From IMG/VR virus record IMGVR_UViG_2734482565_000006: 38,835 nt of DNA; one strand, given 5' to 3'. This document shows positions 1 through 38,835 of the stretch, one piece after another. How positions within the stretch are numbered: the first letter of the stretch is position 1; each line of letters opens with the position of its first letter. The translations under genes were made by a program, and so were the position numbers. A model generated the notes under the pieces. The model saw only the letters and a program-made list of their open reading frames with translations, had not been told where the DNA came from and made no database searches. Origin of the DNA: a virus. Its lineage: Duplodnaviria; Heunggongvirae; Uroviricota; Caudoviricetes.

Positions 1-103
1 GCAGCCAGCTTTCCAGGGATTTCAGCAGCGGTTTCGTTTTCAACTGACGTTCGGCAAGGCGCTGTTTCAGCAGGAAGATGTCGTCAGAAGAGATGTCGTT
101 CAT
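1..103 (-). CDS. host gene, 5' end only (runs off window)
   Basis: Minus-strand ATG at 103..101 opens a frame reading MNDISSDDIFLLKQRLAERQLKTKPLLKSLESWL to the window edge; it lies outside the prophage and downstream of a hairpin at 104..127. No strong SD seen. Confidence 0.35.
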   Translation of the reverse strand, partial: MNDISSDDIFLLKQRLAERQLKTKPLLKSLESWL

Positions 104-152
104 AAGCCCGTATTTTACCGGGCTTATTCTGTGACAACCAGGATAAAGAGAT

Positions 153-180
153 TTACAGCATGGTCAGGGAGGTCAGCAGC
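153..180 (-). other. displaced 3' end of the host ORF interrupted by the prophage
   Basis: Minus-strand frame ...CTG CTG ACC TCC CTG ACC ATG CTG TAA (stop at 153..155) is in phase with the host ORF fragment at 38792..38835 when the prophage is removed at the CAGCAGC repeat. Confidence 0.45.
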
Positions 181-206
181 CGCTTAGGCTGTCTATAGCG
201 CGGCGA

Positions 207-277
207 TTTTTTTGATACCGATTTGCATTTCATTTGATACCGCTGAAAAACGCCGATACGCAACTTATTTGATACTA
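207..277. repeat. attR-side array of three closely spaced putative transposase-binding repeats (TTTGATACCGA-like)
   Basis: Motif TTTGATACCG at 211..220 and 233..242, and TTTGATACT at 268..276, in one orientation; the reverse complement recurs at the other prophage end. Confidence 0.6.
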
Positions 278-321
278 AATCGGCGCTTTTCTTTTGAGTT
301 TTAGAATGAGTTTTTAAGCGT

Positions 322-1059
322 TCATTCACTCTCTTTCAAACCAGTTTTAACTGTTTGTGGTTTTGGGTAAGGCTGGACTTTGAATAGCTTTGTGTTAAGG
401 CGTTTTCTGGCTCTCTTGTCCAGAAACCGGATGTAACGAAACTGACGGAATTTATGAACACTGGCTCTGTCGATATTAGCCCGCAGATGTTCACCTCGCT
501 GTCCTCCTCGTTTGATTGCATTCTTGCAAATCTCGTGATACCACTCGCCATCAAGTTCATAGAATGTTGTTTCATGACTGCCTACATAATCAAAATTGCT
601 TGCCTGGTACACGACACCAAGACAGCCACAACGCTCATCTGCAAACGACTGAACCCACTGCACCTGCGGATAAAGTTGTCTGATTAGTTTGAGCGCGTAA
701 CTGATTGCCCTTGATTCGGAGTTTCTCGGCATACAGTCATGCAGCCATAACCGGTTAAGCTCCATATATTCGCGGTTCTGCGTGCCAGTTACGACGCGTG
801 CACCATTGTTTGGATTAAGGGCATAACCCCATTGCATTACGCCAACCAGCTCCCGTTCTGAAAATATGCCCAGATGAAGGTAGGAATTATTTACGAAACG
901 ATGGCTGTAATGTTTATTGACGACGACCAGCCGGGCCAGCCAGCAACTTATTGTCTCAACCCGTAACTCACGGGAGCCATAACCGACGATATTGTCGTTA
1001 TAGTGAATAAGTTCAGGCGTGCTGATGATACGGGATGTAACTTGCTTTCTGTTCCCCAC
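322..1059 (-). CDS. mom: DNA modification protein Mom
   Basis: Located immediately downstream of and overlapping com at the Mu right end, as in Mu. The long ORF (322..1254) has no internal ATG near the com stop; the GTG at 1059..1057 is preceded by AAGGAA and gives about 245 aa. The start is inferred. Confidence 0.7.
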
Positions 1060-1213
1060 GACAGGATTTCCTTGTGTATGTGGGGTGCTCTGTGGCGCTC
1101 TGAGATGTGATTTGATTGAGGGTTTTACAGCGCGGACATTTAACTTCCAGATAACTGAAGCTGGCTCGTGCCAGTAGCTTGTTACAATGTCGGCACCGTA
1201 TGTTTCGATACAT
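1013..1213 (-). CDS. com: Com, zinc-finger translational activator of mom
   Basis: Translation [35 protein letters not shown]... matches the Mu Com pattern (IRCxxCNKLL...CPRCK, two CxxC pairs). It overlaps the mom 5' end. The start is taken at the internal Met of the 81-aa ORF. Confidence 0.8.
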
Positions 1214-1260
1214 GGCCGCATAACCTCCTGCTTTGTTGTTGATATCTTTATCACTCAATC

Positions 1261-1346
1261 GATCGACAAAAACGATCGATTTGATTTATTTAATTGATAC
1301 AACAAATAACACGAAATGTCATTAGCGAAAATTTATGAGTTTGATC
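1261..1346. promoter_or_regulatory. mom upstream regulatory region with three GATC (Dam) sites
   Basis: GATC at 1261..1264, 1274..1277 and 1343..1346, within about 130 bp upstream of com in an AT-rich tract. In Mu the mom promoter is controlled by Dam methylation of upstream GATC sites. Confidence 0.4.
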
Positions 1347-1469
1347 ACTAATTTTAAACGGTGCTGTAACGCATAAGTGCTGAATGATTGTACATTTGAA
1401 TACCGCAAAGCAAACAAATCAACTAATTTATAGAAGTCAATTGGTTAATTGCCAGCGTAAGAGGCTGCT

Positions 1470-1763
1470 ATGGACAATCATGTAACGACGAGAAATCGAA
1501 AAATGATTGAAAATGCGGAAATCTATAATGATTATTTTTCCGATTATTCAGATGCCTGCAAATACAGTTCGAGTGCGGGAGAGTTCATATGCTTCAACTT
1601 TTTTATTAAATCTTATGTTTTTCCTCCACAGCAAGAAGATGGAGGTGTGCCACCTCCTGAAATCACTTTGCACCGTATAGCCTCCGTCTCAATGATGGAG
1701 CAACAGGCTAATGAGCTGTATAGCATTCTGGGAACGATTCTACAAAAGCGTGAATCGGACTAA
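1470..1763 (+). CDS. hypothetical protein (AT-rich, divergent from com-mom)
   Basis: 97-aa ORF with AAGAGG 8 nt upstream of the ATG; low GC relative to the phage core; no recognisable motif. Confidence 0.5.
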   Translation: MDNHVTTRNRKMIENAEIYNDYFSDYSDACKYSSSAGEFICFNFFIKSYVFPPQQEDGGVPPPEITLHRIASVSMMEQQANELYSILGTILQKRESD

Positions 1764-1897
1764 TGATACCGGTTCATTTGCCTGCCCGGATGGGGAAGCA
1801 GGATTGACTGCTCCATAAGCAGCTATATTTCTGAATACGAAATACTATCCAGCGATTACATATGGCTGGATAGCGGCAAAGATGTTTTCATTAGTGT

Positions 1898-1925
1898 CAA
1901 ACCGGCAGAGGACACCACCGGTTTG
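1898..1925. terminator. hairpin between convergent genes (possible bidirectional terminator)
   Basis: CAAACCGG-12 nt-CCGGTTTG perfect 8-bp stem between the + ORF 1470..1763 and the - ORF 1931..2185; a second 9-bp-stem hairpin CTATCCAGC/GCTGGATAG lies at 1845..1873. The U-tract is weak. Confidence 0.3.
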
Positions 1926-1930
1926 TATTG

Positions 1931-2185
1931 TTACATCATGGTACTGTCAGTTCCGGGCTGAGCCGGGTCTGGTTGCTCTGGCTGCGCGTCGGTTTTCGGC
2001 TCATTATCAGCATCACTGGCCGCAACTGCTGGCCCAATAAGTTTTGCCAGCACTTCATCAACGTAAGTGTCGATTTGTGCCTCAAAATCCTTGCGGACCT
2101 GCGCTTTCAGCAACTTATTTACTTCACCGGAATACAGTGCCTGTTTTACCAGGTCTTCAGTGACGGTGCCTTTAATTTCTGGCAT
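1931..2185 (-). CDS. hypothetical protein (acidic, Pro/Gln-rich C-terminus)
   Basis: 84-aa ORF with a canonical AGGAGG SD 7 nt upstream of the ATG at 2185. Confidence 0.55.
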   Translation of the reverse strand: MPEIKGTVTEDLVKQALYSGEVNKLLKAQVRKDFEAQIDTYVDEVLAKLIGPAVAASDADNEPKTDAQPEQPDPAQPGTDSTMM

Positions 2186-2220
2186 GTATATCCTCCTTAT
2201 GCGGGAATAAAGCCCTGCAA

Positions 2221-2403
2221 TCAGGGCTGGGTCGGGTCTTTTGGGAGCGGAGTTACCTGCGCTGTTTTACTGAGTTTTTCAGCTGCTGCGTCCTCAATTT
2301 TGCGGCGAACATAATTTCTGATGGCCTTATAACCACCACTCACCAGATATAACGCACATACTGCCGTGCAGAAATACAATAAAATAAGCTGTAAAAATGT
2401 CAT
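2221..2403 (-). CDS. small membrane protein (one predicted TM helix)
   Basis: Start taken at the internal ATG 2403..2401, preceded by GGAGG. Product MTFLQLILLYFCTAVCALYLVSGGYK... has a hydrophobic N-terminal helix followed by a charged tail. Confidence 0.5.
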   Translation of the reverse strand: MTFLQLILLYFCTAVCALYLVSGGYKAIRNYVRRKIEDAAAEKLSKTAQVTPLPKDPTQP

Positions 2404-2499
2404 TATCCCTCCCAATTATTGACATGGTGTTGACACCGGTAATATCTGTTAGGTAAAAAGGTGCACTGCATTTTTTGCTTTGGATATAACGATCTTTTT

Positions 2500-2540
2500 G
2501 CCGCCGGTTTCTTGTTTTCCCTTACCGGCGGCATTTTTTT
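2500..2540 (+). terminator. intrinsic terminator (plus-strand orientation)
   Basis: GCCGCCGGT-15 nt-ACCGGCGGC stem followed by ATTTTTTTA, with CTTTTT just upstream. The T-tract is only on the + strand. Confidence 0.5.
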
Positions 2541-2547
2541 ATCCTGC

Positions 2548-4602
2548 TTACGCGTTATTCACTTCCACCACGATACTGTCAATCAGTACCGGGTAAGTCG
2601 CATTTTTAGTGATATCGGTCACGCGCAACTTGTCTGCCGTAAACGTGCCGACCGGAGACTGCGACAGCATGAATGGTGTCCCGTCCTTACCATCAATGAC
2701 CGGCGTCACCTCAATACTGTTGTTACCGGCAAAACGGAAGCCCAGCGTATGCCATTCGTTATTAAATGCGCCGAATGACCCCAGCTTCGTGTTCTGCGCC
2801 GTGTTTCCTTTGTGATACATCACGTTAAGGTCTGTGGCATCGCTCTGTACGTAGAACGATGCCAGCAGGTTATGACCGGCATTTCCTTCCAGAGTAACCC
2901 CTTGCGGCAGGGCAGAAACCGGCCAGTACAGCGCCAGTGCGTACTGATTAGCCGTAAGCGCGCCATCGAGTTTAAAACGACAACTGACAAGACCACCTTT
3001 ACCCAGCAGGTCCGCACCATTACCAGCATCATGCTCAAGGTACCAGGGGGCTCTTCCTGTTTCCTTGGTCAGTTTCATTGCCTTACCCCCGCTGGCTCCG
3101 GCATCATCCACGATTTGAGCCTTGCCACCTCCGGCAGCCCAACCCTGTGGTGTCAACCGTCCTTCAGACTCAGATGCCCGGTAAGCAAATAGCGTACTCA
3201 TCGTCGTGGTGTCTGCGGGTGGCGTGGACGGTTTTGATGGTGTATCAGGTGACGGCTTCTCATCCGGTGGTGTCACGGTCTGCCCACGCATCAGTTCAGC
3301 CGTGCGCCCTGCATGGAGCATAATAGCTGAGGCCAGACGGTCTGAAATGACGCCCCTGCGTGCCCATGAGCTGAAATGGCTGTCACGCTGTGTCGAAACA
3401 AAACTGCCCTGGGTTCGGGATGCTGCACCGTAATACCCGACAGCCACAATATCCGGGTCTTCCGCCGGAGCATTCGTTGGCGTGCTCTGTCCATTCTCAT
3501 CCGTCAGGAACGGTACAAAGAAAATTTTCTGTGCTTCCTTGCCTTTGTAGCCACCGTATACTGCCTCATATTTATCGGTGCCAGCGTTTTTCCAGTAATA
3601 CGTGGTATCACCGCAAATCCACGGCACCGTGGTGGCATTTCCACTCACGCACTGCGCAGCAAGCGGAGCCAGGTCAGTTCTGAACTGCTGAACCATGGCC
3701 GTGAATAAACTATTATGCTGCTGGCTTCCTGAGGCAAGGTCTGCCTCTCCCTGCATCCAGACCACAGCCAGAAGTTTGTTTTTCGGGTTTTTCGCCAGCG
3801 CGACTTTGGTGCGGCTTACCAGGTCCTGATACAGAGGTTTACCGGCCCCCCAGCGTGAAGAATCAGCGGAAGCACCGCTGGCCTCACTGAATGAGCCGTC
3901 GGCTCCAGTGGTGAATGCTGACCCGCCACGACAACAGGGCACCAGAAGTATCCCGGCATTCTGTGGGATATAGGGAAGCAGTTTTTTGGCAATATGCAAC
4001 CCCTGACCGACAGTCCCGTACTGGCCTTTTGCCAGATCAGCTTTCGGGTGGTTTATCCCGCTCATATCCTGAACATCATGCAGGCAGTGGTCTGCCGGAA
4101 TGATGTCGTTGTATGTACACGACGTACCGTTGGGCGTTACCGTACTGCGGCGTGCCAGTTGCTTAATGCGTGGGTCCGGGCGGTCAAACGAATCCGGTAA
4201 CGGCAGCCCCTCGCCGTAGGCCATGCCATTTGACTGACCCGCGAGAATGACAACAAAGTAATATTCCGGCTCTGAACTGCTGCCATTCGTGCTACCGGAA
4301 GGCCCGGCGTTATCCGGTGCATTCCAGTCGGAGGGCGTGAGCGTTCCGGCCACGTCAGATGTGATTGGAATGATGCCAGTCACGCCTGAACTGGTGATTT
4401 CTGCACTGGGATTACCGGATACCGGCATTACCCATAATGGCTCTTTCGTGCTGAAGCGGATCACGCAGTCTGCGAAGGTGATCCCCCCTTTATTACCCGA
4501 AGGGCGGAAAGGGCTTTCAATAAATGCCACCGTGCCACCGGCAACCTTGACTGAAAACTCTCCGGGCATGGCGGAGAGCATTTTCCACTTGGAGTCTGAC
4601 AT
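2548..4602 (-). CDS. SGNH-hydrolase / sialate-O-acetylesterase-like protein (prophage NanS-p-like) with C-terminal putative carbohydrate-binding domain
   Basis: 684 aa. A central block YFVVILAGQSNGMAYGEG ... VVWMQGEAD resembles the GQSN and QGE(A/S) motifs of SASA/DUF303 esterases. It sits as cargo between gin and com-mom; the SD is weak. Confidence 0.65.
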   Translation of the reverse strand: MSDSKWKMLSAMPGEFSVKVAGGTVAFIESPFRPSGNKGGITFADCVIRFSTKEPLWVMPVSGNPSAEITSSGVTGIIPITSDVAGTLTPSDWNAPDNAGPSGSTNGSSSEPEYYFVVILAGQSNGMAYGEGLPLPDSFDRPDPRIKQLARRSTVTPNGTSCTYNDIIPADHCLHDVQDMSGINHPKADLAKGQYGTVGQGLHIAKKLLPYIPQNAGILLVPCCRGGSAFTTGADGSFSEASGASADSSRWGAGKPLYQDLVSRTKVALAKNPKNKLLAVVWMQGEADLASGSQQHNSLFTAMVQQFRTDLAPLAAQCVSGNATTVPWICGDTTYYWKNAGTDKYEAVYGGYKGKEAQKIFFVPFLTDENGQSTPTNAPAEDPDIVAVGYYGAASRTQGSFVSTQRDSHFSSWARRGVISDRLASAIMLHAGRTAELMRGQTVTPPDEKPSPDTPSKPSTPPADTTTMSTLFAYRASESEGRLTPQGWAAGGGKAQIVDDAGASGGKAMKLTKETGRAPWYLEHDAGNGADLLGKGGLVSCRFKLDGALTANQYALALYWPVSALPQGVTLEGNAGHNLLASFYVQSDATDLNVMYHKGNTAQNTKLGSFGAFNNEWHTLGFRFAGNNSIEVTPVIDGKDGTPFMLSQSPVGTFTADKLRVTDITKNATYPVLIDSIVVEVNNA

Positions 4603-4687
4603 CGTCTTTTCTGCCTGTTTCTGAATTAAACAGAGTCAGAATAGCGACCGCTGAAAAATATGTGTTTTGCGGAAATTCAAAAAAGCG

Positions 4688-5260
4688 TCACGGTACTTTT
4701 GGTGACGGAGCTGGTGAGGCAGGAAAATAACGATAAAGGGTGGAAAGGCCAATATCAAATATCAGTGCGATTTGTTTACGGGACTCGCCATTAGCCAGCA
4801 AACGGGCGATTTGCTCCCGCTCTTTCTCTGTCAGTTTCTGAGGTCTGCCGCCATGACGCCCCTGAGCACGGGCAGCAGCAAGACCCGCGCGTGTACGTTC
4901 AATAATGAGTTCCCGCTCCATTTCCGCCAGCGCGCCCATTATATGGAAAAAGAAACGTCCCATGGGAGTGGATGTATCAATATTGTCCGTAATGCTGCGG
5001 AAGTTAACGCCGCGTTGCCGGAGTTCTTCTGTTAAAAGGACAAGGTGCTGCATACTGCGTCCAAGGCGATCCAGTTTCCAGACCAGCAGGGTATCCCCTG
5101 GCCGGAGTCGCTTTAATGCGCGTTTAAGTCCGGGACGCTCCCTTGTCTTACCGCTTATTCTGTCTTCGAAAAACAGCTCACATCCTGCACATTCCAGCGC
5201 ATTTCTTTGTAGCGCCGTATTCTGGTCATTTGTTGACACCCTGATATACCCAATCAGCAT
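4688..5260 (-). CDS. gin: serine DNA invertase Gin
   Basis: MLIGYIRVSTNDQ... is a resolvase/invertase N-terminal catalytic motif; 190 aa; C-terminal HTH; adjacent to an inverted-repeat-bounded tail-fibre segment. Confidence 0.95.
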   Translation of the reverse strand: MLIGYIRVSTNDQNTALQRNALECAGCELFFEDRISGKTRERPGLKRALKRLRPGDTLLVWKLDRLGRSMQHLVLLTEELRQRGVNFRSITDNIDTSTPMGRFFFHIMGALAEMERELIIERTRAGLAAARAQGRHGGRPQKLTEKEREQIARLLANGESRKQIALIFDIGLSTLYRYFPASPAPSPKVP

Positions 5261-5325
5261 ACGATTTCCTTATTATAAAAAGCCGGAATTGTCGCATGAG
5301 GAATAAAACAGAGTTAATCCTGGCT

Positions 5326-5351
5326 TTCCTGAAAACCTCGGTTTACGGGAA
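5326..5351. repeat. gix-like recombination site (gin-proximal)
   Basis: TTCCTGAAAACC TC GGTTTACGGGAA: imperfect palindrome around a central TC, similar to the gix/hix consensus. The inner arm begins a 71-bp inverted repeat (5337..5407) matching 6530..6600 with 2 mismatches. Confidence 0.6.
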
Positions 5352-5642
5352 ACGGTAAACAGGGCGGCGAATGCTCTGCCATCGGACGGCACCGCCGTTG
5401 CCGCGAATAGACTCGCCACCCCAAGAAATATTAATGGGGTTCCCTTTGACGGGACGCAGGATATCAGGCTGGGAGCAGAGAACAGGCAGGTAATGTACGG
5501 TGGGGCATATTACTCTGCGTACGGTAATGTTATGGCAGGCCTGCAGATTGACAGTAAAGTTGATGCTTCAAACGATTTTATAGCATTCAGACCCCTGCAA
5601 AAATTAGTCGGAGGTACATGGATTACGGTATCTCAGTTATAA
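5337..5642 (+). CDS. promoterless alternative tail-fibre C-terminal cassette (S'v), silent in this orientation
   Basis: No start codon. The frame [27 protein letters not shown]... matches residues about 175-200 of the S protein, then diverges to a different 75-aa tip ending TWITVSQL; stop at 5640..5642. Confidence 0.6.
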   Translation, partial: LGLRETVNRAANALPSDGTAVAANRLATPRNINGVPFDGTQDIRLGAENRQVMYGGAYYSAYGNVMAGLQIDSKVDASNDFIAFRPLQKLVGGTWITVSQL

Positions 5643-5693
5643 ATAGTCAGTAAATAATATATTTTAAAACAGATTTATTTCCAGGAGGATTTT

Positions 5694-6215
5694 ATGGAAC
5701 TAAAAAATATAACCCGTTATTATCCTGAAAATATGCCATATGGTAATAATGTTCAGTATTTCCAGAGTGAAGATGGTAAGGATTTCTACGAATCCCTGCC
5801 ATTATTCACCAAAAAATATAAACTTTGCATAACACCTGACAGCGGCGTTATCTGCTCAATATCACAGGACGCCTCGGCGCTGTATCCTGCGGGGTTTTCT
5901 GTGGTTGAGGTCGATGAACTCCCTGAAGGCACGGATATTTCAGGAAACTGGAAGTTTGATAATGGCATAATCTCCCGTATTCCGGTTAACTACGCAAGAA
6001 AACTGGAAGCAATGCGCCAGTCATATCTTAATCAGGCATATGAAAAAATTAATGACTGGAGAACGGAGCTACAACTGGGCACCATCAGCGATGAAGACAG
6101 AGCAGCACTTACCCAATGGATGGCATACATCAGTCAGGTGAAGAAAATGGAACTACCCGCCATTAAAACAGAAGCTGAATTTAACGCCATTAAATGGCCT
6201 GAGCAGCCACAGTAA
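5694..6215 (+). CDS. tail fibre assembly protein (U'-like)
   Basis: 173 aa with AGGAGG SD; Tfa-like composition and C-terminus; inside the invertible segment and in the inactive orientation relative to the late operon. Confidence 0.8.
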   Translation: MELKNITRYYPENMPYGNNVQYFQSEDGKDFYESLPLFTKKYKLCITPDSGVICSISQDASALYPAGFSVVEVDELPEGTDISGNWKFDNGIISRIPVNYARKLEAMRQSYLNQAYEKINDWRTELQLGTISDEDRAALTQWMAYISQVKKMELPAIKTEAEFNAIKWPEQPQ

Positions 6216-6218
6216 TAA

Positions 6219-6236
6219 AGAAGGCCGGAAGGCCTT
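6219..6236. terminator. hairpin between convergent U' and S genes
   Basis: GAAGGCC GGAA GGCCTTC 7-bp stem; on the minus strand it is followed by TTTATTA. Confidence 0.4.
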
Positions 6237-6246
6237 CTGAATATCA

Positions 6247-7128
6247 TTATATACTTGCAGCCGTCACCCATGCTCCATTTAACAGATACTGCAACGGCCG
6301 GTAATACACGCCGCCGACGTTATCTGCCGTATTCTTACCGACATCCTGTACTTTAATTCCGGTAAGAACATTGCCGCCCCCCAGATTCAGATCCCAGCTT
6401 TCCCATGTTCCGGGCATATGTGCGGTCACCGACCCCAGTCTTATGGCGGTTACTGTTCCTGATGAGATAGTGATATCCTGCGTCCCGTCAAAGGGAACAC
6501 CATTAATTGTGTGGGCATTTGCCAGCCTGTTCGCGGCAACGGCGGTGCCGTCCGATGGCAGGGCATTCGCCGCCCTGTTTACCGTTTCCCGTAAACCGAC
6601 GTTATCGATAAAAGCCCCTTTATCCGGAATGTCTGCGCCGTTCTGCTCCCTGCGCAGGTAACGGTTATCACCTTCGCTTTTGCTGTAAACATCCAGATTA
6701 TTACGGGCGGTTCCCTTATTCTCCAGGTCGGCGAGATTCTGATCCTTCGCCAGGGCATTAACGTCAGCGGGACCAAGACTGTTTTTTGTGGCAAGCGTCC
6801 CCAGACCAAGATAACCACGGGCCAGACGCTGGGCCTCCGCACCGGCATCAGCAATTTCTTTCAGGTTATTTTTCCGGGAAAAGGCATTCGCAGCGATAAT
6901 GGCTTTAATGGACAGCGTAAGCTGGTTTAACTGCGCCTTATCCGGCTGAATACTGGCTTCAGCCAGAATATTCAGCAGTTCGGCCTGGAGAATATTCAGC
7001 CAGTCCTGACCAATCCAGCTGATACCTTTTTGTCCGTCACCTTCGGTAAACCAGGTGGTGGTATTACTCTGCGCCGGTGCCAGCGCAGGCATATTCGCCA
7101 CGCCGGAATTATTATCAACATGAAACAT
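6247..7128 (-). CDS. tail fibre protein S (constant N-terminal part plus variable tip currently in frame)
   Basis: 293 aa; its start overlaps the gp48 stop; the C-terminal about 117 aa lie inside the invertible segment, and the gix-like site falls within the coding sequence. Confidence 0.75.
6586..6611. repeat. gix-like recombination site inside the S gene
   Basis: TTCCCGTAAACC GA CGTTATCGATAA; the inner half is identical to the reverse complement of the site at 5326..5351, with the central dinucleotide GA versus TC. Confidence 0.6.
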
Positions 7129-7688
7129 TAAATAGTCTCCTCTTCATGGCTGTTTGCATAAACGTAAATAAACGTCTGCCATGCAGGCTTATAACGGTTC
7201 AGAATACATTCCAGCGCACCGCCTTCATAAATACGCAGCGGCGTGAGAATATCATCCAGCACATTCATATTCCGGTAGCCGGTTTCACTGTTAATCGTGA
7301 CAATACTGACCCACTGCGAATCCGGTGAGGGCTGAATGTCAATCTGATAACCAAACTCCGCCGCAAACCGGATATAAAATTCACGGTTCAGCGAGGGCTT
7401 CATCCGGTATTTATTTCCGGCATAACGCTGTCGCTCCGTGAGGGTGGCTCCGGCCATATCACACTCGGGAAGCCCGAGATAACGCTCCCAGTCTTCCAGC
7501 AGCAGGCGCGACGTGTCAGGGAAACGCTCGGCAAGCAGCTGTTTACCCGTCCAGGATACACGCGCTGTCGAATGACTGAGGCCCAGACATAATGATGCCA
7601 GTACGGATGACGGACGCTTGTCCCATGCCAGCCCGTCAGGCAGTAACTGCAACAGGGCGCGCTGATGCGGGGTCAGGGTTACAGCCAT
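7128..7688 (-). CDS. baseplate/tail protein (Mu gp48-like)
   Basis: 186 aa; position between the baseplate J-like gene and the tail fibre gene; translationally coupled on both sides. Confidence 0.65.
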
Positions 7689-8761
7689 GTGATTTCTCCT
7701 ACCGTCAGCAGCTCACTGTCTCCCGCCTGAACTGACGTCAGCGGACTGCGCACTTCAAAATCCTCCAGATTTTTCACCCCTGCCACCGCCCGCCAGAAAG
7801 ACGACGGCAGAACCAGACCGCCGGGCCGGGATTCGTTATACAACAGGTCGGTCAGCGCCTGTTTTACGGCCGCCTGATTCTCCGGTGTTTTCGGGATGAT
7901 CCTGATGCTGAAGGGCACCGGCTTATTGGTCAGTTTAAACACGGTCACCGTCGGCCCCAGAGGCTGTCCGACAGGCTGGCCGGTCGCCGGATCATCATGA
8001 CTGCGGATATAATCCGCCACCCGCTGAACATCACCGTCACCGGGGAAAATATCCGGGTTATTATCCTGAACAAACGTTACCCCCACGCTGCCCGCCTGCG
8101 GCCATTCCGGGCGGCACCATGCCCGCGTCACGCCCGGCACTTCACGCGCCCAGCGTTCAAAATCATACTGCGTGCCGCCGGACGGTGGATTCTGCACCCG
8201 GAAAACCAGACGGGAAAGCAGCTCCGGCACGGTTTCCACATCCGCACCACCGGTGATCCCCGTTCCGGTCACCGTGGCCGTCTGGTTGATCCCCGCCTGC
8301 GGTGTGATAAATGTCAGTTTTGTCCCTGCCGGGGCATTCCCCGCACGACCGGCACTTTCGGCTTCCACACTGACATTCAGCGTACCGGCCTTACCGGTCA
8401 GGGAGGTGGTGATACGGTAAACCACGCCATCACTTCGCTGGAGAAGCACACCTTCCTTGATCCCCGCATCCGTGGTCAGCATCAGCTGAACCGGCCCGTC
8501 CCCCCGAGAGGCAGGCTTACGCATGACGCCCCAGAATGCACAGTGTTTCAGCAGTTCGGCTTCATCGGCTTCGGTCGGGATGATCTGACGCGCAATCCAG
8601 GCCAGATGCTCATGCTCCTGAGCAGATAACCCTGCCTGAGCGTAAGCAATGGCATTCAGGGTGGTTTCATTCACACCCGGCTGCGAGCCGGGCAGGCGCT
8701 GGCTGATATCCTGCTGTGTCTGCGTGATTAACTGTGCCAGCGGTAAAGGCTGATAAGGCAT
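7679..8761 (-). CDS. baseplate J-like protein (Mu gp47-like)
   Basis: 360 aa; position and size typical of the baseplate wedge J family in Mu/P2-type tails. Confidence 0.75.
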   Translation of the reverse strand: MPYQPLPLAQLITQTQQDISQRLPGSQPGVNETTLNAIAYAQAGLSAQEHEHLAWIARQIIPTEADEAELLKHCAFWGVMRKPASRGDGPVQLMLTTDAGIKEGVLLQRSDGVVYRITTSLTGKAGTLNVSVEAESAGRAGNAPAGTKLTFITPQAGINQTATVTGTGITGGADVETVPELLSRLVFRVQNPPSGGTQYDFERWAREVPGVTRAWCRPEWPQAGSVGVTFVQDNNPDIFPGDGDVQRVADYIRSHDDPATGQPVGQPLGPTVTVFKLTNKPVPFSIRIIPKTPENQAAVKQALTDLLYNESRPGGLVLPSSFWRAVAGVKNLEDFEVRSPLTSVQAGDSELLTVGEITWL

Positions 8762-9198
8762 TACTCCCCCTTAAGATCAGCATAAAAAATCATGGGCCTC
8801 ACTGAACCATCAGGCAGGGTTATGCGCACCGAAAGCGCCAGCCGCGCGTGTCCCACACGTTCTGCATGACAGACCACGGATGACGCCACGCCATCCTGAC
8901 TGAGCCAGCCCAGCGCCTCATCCGCGTAAGCACGGGCACGGCTTATCACCGAGGCCAGCGTTTTTTCCCGGCTGAGAAGCCACAGACGGGAGCCAATGGG
9001 GCGCGGGCGAAAACTGTCTCCCCACCATCCCCGGCGGTCGCGCGTACCGTCAGGGATTTCATCCGATGCCAGCGCCCGGCGGTCAGTAAACAGCGAAATC
9101 AGAACGGCCGTCAGCAGACTGTCATCCGTCAGCAAGTCGGCACCGTTCAGTTGCAGCGAACCGCACCCCTGATCCCATACAATTGCAATATCAGCCAT
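8761..9198 (-). CDS. baseplate protein (Mu gp46 / W-like)
   Basis: Start taken at the internal ATG (MADIAIVWDQG...), giving an 8-bp ATGGCTGA-type overlap with the upstream gene; the longer ORF to 9342 would overlap gp45 by about 150 bp. Confidence 0.6.
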   Translation of the reverse strand: MADIAIVWDQGCGSLQLNGADLLTDDSLLTAVLISLFTDRRALASDEIPDGTRDRRGWWGDSFRPRPIGSRLWLLSREKTLASVISRARAYADEALGWLSQDGVASSVVCHAERVGHARLALSVRITLPDGSVRPMIFYADLKGE

Positions 9199-9805
9199 TC
9201 TCCGGCGCTCCTGTCTTACTGCCTTTGCCGTTATCCTGATGCACATGGCCGGAATAGGTGATCCCGGCAATAACGGCATCAGACATCGTGAACAGCCCGT
9301 CTGATTTACCTGTACCATCAAGCACGAAATTACCCTTAACATGCAGGTTTTTATCCACCGTCACATTGCCCGTAAAGGTGGCCTCCGGCGTATCCACCCG
9401 CATCCCCTCATCGGCGTAAATCTCCAGCATTTTGCATGTCACAATAATGCGACCATCCTTTGTTAACCGTATCCGGTGCCCCTCATGGTGATACACCCCC
9501 GTATCTCCGGCTGTGAGTCCGGTCGGGCGGCTGCGCCGGTCTTCCACCACAAGCACCACAGTCTGATCCCGCTGTCCGCCCAGACAGGCAAAAAAGGTTT
9601 CCGCACCCGGCAGGGGAACGCTGATCTGCCCGTACTGCTGGGGACGCTCCACATCATCAAAGGTTTCGCCGTCCATGCCGGTGAGCTGCACATTCTGCAT
9701 TTTCAGTTCGTCATGTGTGCCGGTCAGAACGCCCCGGCCAAACAACAGGCGAATACCGCGCGTTACCGGGGCAATCAGGCGGCTGAACACTTCATCATTC
9801 ATCAA
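9191..9805 (-). CDS. baseplate assembly protein V / spike (Mu gp45-like)
   Basis: 204 aa; gpV-like size and position between the gp44 and gp46 homologues. Confidence 0.7.
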   Translation of the reverse strand: MMNDEVFSRLIAPVTRGIRLLFGRGVLTGTHDELKMQNVQLTGMDGETFDDVERPQQYGQISVPLPGAETFFACLGGQRDQTVVLVVEDRRSRPTGLTAGDTGVYHHEGHRIRLTKDGRIIVTCKMLEIYADEGMRVDTPEATFTGNVTVDKNLHVKGNFVLDGTGKSDGLFTMSDAVIAGITYSGHVHQDNGKGSKTGAPENG

Positions 9806-10919
9806 AGCTGATCCCCTGTTTTTTCATCTGCTGGCGAATAAAGGCATCAACATCGTCACCGGAACCACCCCGGCCCTTACTGTCCGGCTCTGCCGGAACG
9901 ATAAAGCCGTCACGCGGTGCCAGTACCAGCCGGGTGACTTCCCCGTTATGTTCATCAAGTAAAAACTCCACCTGACAGACCAGCAGTTCAGTCTGTTCTA
10001 TACCGAAACGCAGGGCTGAAACACCGGTCAGCAGATTGACATCCCATAACCGGCCATCATCCCGGAACCAGCCACGCACGGTGGCAGAAAACCGTTCTGA
10101 ACGGGCAATCGCACGGCGCATTTCACGCAGGGCACGCTGCCGTGCACCGGTGGTGTCTGTCTGTTGATCGGCGAGGATGATTTTCGACCGGTAGCGGCCG
10201 ATCTGCTCATCACTGATGACGCCCACAGGTGCTGCCAGACGGGCGGCGGATTCGCTGTCTCCCCGTTTGCCACCACCGCGCCCGTGTCCCCGGACACGGT
10301 ATTCGCTGTATCGTCCTCGCCAGTCCGTGTTGTAATCGGCATCAAGCAGGTTATCTCCCAGCACCAGTCTGTCCGTCTGCTGGCTTCCTGCCTGGGTGAA
10401 CACCAGATCGCCGTCAGCATTACTGGTCACCAGCACCCCGCGATGCCGGGCAGCACGGGTCAGCGCATCCGCCACGGTTTCTGAGTTTTCCAGCGTAAAA
10501 GAGCTGAAGGGGCGTGCAGCCGTGTCGTCGTTAACCTGCCAGCGCACGGCTATCCCGAAGGGCGCACATAAATCTGCGGCAATCTGTGCCAGCGTCCGGT
10601 TGCGCCACTGGCTGCCGGGATGGATGGCGGCACAGTCCACCAGGTCGCCGGTTTTATCCCGACCGCTGATGCTGATCTGATGACGGGTTGCACTGATCCG
10701 CTGACTGACCTGATCCAGCCAGCCACTGATGACCGTCTGCCCGTTAATTCTGAGCGTCAGGGACTGACCGGTTCGCAGGGCTGAGGGGATGCGCTCACCG
10801 GGCAGCATCAGCCCCAGTTCAAACGACCCGGCCAGATGCTCCAGCGAGCGACGGACGCTGACCGTCAGCCAGCCGGAAAAAATACTGCCACCGATATACA
10901 GTTCAATCCTGCTGCTCAC
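9795..10919 (-). CDS. tail/baseplate hub protein (Mu gp44 / Q, P2 gpD-like)
   Basis: 374 aa; follows the DNA circularisation gene and overlaps its neighbours, as in Mu. Confidence 0.7.
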   Translation of the reverse strand: MSSRIELYIGGSIFSGWLTVSVRRSLEHLAGSFELGLMLPGERIPSALRTGQSLTLRINGQTVISGWLDQVSQRISATRHQISISGRDKTGDLVDCAAIHPGSQWRNRTLAQIAADLCAPFGIAVRWQVNDDTAARPFSSFTLENSETVADALTRAARHRGVLVTSNADGDLVFTQAGSQQTDRLVLGDNLLDADYNTDWRGRYSEYRVRGHGRGGGKRGDSESAARLAAPVGVISDEQIGRYRSKIILADQQTDTTGARQRALREMRRAIARSERFSATVRGWFRDDGRLWDVNLLTGVSALRFGIEQTELLVCQVEFLLDEHNGEVTRLVLAPRDGFIVPAEPDSKGRGGSGDDVDAFIRQQMKKQGISFDE

Positions 10920-12261
10920 TGATCACCTCCACGCTGCGGCCACCCGGAACAAAAACCGGATCGGGGATATTGTTTCTGCGGACAAAATACTGCCAGCGAC
11001 TGCTGTTGCCGGTGGCACGGTACAGCGTGACCAGTGCCGGTTCGGTGGTGCGAACCATGACCTGAAAAGCACCGGGAAGATGCACGCTCCGTGTGGTTAA
11101 ATCTTCTGTCAGCGCAAGCCCTGCATCACGTAATGCAAGGGCAGTCCCGGTATAGCCCTGTGCGGACAGATCCAGCACCTGTTGTTCCATGGCATCGCTC
11201 AAATCCCGGTTGATACGCTGCACATCAGCAGAACTTTCCAGCCAGGCCAGTCCGCCCGAACGGTCAGTATCCTGAACGTGCGTCGTATTCTGCCGGATGA
11301 CCTGATCCAGCAGTTTTCCGAGCGTCTGTGCCTGCGACACCAGGGTTGCACTCTGCATCACGCTCCGCAGCAGACGGATATTTTTCTGTGCCGCAGGCGT
11401 CAGGCCAATCAGGCGCTGTGGATCATCCTGTTCGCTGAGGGTGTAACGCAGGGAGGAAAGTGTGCGGTACAGCTGCGGCATGGCCTGCTCTGCCATGCTG
11501 TCACGGTTTGTGGTCAGGCTGCCGGACGGCGTTCCGGCTTTTCCGGTCAGAGACAGGGAAGGATCGCCGGGCAGCCCGGTCAGCACGGCAAACATTCCGG
11601 CCAGCGATTCAGCCATGCGACGGGGCGCATTAATCAGGGCGGCGGCATTGCCTTTCAGGGCAGTAAAACTGGCCGTAAAGGCACTGATATCCTGCACAAT
11701 CCCCATCCCCGAAACGGCATTCTCCAGTGCATCAATCTTATCGCTGATGGTGTCGGTCATGGCCTGTACATCATGCAGACCGTCTGAAATCACCGTCCAG
11801 CCGTCTGAAAGCGTGTTAAACAGCTGATTCATTGCTGAGCCGCTTTTCTGCTCCAGCGCAGCTGCCGTATCTTCTGCCACCGCAGGGGCGGTATCGTCAC
11901 TGGCGGGGATCACGTTGATCGTGAACTCAACCGTTCCCTGCTCGCTGGCGTTATAACGGCTTTCAAAGCTGTTTATCAGCACGTTTAACGTGCCGTAATC
12001 CGGGTGCATCAGTTCACCGGCACCGGGTGCACGCAGCGCATCACGCAGGCGGCTTCGCTGTGTCTGAAGATCGTCTCCGGTCACCAGAACCGTGAATGTG
12101 AACTCCGGGAGTTTTGGCCCCAGATCATCCGCACCGCCGCTTTCACGCAGTGGGTATTCACGGCGCACAATGTTACGTCCGCCCCGTTCCCGCTGCTCCT
12201 GATAAACCAGGAACGGTACGCCACGAAAGGAGCCACGCCCCGGCGTGTCAGTAGAGGCCAT
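10903..12261 (-). CDS. DNA circularisation protein (Mu gp43 / P-like)
   Basis: 452 aa, immediately downstream of the tape measure gene; Ala/Leu-rich helical protein. Confidence 0.7.
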   Translation of the reverse strand: MASTDTPGRGSFRGVPFLVYQEQRERGGRNIVRREYPLRESGGADDLGPKLPEFTFTVLVTGDDLQTQRSRLRDALRAPGAGELMHPDYGTLNVLINSFESRYNASEQGTVEFTINVIPASDDTAPAVAEDTAAALEQKSGSAMNQLFNTLSDGWTVISDGLHDVQAMTDTISDKIDALENAVSGMGIVQDISAFTASFTALKGNAAALINAPRRMAESLAGMFAVLTGLPGDPSLSLTGKAGTPSGSLTTNRDSMAEQAMPQLYRTLSSLRYTLSEQDDPQRLIGLTPAAQKNIRLLRSVMQSATLVSQAQTLGKLLDQVIRQNTTHVQDTDRSGGLAWLESSADVQRINRDLSDAMEQQVLDLSAQGYTGTALALRDAGLALTEDLTTRSVHLPGAFQVMVRTTEPALVTLYRATGNSSRWQYFVRRNNIPDPVFVPGGRSVEVISEQQD

Positions 12262-14305
12262 AGTTCCCTCCGTTCCAGACGTTCACATCCAGGCCATGCT
12301 GTGCGGTATCATCCACATCAATACTGCGCGCCCGCCAGCCTTCAGGGGCAACAAGCTCCACCCGTGCGGCGGTTTTCGCGGTGGCCTGTCCGCCGTTTTC
12401 GTCACTGCCGCCACGCAGTTTCTGCCAGGCCTGCGTCAGCCAGCCCCCCAGATAATCACCGAGATAGCTGCCCACCGTGGAACCAATGGCAACCCCGACC
12501 GGACCGGCAGCCGCCCCCAGCGCGCCACCGGCGATACTTCCGGCAAGGGAACCCACGGCACCGGCTTTATCGGCTGCACTGGCGCTGCTGTCCAGCAGTA
12601 CAGGAGCCGCCATGGCACCGGCCCACAGGGCACCACCACCCAGCCGACCGGCACCACGGAACAGCCCGGCAAAACGCCCCAGCCCCATGCGGTTTCCGGC
12701 CGCCGTTAGCAGACCACCGGCACGGCTCATCATACGACCGAAGAAGCCCTGTTTACCGGCACTCTCCGCCAGTTGCTCACCGGCAGTCACGACGGTCGTG
12801 ACACCCCGTCCACGTCCGGGGCCGCGTTTTTTACGGCCGCGCACGGTTTTGCCGTCACCGCTGACCACCACATCCCCGCCACCTGAGGCCAGGCCACCCG
12901 CAGGCCAATTGGTGACCAGCACGGGCTGAACGGCAGCCGGATTTACCCCGGTAAGGAAATTCAGGAACCGGCCAGCGCGTCCGGGCTGCGTTCCCGGTAC
13001 AGTGGTCTGCGGTTTGCGGAAGGGCGACGTCAGCACGGAGGTCATCGCCATGCCATAGCGTAAGGGGGTTGCGCCGAGACGTAATGCCCCCGTCCCCGCA
13101 AACCTGAGCACCTTCAGCGCACGGGAGGCGAGATACATATACATCAGGTACTTTGCGGCGGTCTGCGCACCCTGACCAATGCGATCCAGCGCATCGCCAT
13201 AACCGGCGTCGCGCAGTGCCTGAAGCGTTTCCCTGACTTTCTGAATGACCCGGTAAAAGCCGGTCGCAGCGTCTCTGGCATACTCAAATCCCTGATTCAG
13301 GGCTGAGGCCGTCTGTGTGGCCAGCTTATCCTGTAAGCCGCTTTTCTGTGCCGCATCAGCATAATCCAGAAAGCCTTTCAGGCTCTTTTTCAGGCTGTCA
13401 AACGGTCCCTTTGCCATCACCTCGCGGGCAAATCCGTCCCAGACATCGCCCATCATGGACGTCATTCCCGTCCAGGAATTCATGGCGTTTTTCTGGGCAC
13501 CTTTTGCCTGTTCGGCCATCACCTGAAATAACAGGCGAATGCTGTCCGGTCCCAGTTTTCCTTTCTCGCCTTTCTCACGGATGATCTTCTGGTTTACACC
13601 CAGCTTATCGGCCAGCAACTGGTAAACGTTAATCCCGTATCCGGTCAGAATATTGGCGTCCGCTGCCTGGATACTCTGGCGGGCAAACATCTGTTTGAGT
13701 TGCAGGGACGCACCCTGTGCATCTGACAGTGACCAGCCGTGATAGCCGCCCTGATCCTGAAGCATGGTAATAAAGCGACGGGCTTCCCTGTCACTCATAC
13801 CGAACCCGCGACTGGAGGCGTATTCCTGCATAACCCCCGCCAGCCCCCAGGTGGTGTCTTTGGCGTTCTGTACCGCCCAGGCTTTCACTGCTTCCGTTTT
13901 TGCCGTATCGCCATGATTAATGGCGTTGAGACGCAGAATATAGTTCTCCATCTCTGCGGCCGGGCGGATAAAGGCTTTATTAAACCCGTAGACCGCAGCC
14001 CCTCCCGCCAGCATCCCGTAAAGGTTGCTTATCCGCCCGATGGTGCCGGTAATGCTGCCCTGAAGGCGGTCAAAATCTGACGTCACCGTGCGGATACTGC
14101 CACGAACACCGGCAAGCGTTCGCTGCATACGGGAGCCGACAAGTTCTGTCTCCTGACCGGCACGACGTGCTGCATTTCCAAGACCACCCAGCCCCGTCCT
14201 GCCGGAACGGGAGAATGCCCCCAGCTCCTGTGACCACTGGCGGGATTTGGCAGAAATATTGCCGAGTAAATCGACAATCAGGGAGGCTTTCAGGTTTTTT
14301 GCCAT
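12248..14305 (-). CDS. tail tape measure protein
   Basis: 685 aa; extended Gly/Ala-rich C-terminal region and helical N-terminal part; positioned after the tail tube and chaperone genes. Confidence 0.85.
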   Translation of the reverse strand: MAKNLKASLIVDLLGNISAKSRQWSQELGAFSRSGRTGLGGLGNAARRAGQETELVGSRMQRTLAGVRGSIRTVTSDFDRLQGSITGTIGRISNLYGMLAGGAAVYGFNKAFIRPAAEMENYILRLNAINHGDTAKTEAVKAWAVQNAKDTTWGLAGVMQEYASSRGFGMSDREARRFITMLQDQGGYHGWSLSDAQGASLQLKQMFARQSIQAADANILTGYGINVYQLLADKLGVNQKIIREKGEKGKLGPDSIRLLFQVMAEQAKGAQKNAMNSWTGMTSMMGDVWDGFAREVMAKGPFDSLKKSLKGFLDYADAAQKSGLQDKLATQTASALNQGFEYARDAATGFYRVIQKVRETLQALRDAGYGDALDRIGQGAQTAAKYLMYMYLASRALKVLRFAGTGALRLGATPLRYGMAMTSVLTSPFRKPQTTVPGTQPGRAGRFLNFLTGVNPAAVQPVLVTNWPAGGLASGGGDVVVSGDGKTVRGRKKRGPGRGRGVTTVVTAGEQLAESAGKQGFFGRMMSRAGGLLTAAGNRMGLGRFAGLFRGAGRLGGGALWAGAMAAPVLLDSSASAADKAGAVGSLAGSIAGGALGAAAGPVGVAIGSTVGSYLGDYLGGWLTQAWQKLRGGSDENGGQATAKTAARVELVAPEGWRARSIDVDDTAQHGLDVNVWNGGNYGLY

Positions 14306-14308
14306 GGG

Positions 14309-14509
14309 TTACTGCTTCGTTCTGAGAATTTTTTCGGTCTGTCGGCAGTGCCGGTAAAGCTGCGATAAGGGGAGGTTAAGCGCCCACTCCGGGCCGCTTT
14401 TTGTCACCATCCCCAGCACAATTGCGGCTTCTTCAATCTGATCCCGGCACTGCATCTGGTCGCCCCCGTTCAGCGACCAGCTTTCCGGCCATCGCGGAAT
14501 CAAGCAGGC
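14309..14509 (-). CDS. open frame filling the gap between tail chaperone and tape measure (possible +1 recoding extension or independent small ORF)
   Basis: A 66-codon open window in the +1 frame relative to gp41 begins right after a UAA at 14510..14512, overlaps the last 25 codons of gp41 and ends 4 nt before the tape measure ATG. An internal ATG at 14455 has GGGGG upstream. Confidence 0.3.
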   Translation of the reverse strand, partial: ACLIPRWPESWSLNGGDQMQCRDQIEEAAIVLGMVTKSGPEWALNLPLSQLYRHCRQTEKILRTKQ

Positions 14510-14909
14510 TTACTGCCGCCATCAGTCGGGAGAGATCGCGCTCGCTGAGCTGTCCTATCTGACGCGGAGACAATGGCCCCTCAATCTGGCCGACAGCGGC
14601 AATCTGACGGCGCAGCAGCGCAATGCCGCGCAGTGCCGGTGAGGCCACAAGAACCGGACCGTTTCGGGTTTCCATAAGACGCTCGGCCTCGCTCTCCGCA
14701 TCAATGCTGTCTTTTGCCGTCAGTTCGCGGAAGGTGACGCGGTATTCACGGGATTCCCCGAACGGCAGACCGTCGAGCAGATCCACATAGCCGTTCGCCA
14801 GTTGTTCAGCCAGCCCGGCGGTGCGGGGATCGCCGTCTTCAAGTGCATCCCGGATAGCCTCCATCACGGCCTCGTCAGAAACCGCCGTTTTTTTCTTACG
14901 TGTGCTCAT
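14433..14909 (-). CDS. tail assembly chaperone-like protein (Mu gp41-like)
   Basis: 158 aa, acidic, located between the tail tube and tape measure genes. Confidence 0.6.
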   Translation of the reverse strand: MSTRKKKTAVSDEAVMEAIRDALEDGDPRTAGLAEQLANGYVDLLDGLPFGESREYRVTFRELTAKDSIDAESEAERLMETRNGPVLVASPALRGIALLRRQIAAVGQIEGPLSPRQIGQLSERDLSRLMAAVSLLDSAMAGKLVAERGRPDAVPGSD

Positions 14910-14923
14910 TACATTTTTCCTGA

Positions 14924-15289
14924 TTACTGGACACGGGTACTGGTGGCGCTGGCGAACTTCGCGGAGATATCACCACCACCGTCAAGCGAGGCCGGTTCAC
15001 TGCTCCAGGCCTTCGTCATCATGTGGACTTCACCGGTATCGGCCACGAACTCAATCGTGACCGCAGTCCAGGTGTTGATTTCATCGGCAGCCGGTGAACC
15101 TTCTCCGCCCGCCGGGAATTTACAGTCCAGCGTCGCCTCACGGGGTTTCTCGCGATAGCCGTAAACTTTCGCGCCTTTCACCACTTCACGCTCAAAGCCG
15201 GACGGGGAGAACGTGGCCCCCTCAAGGGTGTCGTACTCCTGCCCGTTCACACGGATGGTGGCCGTGCCCTGATACTGTTTTCCGCTCAT
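14924..15289 (-). CDS. tail tube protein (Mu M-like)
   Basis: 121 aa, immediately downstream of the sheath gene. Confidence 0.8.
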   Translation of the reverse strand: MSGKQYQGTATIRVNGQEYDTLEGATFSPSGFEREVVKGAKVYGYREKPREATLDCKFPAGGEGSPAADEINTWTAVTIEFVADTGEVHMMTKAWSSEPASLDGGGDISAKFASATSTRVQ

Positions 15290-15297
15290 GCCTTACC

Positions 15298-16800
15298 TCA
15301 CAAAATGAAACGGATCTGCGCGGCCATGAAGCGGAACTGGTTAACCAGATCCGGTGTACACATCACATCCAGACGGTTACGGTCTTTTGTGTTGCGCTCC
15401 ACGAGCAGATTCTTTTTAAAGGTGTCCAGATTTTCGACCAGTCCCAGATCCACCCATTCTTCCCCCAGCGAAATTAACTGAAGTTTCATGATCTCCGGTG
15501 TCACGATATTCTGACCGGCACGAACGGGCGTCCCGTCATCAGCCAGTTTATGGCGCGGAAAACGCTGCGTGATAAAGGTGCGCAGGGAATAACGCAGATA
15601 TGACAGGGTGTAGATGGTTTCCACATCCAGATAGCTGGGATCGATTTCGCCGTATGCATTCTGACGGTACATCGTCACCTGACGTTCAATCTGCACCACA
15701 TCCGCGGCCGCGACGGTCACCGTGGACATGCCGGTATAAAGCAGGCTGTTTCGCTCTTCCCGCGTCAGACGATCCGGTGCTTCAGGTGCCATACGGGCAG
15801 GCAGCGCCAGTGTCTGTAATGGTCGGGCCGGATCCGTTGACAGGGAGGGCGCACAGACCGCACAAATGGAGGCAGCCCAGACATAATCCGGCTCTGGTGC
15901 TTTAGGAATAGAAGTGCAGGTAAACAGGAAGTCATTACGGGATTCACCAAAACTGGTTGCCGTACCGAAGGTGCCGGTATGCGCCATCCAGACCATACCG
16001 TCCGACATTTTTACCGGTCCCCAGCGTTTCAGCAGTTCATCCGCCAGAATTTTGAGATTTGCCGCATCCTTATAGGGCATGACGATGTAGTTGTACTGAC
16101 GATTCCCCATCCCTGAGACGCTACGGGTGATATCGGGGTTTGTTGCCTTCTGTGTTGGCGCGACGAGCTCCAGCGTAAGACCGGCCGGTGTAGTTTCACC
16201 GTCATAATAGTTCACCCGTAAATCATGAGCTGAGCATTCACCGATAAAGCGGGCGTTAACCCCCATGCTGCCTTTAAGTCCTTCAGCATTATCACCACTG
16301 ACTTCAGCTGCGATAGCAGTGAATGGCGCATCAGTGTCAGCGTTAATGACCTTAGCCAGCTCTTCCACAAGCTCTTTACCTTTTTTCCCCTTACTGACGG
16401 GCAGGAGGTAACGGCGACCGCCGATGTAAACACTTAACACCCCGTCTGCCAATGCTGTTCCAATGATATTCATCACGCATGCCCTGGACTGACCTGTTCC
16501 AGCCCCCTGTGCAATGGCATATAACTCTGTGTCAGGGTTAATGGCGATAAATTCCTCTACCATCAGTGCAATCATGGAACCTCGCCCCCAGAGTTCTCTT
16601 GCTTGTGAAGCTCGGGTAATACGTACTGGTACATCAAGCTGACCGCGCCCCTGAATGGTAGTGTCTTTCATTGCAGCCTGACCAAACAACAGTACCGCCT
16701 GACGCTGTGGTGGAGTGCCGGTCACGGCCATTGAATTATTGATTTCAATCTGTACCAGCGGAATGCGATTGTTATCGCCGATATAATCAAAGTTAATCAT
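15298..16800 (-). CDS. contractile tail sheath protein (Mu L-like)
   Basis: 500 aa; ATGA start/stop overlap with the upstream gene; size and position of the sheath. Confidence 0.85.
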   Translation of the reverse strand: MINFDYIGDNNRIPLVQIEINNSMAVTGTPPQRQAVLLFGQAAMKDTTIQGRGQLDVPVRITRASQARELWGRGSMIALMVEEFIAINPDTELYAIAQGAGTGQSRACVMNIIGTALADGVLSVYIGGRRYLLPVSKGKKGKELVEELAKVINADTDAPFTAIAAEVSGDNAEGLKGSMGVNARFIGECSAHDLRVNYYDGETTPAGLTLELVAPTQKATNPDITRSVSGMGNRQYNYIVMPYKDAANLKILADELLKRWGPVKMSDGMVWMAHTGTFGTATSFGESRNDFLFTCTSIPKAPEPDYVWAASICAVCAPSLSTDPARPLQTLALPARMAPEAPDRLTREERNSLLYTGMSTVTVAAADVVQIERQVTMYRQNAYGEIDPSYLDVETIYTLSYLRYSLRTFITQRFPRHKLADDGTPVRAGQNIVTPEIMKLQLISLGEEWVDLGLVENLDTFKKNLLVERNTKDRNRLDVMCTPDLVNQFRFMAAQIRFIL

Positions 16801-17078
16801 CAGGACGTCCCCTTATCTGATGCTGCGGTTTTTTCAGCCACCGCCGCAGTTTTTTCTGCTACCGCTCCCGCTGGTTTTGCCGCCGCGCCGGTATTAGCAG
16901 TTGTGGCAGCCGGGGCAGGCTCCGCCGTTTTATCCACCACAATGACGTCGCCATCATTAAGACGGCGGCACCAGAACGGAGTGAAGGGTTTCTCTTCCCC
17001 GTCCTGAGAGAGCGGAGTCATCGTGTCGGGATCGCGGATCAGGCATCCCGGCGCAGGTTTAATAAAAATGGTTGTCAT
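16800..17078 (-). CDS. small Ala-rich protein (Mu gp38-like)
   Basis: 92 aa with a tandem AAVAEKTAA peptide repeat; position between the K-like and sheath genes. Confidence 0.55.
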   Translation of the reverse strand: MTTIFIKPAPGCLIRDPDTMTPLSQDGEEKPFTPFWCRRLNDGDVIVVDKTAEPAPAATTANTGAAAKPAGAVAEKTAAVAEKTAASDKGTS

Positions 17079-17081
17079 CTG

Positions 17082-17645
17082 TTATTCCTCTGACAGTCCG
17101 GCGTTTTCACCGGCGGCAGTTGCACCAGGCAGACGGATGTGTGCCTTAAATTCCGGCGTGCCTTCCGGTTCGGTAAAGGTTTCGTAATGGCGCAGGAAAT
17201 CATCCAGCGAGCTGATATCCGTCAGCGGGTCGATCATTTCCTCGCATGAGAAATACAGGGCGTACATCACGGCACCGCTGCCTGCCTGCGTTTCGGTGTA
17301 ACCGTTGACCGCCTTTTCAAAGTAAAGCGGTGAGGTTTTTTCTGCTCTGAAGCCGTCCAGCACGGTAATCAGGCGGGCCACAATCTGATAAAGCCCGGGA
17401 CGGCTGACCTCACGGCCATTGAGCATGTCGCCGATGACGTAGAACACCCAGTGACTGACCAGACGCCCACGGGTACGCCCTTCACCGGCACCCAGCCAGG
17501 CAACATAGATAGCCGGGGCGTTAATCAGCATGGTGCGCAGTACGCTGTCGCTCCAGTCGCCGGGATGTGTGTCAACAGACACCAGTTCATTCCCGAAATA
17601 CTCACGGATACGGGCGATGTACGCCTGCTCGGTTTCCGTAATCAT
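17082..17645 (-). CDS. head-tail joining / tail completion protein (Mu gp37 / K-like)
   Basis: 187 aa; called from conserved position in the Mu late operon. Confidence 0.6.
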   Translation of the reverse strand: MITETEQAYIARIREYFGNELVSVDTHPGDWSDSVLRTMLINAPAIYVAWLGAGEGRTRGRLVSHWVFYVIGDMLNGREVSRPGLYQIVARLITVLDGFRAEKTSPLYFEKAVNGYTETQAGSGAVMYALYFSCEEMIDPLTDISSLDDFLRHYETFTEPEGTPEFKAHIRLPGATAAGENAGLSEE

Positions 17646-18061
17646 ATAAAGCCCTTCTGGTTGCGCCCGAACACCGCCGCATCAGACTGCACCTGCGGTA
17701 AATCCCCGGATTCAGGGGCCGCACCGTCTGTATCCACGCCGACCGGCACGTTACCGTTCATGACATCTTTCAGCCAGGCCAGCGCCTCACGGTAACGGTC
17801 ACGCGCCTGATCGGATGCCCGCTGATCGCACAGGTAATAAAAGGCAATCGTGCAGCAATGCTGAACAAGGACCGCCGGAACCACCGCCAGCGGCAGCGTG
17901 TAACGGGAAGACAGATAGCTGTCGATAAGGGCAGACGCGTCCGTCAGTGCCCGGTTCAGCTTGCGCGTGTCCGGTTCATCCGAACGGGGCACGGCCAGTA
18001 ATGGCCTGAGCAAATCCTCGCGGTAACGTGCCCGCATATCGGTTTCGGTGGCGTAATTCAT
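17642..18061 (-). CDS. head completion protein (Mu gp36 / J-like)
   Basis: 139 aa; 4-bp overlap with its neighbours; called from position. Confidence 0.6.
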   Translation of the reverse strand: MNYATETDMRARYREDLLRPLLAVPRSDEPDTRKLNRALTDASALIDSYLSSRYTLPLAVVPAVLVQHCCTIAFYYLCDQRASDQARDRYREALAWLKDVMNGNVPVGVDTDGAAPESGDLPQVQSDAAVFGRNQKGFI

Positions 18062-18417
18062 GCGCGCGCCTTTTTCGCCTGTCTGGCGTTATTGCCGGTC
18101 TTTTTCCGGGGAGCATCCTGTACGGTTTCGGCTTCGGCTAAATCTGCACCGGTCTCTGCATGAACCACACCCGCCACGGCTCCCGCATCATCACCAGGCG
18201 TCTGTAGTATTCGTACAGTGAGGCATGGCTCCGCTTCCAGTCGGGCAAGCTGCTCCGGGGTGACGTCAACCTGCTGGCGTCCCCGCATGAACAGGAACCC
18301 CGCACGACGAAAATGCGTACGACTGCAACGCACTTCTGCCAGTACCGTGACAGGACTGTCACCACTGACCTGAAGGCCTGAATCATCTGTTGCTGCCACA
18401 GTGTGATGTTCATTCAT
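18058..18417 (-). CDS. hypothetical head-associated protein (Mu gp35 position)
   Basis: 119 aa ORF immediately after the major head gene; basic C-terminus. Confidence 0.5.
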   Translation of the reverse strand: MNEHHTVAATDDSGLQVSGDSPVTVLAEVRCSRTHFRRAGFLFMRGRQQVDVTPEQLARLEAEPCLTVRILQTPGDDAGAVAGVVHAETGADLAEAETVQDAPRKKTGNNARQAKKARA

Positions 18418-18460
18418 ATTTGCCCTCCGCAGGGGCCGGGCCGTAAGCCCGGCTCACCGT

Positions 18461-19408
18461 TTACAGATAATCCGCGACAACCAGCTCCAGCTTGCCCTTC
18501 ATCTCGTTAGAGACTGTGGCGTTACCGTCTGCGAACAGCTCGCGCTCCAGCAGCTGCACCGCCTGTTTTTCCAGCGAGGTGGGGACAACAATATGGGTGG
18601 GTTTGATGCCGAGTTTGCGGCCACCGTCAGCCTTAAAGTCACGCATGGCTGACCAGCCGTGCCACAGCGCATCCAGCGTCAGCGGTGACTGCATCATGTA
18701 GGCCATCTGCCAGAAGCCGTAGCCCACATTGCGACGGGCGGAAGCACCGAACACAAACTCGTTATCAGTAAACGCACGGCCTTCATCGACTTTTGTCTGG
18801 GCAACCAGTTCGGCTTTGCGGCGATCCTGATAAATCAGCGGTTTTACCGCGCGGGAGCAGTCAAGCAGATACCAGGCCGGGCCGCTGTAATCCGCCTGTG
18901 CACCGACAGAGCCGGTTTTTGCCACAAACATATTGCTGACCATCTGTGCATCACCGGAGCCATCCACTTTGGGGTAAACAGGGTGTTCGGTATCAAAGAA
19001 GTTCTGGCCGTCATAGCAGGCCGCATTCAGACCATCACGCAGTGCAGCAAAGACCAGTTCATCCGGTTGTGCCGCAGCGGCACGACCCATTTCCTGGAAT
19101 AACGGGGAGTAGATGCCGAGATTGTCGTCTTCAAAGTCATCGCGGCTAATGGCAACGGTGCCTTCAAAGGTTTTGTTCACGATGGCGTAGCCATAGGCTT
19201 TCATCTTCTCGATGACGCGGGAGCCGATCCACTCACGGAACTGCGGGAACTGCCCCAGCCAGCCGTAGGTGTTGGATTTCGAGGTGGACGGCACGGTCAT
19301 CGCAATTTTCTGGTACTGCGACGGAGCCATGGACATCCCGGCCTGAAAATCAGAACGGTAGCCCGTCATCAGGGCGGTGATCATCGCCGGTGTAATCGGG
19401 GTAGGCAT
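18461..19408 (-). CDS. major head subunit (Mu T-like)
   Basis: 315 aa; directly follows the protease/scaffold gene with an ATGA-type overlap. Confidence 0.85.
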   Translation of the reverse strand: MPTPITPAMITALMTGYRSDFQAGMSMAPSQYQKIAMTVPSTSKSNTYGWLGQFPQFREWIGSRVIEKMKAYGYAIVNKTFEGTVAISRDDFEDDNLGIYSPLFQEMGRAAAAQPDELVFAALRDGLNAACYDGQNFFDTEHPVYPKVDGSGDAQMVSNMFVAKTGSVGAQADYSGPAWYLLDCSRAVKPLIYQDRRKAELVAQTKVDEGRAFTDNEFVFGASARRNVGYGFWQMAYMMQSPLTLDALWHGWSAMRDFKADGGRKLGIKPTHIVVPTSLEKQAVQLLERELFADGNATVSNEMKGKLELVVADYL

Positions 19409-20541
19409 TATTGCATTTCCTCTTTCATTTTCAGGAACTCGGCTTCGGTTTTACCCAACAGACGTGCGGCGGCGATATCTTCAGCCGACAGCACAGCGGT
19501 GGCGGTCTTTTTATCCGGCACGGTTACGGTGTCGGTCTGAAGAGTGGTCAGAGCCGCAACCGGCTGGCGGGCGTCAAGCTGTGCAGAAAGTGCCGCGACG
19601 CCAATCTGTTGTCCGAGTCCTTCCATGTATCCGCGTTCGCTTTTGAAAATGCGTCCTTCGGACTCGGCCTTATCCAGCAACTGCTCCAGCGTGGTGCTGC
19701 CGTGTTGTGCCGACAGCGCGGCATATTCGGTACGCAGGGCGTTATACGTCTCAACGGGCACATATTTCGTCAGATCAATAGTGCCGCCAGTTGGTGTGCC
19801 TTTTGCGGTTTCCAGTTCTGCCGACAGGCTGGCAACCTGCGTTTTCAGGGTGTCGTGCGCATCCGCACGGGTTTTGATCCCGGTAAGGGCAGACAGCGCC
19901 GCCGTGCCCAGTTCCGGTGTAAATTCGTCACCGTCAGCCACGGTCAGACCGAGCGCCGTCAGCAACTGGCGTAATTGCTCATTCATGGGGGATTGCTCCT
20001 GAGAAGGGGAAACGACATAGAGATCATCAGCACTGAGTGCCGCGACAGGGTTCATACCCGTAATACCCGGATCATTCGTCAGGGAAGCCATGCGCAACAG
20101 GTAGGGTTCCCCGGTGTCAGCGAAATAATGCATATATGCAGACAGATAGGCATATTCACGGTCATCAATATGTTTTTGTGCCTGTGGTGTCCATTCAGGT
20201 TTAATGAAAATCCCCTGACCCTCACGCCATTCGATGTTTTCCGGCTTAACCCATCCTGCAGCAATAGCCTTGAATCCGTTTTTCTGCGCATTCACGGAGT
20301 GATGGTCATAATCAATCAGTAACGGCTGATGCAGGGCGGAAAGCCCGGCTTTCATCCGGTTACAGGCGGATTCGTTAATCAGCCAGCCTTCAGTCGGTTT
20401 TTCCGGGCGACCGTCACGGGCCTTTACCCGACCGGCTGGCAGTAACTGACACCATCCGTCGCCGGATGCAGTCAGCGAAGCTGAAAGCACGGCTAAACCG
20501 GAGGGGCGATTTGCGTCTTTTGGGTGATTTTCTGTCTTCAT
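19408..20541 (-). CDS. head protease / scaffold protein (Mu I-like)
   Basis: 377 aa with an N-terminal protease-like region and a C-terminal Ala/Leu/Thr-rich helical scaffold-like region; preceded by a 177-bp intergenic region. Confidence 0.8.
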   Translation of the reverse strand: MKTENHPKDANRPSGLAVLSASLTASGDGWCQLLPAGRVKARDGRPEKPTEGWLINESACNRMKAGLSALHQPLLIDYDHHSVNAQKNGFKAIAAGWVKPENIEWREGQGIFIKPEWTPQAQKHIDDREYAYLSAYMHYFADTGEPYLLRMASLTNDPGITGMNPVAALSADDLYVVSPSQEQSPMNEQLRQLLTALGLTVADGDEFTPELGTAALSALTGIKTRADAHDTLKTQVASLSAELETAKGTPTGGTIDLTKYVPVETYNALRTEYAALSAQHGSTTLEQLLDKAESEGRIFKSERGYMEGLGQQIGVAALSAQLDARQPVAALTTLQTDTVTVPDKKTATAVLSAEDIAAARLLGKTEAEFLKMKEEMQ

Positions 20542-20718
20542 ACCGGCAGCATAAGCCGGGTATTTTTGGGGCTGGTTTTGCGGGACTTCAGAAAGTGCTG
20601 ACAGGGGGGGAATGAGAAAGGCGCTTCACGCAGATTTTAAAGCCCGTTAAATACAGGTTAGAAAATCACGACACGCGCCTGAAGGGGGTAAGGTAATACG
20701 TTTGCATACCTTAAACCA

Positions 20719-21192
20719 TTACGGCGTTTCTGTGGCCTTTTTAAAGCGTTTTCTGATTTCGTCCATGATCTCCTGTTCTGCCACCTGATCAAAGCCCATA
20801 TACGGACGTGCGCCAATGGCCGCCGGTCCCGGTGGCATACCAGGCAGGCCACCCCACTGATGAATGGCTGCATAAGGTTCATTTGATCCAATCAGCGCCC
20901 AGGTATCGCCATAATCCGTGGTCAGGCGGCGGGCCAGATCGCCGTTCAGCGTCAGGATTTTGCCGGGCGTGTATCCCTTACGGGTACGCCACTCACGGTA
21001 AGGATCTGACCAGTCATGCCAGCGTTCACCATCCGGCTCTTTTTCCTGCTCAAACGCCATTTCTGACGATGACAGAAGACTCGCCGCCACACTGCGGGCC
21101 AGGTCTTTTCCGCCGCCCACAAACTGAAGCCGGGCAAACACTCGCTGGAGACGCGTAACGTCAACAACGACAGCTGCATCAATGGATGACAT
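20719..21192 (-). CDS. virion morphogenesis protein (Mu G-like)
   Basis: 157 aa; position between the F-like and I-like genes. Confidence 0.7.
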   Translation of the reverse strand: MSSIDAAVVVDVTRLQRVFARLQFVGGGKDLARSVAASLLSSSEMAFEQEKEPDGERWHDWSDPYREWRTRKGYTPGKILTLNGDLARRLTTDYGDTWALIGSNEPYAAIHQWGGLPGMPPGPAAIGARPYMGFDQVAEQEIMDEIRKRFKKATETP

Positions 21193-21313
21193 ATTGCCTC
21201 CGCATAAAGGATGAATATAAAATAAACAGGCGGTCAGTGTACGCTTAACTGGTAAAGTCGGTGCCTGCCTCCGGGTGGATCATGTATGCGGGTTCGACCC
21301 CCGCCACTGACCG

Positions 21314-22645
21314 TTAATCAATTTGTCCTTCCAGCACCTCAAGCATTCCGCCCCGGATATCCGATTTCAGCTTATCCATATTGATAACCCGGTAAGCATT
21401 CACAATCACATCCAGTTTGTCGGGCTGACGTTTCAGACTGTACGGTGCATTAACGGCAATCTGCACACTGCCATCCTGATTTTCCACGATATACATCAGA
21501 TTGTTGTGCCGTTTGTCCCACAGTACCGCTTTTGGCCTTGCCAGCATTGCCGGTAAGCGCCCGAAGTCCTCCGGCGTCAGAGCGATGCCGTCATTCTGAT
21601 GTTTCACACTGTCCGCATGGAGCACATTTTTACCGCTCATCGCCAGCAGGCGGGCCGGTGGCGTTCCCGTCCGGCTTTCCACTGCCTGCGCAATGCTTTC
21701 AGTCATAAAGCCCAGCGTGCGGATATCGTTACCACCTCGCCGGGTCTGCATGATGTTTTTTGCCCAGATGCGGAACGCCAGCTGCCGCTCCGGGCTGTTG
21801 TTCATCTCCTGAACCACCATTTCCCGTAACGCCGGGCTTTTCACCTCGATCAGTTTGCGGATCAGCGCCTGGTCTGTGCCGAACGCTGCCGAGCCGGGGT
21901 TATATGACCAGCCCACATCCGGTGTCATGGTTCTGGCGCCATCTGAATATGTGGTCACCGGCATTTCTCTGACTTCTCCGGTCTGTTTATCCACGCCAGC
22001 CTCAACATTGCGGGTGGAGAGATGATCCTCACCGGATGAAACGGATAACCCCATTGCATCCAGACGGGCCTGAGACAATGGCCGCACACGGCAGCGGCAG
22101 TTCCAGCCATTGGGCGGGTAGTGTGTTTTCCAGAACGGATCGTCATAGCGGAATACCAGACCGTTAAGGGCGGAATGCGACGGGCGGGTACGGCTGTCCA
22201 TGACCGCCACATACTGCCAGAACGGATGCGTGTCCGTGTTGTTCATCATCTGCGTGTAACGCCCGGCATTGTAAGCCACACGGGTGTTCACGTTGTAAAT
22301 CAGCGCCAGACGACGGGGACTGCCCTGCTGCACTTCTTCCGCGTTACCGTCGCTGTCCACCACAATCTGCTTTCCCCACCATCCCAGCTTTTGCAGGCGT
22401 GGCGTCAGTGTGCGGATAAATTCTTTCTGTGAAATCCCCTCATCAATGGCCCGCTGCACTTCGGCCTGTAATGTGGTTACCACATCCAGCCGTGCCGTTT
22501 TTGCTGCCGTGAATGAGCGGGCATGAACATCCGCGTCTGTTTCGAACCAGTTCCAGCTGATATGCGCCCCTTTGGCGCGGAAGTATGCCACCGTCTCTTT
22601 TGAGGGAAGCGTGGCGGCATAACCTAAATCAATCCCCTGAGCCAT
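21314..22645 (-). CDS. head morphogenesis protein (Mu F-like)
   Basis: 443 aa; overlaps the portal gene 3' end. Confidence 0.8.
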   Translation of the reverse strand: MAQGIDLGYAATLPSKETVAYFRAKGAHISWNWFETDADVHARSFTAAKTARLDVVTTLQAEVQRAIDEGISQKEFIRTLTPRLQKLGWWGKQIVVDSDGNAEEVQQGSPRRLALIYNVNTRVAYNAGRYTQMMNNTDTHPFWQYVAVMDSRTRPSHSALNGLVFRYDDPFWKTHYPPNGWNCRCRVRPLSQARLDAMGLSVSSGEDHLSTRNVEAGVDKQTGEVREMPVTTYSDGARTMTPDVGWSYNPGSAAFGTDQALIRKLIEVKSPALREMVVQEMNNSPERQLAFRIWAKNIMQTRRGGNDIRTLGFMTESIAQAVESRTGTPPARLLAMSGKNVLHADSVKHQNDGIALTPEDFGRLPAMLARPKAVLWDKRHNNLMYIVENQDGSVQIAVNAPYSLKRQPDKLDVIVNAYRVINMDKLKSDIRGGMLEVLEGQID

Positions 22646-24218
22646 CCAGCATCCCCTTCATTTCCGCAGCAAACATGGCATCACTGAGCAGCGTCATCAG
22701 GCGGGAATCATCCATTTCACGGTAAAGGGCAGGCAGGTCTGCCAGTGCCTCCGCCAGCCCCCGCGTTCTGATGACATCAATGACCGGCTCCAGCACCGGA
22801 TCGATGGCCTCCTGTAAGCGGCGGGCAGGCACCGCGTCCCCCATGTCGTCCAGTTCATCACGCGGCGTGTTTTTCGCTTCCGGCAGTCGGGCTGAAAGCG
22901 CCGTCTGTTCTGTCTTTTCCTGTTTTTCCGGTAGCGTTTCCCTGTCAGGCATGGCCGGTTCATTACTGCTCTGACGGACACGGAATATGGCTTCACCGGG
23001 CGTGGGCTGTGGAATACCGGTCTGATCCCGTACCCAGGGATCAGGAATATCCATCCCCGCACTGAGTTGCATCACCGCACTGGCTATTTTGGTGATATCC
23101 CCCGGTTCTTTGGTCTGGAAACAGATACGCGGCAGGCGACGGATATCAATGGCGTGGGCGGTGTTCAGGGCATACAGCGGATACACCAGATCGCGGTTCA
23201 GGGTTGCAGCCAGCTGGCGTAAATCAGAATCCCTGATTTCCCGGCGCACCTCGTTATGCACCTCACCCAGCGAGCGCGCGCCTTTGTCTCCGGCTTCTGT
23301 GGTCAGCGTGCCGCCGAGTATTGCTTTGGAGATGGAACGCTCACCCCACGAAATCATGGTTTCAAACGGATCGGCCTGACCGTTCGCTGCCGCCTGAAAC
23401 TCCAGCGACATCCCGGCCGGGATGATCCCGCCTGTACGTCGCCCGATATCCATCACCGCCCGCATCAGGGCACTTTTCTGCTCCGGTGTTGCCCCGGACG
23501 GGTATTTCCCGACCTTCATTGGCAGGCCGTACACCTCCAGAAATTCCGCCAGATCGCGCACGGAATAGTTTTTGAAAATGAACGGCCAGATAAGCGTTCT
23601 GACAAGCCCCGTCGCACCACCGTAGCCGGTGCGTGAACGCGACTGATGCACTATCCAGCCAAAGGGCTGAAACGCCACCCCGGCATGGCTGCCGTCACGC
23701 AGCCGCAGTTCGCTCAAATCATCCGGGTTAAGGCAGAAATGCCCGCTGTCACGCCAGCGGATGGCGCGGATGATGTGCATTTTACCGAGCATCCCGTGCT
23801 CAATTTCCATGCAGGAATAGCCCTTCAGGATGGCATCCGTGGCGTCAAACAGCATGGCATCAAACCAGTCTGCGGAATGCAGATATTCGTCGAGCATTTC
23901 CGCGTCCTTTTTCTCATTCGCGCTGGCGTTCGGTGGCGGCTCAATACTCCATGGCACCCCCTGAATGGCAAGACGTCGCTTGCCCAGCTCCGCAAAAAGG
24001 TGGGTGTCCTTTTCTTCAATATCAGCGGCCAGATCGGACTGGGCAATCAGATCGCCACGTTCAGCCCCGCGAAGGCACTGCGCCGCCCGGTTCGGGGTGA
24101 TACCCGAAGCCGGATGTTCAATATAACGGCTGGCAATCTGCGGAATATCCAGCGCGGCACTCTGCATCTCCGGGTCAAAGGAGAAAGGTTTTCCGTCAGT
24201 ATCAATGATGCGTCCCAC
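22629..24218 (-). CDS. portal protein (Mu gp29-like)
   Basis: 529 aa, directly downstream of the large terminase with a start/stop overlap. Confidence 0.85.
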   Translation of the reverse strand: MGRIIDTDGKPFSFDPEMQSAALDIPQIASRYIEHPASGITPNRAAQCLRGAERGDLIAQSDLAADIEEKDTHLFAELGKRRLAIQGVPWSIEPPPNASANEKKDAEMLDEYLHSADWFDAMLFDATDAILKGYSCMEIEHGMLGKMHIIRAIRWRDSGHFCLNPDDLSELRLRDGSHAGVAFQPFGWIVHQSRSRTGYGGATGLVRTLIWPFIFKNYSVRDLAEFLEVYGLPMKVGKYPSGATPEQKSALMRAVMDIGRRTGGIIPAGMSLEFQAAANGQADPFETMISWGERSISKAILGGTLTTEAGDKGARSLGEVHNEVRREIRDSDLRQLAATLNRDLVYPLYALNTAHAIDIRRLPRICFQTKEPGDITKIASAVMQLSAGMDIPDPWVRDQTGIPQPTPGEAIFRVRQSSNEPAMPDRETLPEKQEKTEQTALSARLPEAKNTPRDELDDMGDAVPARRLQEAIDPVLEPVIDVIRTRGLAEALADLPALYREMDDSRLMTLLSDAMFAAEMKGMLDGSGD

Positions 24219-25885
24219 TACCAGCCCCCCCGATCAAATTCATGATATGCCTCATCGTCATCACGATAACCGCCCTCCATTGCCCGCGACCGCTCCTGTA
24301 GCGCCTGACAGGCTGATTCATCCAGGATGAAGCCCTCCATGTATGACGCCCGGTTTGCCATACAGAGCGCCACGGCAAAATCACCATGGCGGCGGGCGTT
24401 CGCAGCCGTTGCGTTCTGGTCCTTCGTGCGCCCCTTGTCGATTTGCGGGATACCATTCACTACCTTCACATGGCGCAAATCATCAAGCGTGGTCTGATGG
24501 CGGGCGACGAGGATATTCTGATCTTCAAACTCGGCTTTCAGTTTTGGCATCCACTCGCCGTACCACTTCGGCGACAACATCACGCAGTCGATGATGTCCG
24601 GGCCAAAGGCCAGCAGTGCGGCCTCTGCCAGATAGCCGCCGTTACCGGTGGCGTCGAACGCCGCACCGACCAGCGCCGGAACGCGGGTCAGGATGTACAT
24701 CATCACCTGTTCCTGCTGGGCATACGGCAGGTTGCGCAGCTCCACGCGAAACACCTCGCGCTTTGCCAGGGATTCGGTGATTTCCAGCAGCACAAAGCAG
24801 GACAGGTCACCGGTGCGGGCAAAGTCTTCCCCGAAGCTGAAGCGGGAACGGGGATTTAATTTCTCTAAAAGCGGTTTTAAATGTTCTTCACACCAGGTTA
24901 AAACTTCCGATTCACGCAGCCATGCGGCACGGCTGATGAAGTTGTCCGGGGCTTCAAACGTCAGAATCGGGATGTCGCGGATCATCGCCATTTCAATAAG
25001 CGCGTGGGGGATATAGGCACCGCCGGATTTTTTCGGGATACAGCCGTATTCCTCGTCGGCATCCTCACGGGTCGGGGCGTTTTTGTAGAGATCATCACGC
25101 CATTTCTGCTCGCTTTCCGGTGACCATTCCTGATCGGTGACGTAACAGATACGACGGTACAGCCCGTCCGCAATGGCATCATCCAGGGTTATGCGGTGGA
25201 CGCTGTAATCCTTGCGCCCCTCGCGGGCTTCCTGAATGTACTGATTAAACAGATTATCGACGCCGTTATGCGTGGAGATAATACGCACGCGCGCGCCCCA
25301 CATAGTGAGCGCCATTGCCGCCTTGAGAAGCTCATCCAGTGACTCGTGGAACGCGGCTTCATCAATCACCACATCCCCCTGAAGGCCGCGCAGGTTTGAC
25401 GGACGGGAAGACAATGCCTGAATTTTGAATCCACTGTTCGGAAAGCGGATCATGTAGGTCAAAATTTCTTCTTTTTTATCCCGATCCCAGAATGTCTGCT
25501 CATACACATCAGCATCTGCCAGCTGGTTAAAGGCACGGGAGAACAGCGCGCAGGCAGAAATATATTCCAGCGCCATCTCCTGCTTTGATCCCACATAAAA
25601 CACATTGCGGCCACCACGACGCTTCGGTTTTGCAGCAGTAATGACGTTACGCCCGGCTTCCGCCCAGGTAAGACCGGTGCGGCGGGATTTCTCCGCGATG
25701 CAGACCTGACTTTCATCTGCAAACCAGCGGGCCTGATAATCCAGAAACACCGGCATATCACCGGGCAAATCAAGGCTGTCCGGCACATCCACGCCCAGCA
25801 GGGCTTTTTCACCTGACAGATCAATTTTGCGGGGAGGCGTCATTTGCATCAGTGAAGGCGACGTTTCTCTGGCTTTGTTCATCAT
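24218..25885 (-). CDS. terminase large subunit (Mu gp28-like)
   Basis: 555 aa; its position and size fit the terminase ATPase-nuclease subunit; start ATGATG overlaps the stop of the upstream small ORF. Confidence 0.9.
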   Translation of the reverse strand: MMNKARETSPSLMQMTPPRKIDLSGEKALLGVDVPDSLDLPGDMPVFLDYQARWFADESQVCIAEKSRRTGLTWAEAGRNVITAAKPKRRGGRNVFYVGSKQEMALEYISACALFSRAFNQLADADVYEQTFWDRDKKEEILTYMIRFPNSGFKIQALSSRPSNLRGLQGDVVIDEAAFHESLDELLKAAMALTMWGARVRIISTHNGVDNLFNQYIQEAREGRKDYSVHRITLDDAIADGLYRRICYVTDQEWSPESEQKWRDDLYKNAPTREDADEEYGCIPKKSGGAYIPHALIEMAMIRDIPILTFEAPDNFISRAAWLRESEVLTWCEEHLKPLLEKLNPRSRFSFGEDFARTGDLSCFVLLEITESLAKREVFRVELRNLPYAQQEQVMMYILTRVPALVGAAFDATGNGGYLAEAALLAFGPDIIDCVMLSPKWYGEWMPKLKAEFEDQNILVARHQTTLDDLRHVKVVNGIPQIDKGRTKDQNATAANARRHGDFAVALCMANRASYMEGFILDESACQALQERSRAMEGGYRDDDEAYHEFDRGGW

Positions 25886-26130
25886 GCTTTACCTGTCAGA
25901 ATGCTTTTGATTCGGGACTCAAGCTCTTCAGTCATCACGTCCACGCCGCTCAACTCATCAGTGGCAGCCTCTGCCAGCAGCGAATGCAGTTGTTCCAGGG
26001 ATATTTCCCCGGCAATGCTGAGTTCAGTCAACTCACGACATACCTTTATGGTTTCAGGAGGTAACTGTGTTGCAAGACTGAATGCTTTCTGATGGGCACT
26101 GCTCATCAGTGAGCGGTTATCTGTTGCCAT
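25882..26130 (-). CDS. small protein whose C-terminus duplicates the small-terminase C-terminal tail
   Basis: 82 aa with AGGAGGTG SD; C-terminus AEAATDELSGVDVMTEELESRIKSILTGKA versus TerS C-terminus ANAVTDELRGVDGMSEQIEFRIRQMLLGKA. The DNA is also similar (25950..25980 vs 26200..26230). Translationally coupled to TerL. Confidence 0.6.
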   Translation of the reverse strand: MATDNRSLMSSAHQKAFSLATQLPPETIKVCRELTELSIAGEISLEQLHSLLAEAATDELSGVDVMTEELESRIKSILTGKA

Positions 26131-26140
26131 GATTCACCTC

Positions 26141-26722
26141 CTACGCCTTACCCAGCAGCATCTGCCTGATACGGAATTCGATCTGCTCGCTCATGCCATC
26201 CACGCCGCGCAACTCATCGGTGACCGCATTCGCCATCTCTTCAGCAAATGCGGCCCGGATTTCTTTTTCACGCTTAATGCTGCGCTCGGCGGCACTTTCT
26301 GCACGCTGTGCCGACAGGAGGATGTCCTTAATAAGGCGCATATCCACATCGCTGTCGCTGTTCAGGGATTCGGTGGCGGCACGCAGACGGCGGTACATCA
26401 GGGCACGGGACATCTCCAGAATCAGTGCCGTGGTTTCACCGGTCGGCTTATCCCCCAGTTCGGCCATCATGGCTTTTGTCTGCTCGCGTAAATCACGCAG
26501 ATTACGGGCAATCAGCTCATTACGGGAGGCTTCCCGGCTGATGGCCGCCGGTGAGAGCTGCTGCTCTTCCGGCAGACCTGCTTCACGGATCAGACGGTTG
26601 ATTTCCTCGCGGATCTGGACCTGCGTCAGACGTTTTTCACGCAGCATTTCCAGCAGCGGCTTACGGATGCTGTCGGGGAGCAAATCCACCTTGCGTACAC
26701 GGCCACGCGCTGGCTTATCCAT
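26141..26722 (-). CDS. terminase small subunit (Mu gp27-like)
   Basis: 193 aa; N-terminal basic DNA-binding region; immediately upstream of the terminase large subunit region. Confidence 0.75.
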   Translation of the reverse strand: MDKPARGRVRKVDLLPDSIRKPLLEMLREKRLTQVQIREEINRLIREAGLPEEQQLSPAAISREASRNELIARNLRDLREQTKAMMAELGDKPTGETTALILEMSRALMYRRLRAATESLNSDSDVDMRLIKDILLSAQRAESAAERSIKREKEIRAAFAEEMANAVTDELRGVDGMSEQIEFRIRQMLLGKA

Positions 26723-26724
26723 CG

Positions 26725-27015
26725 TTACCCCCTTGCGCGTGGTTTCTTCACACCCGGAACGGTGGCGCGGCCTTCCGCCACATCCTGACCCCGGCCGGTC
26801 AGTTCAGCGATGAAATAACCGTTAACAAGCGTGCGCTTACGCACCAGTCCCTGCTCGGCAAGCCAGGCAATGTGGGTATGAACGGTGTCGCGGGACACGC
26901 GGTGACCGTAATCATCCAGGCAGTCCTGAAGCACGGATTCGCCCAGTTCGCCGTTGTAATCCGCCAGCGACCGCAGAATGACAAGACGCTGATCTTCAGT
27001 AATGAAATCACTCAT
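26725..27015 (-). CDS. conserved Mu-like late protein (gp26 position), possible winged-helix
   Basis: 96 aa ORF upstream of the terminase small subunit. Confidence 0.5.
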   Translation of the reverse strand: MSDFITEDQRLVILRSLADYNGELGESVLQDCLDDYGHRVSRDTVHTHIAWLAEQGLVRKRTLVNGYFIAELTGRGQDVAEGRATVPGVKKPRARG

Positions 27016-27319
27016 TGTGTTTTTTCCTTACAGCCTGCTCCAGCAGCAGTTCGTTCTGATGGGAGACGGATTTCAGGGTGGCATTGGTGGCCTTAAGCTC
27101 ACCGCGCAGGGTGGTGATTTCGATATTGAGTCTGTTCACCTCCTGCTGCGTGGGCAGGCCGGAAATCCGGCTCTCCACCCGCTCAACCCGGTCGGAGAGT
27201 TTTTCAAAGGCCTCGCGGGGGACAAAGGTTTTGCGCATCAGCGCCATGAAGATCCCCCCGGCTGTGGCCGTTGCCGACAGGATCGGCACGACATAATCTT
27301 TAACGATGCTGACCCACAT
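27008..27319 (-). CDS. membrane protein (Mu gp25 position; possible lysis accessory)
   Basis: 103 aa with an N-terminal hydrophobic helix (VVPILSATATAGGIFMALM) and a C-terminal coiled-coil-like region. Confidence 0.5.
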   Translation of the reverse strand: MWVSIVKDYVVPILSATATAGGIFMALMRKTFVPREAFEKLSDRVERVESRISGLPTQQEVNRLNIEITTLRGELKATNATLKSVSHQNELLLEQAVRKKHNE

Positions 27320-27527
27320 GACCGGCCTCCATGATGTTCTGGCAGTTCACACAACGGATGGCATCCGGCACGGCAACCAGACGGGCAGCCGGAATGTCAC
27401 CCCCGCAGTCCGCGCATACACGCCTGCCCGGTGTCTCCGCCACCCGGCGCTTACGTGTCAGCCGGTCACAAAGGGCGCGTTCTGTTGCACGCTCCATGAC
27501 TGCCTGAGCACAATCTGAATCATCCAT
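27300..27527 (-). CDS. TraR/DksA-type C4 zinc-finger protein
   Basis: CADCGGDIPAARLVAVPDAIRCVNC four-Cys motif; start taken at the internal ATG 27527 preceded by AAGGA. Confidence 0.65.
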   Translation of the reverse strand: MDDSDCAQAVMERATERALCDRLTRKRRVAETPGRRVCADCGGDIPAARLVAVPDAIRCVNCQNIMEAGHVGQHR

Positions 27528-27537
27528 ACCTTTTTCC

Positions 27538-27909
27538 TTACTTCGTCTTTCCTGCCGGAACAGCAGTCGTTCCGGCCATATCAGTAAATTCATGCTGTCG
27601 CTGTGTCTCCAGACGGCGGATGCTGGCCTTGTCCACGTTGCAGTTTTTAATCACCGCCAGCAGTTGCAGGTTGTAAGTGACCGATGCACCAAACGTGAAC
27701 GGCTGCGGCGCGGGAGGGACCAGGCAGTCAGCCAGCCATTCAGCGGGGATCGGCACCGGCTTCACCGGCACGTATTTCACAGACGGCCCGCCGCACCCGG
27801 TCAGCCACATCATCAGGCACAGGCACAGCGGCAGCAGGCACCGTTGCCAGTGACCGGCGGACAATGCTCTGCTGTTCCTCGCTGTGCTGCATGTTCTGCT
27901 GTTTTTCAT
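27538..27909 (-). CDS. o-spanin (Rz1-like outer-membrane lipoprotein), overlapping the Rz 3' end in the +1 frame
   Basis: Lipobox LTGC followed by a Pro-rich mature region (PVKPVPIPAEW, VPPAPQP). The start is uncertain (ATG 27909, TTG about 27864 or ATG 27813). Confidence 0.55.
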   Translation of the reverse strand: MKNSRTCSTARNSRALSAGHWQRCLLPLCLCLMMWLTGCGGPSVKYVPVKPVPIPAEWLADCLVPPAPQPFTFGASVTYNLQLLAVIKNCNVDKASIRRLETQRQHEFTDMAGTTAVPAGKTK

Positions 27910-28090
27910 TCGTGGCCGCCTTGCTGATTTGTGAAATGAGTTGCAGGGTGCGTTGCTGGTTTGCCAGCACCAGACGGGCTTCGTCCCGTTCACGCACAAG
28001 CACATGATTATTGTCCTCAAGGCGCTGCGTCTTCTGGTGCATTCCCCATACCACGGCAGCCAGCACGCTCATCACCCCCAGCGCCGCCAT
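27740..28090 (-). CDS. i-spanin (Rz-like)
   Basis: N-terminal TM helix (AALGVMSVLAAVVWGM) followed by a charged coiled-coil-like domain; start taken at ATG 28090 with GGAGG upstream. The longer ORF to 28261 would overlap the lysozyme gene. Confidence 0.55.
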   Translation of the reverse strand: MAALGVMSVLAAVVWGMHQKTQRLEDNNHVLVRERDEARLVLANQQRTLQLISQISKAATNEKQQNMQHSEEQQSIVRRSLATVPAAAVPVPDDVADRVRRAVCEIRAGEAGADPR

Positions 28091-28202
28091 ACAGCCTCCG
28101 GCAATCAGGGCCGGTAAGGGATTGTTCACCGCAGACACAGCACACCCCGCAGCAGCACAACGGCACACAGCAGCGCAATCATGAGCGGTCGCCAGAAGCG
28201 GT

Positions 28203-28703
28203 TCAGACTTTCGGCAAATCGTAACGACATAACCATTCATCCGCCGAACGGCGGGCCTCAAGACCGGGGAGTTTTACCCCCTTTGAATAAATCCAGCGGA
28301 TATACTGCTTACAGGACGCGGGCATCTGCCCGGCATTGATAAGGCGCAGGAGCGTGGAGTTGCGAAAGTTCGTTTCACCGGCCCAGAAAATCCAGGAGGC
28401 CAGCGCCACCGTCTGACCACGGGTAAGCGGCACCTGAACATGACGATCGATAGCCGCAAAGGCCCATTTCATGTCCTTTTCCAGCAGCTCCAGACACTCT
28501 TCATCAGTTTTTGTCATCCCCGGTTTCACATCCGGGCCGGTATGGCCGTAACAGATGGTGGGGGTGCCGGTGGGATCAATGTACGTGGTGTTTTCTTTCC
28601 CTTCCCAGTAGCCGGTGTAGTGCGTGGCAATGGTGAACGTCCCGGCTCCGGCCAGAACAAGGGCAATCAGCTTTTTACGCAGGGGTGCGGGGAGTTTTGG
28701 CAT
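28203..28703 (-). CDS. lys: SAR endolysin (phage lysozyme, GH24-like)
   Basis: 166 aa; N-terminal signal-anchor-like hydrophobic segment (LIALVLAGAGTFTIA) then a lysozyme-like domain (...ICYGHTG..., ...RGQTVALASW...). Confidence 0.85.
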   Translation of the reverse strand: MPKLPAPLRKKLIALVLAGAGTFTIATHYTGYWEGKENTTYIDPTGTPTICYGHTGPDVKPGMTKTDEECLELLEKDMKWAFAAIDRHVQVPLTRGQTVALASWIFWAGETNFRNSTLLRLINAGQMPASCKQYIRWIYSKGVKLPGLEARRSADEWLCRYDLPKV

Positions 28704-28774
28704 TGTTACGCTGTCTCATGGTGTTCTCTGAGTCAGCGTAACCGTGAGGAAAAGGGGGCAGGATTTGCGGAATA

Positions 28775-29197
28775 TCAGAAAAGCCGTGGCTGCGTGCGTT
28801 CCTGATGCAGGCGACGCTGGTTGCGGATAACGGAGTAAATCTGCGTCTCTGACATCTGGTAGTGGCGGCGCAGGGTTTCAATTTTTTCGCCCTGGCTCCA
28901 GCGGGAAAAAATTTCATTATTGCGCAGTTCGGTGAAAAGGGATTCACCGACCGGGAGATAATAACCACGCCCGCCCATGTACCCGGCCTGTGCGGCTGCA
29001 ACCTTACGGGCAAGCATTCCCGCCTGAGCAGGTTCAATCCCCTGACGGTGCAGTTCAGCACTGATCACATCAACCAGGTCCCGCAGCGTGCCGGGCCAGT
29101 TCTTTTTCAGCTCATCATCAGGAATATCATCCAGACGGTCAATCAGCGCGTGCAGCTGTTCGCTGTCACCAAACATGCTCATCTGTGTTTCAGCCAT
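28775..29197 (-). CDS. mor: Mor/C-family transcriptional activator
   Basis: 140 aa; the only Mor/C-family gene seen between gemA and lys; acidic N-terminus and C-terminal HTH (...ETLRRHYQMSETQIYSVIRNQRR...) as in Mu Mor. Confidence 0.8.
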   Translation of the reverse strand: MAETQMSMFGDSEQLHALIDRLDDIPDDELKKNWPGTLRDLVDVISAELHRQGIEPAQAGMLARKVAAAQAGYMGGRGYYLPVGESLFTELRNNEIFSRWSQGEKIETLRRHYQMSETQIYSVIRNQRRLHQERTQPRLF

Positions 29198-29267
29198 ACC
29201 CGCCTCCGGTCATCATTACACAGGGCAAGTTTAAAATAAAAATCCCGCGCTGTGGCGGGATTTGGGG

Positions 29268-29780
29268 TTAACGGGGGAATGATTTTTCATACAGCCTGCA
29301 AACACGCTCATAACTCATCACTGCACGTTCCGACATATCCAGGGCTGCCAGCATTTTGCGGCGGTGCCAGCGTTTGAGACGCTCCAGCACATCAGAGGCC
29401 AGCGCGGGTTGTTGCTCCAGCCACTGCCAGTTAGCCACACCTTCGCCGTCGTTCTGCGCGGCCGTCTGCGATTTCACCCAGCGGTTAAGGGCCGTTTCCC
29501 CGCCATCAGAGATAAATCCCTGCCGGTGCATCACTTTCCAGATGGCGCGAATTTTGGCGGTCACCGTACCCGGTTTTAAGGCCCGGTTAACCGGCTTCTG
29601 ACGCACTTTAAAACCGCGTTTTTTGAAAACATCCAGCACGCGGGATAACTCACCGGGTGACATATCACGGCAACTGGATTTGCCGGTGGCTGCCAGCAGC
29701 GCGGATGTATAGGTATCATGGTCAAGCTGTAGATCGCGTTTTGCGACATGTATTAAGGTAATCAGGGAAGCGCGATTCAT
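29268..29780 (-). CDS. gemA: GemA-like regulatory protein (Mu gp16 family)
   Basis: 170 aa; located immediately upstream of mor, as in Mu. Confidence 0.8.
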   Translation of the reverse strand: MNRASLITLIHVAKRDLQLDHDTYTSALLAATGKSSCRDMSPGELSRVLDVFKKRGFKVRQKPVNRALKPGTVTAKIRAIWKVMHRQGFISDGGETALNRWVKSQTAAQNDGEGVANWQWLEQQPALASDVLERLKRWHRRKMLAALDMSERAVMSYERVCRLYEKSFPR

Positions 29781-29850
29781 TATCGTGGCTCCATAAAAAA
29801 TGGGCGGTGTTACCGCACCGCCATGTCAATTAACATAAAAGGAAAAATCT

Positions 29851-30090
29851 ATGTCAGATATAAAAAATGCACTTGATGTTGCCGCATTCACAATGGCTGG
29901 AAATCTTATGGTAACCCTGTTCGATAAGGGGCTGATTTCCCGTGAGGAGGCAATACATATTATCAATCTCGCTCAAAAAAACTCTACCCCGGAAAATGCA
30001 GAAGATATCCAGGATGGCTCATATATTAATACCGACTGGCATTTCGACAATCTCCGGGCCTGTATGGGGATTACCGCTGAAAAAGATTAA
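29851..30090 (+). CDS. hypothetical protein (plus-strand gene inside the minus-strand early operon)
   Basis: 79-aa ORF, AT-rich, convergent with the neighbouring gene. Confidence 0.45.
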   Translation: MSDIKNALDVAAFTMAGNLMVTLFDKGLISREEAIHIINLAQKNSTPENAEDIQDGSYINTDWHFDNLRACMGITAEKD

Positions 30091-30358
30091 AAATTTTTGC
30101 ATAATGTTCAGATGTAAGAATTGCTGAACCATCAACACCGAGCCTACGGCGAACGTATTCCTCGCGGGCTATTTTATTATCCAGAGATACAGCATCCTTA
30201 ATCAGGTTAATCTCCCGCTCCATTATCAAAAGGGCTTCTCTGGCTGCAAGATTTTCTTTTATCGCATATTCGATAATGTCCCGCATACGTTCAAGCATGC
30301 CGATTTTAGCCAGTTCTTCGTCGATAGATTTAGGCGCAAATTTGATTTCTTTTTCCAT
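30071..30358 (-). CDS. hypothetical protein
   Basis: ORF with start at ATG 30358 preceded by GAGGAT; helical, charged. Confidence 0.45.
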   Translation of the reverse strand: MEKEIKFAPKSIDEELAKIGMLERMRDIIEYAIKENLAAREALLIMEREINLIKDAVSLDNKIAREEYVRRRLGVDGSAILTSEHYAKIFNLFQR

Positions 30359-30359
30359 A

Positions 30360-30503
30360 TTATTCATCCTCACAATTTATACATGCAGTGTCGTCGCCCA
30401 TATCGCAGTGGTTACATTTTATCTCACCACAATGTGGGCACTCTTTCAGATACTCCGGGTCCTCATTTCCACAGGTGGGACATTCAACAATTTGCTCATC
30501 CAT
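30360..30503 (-). CDS. small double-CxxC zinc-ribbon protein (47 aa)
   Basis: Not in the ORF track (<60 aa). Translation MDEQIVECPTCGNEDPEYLKECPHCGEIKCNHCDMGDDTACINCEDE has CPTC, CPHC, CNHC and CINC motifs; tightly packed between flanking genes. Confidence 0.4.
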   Translation of the reverse strand: MDEQIVECPTCGNEDPEYLKECPHCGEIKCNHCDMGDDTACINCEDE

Positions 30504-30828
30504 TATGTATCCCCTGTAATTCCGGCAAGGCCGAAAGATGGCACCAGTGCGTCACCTGTCCGTCCTCATCTTCAAGGCAGGCTCCGGTTTCTTCATCAAT
30601 AAAAAAGCCTTCATACCCCATATGGCCGATGCGCAGTTCCTGTTGGTCACCATACTGAACAATCAGCACGACAGCCTCCATATCAGGCGGAAATGCGTCA
30701 TCCAGTGAATGCCAGGGATAACCGCGCAAATCCCCGAAATAAACGCCGGTCAGCGTTCCGCCACAGAGCGGCATTCCGGCGGCACACACAAGAGGTTCAT
30801 CTGATTCAACAAATAAGGTCGTTATCAT
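30496..30828 (-). CDS. hypothetical acidic protein
   Basis: 110-aa ORF in the early-region operon; 4-bp overlap with the upstream gene. Confidence 0.45.
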   Translation of the reverse strand: MITTLFVESDEPLVCAAGMPLCGGTLTGVYFGDLRGYPWHSLDDAFPPDMEAVVLIVQYGDQQELRIGHMGYEGFFIDEETGACLEDEDGQVTHWCHLSALPELQGIHNG

Positions 30829-31376
30829 GGCGTTAACTCCCGTAATACAGCGTCCTCGGCAGTCCGGCGACGGTAATAAACTGCGTGAGCAGAATGTTCA
30901 GATATTCCAAACTTTTCGCCAATTTCCCGGAATGACAGACGGCGTGGGTAATCGGAATCACGCAGCTCACGTATAAGACGTACATCATCATCAGATATGC
31001 GCGTGCCGGGGCGTAACTCTCCGCACTTTGTTAATCCAGCACCAATCATTCCTGCCCGACATCTGACAGAATCTTTATTACGTCCGAGATATTCTCCCAT
31101 TTGCTGGCAGGTCATTGTTCTGGCATTTTTTCGAATAAACTTATCTTCATCAGGTGTAAATCTTGGGTGTTTATATTTCAGTAACTCCGGGTATGAACTG
31201 CGCAATACACCAGTCCGGTTATATACAGCCCAGACAGTTCTTTTTATTCTGGCAGCAATATCCTTAACCGGGGTGGATGAATAAAGCGCAATCAGCAGCG
31301 CATCTTCTTCAGGTGTCCACGGACGGACATGAGCGGGGGCGCGACCTTTTAGTCCCATGGGTTGTAATTTCATCAT
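30825..31376 (-). CDS. protein with three Myb/SANT-like internal repeats (putative DNA-binding)
   Basis: Repeats PWTPEEDALLIALY..., RFTPDEDKFIRKNA..., RISDDDVRLIRELR... each followed by a basic helix. Confidence 0.5.
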   Translation of the reverse strand: MMKLQPMGLKGRAPAHVRPWTPEEDALLIALYSSTPVKDIAARIKRTVWAVYNRTGVLRSSYPELLKYKHPRFTPDEDKFIRKNARTMTCQQMGEYLGRNKDSVRCRAGMIGAGLTKCGELRPGTRISDDDVRLIRELRDSDYPRRLSFREIGEKFGISEHSAHAVYYRRRTAEDAVLRELTP

Positions 31377-31379
31377 GCA

Positions 31380-31895
31380 TCACCCCCTGACTCGCTTTTC
31401 AGCAGCATAAAACTCATCAGACAGTATTTCGGTCATTTTCTGTTTTGCGGGTTTTACGCCGCACTGAAGGTAAATCACATCGTCAACGCAGAACCACTTC
31501 ACAGGGCCAAACAGGATTGCCGAGAAATCAATACCCAACCAGAACAACAGCGCATCGGTTCTGGCATACGTGACGGGCGAATATTCACGCCACAGACTGT
31601 TCAGTTCATCAGAGGCAACACGCAGGGTTTTAGGGATACGTGATGTGCGCGGTGTGCAGCTCCAGCCATTCGACGCAGTCGGTTTTCGCCATAAGTCGCG
31701 ATGAAAAGGATATTTGTCCTCCGTAAAACGCAGTCCCTTAAAGTAAAATCCACTGATACCGGATACAAATACCGACCGGCACGCAACATTCAGCACGGCC
31801 TCAAGGCGTTTTGCCTCATCCTTAACTTTCTGGCAGTCCTGCTGGTATTTTTGCCACGCAGCCAGCGCGGAAGGGTTTGATGTTTTAAAGAACAT
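31380..31895 (-). CDS. hypothetical protein
   Basis: 171-aa ORF with an ATGA-type overlap with the upstream gene. Confidence 0.5.
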   Translation of the reverse strand: MFFKTSNPSALAAWQKYQQDCQKVKDEAKRLEAVLNVACRSVFVSGISGFYFKGLRFTEDKYPFHRDLWRKPTASNGWSCTPRTSRIPKTLRVASDELNSLWREYSPVTYARTDALLFWLGIDFSAILFGPVKWFCVDDVIYLQCGVKPAKQKMTEILSDEFYAAEKRVRG

Positions 31896-32428
31896 TACGC
31901 CACCTCCGCAGATATCCCGGCAGGCGCTGCTGTCCGGTCAACAATCAGGTAGCGCAGAACATGTTCAGTGATATTCCAGCCGCTTAAACCGCAGATAATG
32001 ACGCCCAGGCGTATGTCGATATACGCCATCACAAACTGGGGCACGCCTTCTTTCATGGCCTGCTCATCAACTTCAGCCACCACATAAACGGTTTCACAGG
32101 TCAGAACGCCCTGAGCAAATTCCCACGCCATCGACGGAATATCATGCCCCTCAATCCATGGCAGGGATTTTCTGAAGCCGCACCACTGAACATCATCAGC
32201 CGCAGATTCCTGGCTGCATTTGCGACGAACCGGCTGCACCGGGCGGGGACGCGGAATATCATAAAAACCGTTACATTCCGTCAGCACGCCTGCATCAACC
32301 GCATCACGCAGAAAATAAACCATGGAGGATGGCGGCATATTCATTTTTTCAGCCAGTACACCGCAGGTCAGGCGGCCATAAATACACAGCCAGTTTTTAA
32401 CCCCTTCAAGCACTTTTGCATCAATCAT
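31895..32428 (-). CDS. hypothetical protein
   Basis: 177-aa ORF downstream of gam. Confidence 0.5.
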   Translation of the reverse strand: MIDAKVLEGVKNWLCIYGRLTCGVLAEKMNMPPSSMVYFLRDAVDAGVLTECNGFYDIPRPRPVQPVRRKCSQESAADDVQWCGFRKSLPWIEGHDIPSMAWEFAQGVLTCETVYVVAEVDEQAMKEGVPQFVMAYIDIRLGVIICGLSGWNITEHVLRYLIVDRTAAPAGISAEVA

Positions 32429-32573
32429 GATTTATTTCCCCACCACATTATTAATGACGATATAAACGTATTTCATATTTCTTAACCCTTATTTTCTGTT
32501 TTCAGGCGCAAGCAGTCCCCTGACGCGAGCGCCATAATTAAAATGAAGTGATATTTAATTGATTAATGCGGTG

Positions 32574-33104
32574 TTATTTATTCAGTCCGGCGTCCTGTTC
32601 AAAAGGCTCGACATAAAAACTTTCAGCGCCTTTATTCACCTTGATACCGGCAATGCCTTTCACAGCATCCGGCTCCGCCAGGACGGCTTCCTTGTTCACT
32701 TCCTCTTTCGTGCGGATGAAACGCTCAAGCCCCATACGGCGCAGCATTTCAATCACACCTTCCACATCACGGCTGACGCTGCATGATGGCGTTCCCAGCC
32801 GCCATGACACCGTTCCGGTGGTCAGATTGGCTGTTTTGGTTTTGCCGCCGTTCGTCAGCTCATCACGGTTGGTTTTGCACCAGTCCTGAATCCCTTTAAA
32901 AAGCACTTTGATTTGCTTTTTAAGATTTTCAATCTGCGGCGTATAACGGGCGGTGATTTCTGCCACTTCGTCATTCATCGCCGTTTCCAGGCGCAGCGCC
33001 TCTCGCTGAATATCTCCCAGGGTGCGGATATCACGGCTGACTTCTTCCCGGGTCTGCGGTGCCGCCTCGGCTGCGGCCTTTAATTTTGTAACGCGTTTAG
33101 CCAT
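32574..33104 (-). CDS. gam: host-nuclease inhibitor Gam
   Basis: 176 aa; blocks LRLETAMNDEVAEIT, NRDELTNGGKTKTANLTTGTVSWR and ERFIRTKEEVNKEA match the Mu Gam family pattern. Confidence 0.9.
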   Translation of the reverse strand: MAKRVTKLKAAAEAAPQTREEVSRDIRTLGDIQREALRLETAMNDEVAEITARYTPQIENLKKQIKVLFKGIQDWCKTNRDELTNGGKTKTANLTTGTVSWRLGTPSCSVSRDVEGVIEMLRRMGLERFIRTKEEVNKEAVLAEPDAVKGIAGIKVNKGAESFYVEPFEQDAGLNK

Positions 33105-33115
33105 TTTGTTTTTCC

Positions 33116-33409
33116 TTATTGCAGTGTGCCTGATGCTTTATGCACGCGGTGGCGTTTAATGATGGCATCCGCTCCAAAAGACTGTGCAGATGCCTGAAAT
33201 TCCGCTGAGAGAAACTGAATAATTGCAGGACTGTGATACTGGAGAATACTTGCATAAACGTCACAGAGTGACGTCGGCCTGTTATCCGTATCACGTTCTG
33301 TTTTCACATCCACTCCAATCTTTTCATGCACTTCAACACAGTCATTGCCTGCCAACTTTTCGTCATGCGAAACATGATTAAATTCAAAAATAACGCGTAC
33401 TTTGCTCAT
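33116..33409 (-). CDS. hypothetical protein, tandem paralogue B
   Basis: Start taken at MSKVRVIFEFNH...; shares its N-terminal motif with the adjacent upstream ORF. Confidence 0.5.
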   Translation of the reverse strand: MSKVRVIFEFNHVSHDEKLAGNDCVEVHEKIGVDVKTERDTDNRPTSLCDVYASILQYHSPAIIQFLSAEFQASAQSFGADAIIKRHRVHKASGTLQ

Positions 33410-33413
33410 GGAA

Positions 33414-33686
33414 TTACCCCTGTTGATTAAATTCATTACCGTTAATAACCCCGGAAGCCATGCCTCTGTCTTTCATGAATGCACTGGCTTTCATTGCCAC
33501 AAACTCTGCGAAGTTTCTGCTTTCTGCCAGCATAACCACCCCAAAAATCATGGCGGGTCCATTATCTTTCTTCTTTATTCCGGTTGAACGTATATCCAGA
33601 CTTACCCCTCTGTGCGTGCTGCCATCAGAGTTTTTGCAGATAACATCTTCCTTGTATTCGAAAATAATGCGTACGACTTTACTCAT
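33414..33686 (-). CDS. hypothetical protein, tandem paralogue A
   Basis: MSKVVRIIFEYKEDV...; same N-terminal signature as 33116..33409; AT-rich. Confidence 0.5.
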   Translation of the reverse strand: MSKVVRIIFEYKEDVICKNSDGSTHRGVSLDIRSTGIKKKDNGPAMIFGVVMLAESRNFAEFVAMKASAFMKDRGMASGVINGNEFNQQG

Positions 33687-33964
33687 CCTCTGGTCCTCGT
33701 TCTGTTTGGATAACTGACCCGGCGTCTAACCTCACGGCAGAACCGAATCATGGCATTAAAGGCTTCTTCCTCCGTCACCGCTTCCGGTATCCCCGGAACC
33801 AGTAACTGCTCCTGTTCATCACGTCCATGACGCGCCATAACCTCAATCACATGCCGTACCGTGGCAGGCTTTCCGGCAACTATCGGCAATGCACCTTCCG
33901 GCAGGACGTAACCAAACTCAATAAGACCACTCGACCACGCCCATGCAATGAGATTTTTTTTCAC
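33683..33964 (-). CDS. hypothetical protein
   Basis: 93-aa ORF with a 4-bp overlap with its downstream neighbour. Confidence 0.45.
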   Translation of the reverse strand: MKKNLIAWAWSSGLIEFGYVLPEGALPIVAGKPATVRHVIEVMARHGRDEQEQLLVPGIPEAVTEEEAFNAMIRFCREVRRRVSYPNRTRTRG

Positions 33965-33965
33965 C

Positions 33966-34232
33966 TCACACCTCCCAGTAAACCGTGCAGCCGCTGATGC
34001 GGGTGGCCTTCACACGGCGGCGCAGGCCGTTGGTCTGTATGGTGATTTCAATTTCACCGGTTCCCTGCACGTTGCCTACCGGCGGCGTGGTTTTCAGTGC
34101 AAAACGTTGCGGATAGCGCTTACTGCGTTCCAGTACCGCACCGGCAAGTTCGGTCAGACGGCGCGCGCTGTTCAGGGAGTCGAATAAATTCATTTTGTTA
34201 CCGCAGGATTGCATATTCATATAACACCTCAT
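33966..34232 (-). CDS. hypothetical protein
   Basis: 88-aa ORF; start uncertain (several in-frame Met near the N-terminus). Confidence 0.4.
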   Translation of the reverse strand: MRCYMNMQSCGNKMNLFDSLNSARRLTELAGAVLERSKRYPQRFALKTTPPVGNVQGTGEIEITIQTNGLRRRVKATRISGCTVYWEV

Positions 34233-34460
34233 TTAGCTGACTTGTTTCGCACCAACAGAACGGCATATTCCGCTGTAAACTTCTGTCGCACCTTCGCGAT
34301 CAAGTCCGGCAGATATCACCATTCGTGTGCGGTCATTAAATTCAAAAAGTAAATCGCCACATTCTTTATTTTCGGCCAGTGAAATCACCTTCACGTTATC
34401 GAAATTAACCAGGTAAAAGCGTCCGTAAATATCAGGAATATTAAATACCGCCATAATCAC
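34233..34460 (-). CDS. hypothetical protein
   Basis: 75-aa ORF immediately downstream of B with a 4-bp overlap. Confidence 0.45.
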   Translation of the reverse strand: MIMAVFNIPDIYGRFYLVNFDNVKVISLAENKECGDLLFEFNDRTRMVISAGLDREGATEVYSGICRSVGAKQVS

Positions 34461-35398
34461 ACCTGTGAGAGTAATTCAGGGTTGGTATAAACCTCTTTAA
34501 AGGCCGCATTAATATGTTTTTCTGTCAGCGCCGCGCCTTCACCGCTGGCGGTGAGCCACGCCTGGTTAAGCGTATGTGTCAGAACGCGTAACGCTCCCGG
34601 CTTTTCAGCGATAGCCTGCATGACGGCCAGCTCGGCCTCACCACTGATCCCCCACGCCATGGCAATGGCCAGCACATCCGCCTTTTTGGCCTTGCGAAGT
34701 TGTTTTGTACGGGCAAGACGGCTGAACAGGCGCGATAAATCATCAAAGGCGCGGCGTCCACCTTTAAACAATCCGCGCGGGTTACCAATAAGCACCATCC
34801 CGATCCCCGTGGCGTCCTGAATTGCCCGGAGTTGCTCCAGACCGTCAATACCAAGATGATCCGCCTCATCCACAATCACCAGTCCACGCGTTCCCATCAG
34901 GCGACGGCGGATGGCGCGGGATAATGCCCCTTTGTTCGCGCGGGTGTAATCAATCCCCAGCGCATCGGCCAGCTCCAGCAGACACTCCGTGACGCTGGAG
35001 TGCGCGGGTGACAGGGTGATCATCCAGGTGTTTGGTTGCTCCTGGCAGTAATTACGGGCAGTGGCCGTTTTACCCACACCCGGTACGCCCACAATAACGT
35101 TAATACAGCCCATCAGGCGAACCGCCTGAAACAGTGCGCGCAGCTCCTGGACTGTCTGAGTTTCCACAAACTGCGGCGGTTCCGGCAGTGCGCTTTGTTT
35201 ATTCCAGTTCTCATACCAGGAGCGCAGGGAAGCAGCCACAGCAGCGTTATCGCCTTTATATTTTCCCTTACGGAAAGCCGATAATGTGCCGTCGGAAATT
35301 CCCGCCTCTCTGGCGATGGCATACTGCGTCAGTACGCCGCCATCAATAAGTTCATCAATGGTCTTGATTACATCGTTAATATCGGTCATATTATTCAC
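34457..35398 (-). CDS. B: transposition protein B (AAA+ ATPase target-DNA activator)
   Basis: 313 aa; Walker A VGVPGVGKT, Walker B-like LVIVDEADHL; N-terminal HTH; immediately downstream of the transposase. Confidence 0.9.
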   Translation of the reverse strand: MNNMTDINDVIKTIDELIDGGVLTQYAIAREAGISDGTLSAFRKGKYKGDNAAVAASLRSWYENWNKQSALPEPPQFVETQTVQELRALFQAVRLMGCINVIVGVPGVGKTATARNYCQEQPNTWMITLSPAHSSVTECLLELADALGIDYTRANKGALSRAIRRRLMGTRGLVIVDEADHLGIDGLEQLRAIQDATGIGMVLIGNPRGLFKGGRRAFDDLSRLFSRLARTKQLRKAKKADVLAIAMAWGISGEAELAVMQAIAEKPGALRVLTHTLNQAWLTASGEGAALTEKHINAAFKEVYTNPELLSQV

Positions 35399-35471
35399 CT
35401 CGCTTGAGACAGCATTCTCCGAGACTGAAACCTCAAATAACCTGAGTCACCCCTCGGGTTATTTTTTTATT

Positions 35472-37559
35472 TCAGGCCAGCGGATCACTTTCTTTTAATT
35501 TCGCTTCGAGCAGTTGCAATCCCCGCTGGAAATTACGCTCGTATTCTTCATCAGGTTCATCGTCAGCGACCGGTTGCTGAACGGTCACCGTATTACCCAC
35601 AGGGCGGTATATGTTTTCCAGCCAGGGCTCCTGCGGCTTGTGCTCCAGCACGTTGACAACCTCATCCTCGGCATCACGGATTTTTTCCTCTGCGCGTTTA
35701 CGCATGCCTTTAAGGCGCTGCTGCTGTTTGTAGTATTCCGCGCTGACAGGGAAGGCTTCGCGTTTATTGCCGTCCCATACCGCCTCGCAAATCACGCTGC
35801 CATCCGGGCGGCGCACGGTAATTCGTTCGGCATCATGAATGTCATAGCTGATAAGTACCTTACGGCCATGCTCGTCACGCAGCTCGGGCGCGTAGTAAAT
35901 ATTATTCAGCCAGCGTATTTCACAGCGTCTTACAGGGCGCTCCACCATCGGCCGGAACATATCCCGCAGTTCAACATCGGACAGCCATTCAATTTCCGTG
36001 TCCTCTTCCGCCAGGCGTTTTTTTCTGAACTCCGCCGGGCTGTAATGTTTACCGTTCGGCTTCATGGGTAATTCATCGTGCGGCCGGTTGTTGTACCACT
36101 CAACACCGTCACGAATGGCATCAATCAGTTCAGACCAGGACGGTAAATCACGCATCGCTGACTGCTGCCGGGCGTTCAGCCGTTTGCCCTGTTGCAGGGC
36201 ACTGAATGCCGAGCGTAAATCGCGGTTGGTTTTACGTAACGTCTCGCGATCTGCTCCTTTCCCGAAATAGGTGCGGTATTTACGGGCTATGCGCATCGGT
36301 AATGTGCGGTTAAGCCGTTCGATAATGCCCCGTCCCTGCGGATTACCGGCAATCCCTGTCGGGTGATTAATCCCCAGTCGTGGCAGTATCCCCACAATCT
36401 CCTTATCCAGGACGTCGGCGGTTTCCCCGGAGCCATTATCCGAGTAATACAGAAACGGTTTGCCATGATGGCGAATACCGTGCTGTATGGCACCGGCTAC
36501 GGCGAAAACATTTTCAGCCAGGTCAAGGCTCCAGCCCACCACAAAGCGCGTGCCACCGTCGATAACAAAGGTCACTTCCGGTGCGAATGGCCGCCCGTGA
36601 ACCGGGTGCGCGCATTTCAGCTTCATGCCGTGACCGTCACCAATCCAGACATAATTCACCGGCATTCTGGACCAGTCGCGGCGCGTGAATCCCTCAAGCT
36701 GACGGTATTCACTGCCAGTTACCCGGCCTTTTTGTTTCACCACTTCCGGCAGTTTCTTCATTGCGCGGCGAATGGTGTCATAAGAGGGCATGATATCGAG
36801 CATATAAGGCTCATCAGCGTGCCGGTGCTGCCATTCAGCAACAAAATCCTCGTAAGCCTCGGTCATTGGTCGGCCGTTTGACTGGCGATACTGCGCCAGA
36901 AATTCGGGCAGCCAGTTAATATCTTCGGCTTTTATTTCCTGGCGTTTACCCGGTGCCAGTAAAAGCAGGCGTTCAGCGGCGTTCTGTGCCTTGTTAAAGG
37001 CCGCAATCCAGCGTTTCAGCGTGATTTCACTCAACGCGCGGCTGTTTCCCTTTTTGGCGTTCGCCGTCTCAACCATTGCCACAATGCGCTCGTCCAGTTG
37101 TGATCGTGCCAGGCTGTTAACGAGGAACCGGATAGCTTTAGCGCAGCTGAAACCGGGTTGTTGCGTGAATTTCAGCACCTCACTGACGATCGCAATGCGT
37201 GCGTCTGCCACCTGGCGCTGGTTTTCAGTCAGGGCATTGAGGCGTTCGACCATCAGTTGTGGTGATCCGCGATATGCCTCCACCGCATCAACCACGGCAG
37301 ACGAGCGTCTGGCCTTTGTCACCACCGGAGCCGGTGATTCATCGGCTTTTTGCGTCATCAGTTGCAGGGCATAACGTTCGCGTAATGCCTGCTGTGTCAC
37401 TTCAGGTAAACAGTCAATGCTGTATTCAAAACCTTTAGCGCCTTTCTTGCGGCGTCTGCTGGTTTCGCTGGTTGCATACTTCCTGATTGAATAGCGAACG
37501 CCTTGCTCCGTTCCCGGCATCCCCGGTAATCCAACCAGTTCTTTAACTGAAGCAAACAT
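35472..37559 (-). CDS. A: DDE transposase A (MuA-like)
   Basis: 695 aa; N-terminal Mu-type DNA-binding domain (LVGLPGMPGTEQGVRYSIRK...KKGAKGFEYSIDCLPE); follows ner by 3 bp. Confidence 0.95.
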   Translation of the reverse strand: MFASVKELVGLPGMPGTEQGVRYSIRKYATSETSRRRKKGAKGFEYSIDCLPEVTQQALRERYALQLMTQKADESPAPVVTKARRSSAVVDAVEAYRGSPQLMVERLNALTENQRQVADARIAIVSEVLKFTQQPGFSCAKAIRFLVNSLARSQLDERIVAMVETANAKKGNSRALSEITLKRWIAAFNKAQNAAERLLLLAPGKRQEIKAEDINWLPEFLAQYRQSNGRPMTEAYEDFVAEWQHRHADEPYMLDIMPSYDTIRRAMKKLPEVVKQKGRVTGSEYRQLEGFTRRDWSRMPVNYVWIGDGHGMKLKCAHPVHGRPFAPEVTFVIDGGTRFVVGWSLDLAENVFAVAGAIQHGIRHHGKPFLYYSDNGSGETADVLDKEIVGILPRLGINHPTGIAGNPQGRGIIERLNRTLPMRIARKYRTYFGKGADRETLRKTNRDLRSAFSALQQGKRLNARQQSAMRDLPSWSELIDAIRDGVEWYNNRPHDELPMKPNGKHYSPAEFRKKRLAEEDTEIEWLSDVELRDMFRPMVERPVRRCEIRWLNNIYYAPELRDEHGRKVLISYDIHDAERITVRRPDGSVICEAVWDGNKREAFPVSAEYYKQQQRLKGMRKRAEEKIRDAEDEVVNVLEHKPQEPWLENIYRPVGNTVTVQQPVADDEPDEEYERNFQRGLQLLEAKLKESDPLA

Positions 37560-37561
37560 AA

Positions 37562-37792
37562 TTACGCGACCTTACGAATGTAGCGGCTGGGCCAAATCTC
37601 CTCGGGCGGCACCCCCAGGCATTCCGCGATAATCCCCTCATACTTGGGAACATGGCGGTATACCGCGTTGTACAGATTGTTCTGACCCACGCCAGCTTTA
37701 CGGGCCAGCGCCCTCATGCTTCCTTCTCTGGCTCTGACTTCCCCCAAAATTCTTTGAGGATGCCAATCAGGCTTAACTTCATTTCTCGCCAT
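37562..37792 (-). CDS. ner: Ner-like DNA-binding regulator
   Basis: 76 aa; DWHPQRILGEVRAREGSMRALARKAGVGQNNLYNAV...EEIWPSRY matches the Mu Ner pattern (DWHRADVIAGLKKRKLSLSALSRQFGYAPTTLANAL...EVIWPSRY). Confidence 0.85.
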   Translation of the reverse strand: MARNEVKPDWHPQRILGEVRAREGSMRALARKAGVGQNNLYNAVYRHVPKYEGIIAECLGVPPEEIWPSRYIRKVA

Positions 37793-37977
37793 GATTCATC
37801 TATCCTAAAAAGTTACGAAATTTGATAACTAAACTTAGTTATCAAGTTTGATATAAGTATTGATCCACTTCTGCTTCATGTAAAGCAAAAAAAACATCTT
37901 TCTTTTGTCTATTGTGGATCAATGGTTGCTGACAACACTAAAAGTTAATAATTTCAAATTGATAGGAAGAAAAGAAA
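37793..37977. promoter_or_regulatory. divergent early/repressor promoter-operator region
   Basis: AT-rich 185-bp gap between ner (-) and the repressor (+). Perfect palindrome TTGATAACTAA-ac-TTAGTTATCAA at 37822..37845; inverted repeat ATTGATCCAC (37859..37868) / GTGGATCAAT (37914..37923). Confidence 0.5.
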
Positions 37978-38523
37978 ATGAACAAGCAAACAACAACATC
38001 TCTTTCTTTTCCTGGTGGTAGAAAAGAAAGCATTGCTGAGCGTCTGAAAAGGCTGATTGGCTCCCGCAGCGTCAGAGCTGCAGCAAGAGATTGGGGGCTT
38101 TCATTTTCAACACTAAACAATTATCTGTCTCGTGGCACTGAGCCATCCTTAAGTGTCGCCCTTCAGATTGCGTCTATCGAAGGAGTAAGTGTTGAGTGGC
38201 TATGTGGATTCAGTGATGCATCACAAGTGAATCGGTGTGAGATCAAGGAAAATCAAGATGAAAGCAAGAAGATAATTATGACGATTATCAGCGCACTTGA
38301 TGAAAAAGACTTAGAGCAGCTATCGAAAAATTTGGTTCTGAATGGAGCCAAGTACTTAGCTCGGTTGTTAGAGCCTGAAAATCAAGATCTAATCCGCTTA
38401 GAAGGAAGGAAAAGAATAGCTGCATTACAGCTTGAAGGTATGTCTGACGAACGCGTCAGAGAGATTTTGGAAGAAACTGAGAGAAGTCGCAAATCTAACG
38501 CGGTAGAACCAAAAGCGGGTTAA
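37978..38523 (+). CDS. prophage repressor (XRE/CI-type HTH, no peptidase domain)
   Basis: 181 aa, divergent from ner-A-B next to attL. N-terminal RDWGLSFSTLNNYLSRGTEPSLSVALQIASIEGVSVEWL has an XRE-family HTH pattern; it lacks the MuA-like motif. Confidence 0.65.
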   Translation: MNKQTTTSLSFPGGRKESIAERLKRLIGSRSVRAAARDWGLSFSTLNNYLSRGTEPSLSVALQIASIEGVSVEWLCGFSDASQVNRCEIKENQDESKKIIMTIISALDEKDLEQLSKNLVLNGAKYLARLLEPENQDLIRLEGRKRIAALQLEGMSDERVREILEETERSRKSNAVEPKAG

Positions 38524-38597
38524 TAGCATTAGCCCGCATTTTGCACTATATCGAGTATTTCGCATTGTTTGGAACGCCTTAAAAGACTAAAACCACA

Positions 38598-38752
38598 GTA
38601 TCAAATGAGTTGCCGATTTTATAATAAATGACTAATTATTGCACAATCGGTATCAAATAGACCTTATCCGCACATCTAGCCATCACCTGTTTTATTTCAG
38701 TATCTTACAGGTGATTTCACCTCCTTTCACTAAACCCCTTGTCGGTATCAAA
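38598..38752. repeat. attL-side array of three dispersed putative transposase-binding repeats (reverse complement of TTTGATACCGA)
   Basis: AGTATCAAA 38598..38606, CGGTATCAAA 38648..38657, TCGGTATCAAA 38742..38752. The wide spacing (51 and 95 bp) contrasts with the contiguous sites at the other end. Confidence 0.55.
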
Positions 38753-38756
38753 TGAT

Positions 38757-38835
38757 TCACCTGGTTATATGTCGCCAGTCGATACCTTCCAGCAGCATCG
38801 CCAGCTGCGCCTGTGTAAGGAACACTTTGCCATCA
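38757..38835 (-). CDS. interrupted host gene, 5' portion, now terminating inside the prophage end
   Basis: Minus-strand frame ...DGKVFLTQAQLAMLL (host, 38835..38792) continues as EGIDWRHITR and stops at TGA 38757..38759 inside the prophage; the original C-terminus TSLTML is at 153..180. Confidence 0.4.
   Translation of the reverse strand, partial: DGKVFLTQAQLAMLLEGIDWRHITR

What the first reader, a model, noticed from the sequence alone, without database searches (positions are those of the whole stretch)
33116..33686. Tandem paralogous small genes in the early region downstream of B
Two adjacent about 90-aa proteins share an N-terminal signature (MSKVxxIFE[YF]) but diverge afterwards, and lie in an AT-rich patch. 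Tandem diverged paralogues in a phage early region are typical of host-takeover or anti-defence genes under diversifying selection. Function is unknown.
Basis: inference. Interest (0 to 1): 0.45.

Follow-up and report, generated by a model that had tools for sequence, protein, structure and literature searches.

The report
Tandem Gnarl2-like Mu early genes
Two neighbouring small genes in the early operon of a Mu-like E. coli prophage are very diverged copies of the phage Mu gene E6 (Gnarl2), a small protein reported to alter the bacterial O-antigen coat, so they are probably host-surface-modifying accessory genes, not novel machinery.

Summary
On the minus strand, 33414-33686 (90 aa, "w_90") and 33116-33409 (97 aa, "w_97") are adjacent, translationally coupled genes between MuB/Kil and Gam. 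They share MSKV(V)R[VI]IFE[YF] and have 43% GC against 54% for the window.

They are true paralogues over about 76-80 residues, not only at the N-terminus. A profile built without w_90 finds it at E=1.3e-8, and hhalign gives 94.5% probability. Both models show a beta-hairpin followed by a long helix.

With intermediates from other Enterobacterales prophages, they join one family with phage Mu gp7/E6/Mup07 (hhalign 96-97%), at the same operon position. All other lineages examined carry one copy.

Mup07 is "gnarl2" (Silas et al., Nat Commun 2025). Its expression shifts the O-antigen ladder and sensitises wild E. coli to T5. Its target is unknown.

Gene-wide diversifying selection is not supported (dN/dS 0.29 and 0.32, no segment above 1). 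The pair is nonetheless a sharply bounded hypervariable island. Each gene has two deep allele classes, found in all four combinations, inside an otherwise 93-100% identical operon.

No Pfam, NCBIfam, PDB or fold match exists. The function is inferred by remote homology only.

The parts
33414..33686 (-). w_90: 90-aa CDS, the upstream copy, a Gnarl2/Mu-gp7 superfamily member (PHROG phrog_4107)
   Evidence: ORF and translation. phrog_4107 E=1.7e-54. RefSeq CDS WP_000049428. Leave-one-out HMM E=1.3e-8. AF2 model: strands 7-12 and 29-34, helix 42-73, pLDDT 54.
33116..33409 (-). w_97: 97-aa CDS, the downstream copy, a Gnarl2/Mu-gp7 superfamily member (PHROG phrog_2230)
   Evidence: ORF. phrog_2230 E=1.8e-38. 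RefSeq CDS WP_000049310. Leave-one-out HMM E=2e-12. AF2 model: hairpin 4-21/24-39 plus helix 48-77, pLDDT 73.
33654..33686 (-). Codons 1-11 of w_90 (MSKVVRIIFEY): the shared N-terminal strand motif
   Evidence: Sequence. A 19-nt direct repeat, 33656-33674 against 33382-33400, is 89% identical. Codons 1-10 are nucleotide-identical between deep allele classes.
33380..33409 (-). Codons 1-10 of w_97 (MSKVRVIFEF): the shared N-terminal strand motif
   Evidence: Sequence, repeat D2, no synonymous or non-synonymous change between allele classes.
33694..33698 (-). GAGGA ribosome-binding site of w_90, 7 nt before the ATG. The w_90 ATG overlaps the TGA of the upstream 93-aa gene (ATGA, 33683-33686).
   Evidence: Read from the sequence.
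33417..33421 (-). AGGGG ribosome-binding site of w_97, lying inside the last codons of w_90. Only 4 nt separate the w_90 stop codon from the w_97 start codon.
   Evidence: Read from the sequence.
33101..33700 (.). Hypervariable island, bounded almost exactly by the two genes
   Evidence: Window against L049 in 100-bp bins: 63-91% identity inside, 93-100% in the flanks from 32501 to 35400. The two-gene 601-bp query is mostly 90-95% identical in E. coli genomes, whereas the 3-kb region is mostly 95-99%.
33683..33964 (-). Upstream neighbour: 93-aa gene (phrog_1518), used here as the synteny anchor
32574..33104 (-). Downstream neighbour: Gam (Pfam Phage_Mu_Gam E=5.5e-42). Its AAGGA RBS overlaps the w_97 stop codon.

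Best explanation
The locus holds two tandem, deeply diverged paralogues of the phage Mu gp7/E6/Mup07 ('Gnarl2') family.

Shown: both are small (90 and 97 aa), soluble, non-enzymatic proteins. Both are predicted to have a beta-hairpin followed by a long (or two-part) helix. They are co-transcribed and translationally coupled in the Pe early operon, between Kil and Gam. Every other lineage examined (Mu, Citrobacter, Edwardsiella, an uncultured Enterobacteriaceae genome, IMG/VR contigs) carries one copy in the same B-to-gam interval. The window's E. coli lineage, which includes O157:H7 Sakai prophage Sp18, carries two.

Inferred from the one characterised member: like Gnarl2, they act as stand-alone binders of a host factor and perturb O-antigen/LPS biogenesis. 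This remodels the cell surface once early genes are expressed. The likely benefit is exclusion of superinfecting phages, or less re-adsorption of progeny to debris.

Inferred from variation: the conserved N-terminal strand and central helices form the scaffold. The variable hairpin and C-terminal tail carry target specificity. Two copies, plus freely re-assorting deep alleles, would widen or retune the range of host variants that can be hit.
For: Paralogy:
- BLASTP E=6e-4.
- Leave-one-subfamily-out HMMs recover w_90 at 1.3e-8 and w_97 at 2e-12, over about 80 residues.
- hhalign of the w_97 group against the w_90 family gives 94.5% probability, E=7.5e-8, 75 columns.
- Both AF2 models show the same beta-beta-alpha topology.

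Link to Mu gp7:
- Mu gp7 hits w_97's PHROG (phrog_2230) over its full length at E=0.009.
- hhalign of {Mu gp7 + P0105 + L010} against the w_97 group gives 96.0% (E=4e-9, 72 columns). Against the w_97 and w_90 groups together it gives 96.8% (E=2.2e-10).
- The gp7-only HMM finds the bridging P0105-type protein at 1.2e-5. The expanded gp7 HMM ranks w_90 (2.2e-3) and w_97 (1.3e-2) above every unrelated ORF.

Synteny: members always lie between B/kil and gam or its DUF3164-like substitute, one per phage.

Function of the homologue: NP_050611.1 (NC_000929 4784..5047) is orf63/gnarl2. Its expression downshifts O-antigen bands and raises T5 plating 1e5-1e6-fold in ECOR1 and ECOR22. Transposon hits in O-antigen genes phenocopy this (PMC12373910).

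Accessory character:
- Only 18 cluster representatives at E<=1e-3 among 1.84 billion proteins.
- Members are found only in Enterobacterales and not detected in the beta-proteobacterial (and two Desulfovibrio/unclassified) loci that keep the 93-aa neighbour.
- The island is hypervariable and AT-rich.
- Allele classes occur in all four combinations.

Soluble: maximum Kyte-Doolittle 19-residue mean is 0.88-1.17, so no transmembrane segment.
Against: - Identity to Gnarl2 is only 13-18%. The link needs intermediates. Direct family-to-family hhalign without them was not significant.
- Function can drift at this distance. w_90 is basic (pI 9.25), whereas gp7 (5.6) and w_97 (6.3) are acidic.
- Gnarl2's own mechanism is unknown. 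Its LPS shift is described as 'subtle', from a single gel, and AP-MS gave no target.
- The w_90 model is low-confidence (pLDDT 54), and the MSAs are shallow.
- No structural analogue was found.
- Co-resident Mu-like prophages in one strain can carry different allele classes (TOE17, STEC2018-553). This argues against a simple match between allele class and host O-serotype.
Confidence: 0.5

Rival explanations
1. They are intracellular anti-defence inhibitors that bind a host immune or nuclease protein (a restriction, abortive-infection or RecBCD-type target) and do not act on the LPS pathway.
For: They are early-expressed, sit immediately upstream of the end-protecting Gam protein, and form an AT-rich hypervariable island with re-assorting alleles. 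The Gnarl2 target is unproven.
Against: The only characterised homologue's effect did not correlate with any specific immune system, and it was phenocopied by O-antigen and capsule gene disruption. The proteins are not strongly acidic DNA mimics (pI 6.3 and 9.25). Pfam and NCBIfam scans at E up to 1-10 returned no family of any kind for either protein.
Confidence: 0.2
2. They serve the phage's own transposition, replication or regulation, for example one of the old genetically defined Mu early functions such as arm or sot, by binding DNA or MuA/MuB.
For: They are co-transcribed with A, B and Gam. An N-terminal beta-strand followed by helices loosely recalls ribbon-helix-helix proteins.
Against: - The family was not detected in any Mu-like locus outside Enterobacterales that still keeps the 93-aa neighbour.
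- It is extremely narrow in distribution.
- It diverges far faster than A, B or Gam.
- No RHH or other DNA-binding Pfam family was hit.
- The Mu semi-essential region is described as largely of unknown, dispensable function (PMC3820752).
Confidence: 0.1
3. The two gene products work only together, as an obligate heterodimer or a toxin/antidote-like pair. The shared N-terminal strand would be the dimer interface.
For: The pair is retained together in at least 226 of 232 E. coli genomes that have any match. It is translationally coupled. The N-terminal strand of w_97 resembles that of w_90 more than that of its own closest relatives, the P0101 group.
Against: Every other lineage manages with one copy. 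Allele classes of the two genes re-assort freely, which is unexpected for co-evolving partners. The two are homologous to each other and show no toxin or antitoxin domain.
Confidence: 0.08
4. The resemblance is confined to about 10 N-terminal residues and reflects chance, a shared translation-initiation or recombination junction, or local gene conversion. On this view the genes are unrelated.
For: Identity outside the first 14 alignment columns is only 8-14%. The first hhalign runs aligned only 24-44 N-terminal columns. Codons 1-10 are frozen even at synonymous sites between alleles.
Against: Leave-one-out profiles and the expanded hhalign align 75-80 columns with E from 1e-7 to 1e-12. Both proteins have the same predicted secondary-structure order. 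Nucleotide identity of the motif (25/30) is no higher than the amino-acid identity predicts.
Confidence: 0.05

Closest known systems
Gnarl2 = phage Mu gp7 / E6 / Mup07 (NP_050611.1; Silas et al., Nat Commun 2025;16:7828, PMC12373910)
   Same: Same superfamily by profile-profile comparison (96-97% probability). Same size class (87 against 90 and 97 aa). Same position in the Mu-type early operon between B/kil and gam. Same pattern of conserved elements across the family alignment: N-terminal strand, second strand, hydrophobic helix with an invariant Ser. Only w_90 and w_97 were modelled. No catalytic domain.
   Different: Only 13-18% identical. PHROGs splits the three into separate families: 10252, 2230 and 4107. 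There are two copies here against one in Mu. They lie after the 93-aa gene, which Mu lacks. w_90 is basic. They lack the C-terminal His seen in gp7 and several other subfamilies. No phenotype has been tested for these genes.
Gnarl1 and Gnarl3 (small O-antigen-modifying accessory proteins of lytic phages; Gnarl3 binds GalU)
   Same: The proposed mode of action: a small stand-alone protein that binds a host envelope-biosynthesis factor.
   Different: They are named for a shared phenotype. They come from different phages and different protein families ('phamily' labels). Sequence relatedness to the window's genes was not tested here.
Single-copy 93-97-aa genes of Citrobacter-type Mu-like prophages (P0101, P0102 and P0104; L004-L009)
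   Same: Closest relatives of w_97 (27-32% identity, MSNKVQVIFTFE...). In the L004-L009 loci they sit in the same slot directly after the 93-aa gene.
   Different: Single copy. Followed by a 205-212-aa non-Gam protein. Uncharacterised.
Classical seroconversion modules of temperate phages (glycosyltransferases or acetyltransferases; D3 iap)
   Same: The proposed outcome: O-antigen alteration by a prophage.
   Different: Those are enzymes or membrane proteins. These are 10-kDa soluble proteins with no enzymatic domain.

Membership tests
Mu gp7/E6 (Gnarl2) family | Detectable sequence homology to Mu gp7 (NP_050611.1) | tested here: met
   hhalign with intermediates gives 96.0-96.8% probability, E from 4e-9 to 2e-10, over 72-73 columns. 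Mu gp7 against phrog_2230 gives E=0.009. The expanded gp7 HMM gives w_90 at 2.2e-3 and w_97 at 1.3e-2 as the top non-self hits. Without intermediates the comparison is not significant, so the relationship is remote.
Mu gp7/E6 (Gnarl2) family | Small (about 40-100 aa) stand-alone protein with no enzymatic or membrane domain | tested here: met
   90 and 97 aa. No Pfam, NCBIfam or PDB sequence hit. No transmembrane-grade hydrophobic window.
Mu gp7/E6 (Gnarl2) family | Encoded in the early (semi-essential) operon of a transposable Mu-like phage, between B/kil and gam | tested here: met
   Gene order in the window, Mu, L003, L004, L010 and L017.
Mu gp7/E6 (Gnarl2) family | Expression alters the O-antigen LPS ladder and sensitises O-antigen-positive E. 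coli to T5 | not testable with these tools
   Wet-lab phenotype, reported only for Mu gp7 itself.
Tandem paralogues (w_90 and w_97 homologous to each other) | Homology beyond the shared N-terminal motif | tested here: met
   Leave-one-out HMM: w_90 residues 1-79 at E=1.3e-8, w_97 at E=2e-12. hhalign over 75 columns, 94.5%.
Genes under diversifying (positive) selection | dN/dS above 1, gene-wide or in a segment | tested here: not met
   Nei-Gojobori on 7 E. coli prophages gives 0.29 and 0.32. The highest segment value is 0.53. Site models were not run.
DNA-mimic anti-restriction proteins (Ocr/ArdA type) | Strongly acidic protein with homology to known mimics | tested here: not met
   pI 6.3 and 9.25. 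No family hits.
Type II toxin-antitoxin pair | Two different small proteins, one with a toxin fold, always paired | tested here: not met
   The two are homologous to each other and single-copy in other phages. The only hit is a chance-level VapB_antitoxin match, E=0.13, on a relative.

The most novel reading that the evidence does not exclude
The pair is a modular 'specificity cassette' for enzyme-free seroconversion. The invariant N-terminal strand and central helices would form a scaffold. The hypervariable hairpin and tail would recognise different variants of a polymorphic host O-antigen assembly component, such as Wzy, Wzz or WaaL. The nucleotide-frozen first 10 codons of each gene would act as recombination junctions that let Mu-like prophages of STEC and other E. 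coli swap specificities. A prophage would thereby carry two independently exchangeable surface-remodelling effectors.
Probability: 0.12. Interest if true: 0.65.

Novelty: new member of a known kind. Interest (0 to 1): 0.4.

Why it matters
These two proteins are annotated only as 'hypothetical' in more than 200 complete E. coli genomes, including O157:H7 Sakai prophage Sp18. Protein-family resources split them, and Mu gp7, into unrelated groups.

Joining them to Gnarl2 has three consequences:
- It gives an immediately testable function.
- It enlarges a family whose mechanism is unknown from one tested protein to several very divergent subfamilies.
- It points to which parts are scaffold (N-terminal strand, central helices) and which are variable (hairpin, tail).

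That information is useful for finding the still-unknown Gnarl2 target. If the proteins do remodel O-antigen, Mu-like prophages of STEC could influence serotype-dependent phage susceptibility.

Tried and rejected
- Direct database annotation gave nothing. Pfam, NCBIfam and PDB-sequence searches (single proteins and profile) found no family. PHROGs gave only 'unknown function'.
- tblastn against 50,697 phage records found only two Stx phages with an inserted Mu-like element. It did not find Mu itself.
- Word-indexed protein searches returned essentially E. coli only.
- The exhaustive HMMER search returned 18 representatives. Three of these (P0099, P0103, P0106) are 710-1996-aa proteins matched in 5-13 short stretches. 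I treated them as spurious without inspecting them.
- The first family-to-family hhalign runs against Mu gp7 were not significant. They became significant only after adding bridging sequences.
- I considered gene conversion as the cause of the shared motif. Nucleotide identity of the motif (25/30) is what the amino-acid identity predicts, so there is no positive evidence for it.
- I considered internal promoters or terminators. Consensus matches are at chance level, and none lies on the minus strand between B and gam.
- I considered plus-strand ORFs in the interval (33460-33717 and others). They are antisense shadows, unannotated, and minus-frame dN/dS below 1 supports the minus-strand genes.
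- I did not attempt to correlate allele class with serotype. The set is dominated by clonal O157:H7.

Full report
**Context**

The window is a nearly complete Mu-like transposable prophage of E. coli, read on the minus strand. The gene order is as follows:

| Feature | Coordinates | Note |
|---|---|---|
| c-type repressor | 37978-38523 (+) | |
| MuA | 35472-37559 | |
| MuB | 34457-35398 | |
| 75-aa gene | 34233-34460 | |
| Kil-like gene | 33966-34232 | |
| 93-aa gene | 33683-33964 | phrog_1518 |
| w_90 and w_97 | 33414-33686, 33116-33409 | the genes of the finding |
| Gam | 32574-33104 | Pfam Phage_Mu_Gam 5.5e-42, 57% identical to Mu Gam |
| gp11- and gp12-like genes | 31895-32428, 31380-31895 | |
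| Further genes | — | GemA, Mor, lysozyme, late genes, gin-like invertase, Mom |

Identical or near-identical copies occur in 233 of 5426 complete E. coli genomes, including O157:H7 Sakai prophage Sp18. Phage Mu itself is too diverged for DNA matching.

**The observation**

w_90 (33414-33686, 90 aa) and w_97 (33116-33409, 97 aa) are intact minus-strand genes. RefSeq annotates both as hypothetical proteins.

They are tightly packed:
- The w_90 ATG overlaps the stop of the 93-aa gene (ATGA).
- Four nucleotides separate the w_90 stop from the w_97 start, and the w_97 AGGGG RBS lies inside w_90.
- Gam's RBS overlaps the w_97 stop.
- No minus-strand promoter- or terminator-like site interrupts the B-to-gam stretch.

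The N-termini read MSKVVRIIFEY and MSKV-RVIFEF. GC is 43.3%, against 53.7% for the window. The description is therefore accurate.

**Are they paralogues?**

Pairwise evidence is weak: BLASTP gives 22% identity and E=6e-4. Outside the N-terminal strand, identity is 8-14%. Early profile comparisons aligned only 24-44 N-terminal columns.

I enlarged the families in four ways:
- Two single-protein searches plus one mixed-profile search of the 5.8-billion-protein set.
- An exhaustive HMMER scan of 1.84 billion representatives. It returned only 18 hits, among them P0101, P0102 and P0104 (MSNKVQVIFTFE...) and P0105 (MAKVTIEFK...).
- IMG/VR loci.
- 38 genome loci anchored on the conserved 93-aa neighbour.

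Local HMM scans of all ORFs in these loci added members from Citrobacter braakii, Edwardsiella anguillarum and an uncultured Enterobacteriaceae genome. No hits appeared in the beta-proteobacterial loci.

With this diversity the relationship becomes clear:
- A profile lacking the whole w_90 subfamily recovers w_90 at E=1.3e-8 over residues 1-79.
- A profile lacking w_97 recovers it at E=2e-12. The value is 8.9e-7 when its closest relatives are also removed.
- hhalign gives 94.5% probability over 75 columns.
- AF2 models built from separate alignments give the same order of elements. w_97 has hairpin 4-21/24-39 and helix 48-77 (pLDDT 73). w_90 has strands 7-12 and 29-34 and helix 42-73 (pLDDT 54).

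The two proteins are therefore homologous along most of their length.

w_97 groups with the single-copy gene that occupies the same slot in Citrobacter-type prophages (27-32% identity). w_90 is roughly equidistant from all subfamilies. The pair is therefore an old duplication or an acquisition of a second family member, not a recent tandem copy.

**Link to phage Mu**

Mu has four genes between kil and gam: gp6 to gp9.

Mu gp7 (87 aa, MAKVIIEIKN..., formerly E6) shows the same pattern as the window's genes:
- an N-terminal strand;
- a second strand;
- an acidic loop;
- a hydrophobic helix;
- an invariant Ser;
- a second helix.

The quantitative evidence is:
- Mu gp7 hits w_97's PHROG over its full length at E=0.009.
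- The gp7-only HMM finds the P0105-type protein at 1.2e-5.
- The profile {gp7 + P0105 + L010} matches the w_97 group at 96.0% (E=4e-9), and the combined w_97 and w_90 groups at 96.8% (E=2.2e-10).

In every phage examined the family member lies between B/kil and gam (or a 205-212-aa substitute), one copy per phage. Only the window's E. coli lineage has two.

**What the family does**

A literature search for the locus tag found that Mup07/E6 (NP_050611.1, NC_000929 4784..5047) is orf63 = gnarl2 of Silas et al. (bioRxiv 2023.04.06.535777; Nat Commun 2025;16:7828).

The reported results are:
- Expressed in wild E. coli ECOR1 and ECOR22, it caused a subtle downshift of O-antigen bands.
- It raised T5 infection 1e5-1e6-fold.
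- Transposon disruption of O-antigen genes phenocopied this.
- AP-MS gave no clear target.

The authors propose enzyme-free seroconversion that could exclude superinfecting phages or prevent re-adsorption. No other paper in the library characterises it.

The proteins here are soluble (no transmembrane-grade segment). Their pI values are 6.3 and 9.25. They have no Pfam, NCBIfam, PDB-sequence or fold match.

My best explanation follows from this. They are Gnarl2-like small binders of a host envelope-biogenesis factor, expressed with the early operon. This step is inference from remote homology.

**Selection and variation**

I compared seven E. coli prophages.

| Gene | dN/dS |
|---|---|
| w_90 | 0.29 |
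| w_97 | 0.32 |
| B | 0.20 |
| orf75 | 0.19 |
| kil | 0.21 |
| 93-aa gene | 0.13 |
| gam | 0.05 |
| gp11-like | 0.10 |

No segment of w_90 or w_97 exceeds 0.53. Gene-wide positive selection is therefore not supported.

The two genes nevertheless form a sharply bounded divergence island. Identity is 63-91% inside, against 93-100% in the flanks.

Each gene has two deep allele classes: about 81% protein identity for w_90 and about 58% for w_97. dS between classes reaches 1.2. All four combinations occur, in prophages whose Gam is 95-100% identical and whose MuB is at least 99% identical in six of the seven.

Changes concentrate in the hairpin and the C-terminal tail. The N-terminal strand and central helices are conserved. 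The first 10 codons are identical even at synonymous sites.

Class A of w_97 is found in about 185 genomes and class B in 32. Some strains carry two Mu-like prophages with different classes.

**Verdict**

The genes are new, very divergent members, in a two-copy arrangement, of the Mu gp7/E6 (Gnarl2) family. Membership rests on profile homology, synteny and shared predicted topology. The phenotype is untested.

Noticed in passing
window 2548-4602 (-): A 684-aa gene lies between the gin-like invertase (4688-5260) and Mom (322-1254). It has a SASA carbohydrate/sialate acetylesterase domain (1.5e-13) plus DUF6645 (7.4e-68). From my own knowledge, Mu has only com and mom after gin, so this would be extra cargo, possibly a surface-polysaccharide-modifying or receptor-destroying enzyme. 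It is relevant to the claim that gnarl-carrying phages lack seroconverting enzymes.
   Followed up: no
window 32429-32573; L047-L052 about 936-1489: Related E. coli prophages carry an extra 543-579-bp gene (hypothetical, or DUF5420 in one) between gam and the gp11-like gene. The window has only a 145-bp AT-rich gap there.
   Followed up: no
window 33380-33409 and 33657-33686: The first 10 codons of both genes show zero synonymous or non-synonymous differences between deep allele classes, while the rest of each gene has dS of 0.35-1.2. This may mark recombination junctions or a constraint on translation initiation.
   Followed up: partly
protein P0022 (E. coli contig, 67 aa): A natural chimera: residues 1-49 of w_90 are fused at an 'FG' to the last 18 residues of w_97. 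This amounts to a deletion joining the two paralogues.
   Followed up: no
family alignment; L002:4784-5047, L004:4001-4294, L003:3489-3746, L017:2850-3152: Several subfamilies end in a C-terminal His: Mu gp7 ...CH, P0101 ...NIH, P0105 ...SKH, Edwardsiella ...QAH. The possible 65-aa relatives do too. w_90 and w_97 do not. Unexplained.
   Followed up: no
L035:1228-1425, L031:372-608, L023:926-1186: Short proteins (65 aa in L035; ORFs of 78-86 aa in L031 and L023) in Symbiopectobacterium, Lonsdalea and Dickeya Mu-like loci begin MAKVVITITD.../MAKIVICVRD... in the two whose sequences were read (L035, L031). They score marginally (best E 0.003 for L035, 0.18 for L023 and 0.86 for L031) against the family HMMs. 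They may be truncated remote members.
   Followed up: partly
window 33683-33964 (-): The 93-aa neighbour (phrog_1518, labelled 'host nuclease inhibitor' in PHROGs) is conserved from Enterobacterales to many beta-proteobacterial Mu-like prophages (36-55% identity). It has no Pfam family, and its function appears untested.
   Followed up: no
window 34233-34460 (-): The 75-aa gene directly after B is a second AT-rich (41.7% GC) small gene of unknown function (phrog_3375). It has dN/dS 0.19 and elevated dS (0.22).
   Followed up: no
E. coli TOE17 (NZ_CP069093) and STEC2018-553 (NZ_CP075665): Single strains carry two or three Mu-like prophages with different w_97 allele classes.
   Followed up: no

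Follow-up and report, generated by a model that had tools for sequence, protein, structure and literature searches.

We found that the repressor and the transposase encoded at the left end of a Mu-like Escherichia coli prophage use unrelated DNA-binding folds. We favor, with moderate confidence, a model in which the repressor is a hybrid and in which the control region holds three separable sets of sites: a Ner operator, repressor operators, and an enhancer bound by the I-alpha domain of the transposase. The DNA that we analyzed (the window) is 38,835 nucleotides long, and the area from 37562 to 38523 is the immunity and early-control (lysis/lysogeny) region of the prophage, which is apparently intact. 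The prophage extends from about position 190 to 38769, where the matches to other E. coli prophages end, and its insertion target in the host is an IS66-family element. The genes concerned and the left end are as follows.

35472-37559, minus strand: Mu-family transposase A, 695 aa (open reading frame; Pfam; phrog_310)
37562-37792, minus strand: Ner-type regulator, 76 aa, first gene of the early operon (HTH_35, phrog_769)
37978-38523, plus strand: lysogeny repressor (c), 181 aa (open reading frame; phrog_3037)
38598-38769: left end (attL), with three GTATCAAAT end sites at 38598, 38650, and 38745

The intergenic region between c and ner is 37793 to 37977. The c gene is read rightwards, and the early operon, ner-A-B, is read leftwards from the predicted promoter Pe. 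We found that GTATCAAAT, present in three copies at the left end, is otherwise absent from the same strand of the window and that its complement occurs exclusively at the right end, at 232 and 267, together with one variant there. At least 12 E. coli genomes carry the same element at differing chromosomal sites, with different flanking host genes. Both features expected of a MuA-family transposase are thus present: its binding sites are repeated at each end of the element, and the element has inserted at many different positions. Judged from the sequence, the immunity region appears to be an ordinary Mu-like one with a predicted two-site architecture of operator and enhancer. Our literature searches found no paper on Mu-like phages that relates the type of repressor head to the enhancer or to the I-alpha domain.

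We assigned the following domains to the transposase and the repressor.

37374-37556, minus strand: I-alpha-type winged-helix domain, transposase residues 2 to 62 (phmmer against the PDB)
38026-38208, plus strand: XRE/CI-type five-helix HTH domain, repressor residues 17 to 77 (HTH_3, Phage_CI_repr, PDB profile, AF2, Foldseek)
38263-38505, plus strand: Mu-c-type C-terminal helical domain, repressor residues 96 to 176 (hhalign, PHROG)
38506-38520, plus strand: C-terminal tail EPKAG of the repressor, a member of the K-K-A-G/V/S tail motif (pattern count)

The transposase matched Mu-transpos_C in Pfam (63.3 bits) and the phrog_310 "transposase" family (E = 1.5e-211), and its counterparts in prophages inserted elsewhere in E. 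coli chromosomes share 97% identity with it. Its RNase-H-like rve-type core matched weakly (E of 0.004 to 0.008). In Pfam, we found no match to the Mu-specific DDE_2 model or to the I-gamma model; MuA, to which this transposase is only 23% identical, differs in having both matches. HTH_Tnp_Mu_1 (PF02316) matched residues 6 to 141 at 35.7 bits (cutoff, 23.3). In phmmer searches of the PDB, residues 2 to 62 matched the MuA I-alpha domain (1TNS; E = 3.6e-7) and the DNA-binding domain of the Mu repressor (1G4D; E = 1e-3), and residues 13 to 52 matched Mu c by BLASTP (E = 6e-5). The first-pass annotation had read a Mu-type N-terminal domain in the transposase and had proposed a profile check of residues 1 to 80; the PF02316 and 1TNS matches agree with that reading. 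The I-alpha sequence is strongly conserved among transposases that are just 24 to 58% identical overall. We also considered a co-variation of the wing of this domain with immunity type (residues 37 to 42 are KKGAKG, QEGSKG, and QKGCKG in three E. coli types) and rejected it, because the repressor of the related locus L045 is of the window type (94% identical) and yet its transposase reads QEGTKG.

The repressor matched the phrog_3037 "transcriptional repressor" family (E = 4.5e-60). Its family comprises 93 clusters, and nearly all the members that we examined are divergent from ner and a Mu-type transposase. The N terminus scored just under the cutoff for HTH_3 (21.8 bits; cutoff, 23) and matched Phage_CI_repr with an E value of 0.007 (17.1 bits; cutoff, 22). 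The repressor of a relative, vB_YpM_5, passes both cutoffs (26.6 and 27.4 bits, respectively), and many clusters of the family carry precomputed PF01381/PF07022 matches. We found no specific model in NCBIfam, where the best result was a weak RstR match (25 bits; cutoff, 80). The AF2 model of the repressor (pLDDT of 84 to 89 over residues 20 to 70) has helices at residues 19 to 27, 32 to 39, 43 to 51, 58 to 68, and 72 to 75, which is the five-helix fold of XRE/Cro-CI proteins with the HTH at helices 2 and 3. By Foldseek, the head aligned with P22 c2 at an rmsd of 1.5 Å over 62 columns and with ImmR at a TM score of 0.80, and it superposes on P22 c2, ImmR, SinR, and 434 at 1.5 to 2 Å. The recognition helix, STLNNY, hardly varies among family members.

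It is extremely improbable that this head belongs to the Mu winged-helix family and has diverged beyond easy recognition, which would leave the classical Mu arrangement in place, and we found nothing in favor of this reading. The five-helix model argues against it, and we found that the repressor has no PF02316 match at an E value of ≤1. We also found that the family profile matched XRE/CI chains only in the PDB, with no match to 1G4D, 1TNS, or 1QPM, and that hhalign of the N terminus of the repressor family against that of Mu c gave a probability of 0.3%. The first-pass annotation had described the head as XRE/CI-type and had named a profile search placing it in the Mu DNA-binding family as the result that would overturn this. 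No such placement was found, and the PDB profile and Foldseek results confirm the description.

In contrast to the head, the C-terminal part of the repressor is related to Mu c. Full-length hhalign of the repressor against the Mu c family gave a probability of 87% (E = 4e-6), and alignment of the C-terminal halves gave 94.2% (E = 1.2e-7; 79 columns), with 0.2% for a reversed-sequence control. The PHROG cross-matches were reciprocal (window repressor to phrog_7148, 1.2e-4; Mu c to phrog_3037, 8.5e-5). BLASTP of the repressor against Mu c found nothing significant, and the C-terminal homology is visible to profile methods only. In Foldseek searches of BFVD and the PDB, Mu c was absent among the best 50 matches listed; because these matches were almost entirely driven by the head, coming from proteins with XRE/HTH heads, the structure searches are silent on the C-terminal domain. 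In the AF2 model, the C terminus is all-helical. A pattern count showed that a (K/R/Q)-x-A-(G/S/V/A)-type tail ends 40 of the 57 repressor family members, and the tails of the Mu c family are KKAV, KKAS, or SKAG in 10 of 10 cases. The C-terminal domain and tail are thus homologous to those of Mu c, from which the repressor differs in its DNA-binding head only.

We found no match to Peptidase_S24 in the repressor at an E value of ≤1; the D3112, MuM16-1, and Vibrio repressors, searched identically, did match S24. The lack of an autopeptidase, which the first-pass annotation had recorded, is therefore real. It had also been taken as a departure from Mu, and this did not hold, because Mu c has no autopeptidase either. 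According to a passage in PMC10584840 (citing Defenbaugh and Nakai 2003), Mu c bears a C-terminal ClpX determinant. By analogy with Mu c, the repressor would oligomerize and would be under ClpXP-type proteolytic control, not RecA-stimulated self-cleavage. In the model that we favor, it is a hybrid relative to Mu c, with an XRE/lambda-CI-type head replacing the winged helix and with a Mu-c-type C terminus and KKA-type tail.

We compared the sites in this region across a sample of about 40 related loci. The sites in the window are as follows.

37822-37845 (extended arms, 37818-37849): palindrome TTGATAACTAAACTTAGTTATCAA (inverted repeat I1), predicted Ner operator
37856-37884, minus strand: predicted early promoter Pe (-35, TTTACA, 37884-37879; -10, AATACT, 37861-37856)
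37861-37878: OA, putative main repressor operator, TGATCCAC-TT-CTGCTTCA, an imperfect 8-2-8 palindrome in the Pe spacer
37898-37907, plus strand: enhancer-like site 1, CTTTCTTTTG, with an exact TTTCTTTT at 37899
37914-37923: OB, putative second repressor site (half-site), GTGGATCAAT, an inverted copy of the OA left arm
37952-37964, plus strand: degenerate IHF-like site TTTCAAATTGATA, with two mismatches to WATCAANNNNTTR
37969-37978, minus strand: enhancer-like site 2, TTTTCTTTTC, over the ribosome-binding site and ATG of the repressor gene
38002-38011, plus strand: enhancer-like site 3, CTTTCTTTTC, within repressor codons L-S-F
38021-38030, minus strand: enhancer-like site 4, CTTTCTTTTC, within repressor codons K-E-S

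Ner matched HTH_35 at 77 bits (cutoff, 25), is 45% identical to Mu Ner, and is 100% identical across prophages with three different repressor types. The palindrome at 37822 to 37845 sits just downstream of the predicted Pe -10 and has 15-nt arms that are 93% complementary. Across three E. coli immunity types with an identical Ner, we found it almost unchanged, the differences being confined to two central bases. When the Ner type is different, as in L046 and L005, a different GATAA repeat replaces the palindrome, whatever the repressor type. The palindrome core, TAACTAAGT, matches the CTAAGT/ACTTAG repeats between Mu c and ner, which we take to be the Ner site. Because the palindrome tracks the Ner type and not the repressor type and holds the Mu-like TAACTAAGT word, it is most likely the Ner operator and would be the first set of sites in the model.

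Pe is the sole sigma-70-like match within 37500 to 38835 (9/12 consensus positions), and its hexamers both lie within family-conserved blocks, AGTATTGATCCA and ATGTAAAGCAAAA. The right arm of OA matches the ideal at five of eight positions in the window and is nearer the ideal in relatives with window-type repressors: L045 GTGATTCA, L046 GTGGGTCA (7/8). In L046, the OA site follows the repressor type despite a differing Ner type, and a TGATC...GATCA repeat is kept at the OA place in transposase-less remnants that retain the repressor. We found that the inverted repeat I3 joins ATTGATCCAC at 37859 to 37868 and GTGGATCAAT at 37914 to 37923 (10/10 complementary) and that the centers of OA and OB are 43 bp apart. 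L045 and L046, both with window-type repressors, keep the OB sequence GTGGATCA, and L002 and L003 lack it. The TGATCCAC-type arms between 37859 and 37923 flank the early promoter on both sides and change with the repressor type. We considered this repeat as private to the window and rejected the idea: its left arm lies in a family-wide block (ATTGATC in 24 of 28 loci), and its type-specific parts are the exact arm sequence and the second copy only. TGATCCACTTGTGGATCA is a candidate DNA site for a repressor dimer. As the second set of sites in the model, OA would fill the Pe spacer, with a half-site at OB (37914 to 37921), and repressor bound to them would shut off Pe.

Enhancer-like sites 1 to 4 share the consensus YTTTCTTTTS, which resembles the Mu operator word CTTTTY. 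TTTCTTTT would be expected 1.3 times in the window but occurs 10 times, and 4 of the copies fall within 132 bp (P of about 3.5e-5). AAAGAAA occurs in 27 of 28 non-redundant loci, with 92 copies and a 38-fold enrichment over flanking DNA. The sites are found in both orientations and in coding and non-coding DNA, at fixed positions. Site 1 is invariant in the three immunity types and fixed at -208 in most related loci, and site 2 is fixed at -136 in the family. Site 3 is fixed at -104, and its DNA is invariant although the surrounding codons differ between immunity types. Site 4, fixed at -84, is present in 19 of the 23 loci sampled and pairs with site 3 as a 10-nt inverted repeat. Loci with an I-alpha transposase have 1 to 7 copies of YTTTCTTTTS, mostly 3 to 5; one of them, L038, has one exact copy only. 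A codon-level test of K-E-S (always AAA GAA AGY) was set aside as too weak given codon bias and shared ancestry. At the aligned position of the IHF-like site, 17 of 21 related loci have the IHF consensus with at most one mismatch, 8 of them perfectly, and none of the transposase-less loci do. The window has no IHF site within one mismatch, and its site is identified by the family-wide position only.

Together with the IHF-like site, the four YTTTCTTTTS sites probably make up the transposition enhancer. As the third set in the model, the sites at 37898, 37969, 38002, and 38021 and the IHF-like site, 750 to 870 bp from the left end, would be where the I-alpha domain of the transposase binds, as it does in Mu. 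The first-pass annotation had proposed two palindromes as operator or enhancer candidates. Both are real, and the 37859-37923 repeat tracks the repressor type, as would be expected of an operator; the 37822-37845 palindrome follows the Ner type and not the repressor. As enhancer candidates, they are surpassed by the four YTTTCTTTTS sites, which that annotation lacked. It also missed the Ner gene at 37562 to 37792, the Mu-c-type C terminus of the repressor, and the site types.

Alternatively, the YTTTCTTTTS array could be the repressor's own operators, read by the XRE head or the N-terminal arm. I-alpha would then compete for the same sites, as in Mu, or be uninvolved, and the TGATCCAC repeats would be promoter elements or host-factor sites. 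We consider this unlikely. It is true that the STLNNY helix and the site word vary very little within the family, that sites 2 to 4 cover the ribosome-binding site and 5' end of the repressor gene, a natural place for autoregulation, and that the Mu repressor does bind CTTTTY arrays (PMC3562280). However, in four of four lineages in which the transposase was lost and the repressor was kept with an intact STLNNY helix, we found 0 or 1 copies; these are four independent lineages only, and simple decay or rewiring of their control regions may explain the low counts. The sites also persist in MuM16-1 despite a different recognition helix and an S24 tail. Moreover, the Pe core is overlapped by OA and by none of the four sites, and OA and OB co-vary with the repressor type, whereas the array does not.

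Still less probable is a full uncoupling of immunity from the enhancer or the absence of an enhancer altogether, with I-alpha vestigial or in another role. The purine/pyrimidine tracts would then reflect translation signals, DNA curvature, or host nucleoid proteins. Consistently with this, site 2 falls on the ribosome-binding site, the DNA here is rich in AT, and MuA I-alpha is dispensable in some assay conditions (PMC3362531). The strong conservation of I-alpha among otherwise divergent transposases argues against it, as do the fixed positions of the sites in both orientations and in both coding and non-coding DNA and their loss together with the transposase. In addition, a full-length repressor site on the OB half-site would span 37904 to 37921 and would overlap site 1 by 4 nt. 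Because of this overlap, full uncoupling is doubtful, and the repressor could still hinder enhancer use by occlusion. The first-pass annotation had offered uncoupling or an operator with two kinds of sites, and the comparative data favor the latter, as in our model.

Mu and D108 have the same gene order and divergent promoters as the prophage described here, and their Ner (45% identical) and the Ner-site word CTAAGT are common to both systems. Both systems also have a transposase with an I-alpha domain, a repressor without S24, a CTTTT-type word array partly in the 5' end of c and about 0.8 to 0.9 kb from the left end, and an IHF-type site between arrays, and the C-terminal domain and KKA-type tail of the repressors are homologous. 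They differ in that the repressor head here is an XRE five-helix HTH and not the winged helix shared with MuA and in that separate palindromic TGATCCAC-type operators are present here. The Mu operators O1 and O2 are arrays of CTTTTY words that lie partly within the 5' end of c, and IHF separates the two (PMC3562280, PMC3820752).

The pairing of an XRE/CI head with a PF02316 transposase, with divergent c and ner-A-B, is also found in D3112 (Pseudomonas), MuM16-1 (Shewanella), and Vibrio 1.028.O. Their repressors end in Peptidase_S24, whereas a Mu-c-type domain takes its place here. D3112 has an HTH_3 and S24 repressor and an A protein that matches PF02316 (E = 8e-44); it lacks the CTTTT array, in place of which its control region shows four words that read CGGAAC/GTTCCG. 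The D3112 c repressor has reportedly been characterized by Salmon et al. in 2000. MuM16-1 shares the repressor N-terminal arm and the AAAGAAAG/CTTTCTTT sites with the window. The Yersinia phages vB_YpM_5 and vB_YpM_6 (genus Muvirus) have a repressor of the same family (52% identity over the full length, no S24), a transposase that is 82% identical, and the same site array; they differ in immunity type, Ner type, and operator sequences. Every gene in the record of these phages is annotated "hypothetical." The first-pass annotation had regarded the pairing as unusual, but D3112, MuM16-1, Vibrio 1.028.O, and vB_YpM_5 all have it, and of the Mu-like phages examined, it is Mu and D108 that appear exceptional. 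L2-type relatives reside in E. coli O157:H7 genomes, and the related Mu-like prophages of O157:H7 are presumably the Sp18 group. Mitomycin C was reported not to induce Sp18 (PMC2669165), a behavior that would be compatible with a repressor lacking S24.

A broader reading is possible, and we offer it tentatively. In widespread enterobacterial Mu-like prophages, the enhancer and the operators would be interleaved and read by unrelated domains, YTTTCTTTTS and the IHF site by I-alpha and the TGATCCAC palindromes by the XRE head. The Mu repressor would have arisen from this repressor family when a copy of the transposase I-alpha domain replaced the XRE head; through that head swap, the interleaved operator and enhancer would have become shared. 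In the N-terminal arm of the repressor, it would be the underlying DNA sites, and not protein function, that keep the F-S-F and K-E-S residues conserved.

The pairing of an XRE head with an I-alpha transposase is the common state among the Mu-like phages examined and so, by itself, is not news. That the C terminus is shared with Mu c and the head is not suggests an origin for the unusual repressor of Mu. ClpXP-type, not SOS-type, induction is predicted from sequence in many E. coli, Salmonella, Yersinia, and Serratia prophages. To our knowledge, the operator and enhancer sites of Mu are inseparable genetically. The predicted separation of operator and enhancer would make these prophages a natural system in which the enhancer could be studied without disturbing repressor binding.

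The left end of the Mu-like prophage lies in the right end of the window, where we found the following features.

34457-35398: MuB-like ORF after A, annotated in relatives as AAA ATPase and Phage-MuB_C
35472-37559, minus strand: transposase A, 695 aa
37562-37792, minus strand: Ner homologue, 76 aa
185 bp between ner and the repressor gene: intergenic region
37978-38523, plus strand: repressor, 181 aa

Similarity to other E. coli genomes ends at 38769, with IS66/ISEc8 sequence beyond; the second prophage end, the right end, lies near position 190 and is adjoined by mom. Both flanks (1-193 and 38770-38835) are a widespread insertion sequence with IS66/ISEc8 ORF matches, and thus the Mu-like element was inserted inside an IS. 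We saw no clean 5-bp target duplication at these junctions; the tetranucleotide tgtc is repeated (190-193 and 38770-38773), with a mismatch at the fifth base. At least 12 complete E. coli genomes carry the same element (99.6 to 99.9% identity over this region) beside varying host genes; it has therefore transposed recently. Three copies of GTATCAAAT (38598, 38650, and 38745) and two of its complement (232 and 267) are the only ones in the whole window, and TTTGATACCG lies at 211. These words (211-278 and 38598-38753) probably represent transposase end sites L1-L3 and R1-R3. The TTTGATA word was found again within the region of the Ner palindrome described below.

The first-pass annotation proposed that a transposase retaining a Mu-type N-terminal domain is paired with an XRE/CI-type repressor lacking an autopeptidase domain. 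Consistently with this, we found that the transposase N terminus is a Mu I-alpha-type (enhancer-binding) winged helix, which scored 35.7 bits against PF02316 in Pfam (cutoff, 23.3). The MuA I-alpha structure 1TNS (E, 3.6e-7) and the DNA-binding domain of the Mu repressor, 1G4D (E, 1e-3), both align with residues 2 to 62. The wing of this domain (amino acids 37 to 42; window 37434-37451) is a hot spot of local variation among transposases otherwise sharing ~97% identity; the variants are KKGAKG, QEGSKG, QKGCKG, and QEGTKG. These variants do not follow repressor type, and we rejected the idea that the wing tracks it.

The XRE/CI-type repressor head was also borne out. The window repressor falls slightly below the HTH_3 cutoff (21.8 bits; cutoff, 23), family members pass it, and a 57-sequence family profile matched only XRE/CI chains in the PDB. 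In an AlphaFold model (mean pLDDT, 74.6; 84 to 89 across the head), the head superposes on P22 c2, ImmR, SinR, and 434 at 1.5 to 2 Å. S24 was not matched in Pfam. When we compared the repressor N terminus with the Mu DNA-binding family, PF02316 was not matched at an E of ≤1, and profile-profile comparison with Mu c N termini gave a probability of 0.3%; the proposed pairing thus withstood this check. The C-terminal halves, on the other hand, cross-match reciprocally in PHROG: window repressor residues 94 to 178 match the Mu c family phrog_7148 (E, 1.2e-4), and Mu c residues 69 to 163 match phrog_3037 (E, 8.5e-5). By hhalign, the repressor subfamily aligned with Mu c over 80 columns (87% probability; E, 4e-6), and the C-terminal halves alone reached 94.2% (E, 1.2e-7); reversed-sequence and N-versus-C controls gave 0.2 to 0.3%. 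The proteins of both families share a K-K-A-(G/V/S) tail at the C terminus. Judged by these matches, the repressor combines an XRE/CI-type head with a Mu-c-type C-terminal domain and is in this sense a hybrid when compared with Mu c.

The passage of PMC10584840 that cites Laachouch 1996 and Defenbaugh and Nakai 2003 states that ClpXP degrades Mu c via a C-terminal determinant. By analogy, we infer that the window repressor would be controlled in the ClpXP style, as for Mu c, and not by SOS self-cleavage. A related prophage is present in O157:H7 genomes, and we take Sp18 to belong to the same prophage group as the window element. Mitomycin C was reported not to induce Sp18 of O157 Sakai (PMC2669165).

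We put annotated Mu-like phages through the same Pfam scan as the window proteins.

Repressor and transposase domains of annotated Mu-like phages
D3112: repressor, HTH_3 plus Peptidase_S24; transposase, PF02316 (E, 7.6e-44)
Shewanella MuM16-1: repressor, XRE/CI head plus S24; transposase, PF02316 present
Vibrio 1.028.O: repressor, XRE/CI head plus S24; transposase, PF02316 present
Yersinia vB_YpM_5: repressor of the window's family (52% identity), no S24; transposase, PF02316 present

The Mu-like phages examined thus commonly place an XRE-type repressor beside an I-alpha transposase; the pairing was rightly observed but is ordinary. Among repressors, only those of the Mu type carried PF02316; their family is small, with 24 clusters among 5.8 billion proteins, and it is Mu/D108 that appears exceptional. 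A further E. coli Mu-like prophage (L048, 3346-3560; repressor P0034) encodes a repressor of a separate XRE family, and the N terminus of its transposase seems, on visual inspection, closer to MuA I-alpha; AACCTGAAAA, the complement of the Mu operator word CTTTTCAG, is present three times in the control region of this prophage. In three loci from Citrobacter amalonaticus and Enterobacter spp. (L018, L023, and L029; about 3050-4030), a ner-like gene and a window-family XRE repressor lie beside an amino-acid permease gene without a transposase. This layout is conserved in three species and looks like a domesticated pair of regulators left from a Mu-like prophage.

We compared the control region with those of 37 repressor-family loci from other Enterobacterales and of three further E. 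coli types; the same divergent layout, with ner and an I-alpha transposase, recurs in nearly all of them. Both palindromes of the first-pass annotation, 37822-37845 and 37859-37923, are present. They had been offered as candidate sites, with an operator carrying two kinds of sites as one alternative; the arms of 37859-37923 track repressor type, and 37822-37845 tracks Ner type. Three E. coli prophages have identical Ner proteins, 97%-identical transposases, and repressors just 43 to 52% identical among themselves. In their alignment the middle of the region diverges and the ner-proximal part is conserved, including 37822-37845, which differs only in two central bases. Wherever the Ner type changes, this palindrome is replaced by a different GATAA repeat, irrespective of the repressor; locus L046 has a window-type repressor and operator with a vB_YpM_5-type Ner and ner-proximal repeat. 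The palindrome arm TGATAACTAAGT includes the TAACTAAGT word of the Mu inverted repeats between c and ner, which, according to Tolias and DuBow, are reportedly the Ner footprint. We thus reassign 37822-37845 as a predicted Ner site.

The sole sigma-70-like match (-35 TTTACA, 37884-79; -10 AATACT, 37861-56), the predicted early promoter Pe, falls in two of the family's most conserved blocks. Its spacer (37861-78) contains TGATCCAC-TT-CTGCTTCA, and the L046 version, TGATCCAC-TT-GTGGGTCA, is a near-perfect 8-2-8 palindrome. XRE dimers bind palindromes of this type. At 37914-21, GTGGATCA is an inverted copy whose conservation is limited to loci with window-type repressors. These TGATCCAC-type elements, which are the arms of the second palindrome, are candidate repressor sites (OA in the spacer and the half-site OB). 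The predicted -10 is adjoined by a GATC (Dam) site (37862-37865) within the block AGTATTGATCCA (37856-37868); 24 of 28 related loci contain ATTGATC. Transcription is methylation sensitive at Dam sites in IS10 and Tn5; by analogy, early transcription here may be as well.

The third class of sites is an array with the consensus YTTTCTTTTSY. TTTCTTTT occurs 10 times in the window (1.3 expected), and four copies lie inside 132 bp (P from simulation, about 3.5e-5). The 7-mer ranked first in the family is AAAGAAA/TTTCTTT (92 copies in 27 of 28 nonredundant loci; 38-fold enriched over flanking DNA). The copies keep fixed positions (-208, -136, -104, and -84) and orientations relative to the HTH codons; two lie in noncoding DNA and two within repressor N-terminal arm codons for F-S-F and K-E-S. 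The latter, sites 3 and 4 (38002-38030), form a perfect 10-nt inverted repeat of the CTTTCTTTTC N9 GAAAGAAAAG type within the first 18 codons, which was flagged as an 11-pair stem on the minus strand. Conservation of F-S-F and K-E-S is confined to lineages that have retained the transposase, which suggests that the arm is under overlapping selection at the DNA level.

Which protein would read the array? We give some weight to the repressor, because its recognition helix (STLNNY) and the site word are both nearly invariant across the family and because only one exact copy is present in L038, a transposase-bearing locus. In loci with an I-alpha transposase there are 1 to 7 copies, mostly 3 to 5. 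Four independent lineages have a repressor with an intact STLNNY helix and no transposase within 3.5 kb, and three of the four also keep ner; they retain the ATTGATC block and an inverted repeat at the promoter, and they have 0 or 1 array copies. Shewanella MuM16-1, with another recognition helix and an S24 tail, retains the KKES..LSF arm and an AAAGAAAGTGCACTTTCTTT palindrome. Mu O1 and O2 are CTTTTY arrays, partly within the 5' end of c, and are the enhancer contacted by I-alpha (PMC3562280); IHF also acts at the Mu operator/enhancer (PMC3820752). A WATCAANNNNTTR match lies at a fixed position between sites 1 and 2 in 17 of 21 loci (two mismatches in the window copy), and this IHF-like match is absent from the three transposase-less lineages included in the alignment. 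The array lies 750 to 870 bp from the left end. Taken together, the loss with the transposase, MuM16-1, the likeness to Mu O1/O2, the IHF-like site, and the position suggest that the array is best explained as an I-alpha enhancer.

Extended to a full 18-bp repressor site, the 37914-21 half-site would cover 37904-37921 and overlap site 1 of the array (37898-37907) by 4 nt; from center to center, OA and OB are separated by 43 bp, or about four helical turns. Because of this overlap and spacing, a repressor oligomer joined through the Mu-c-type domain could cover Pe and site 1 at once. The first-pass annotation had supposed, as one alternative, that immunity and enhancer binding would be uncoupled; we do not think that they are fully so, and the predicted coupling would run through OB and site 1. 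Beyond the pairing, the analysis identifies the repressor as a hybrid, reassigns the first palindrome to Ner, and offers a concrete map of three site classes that can be put to the test.
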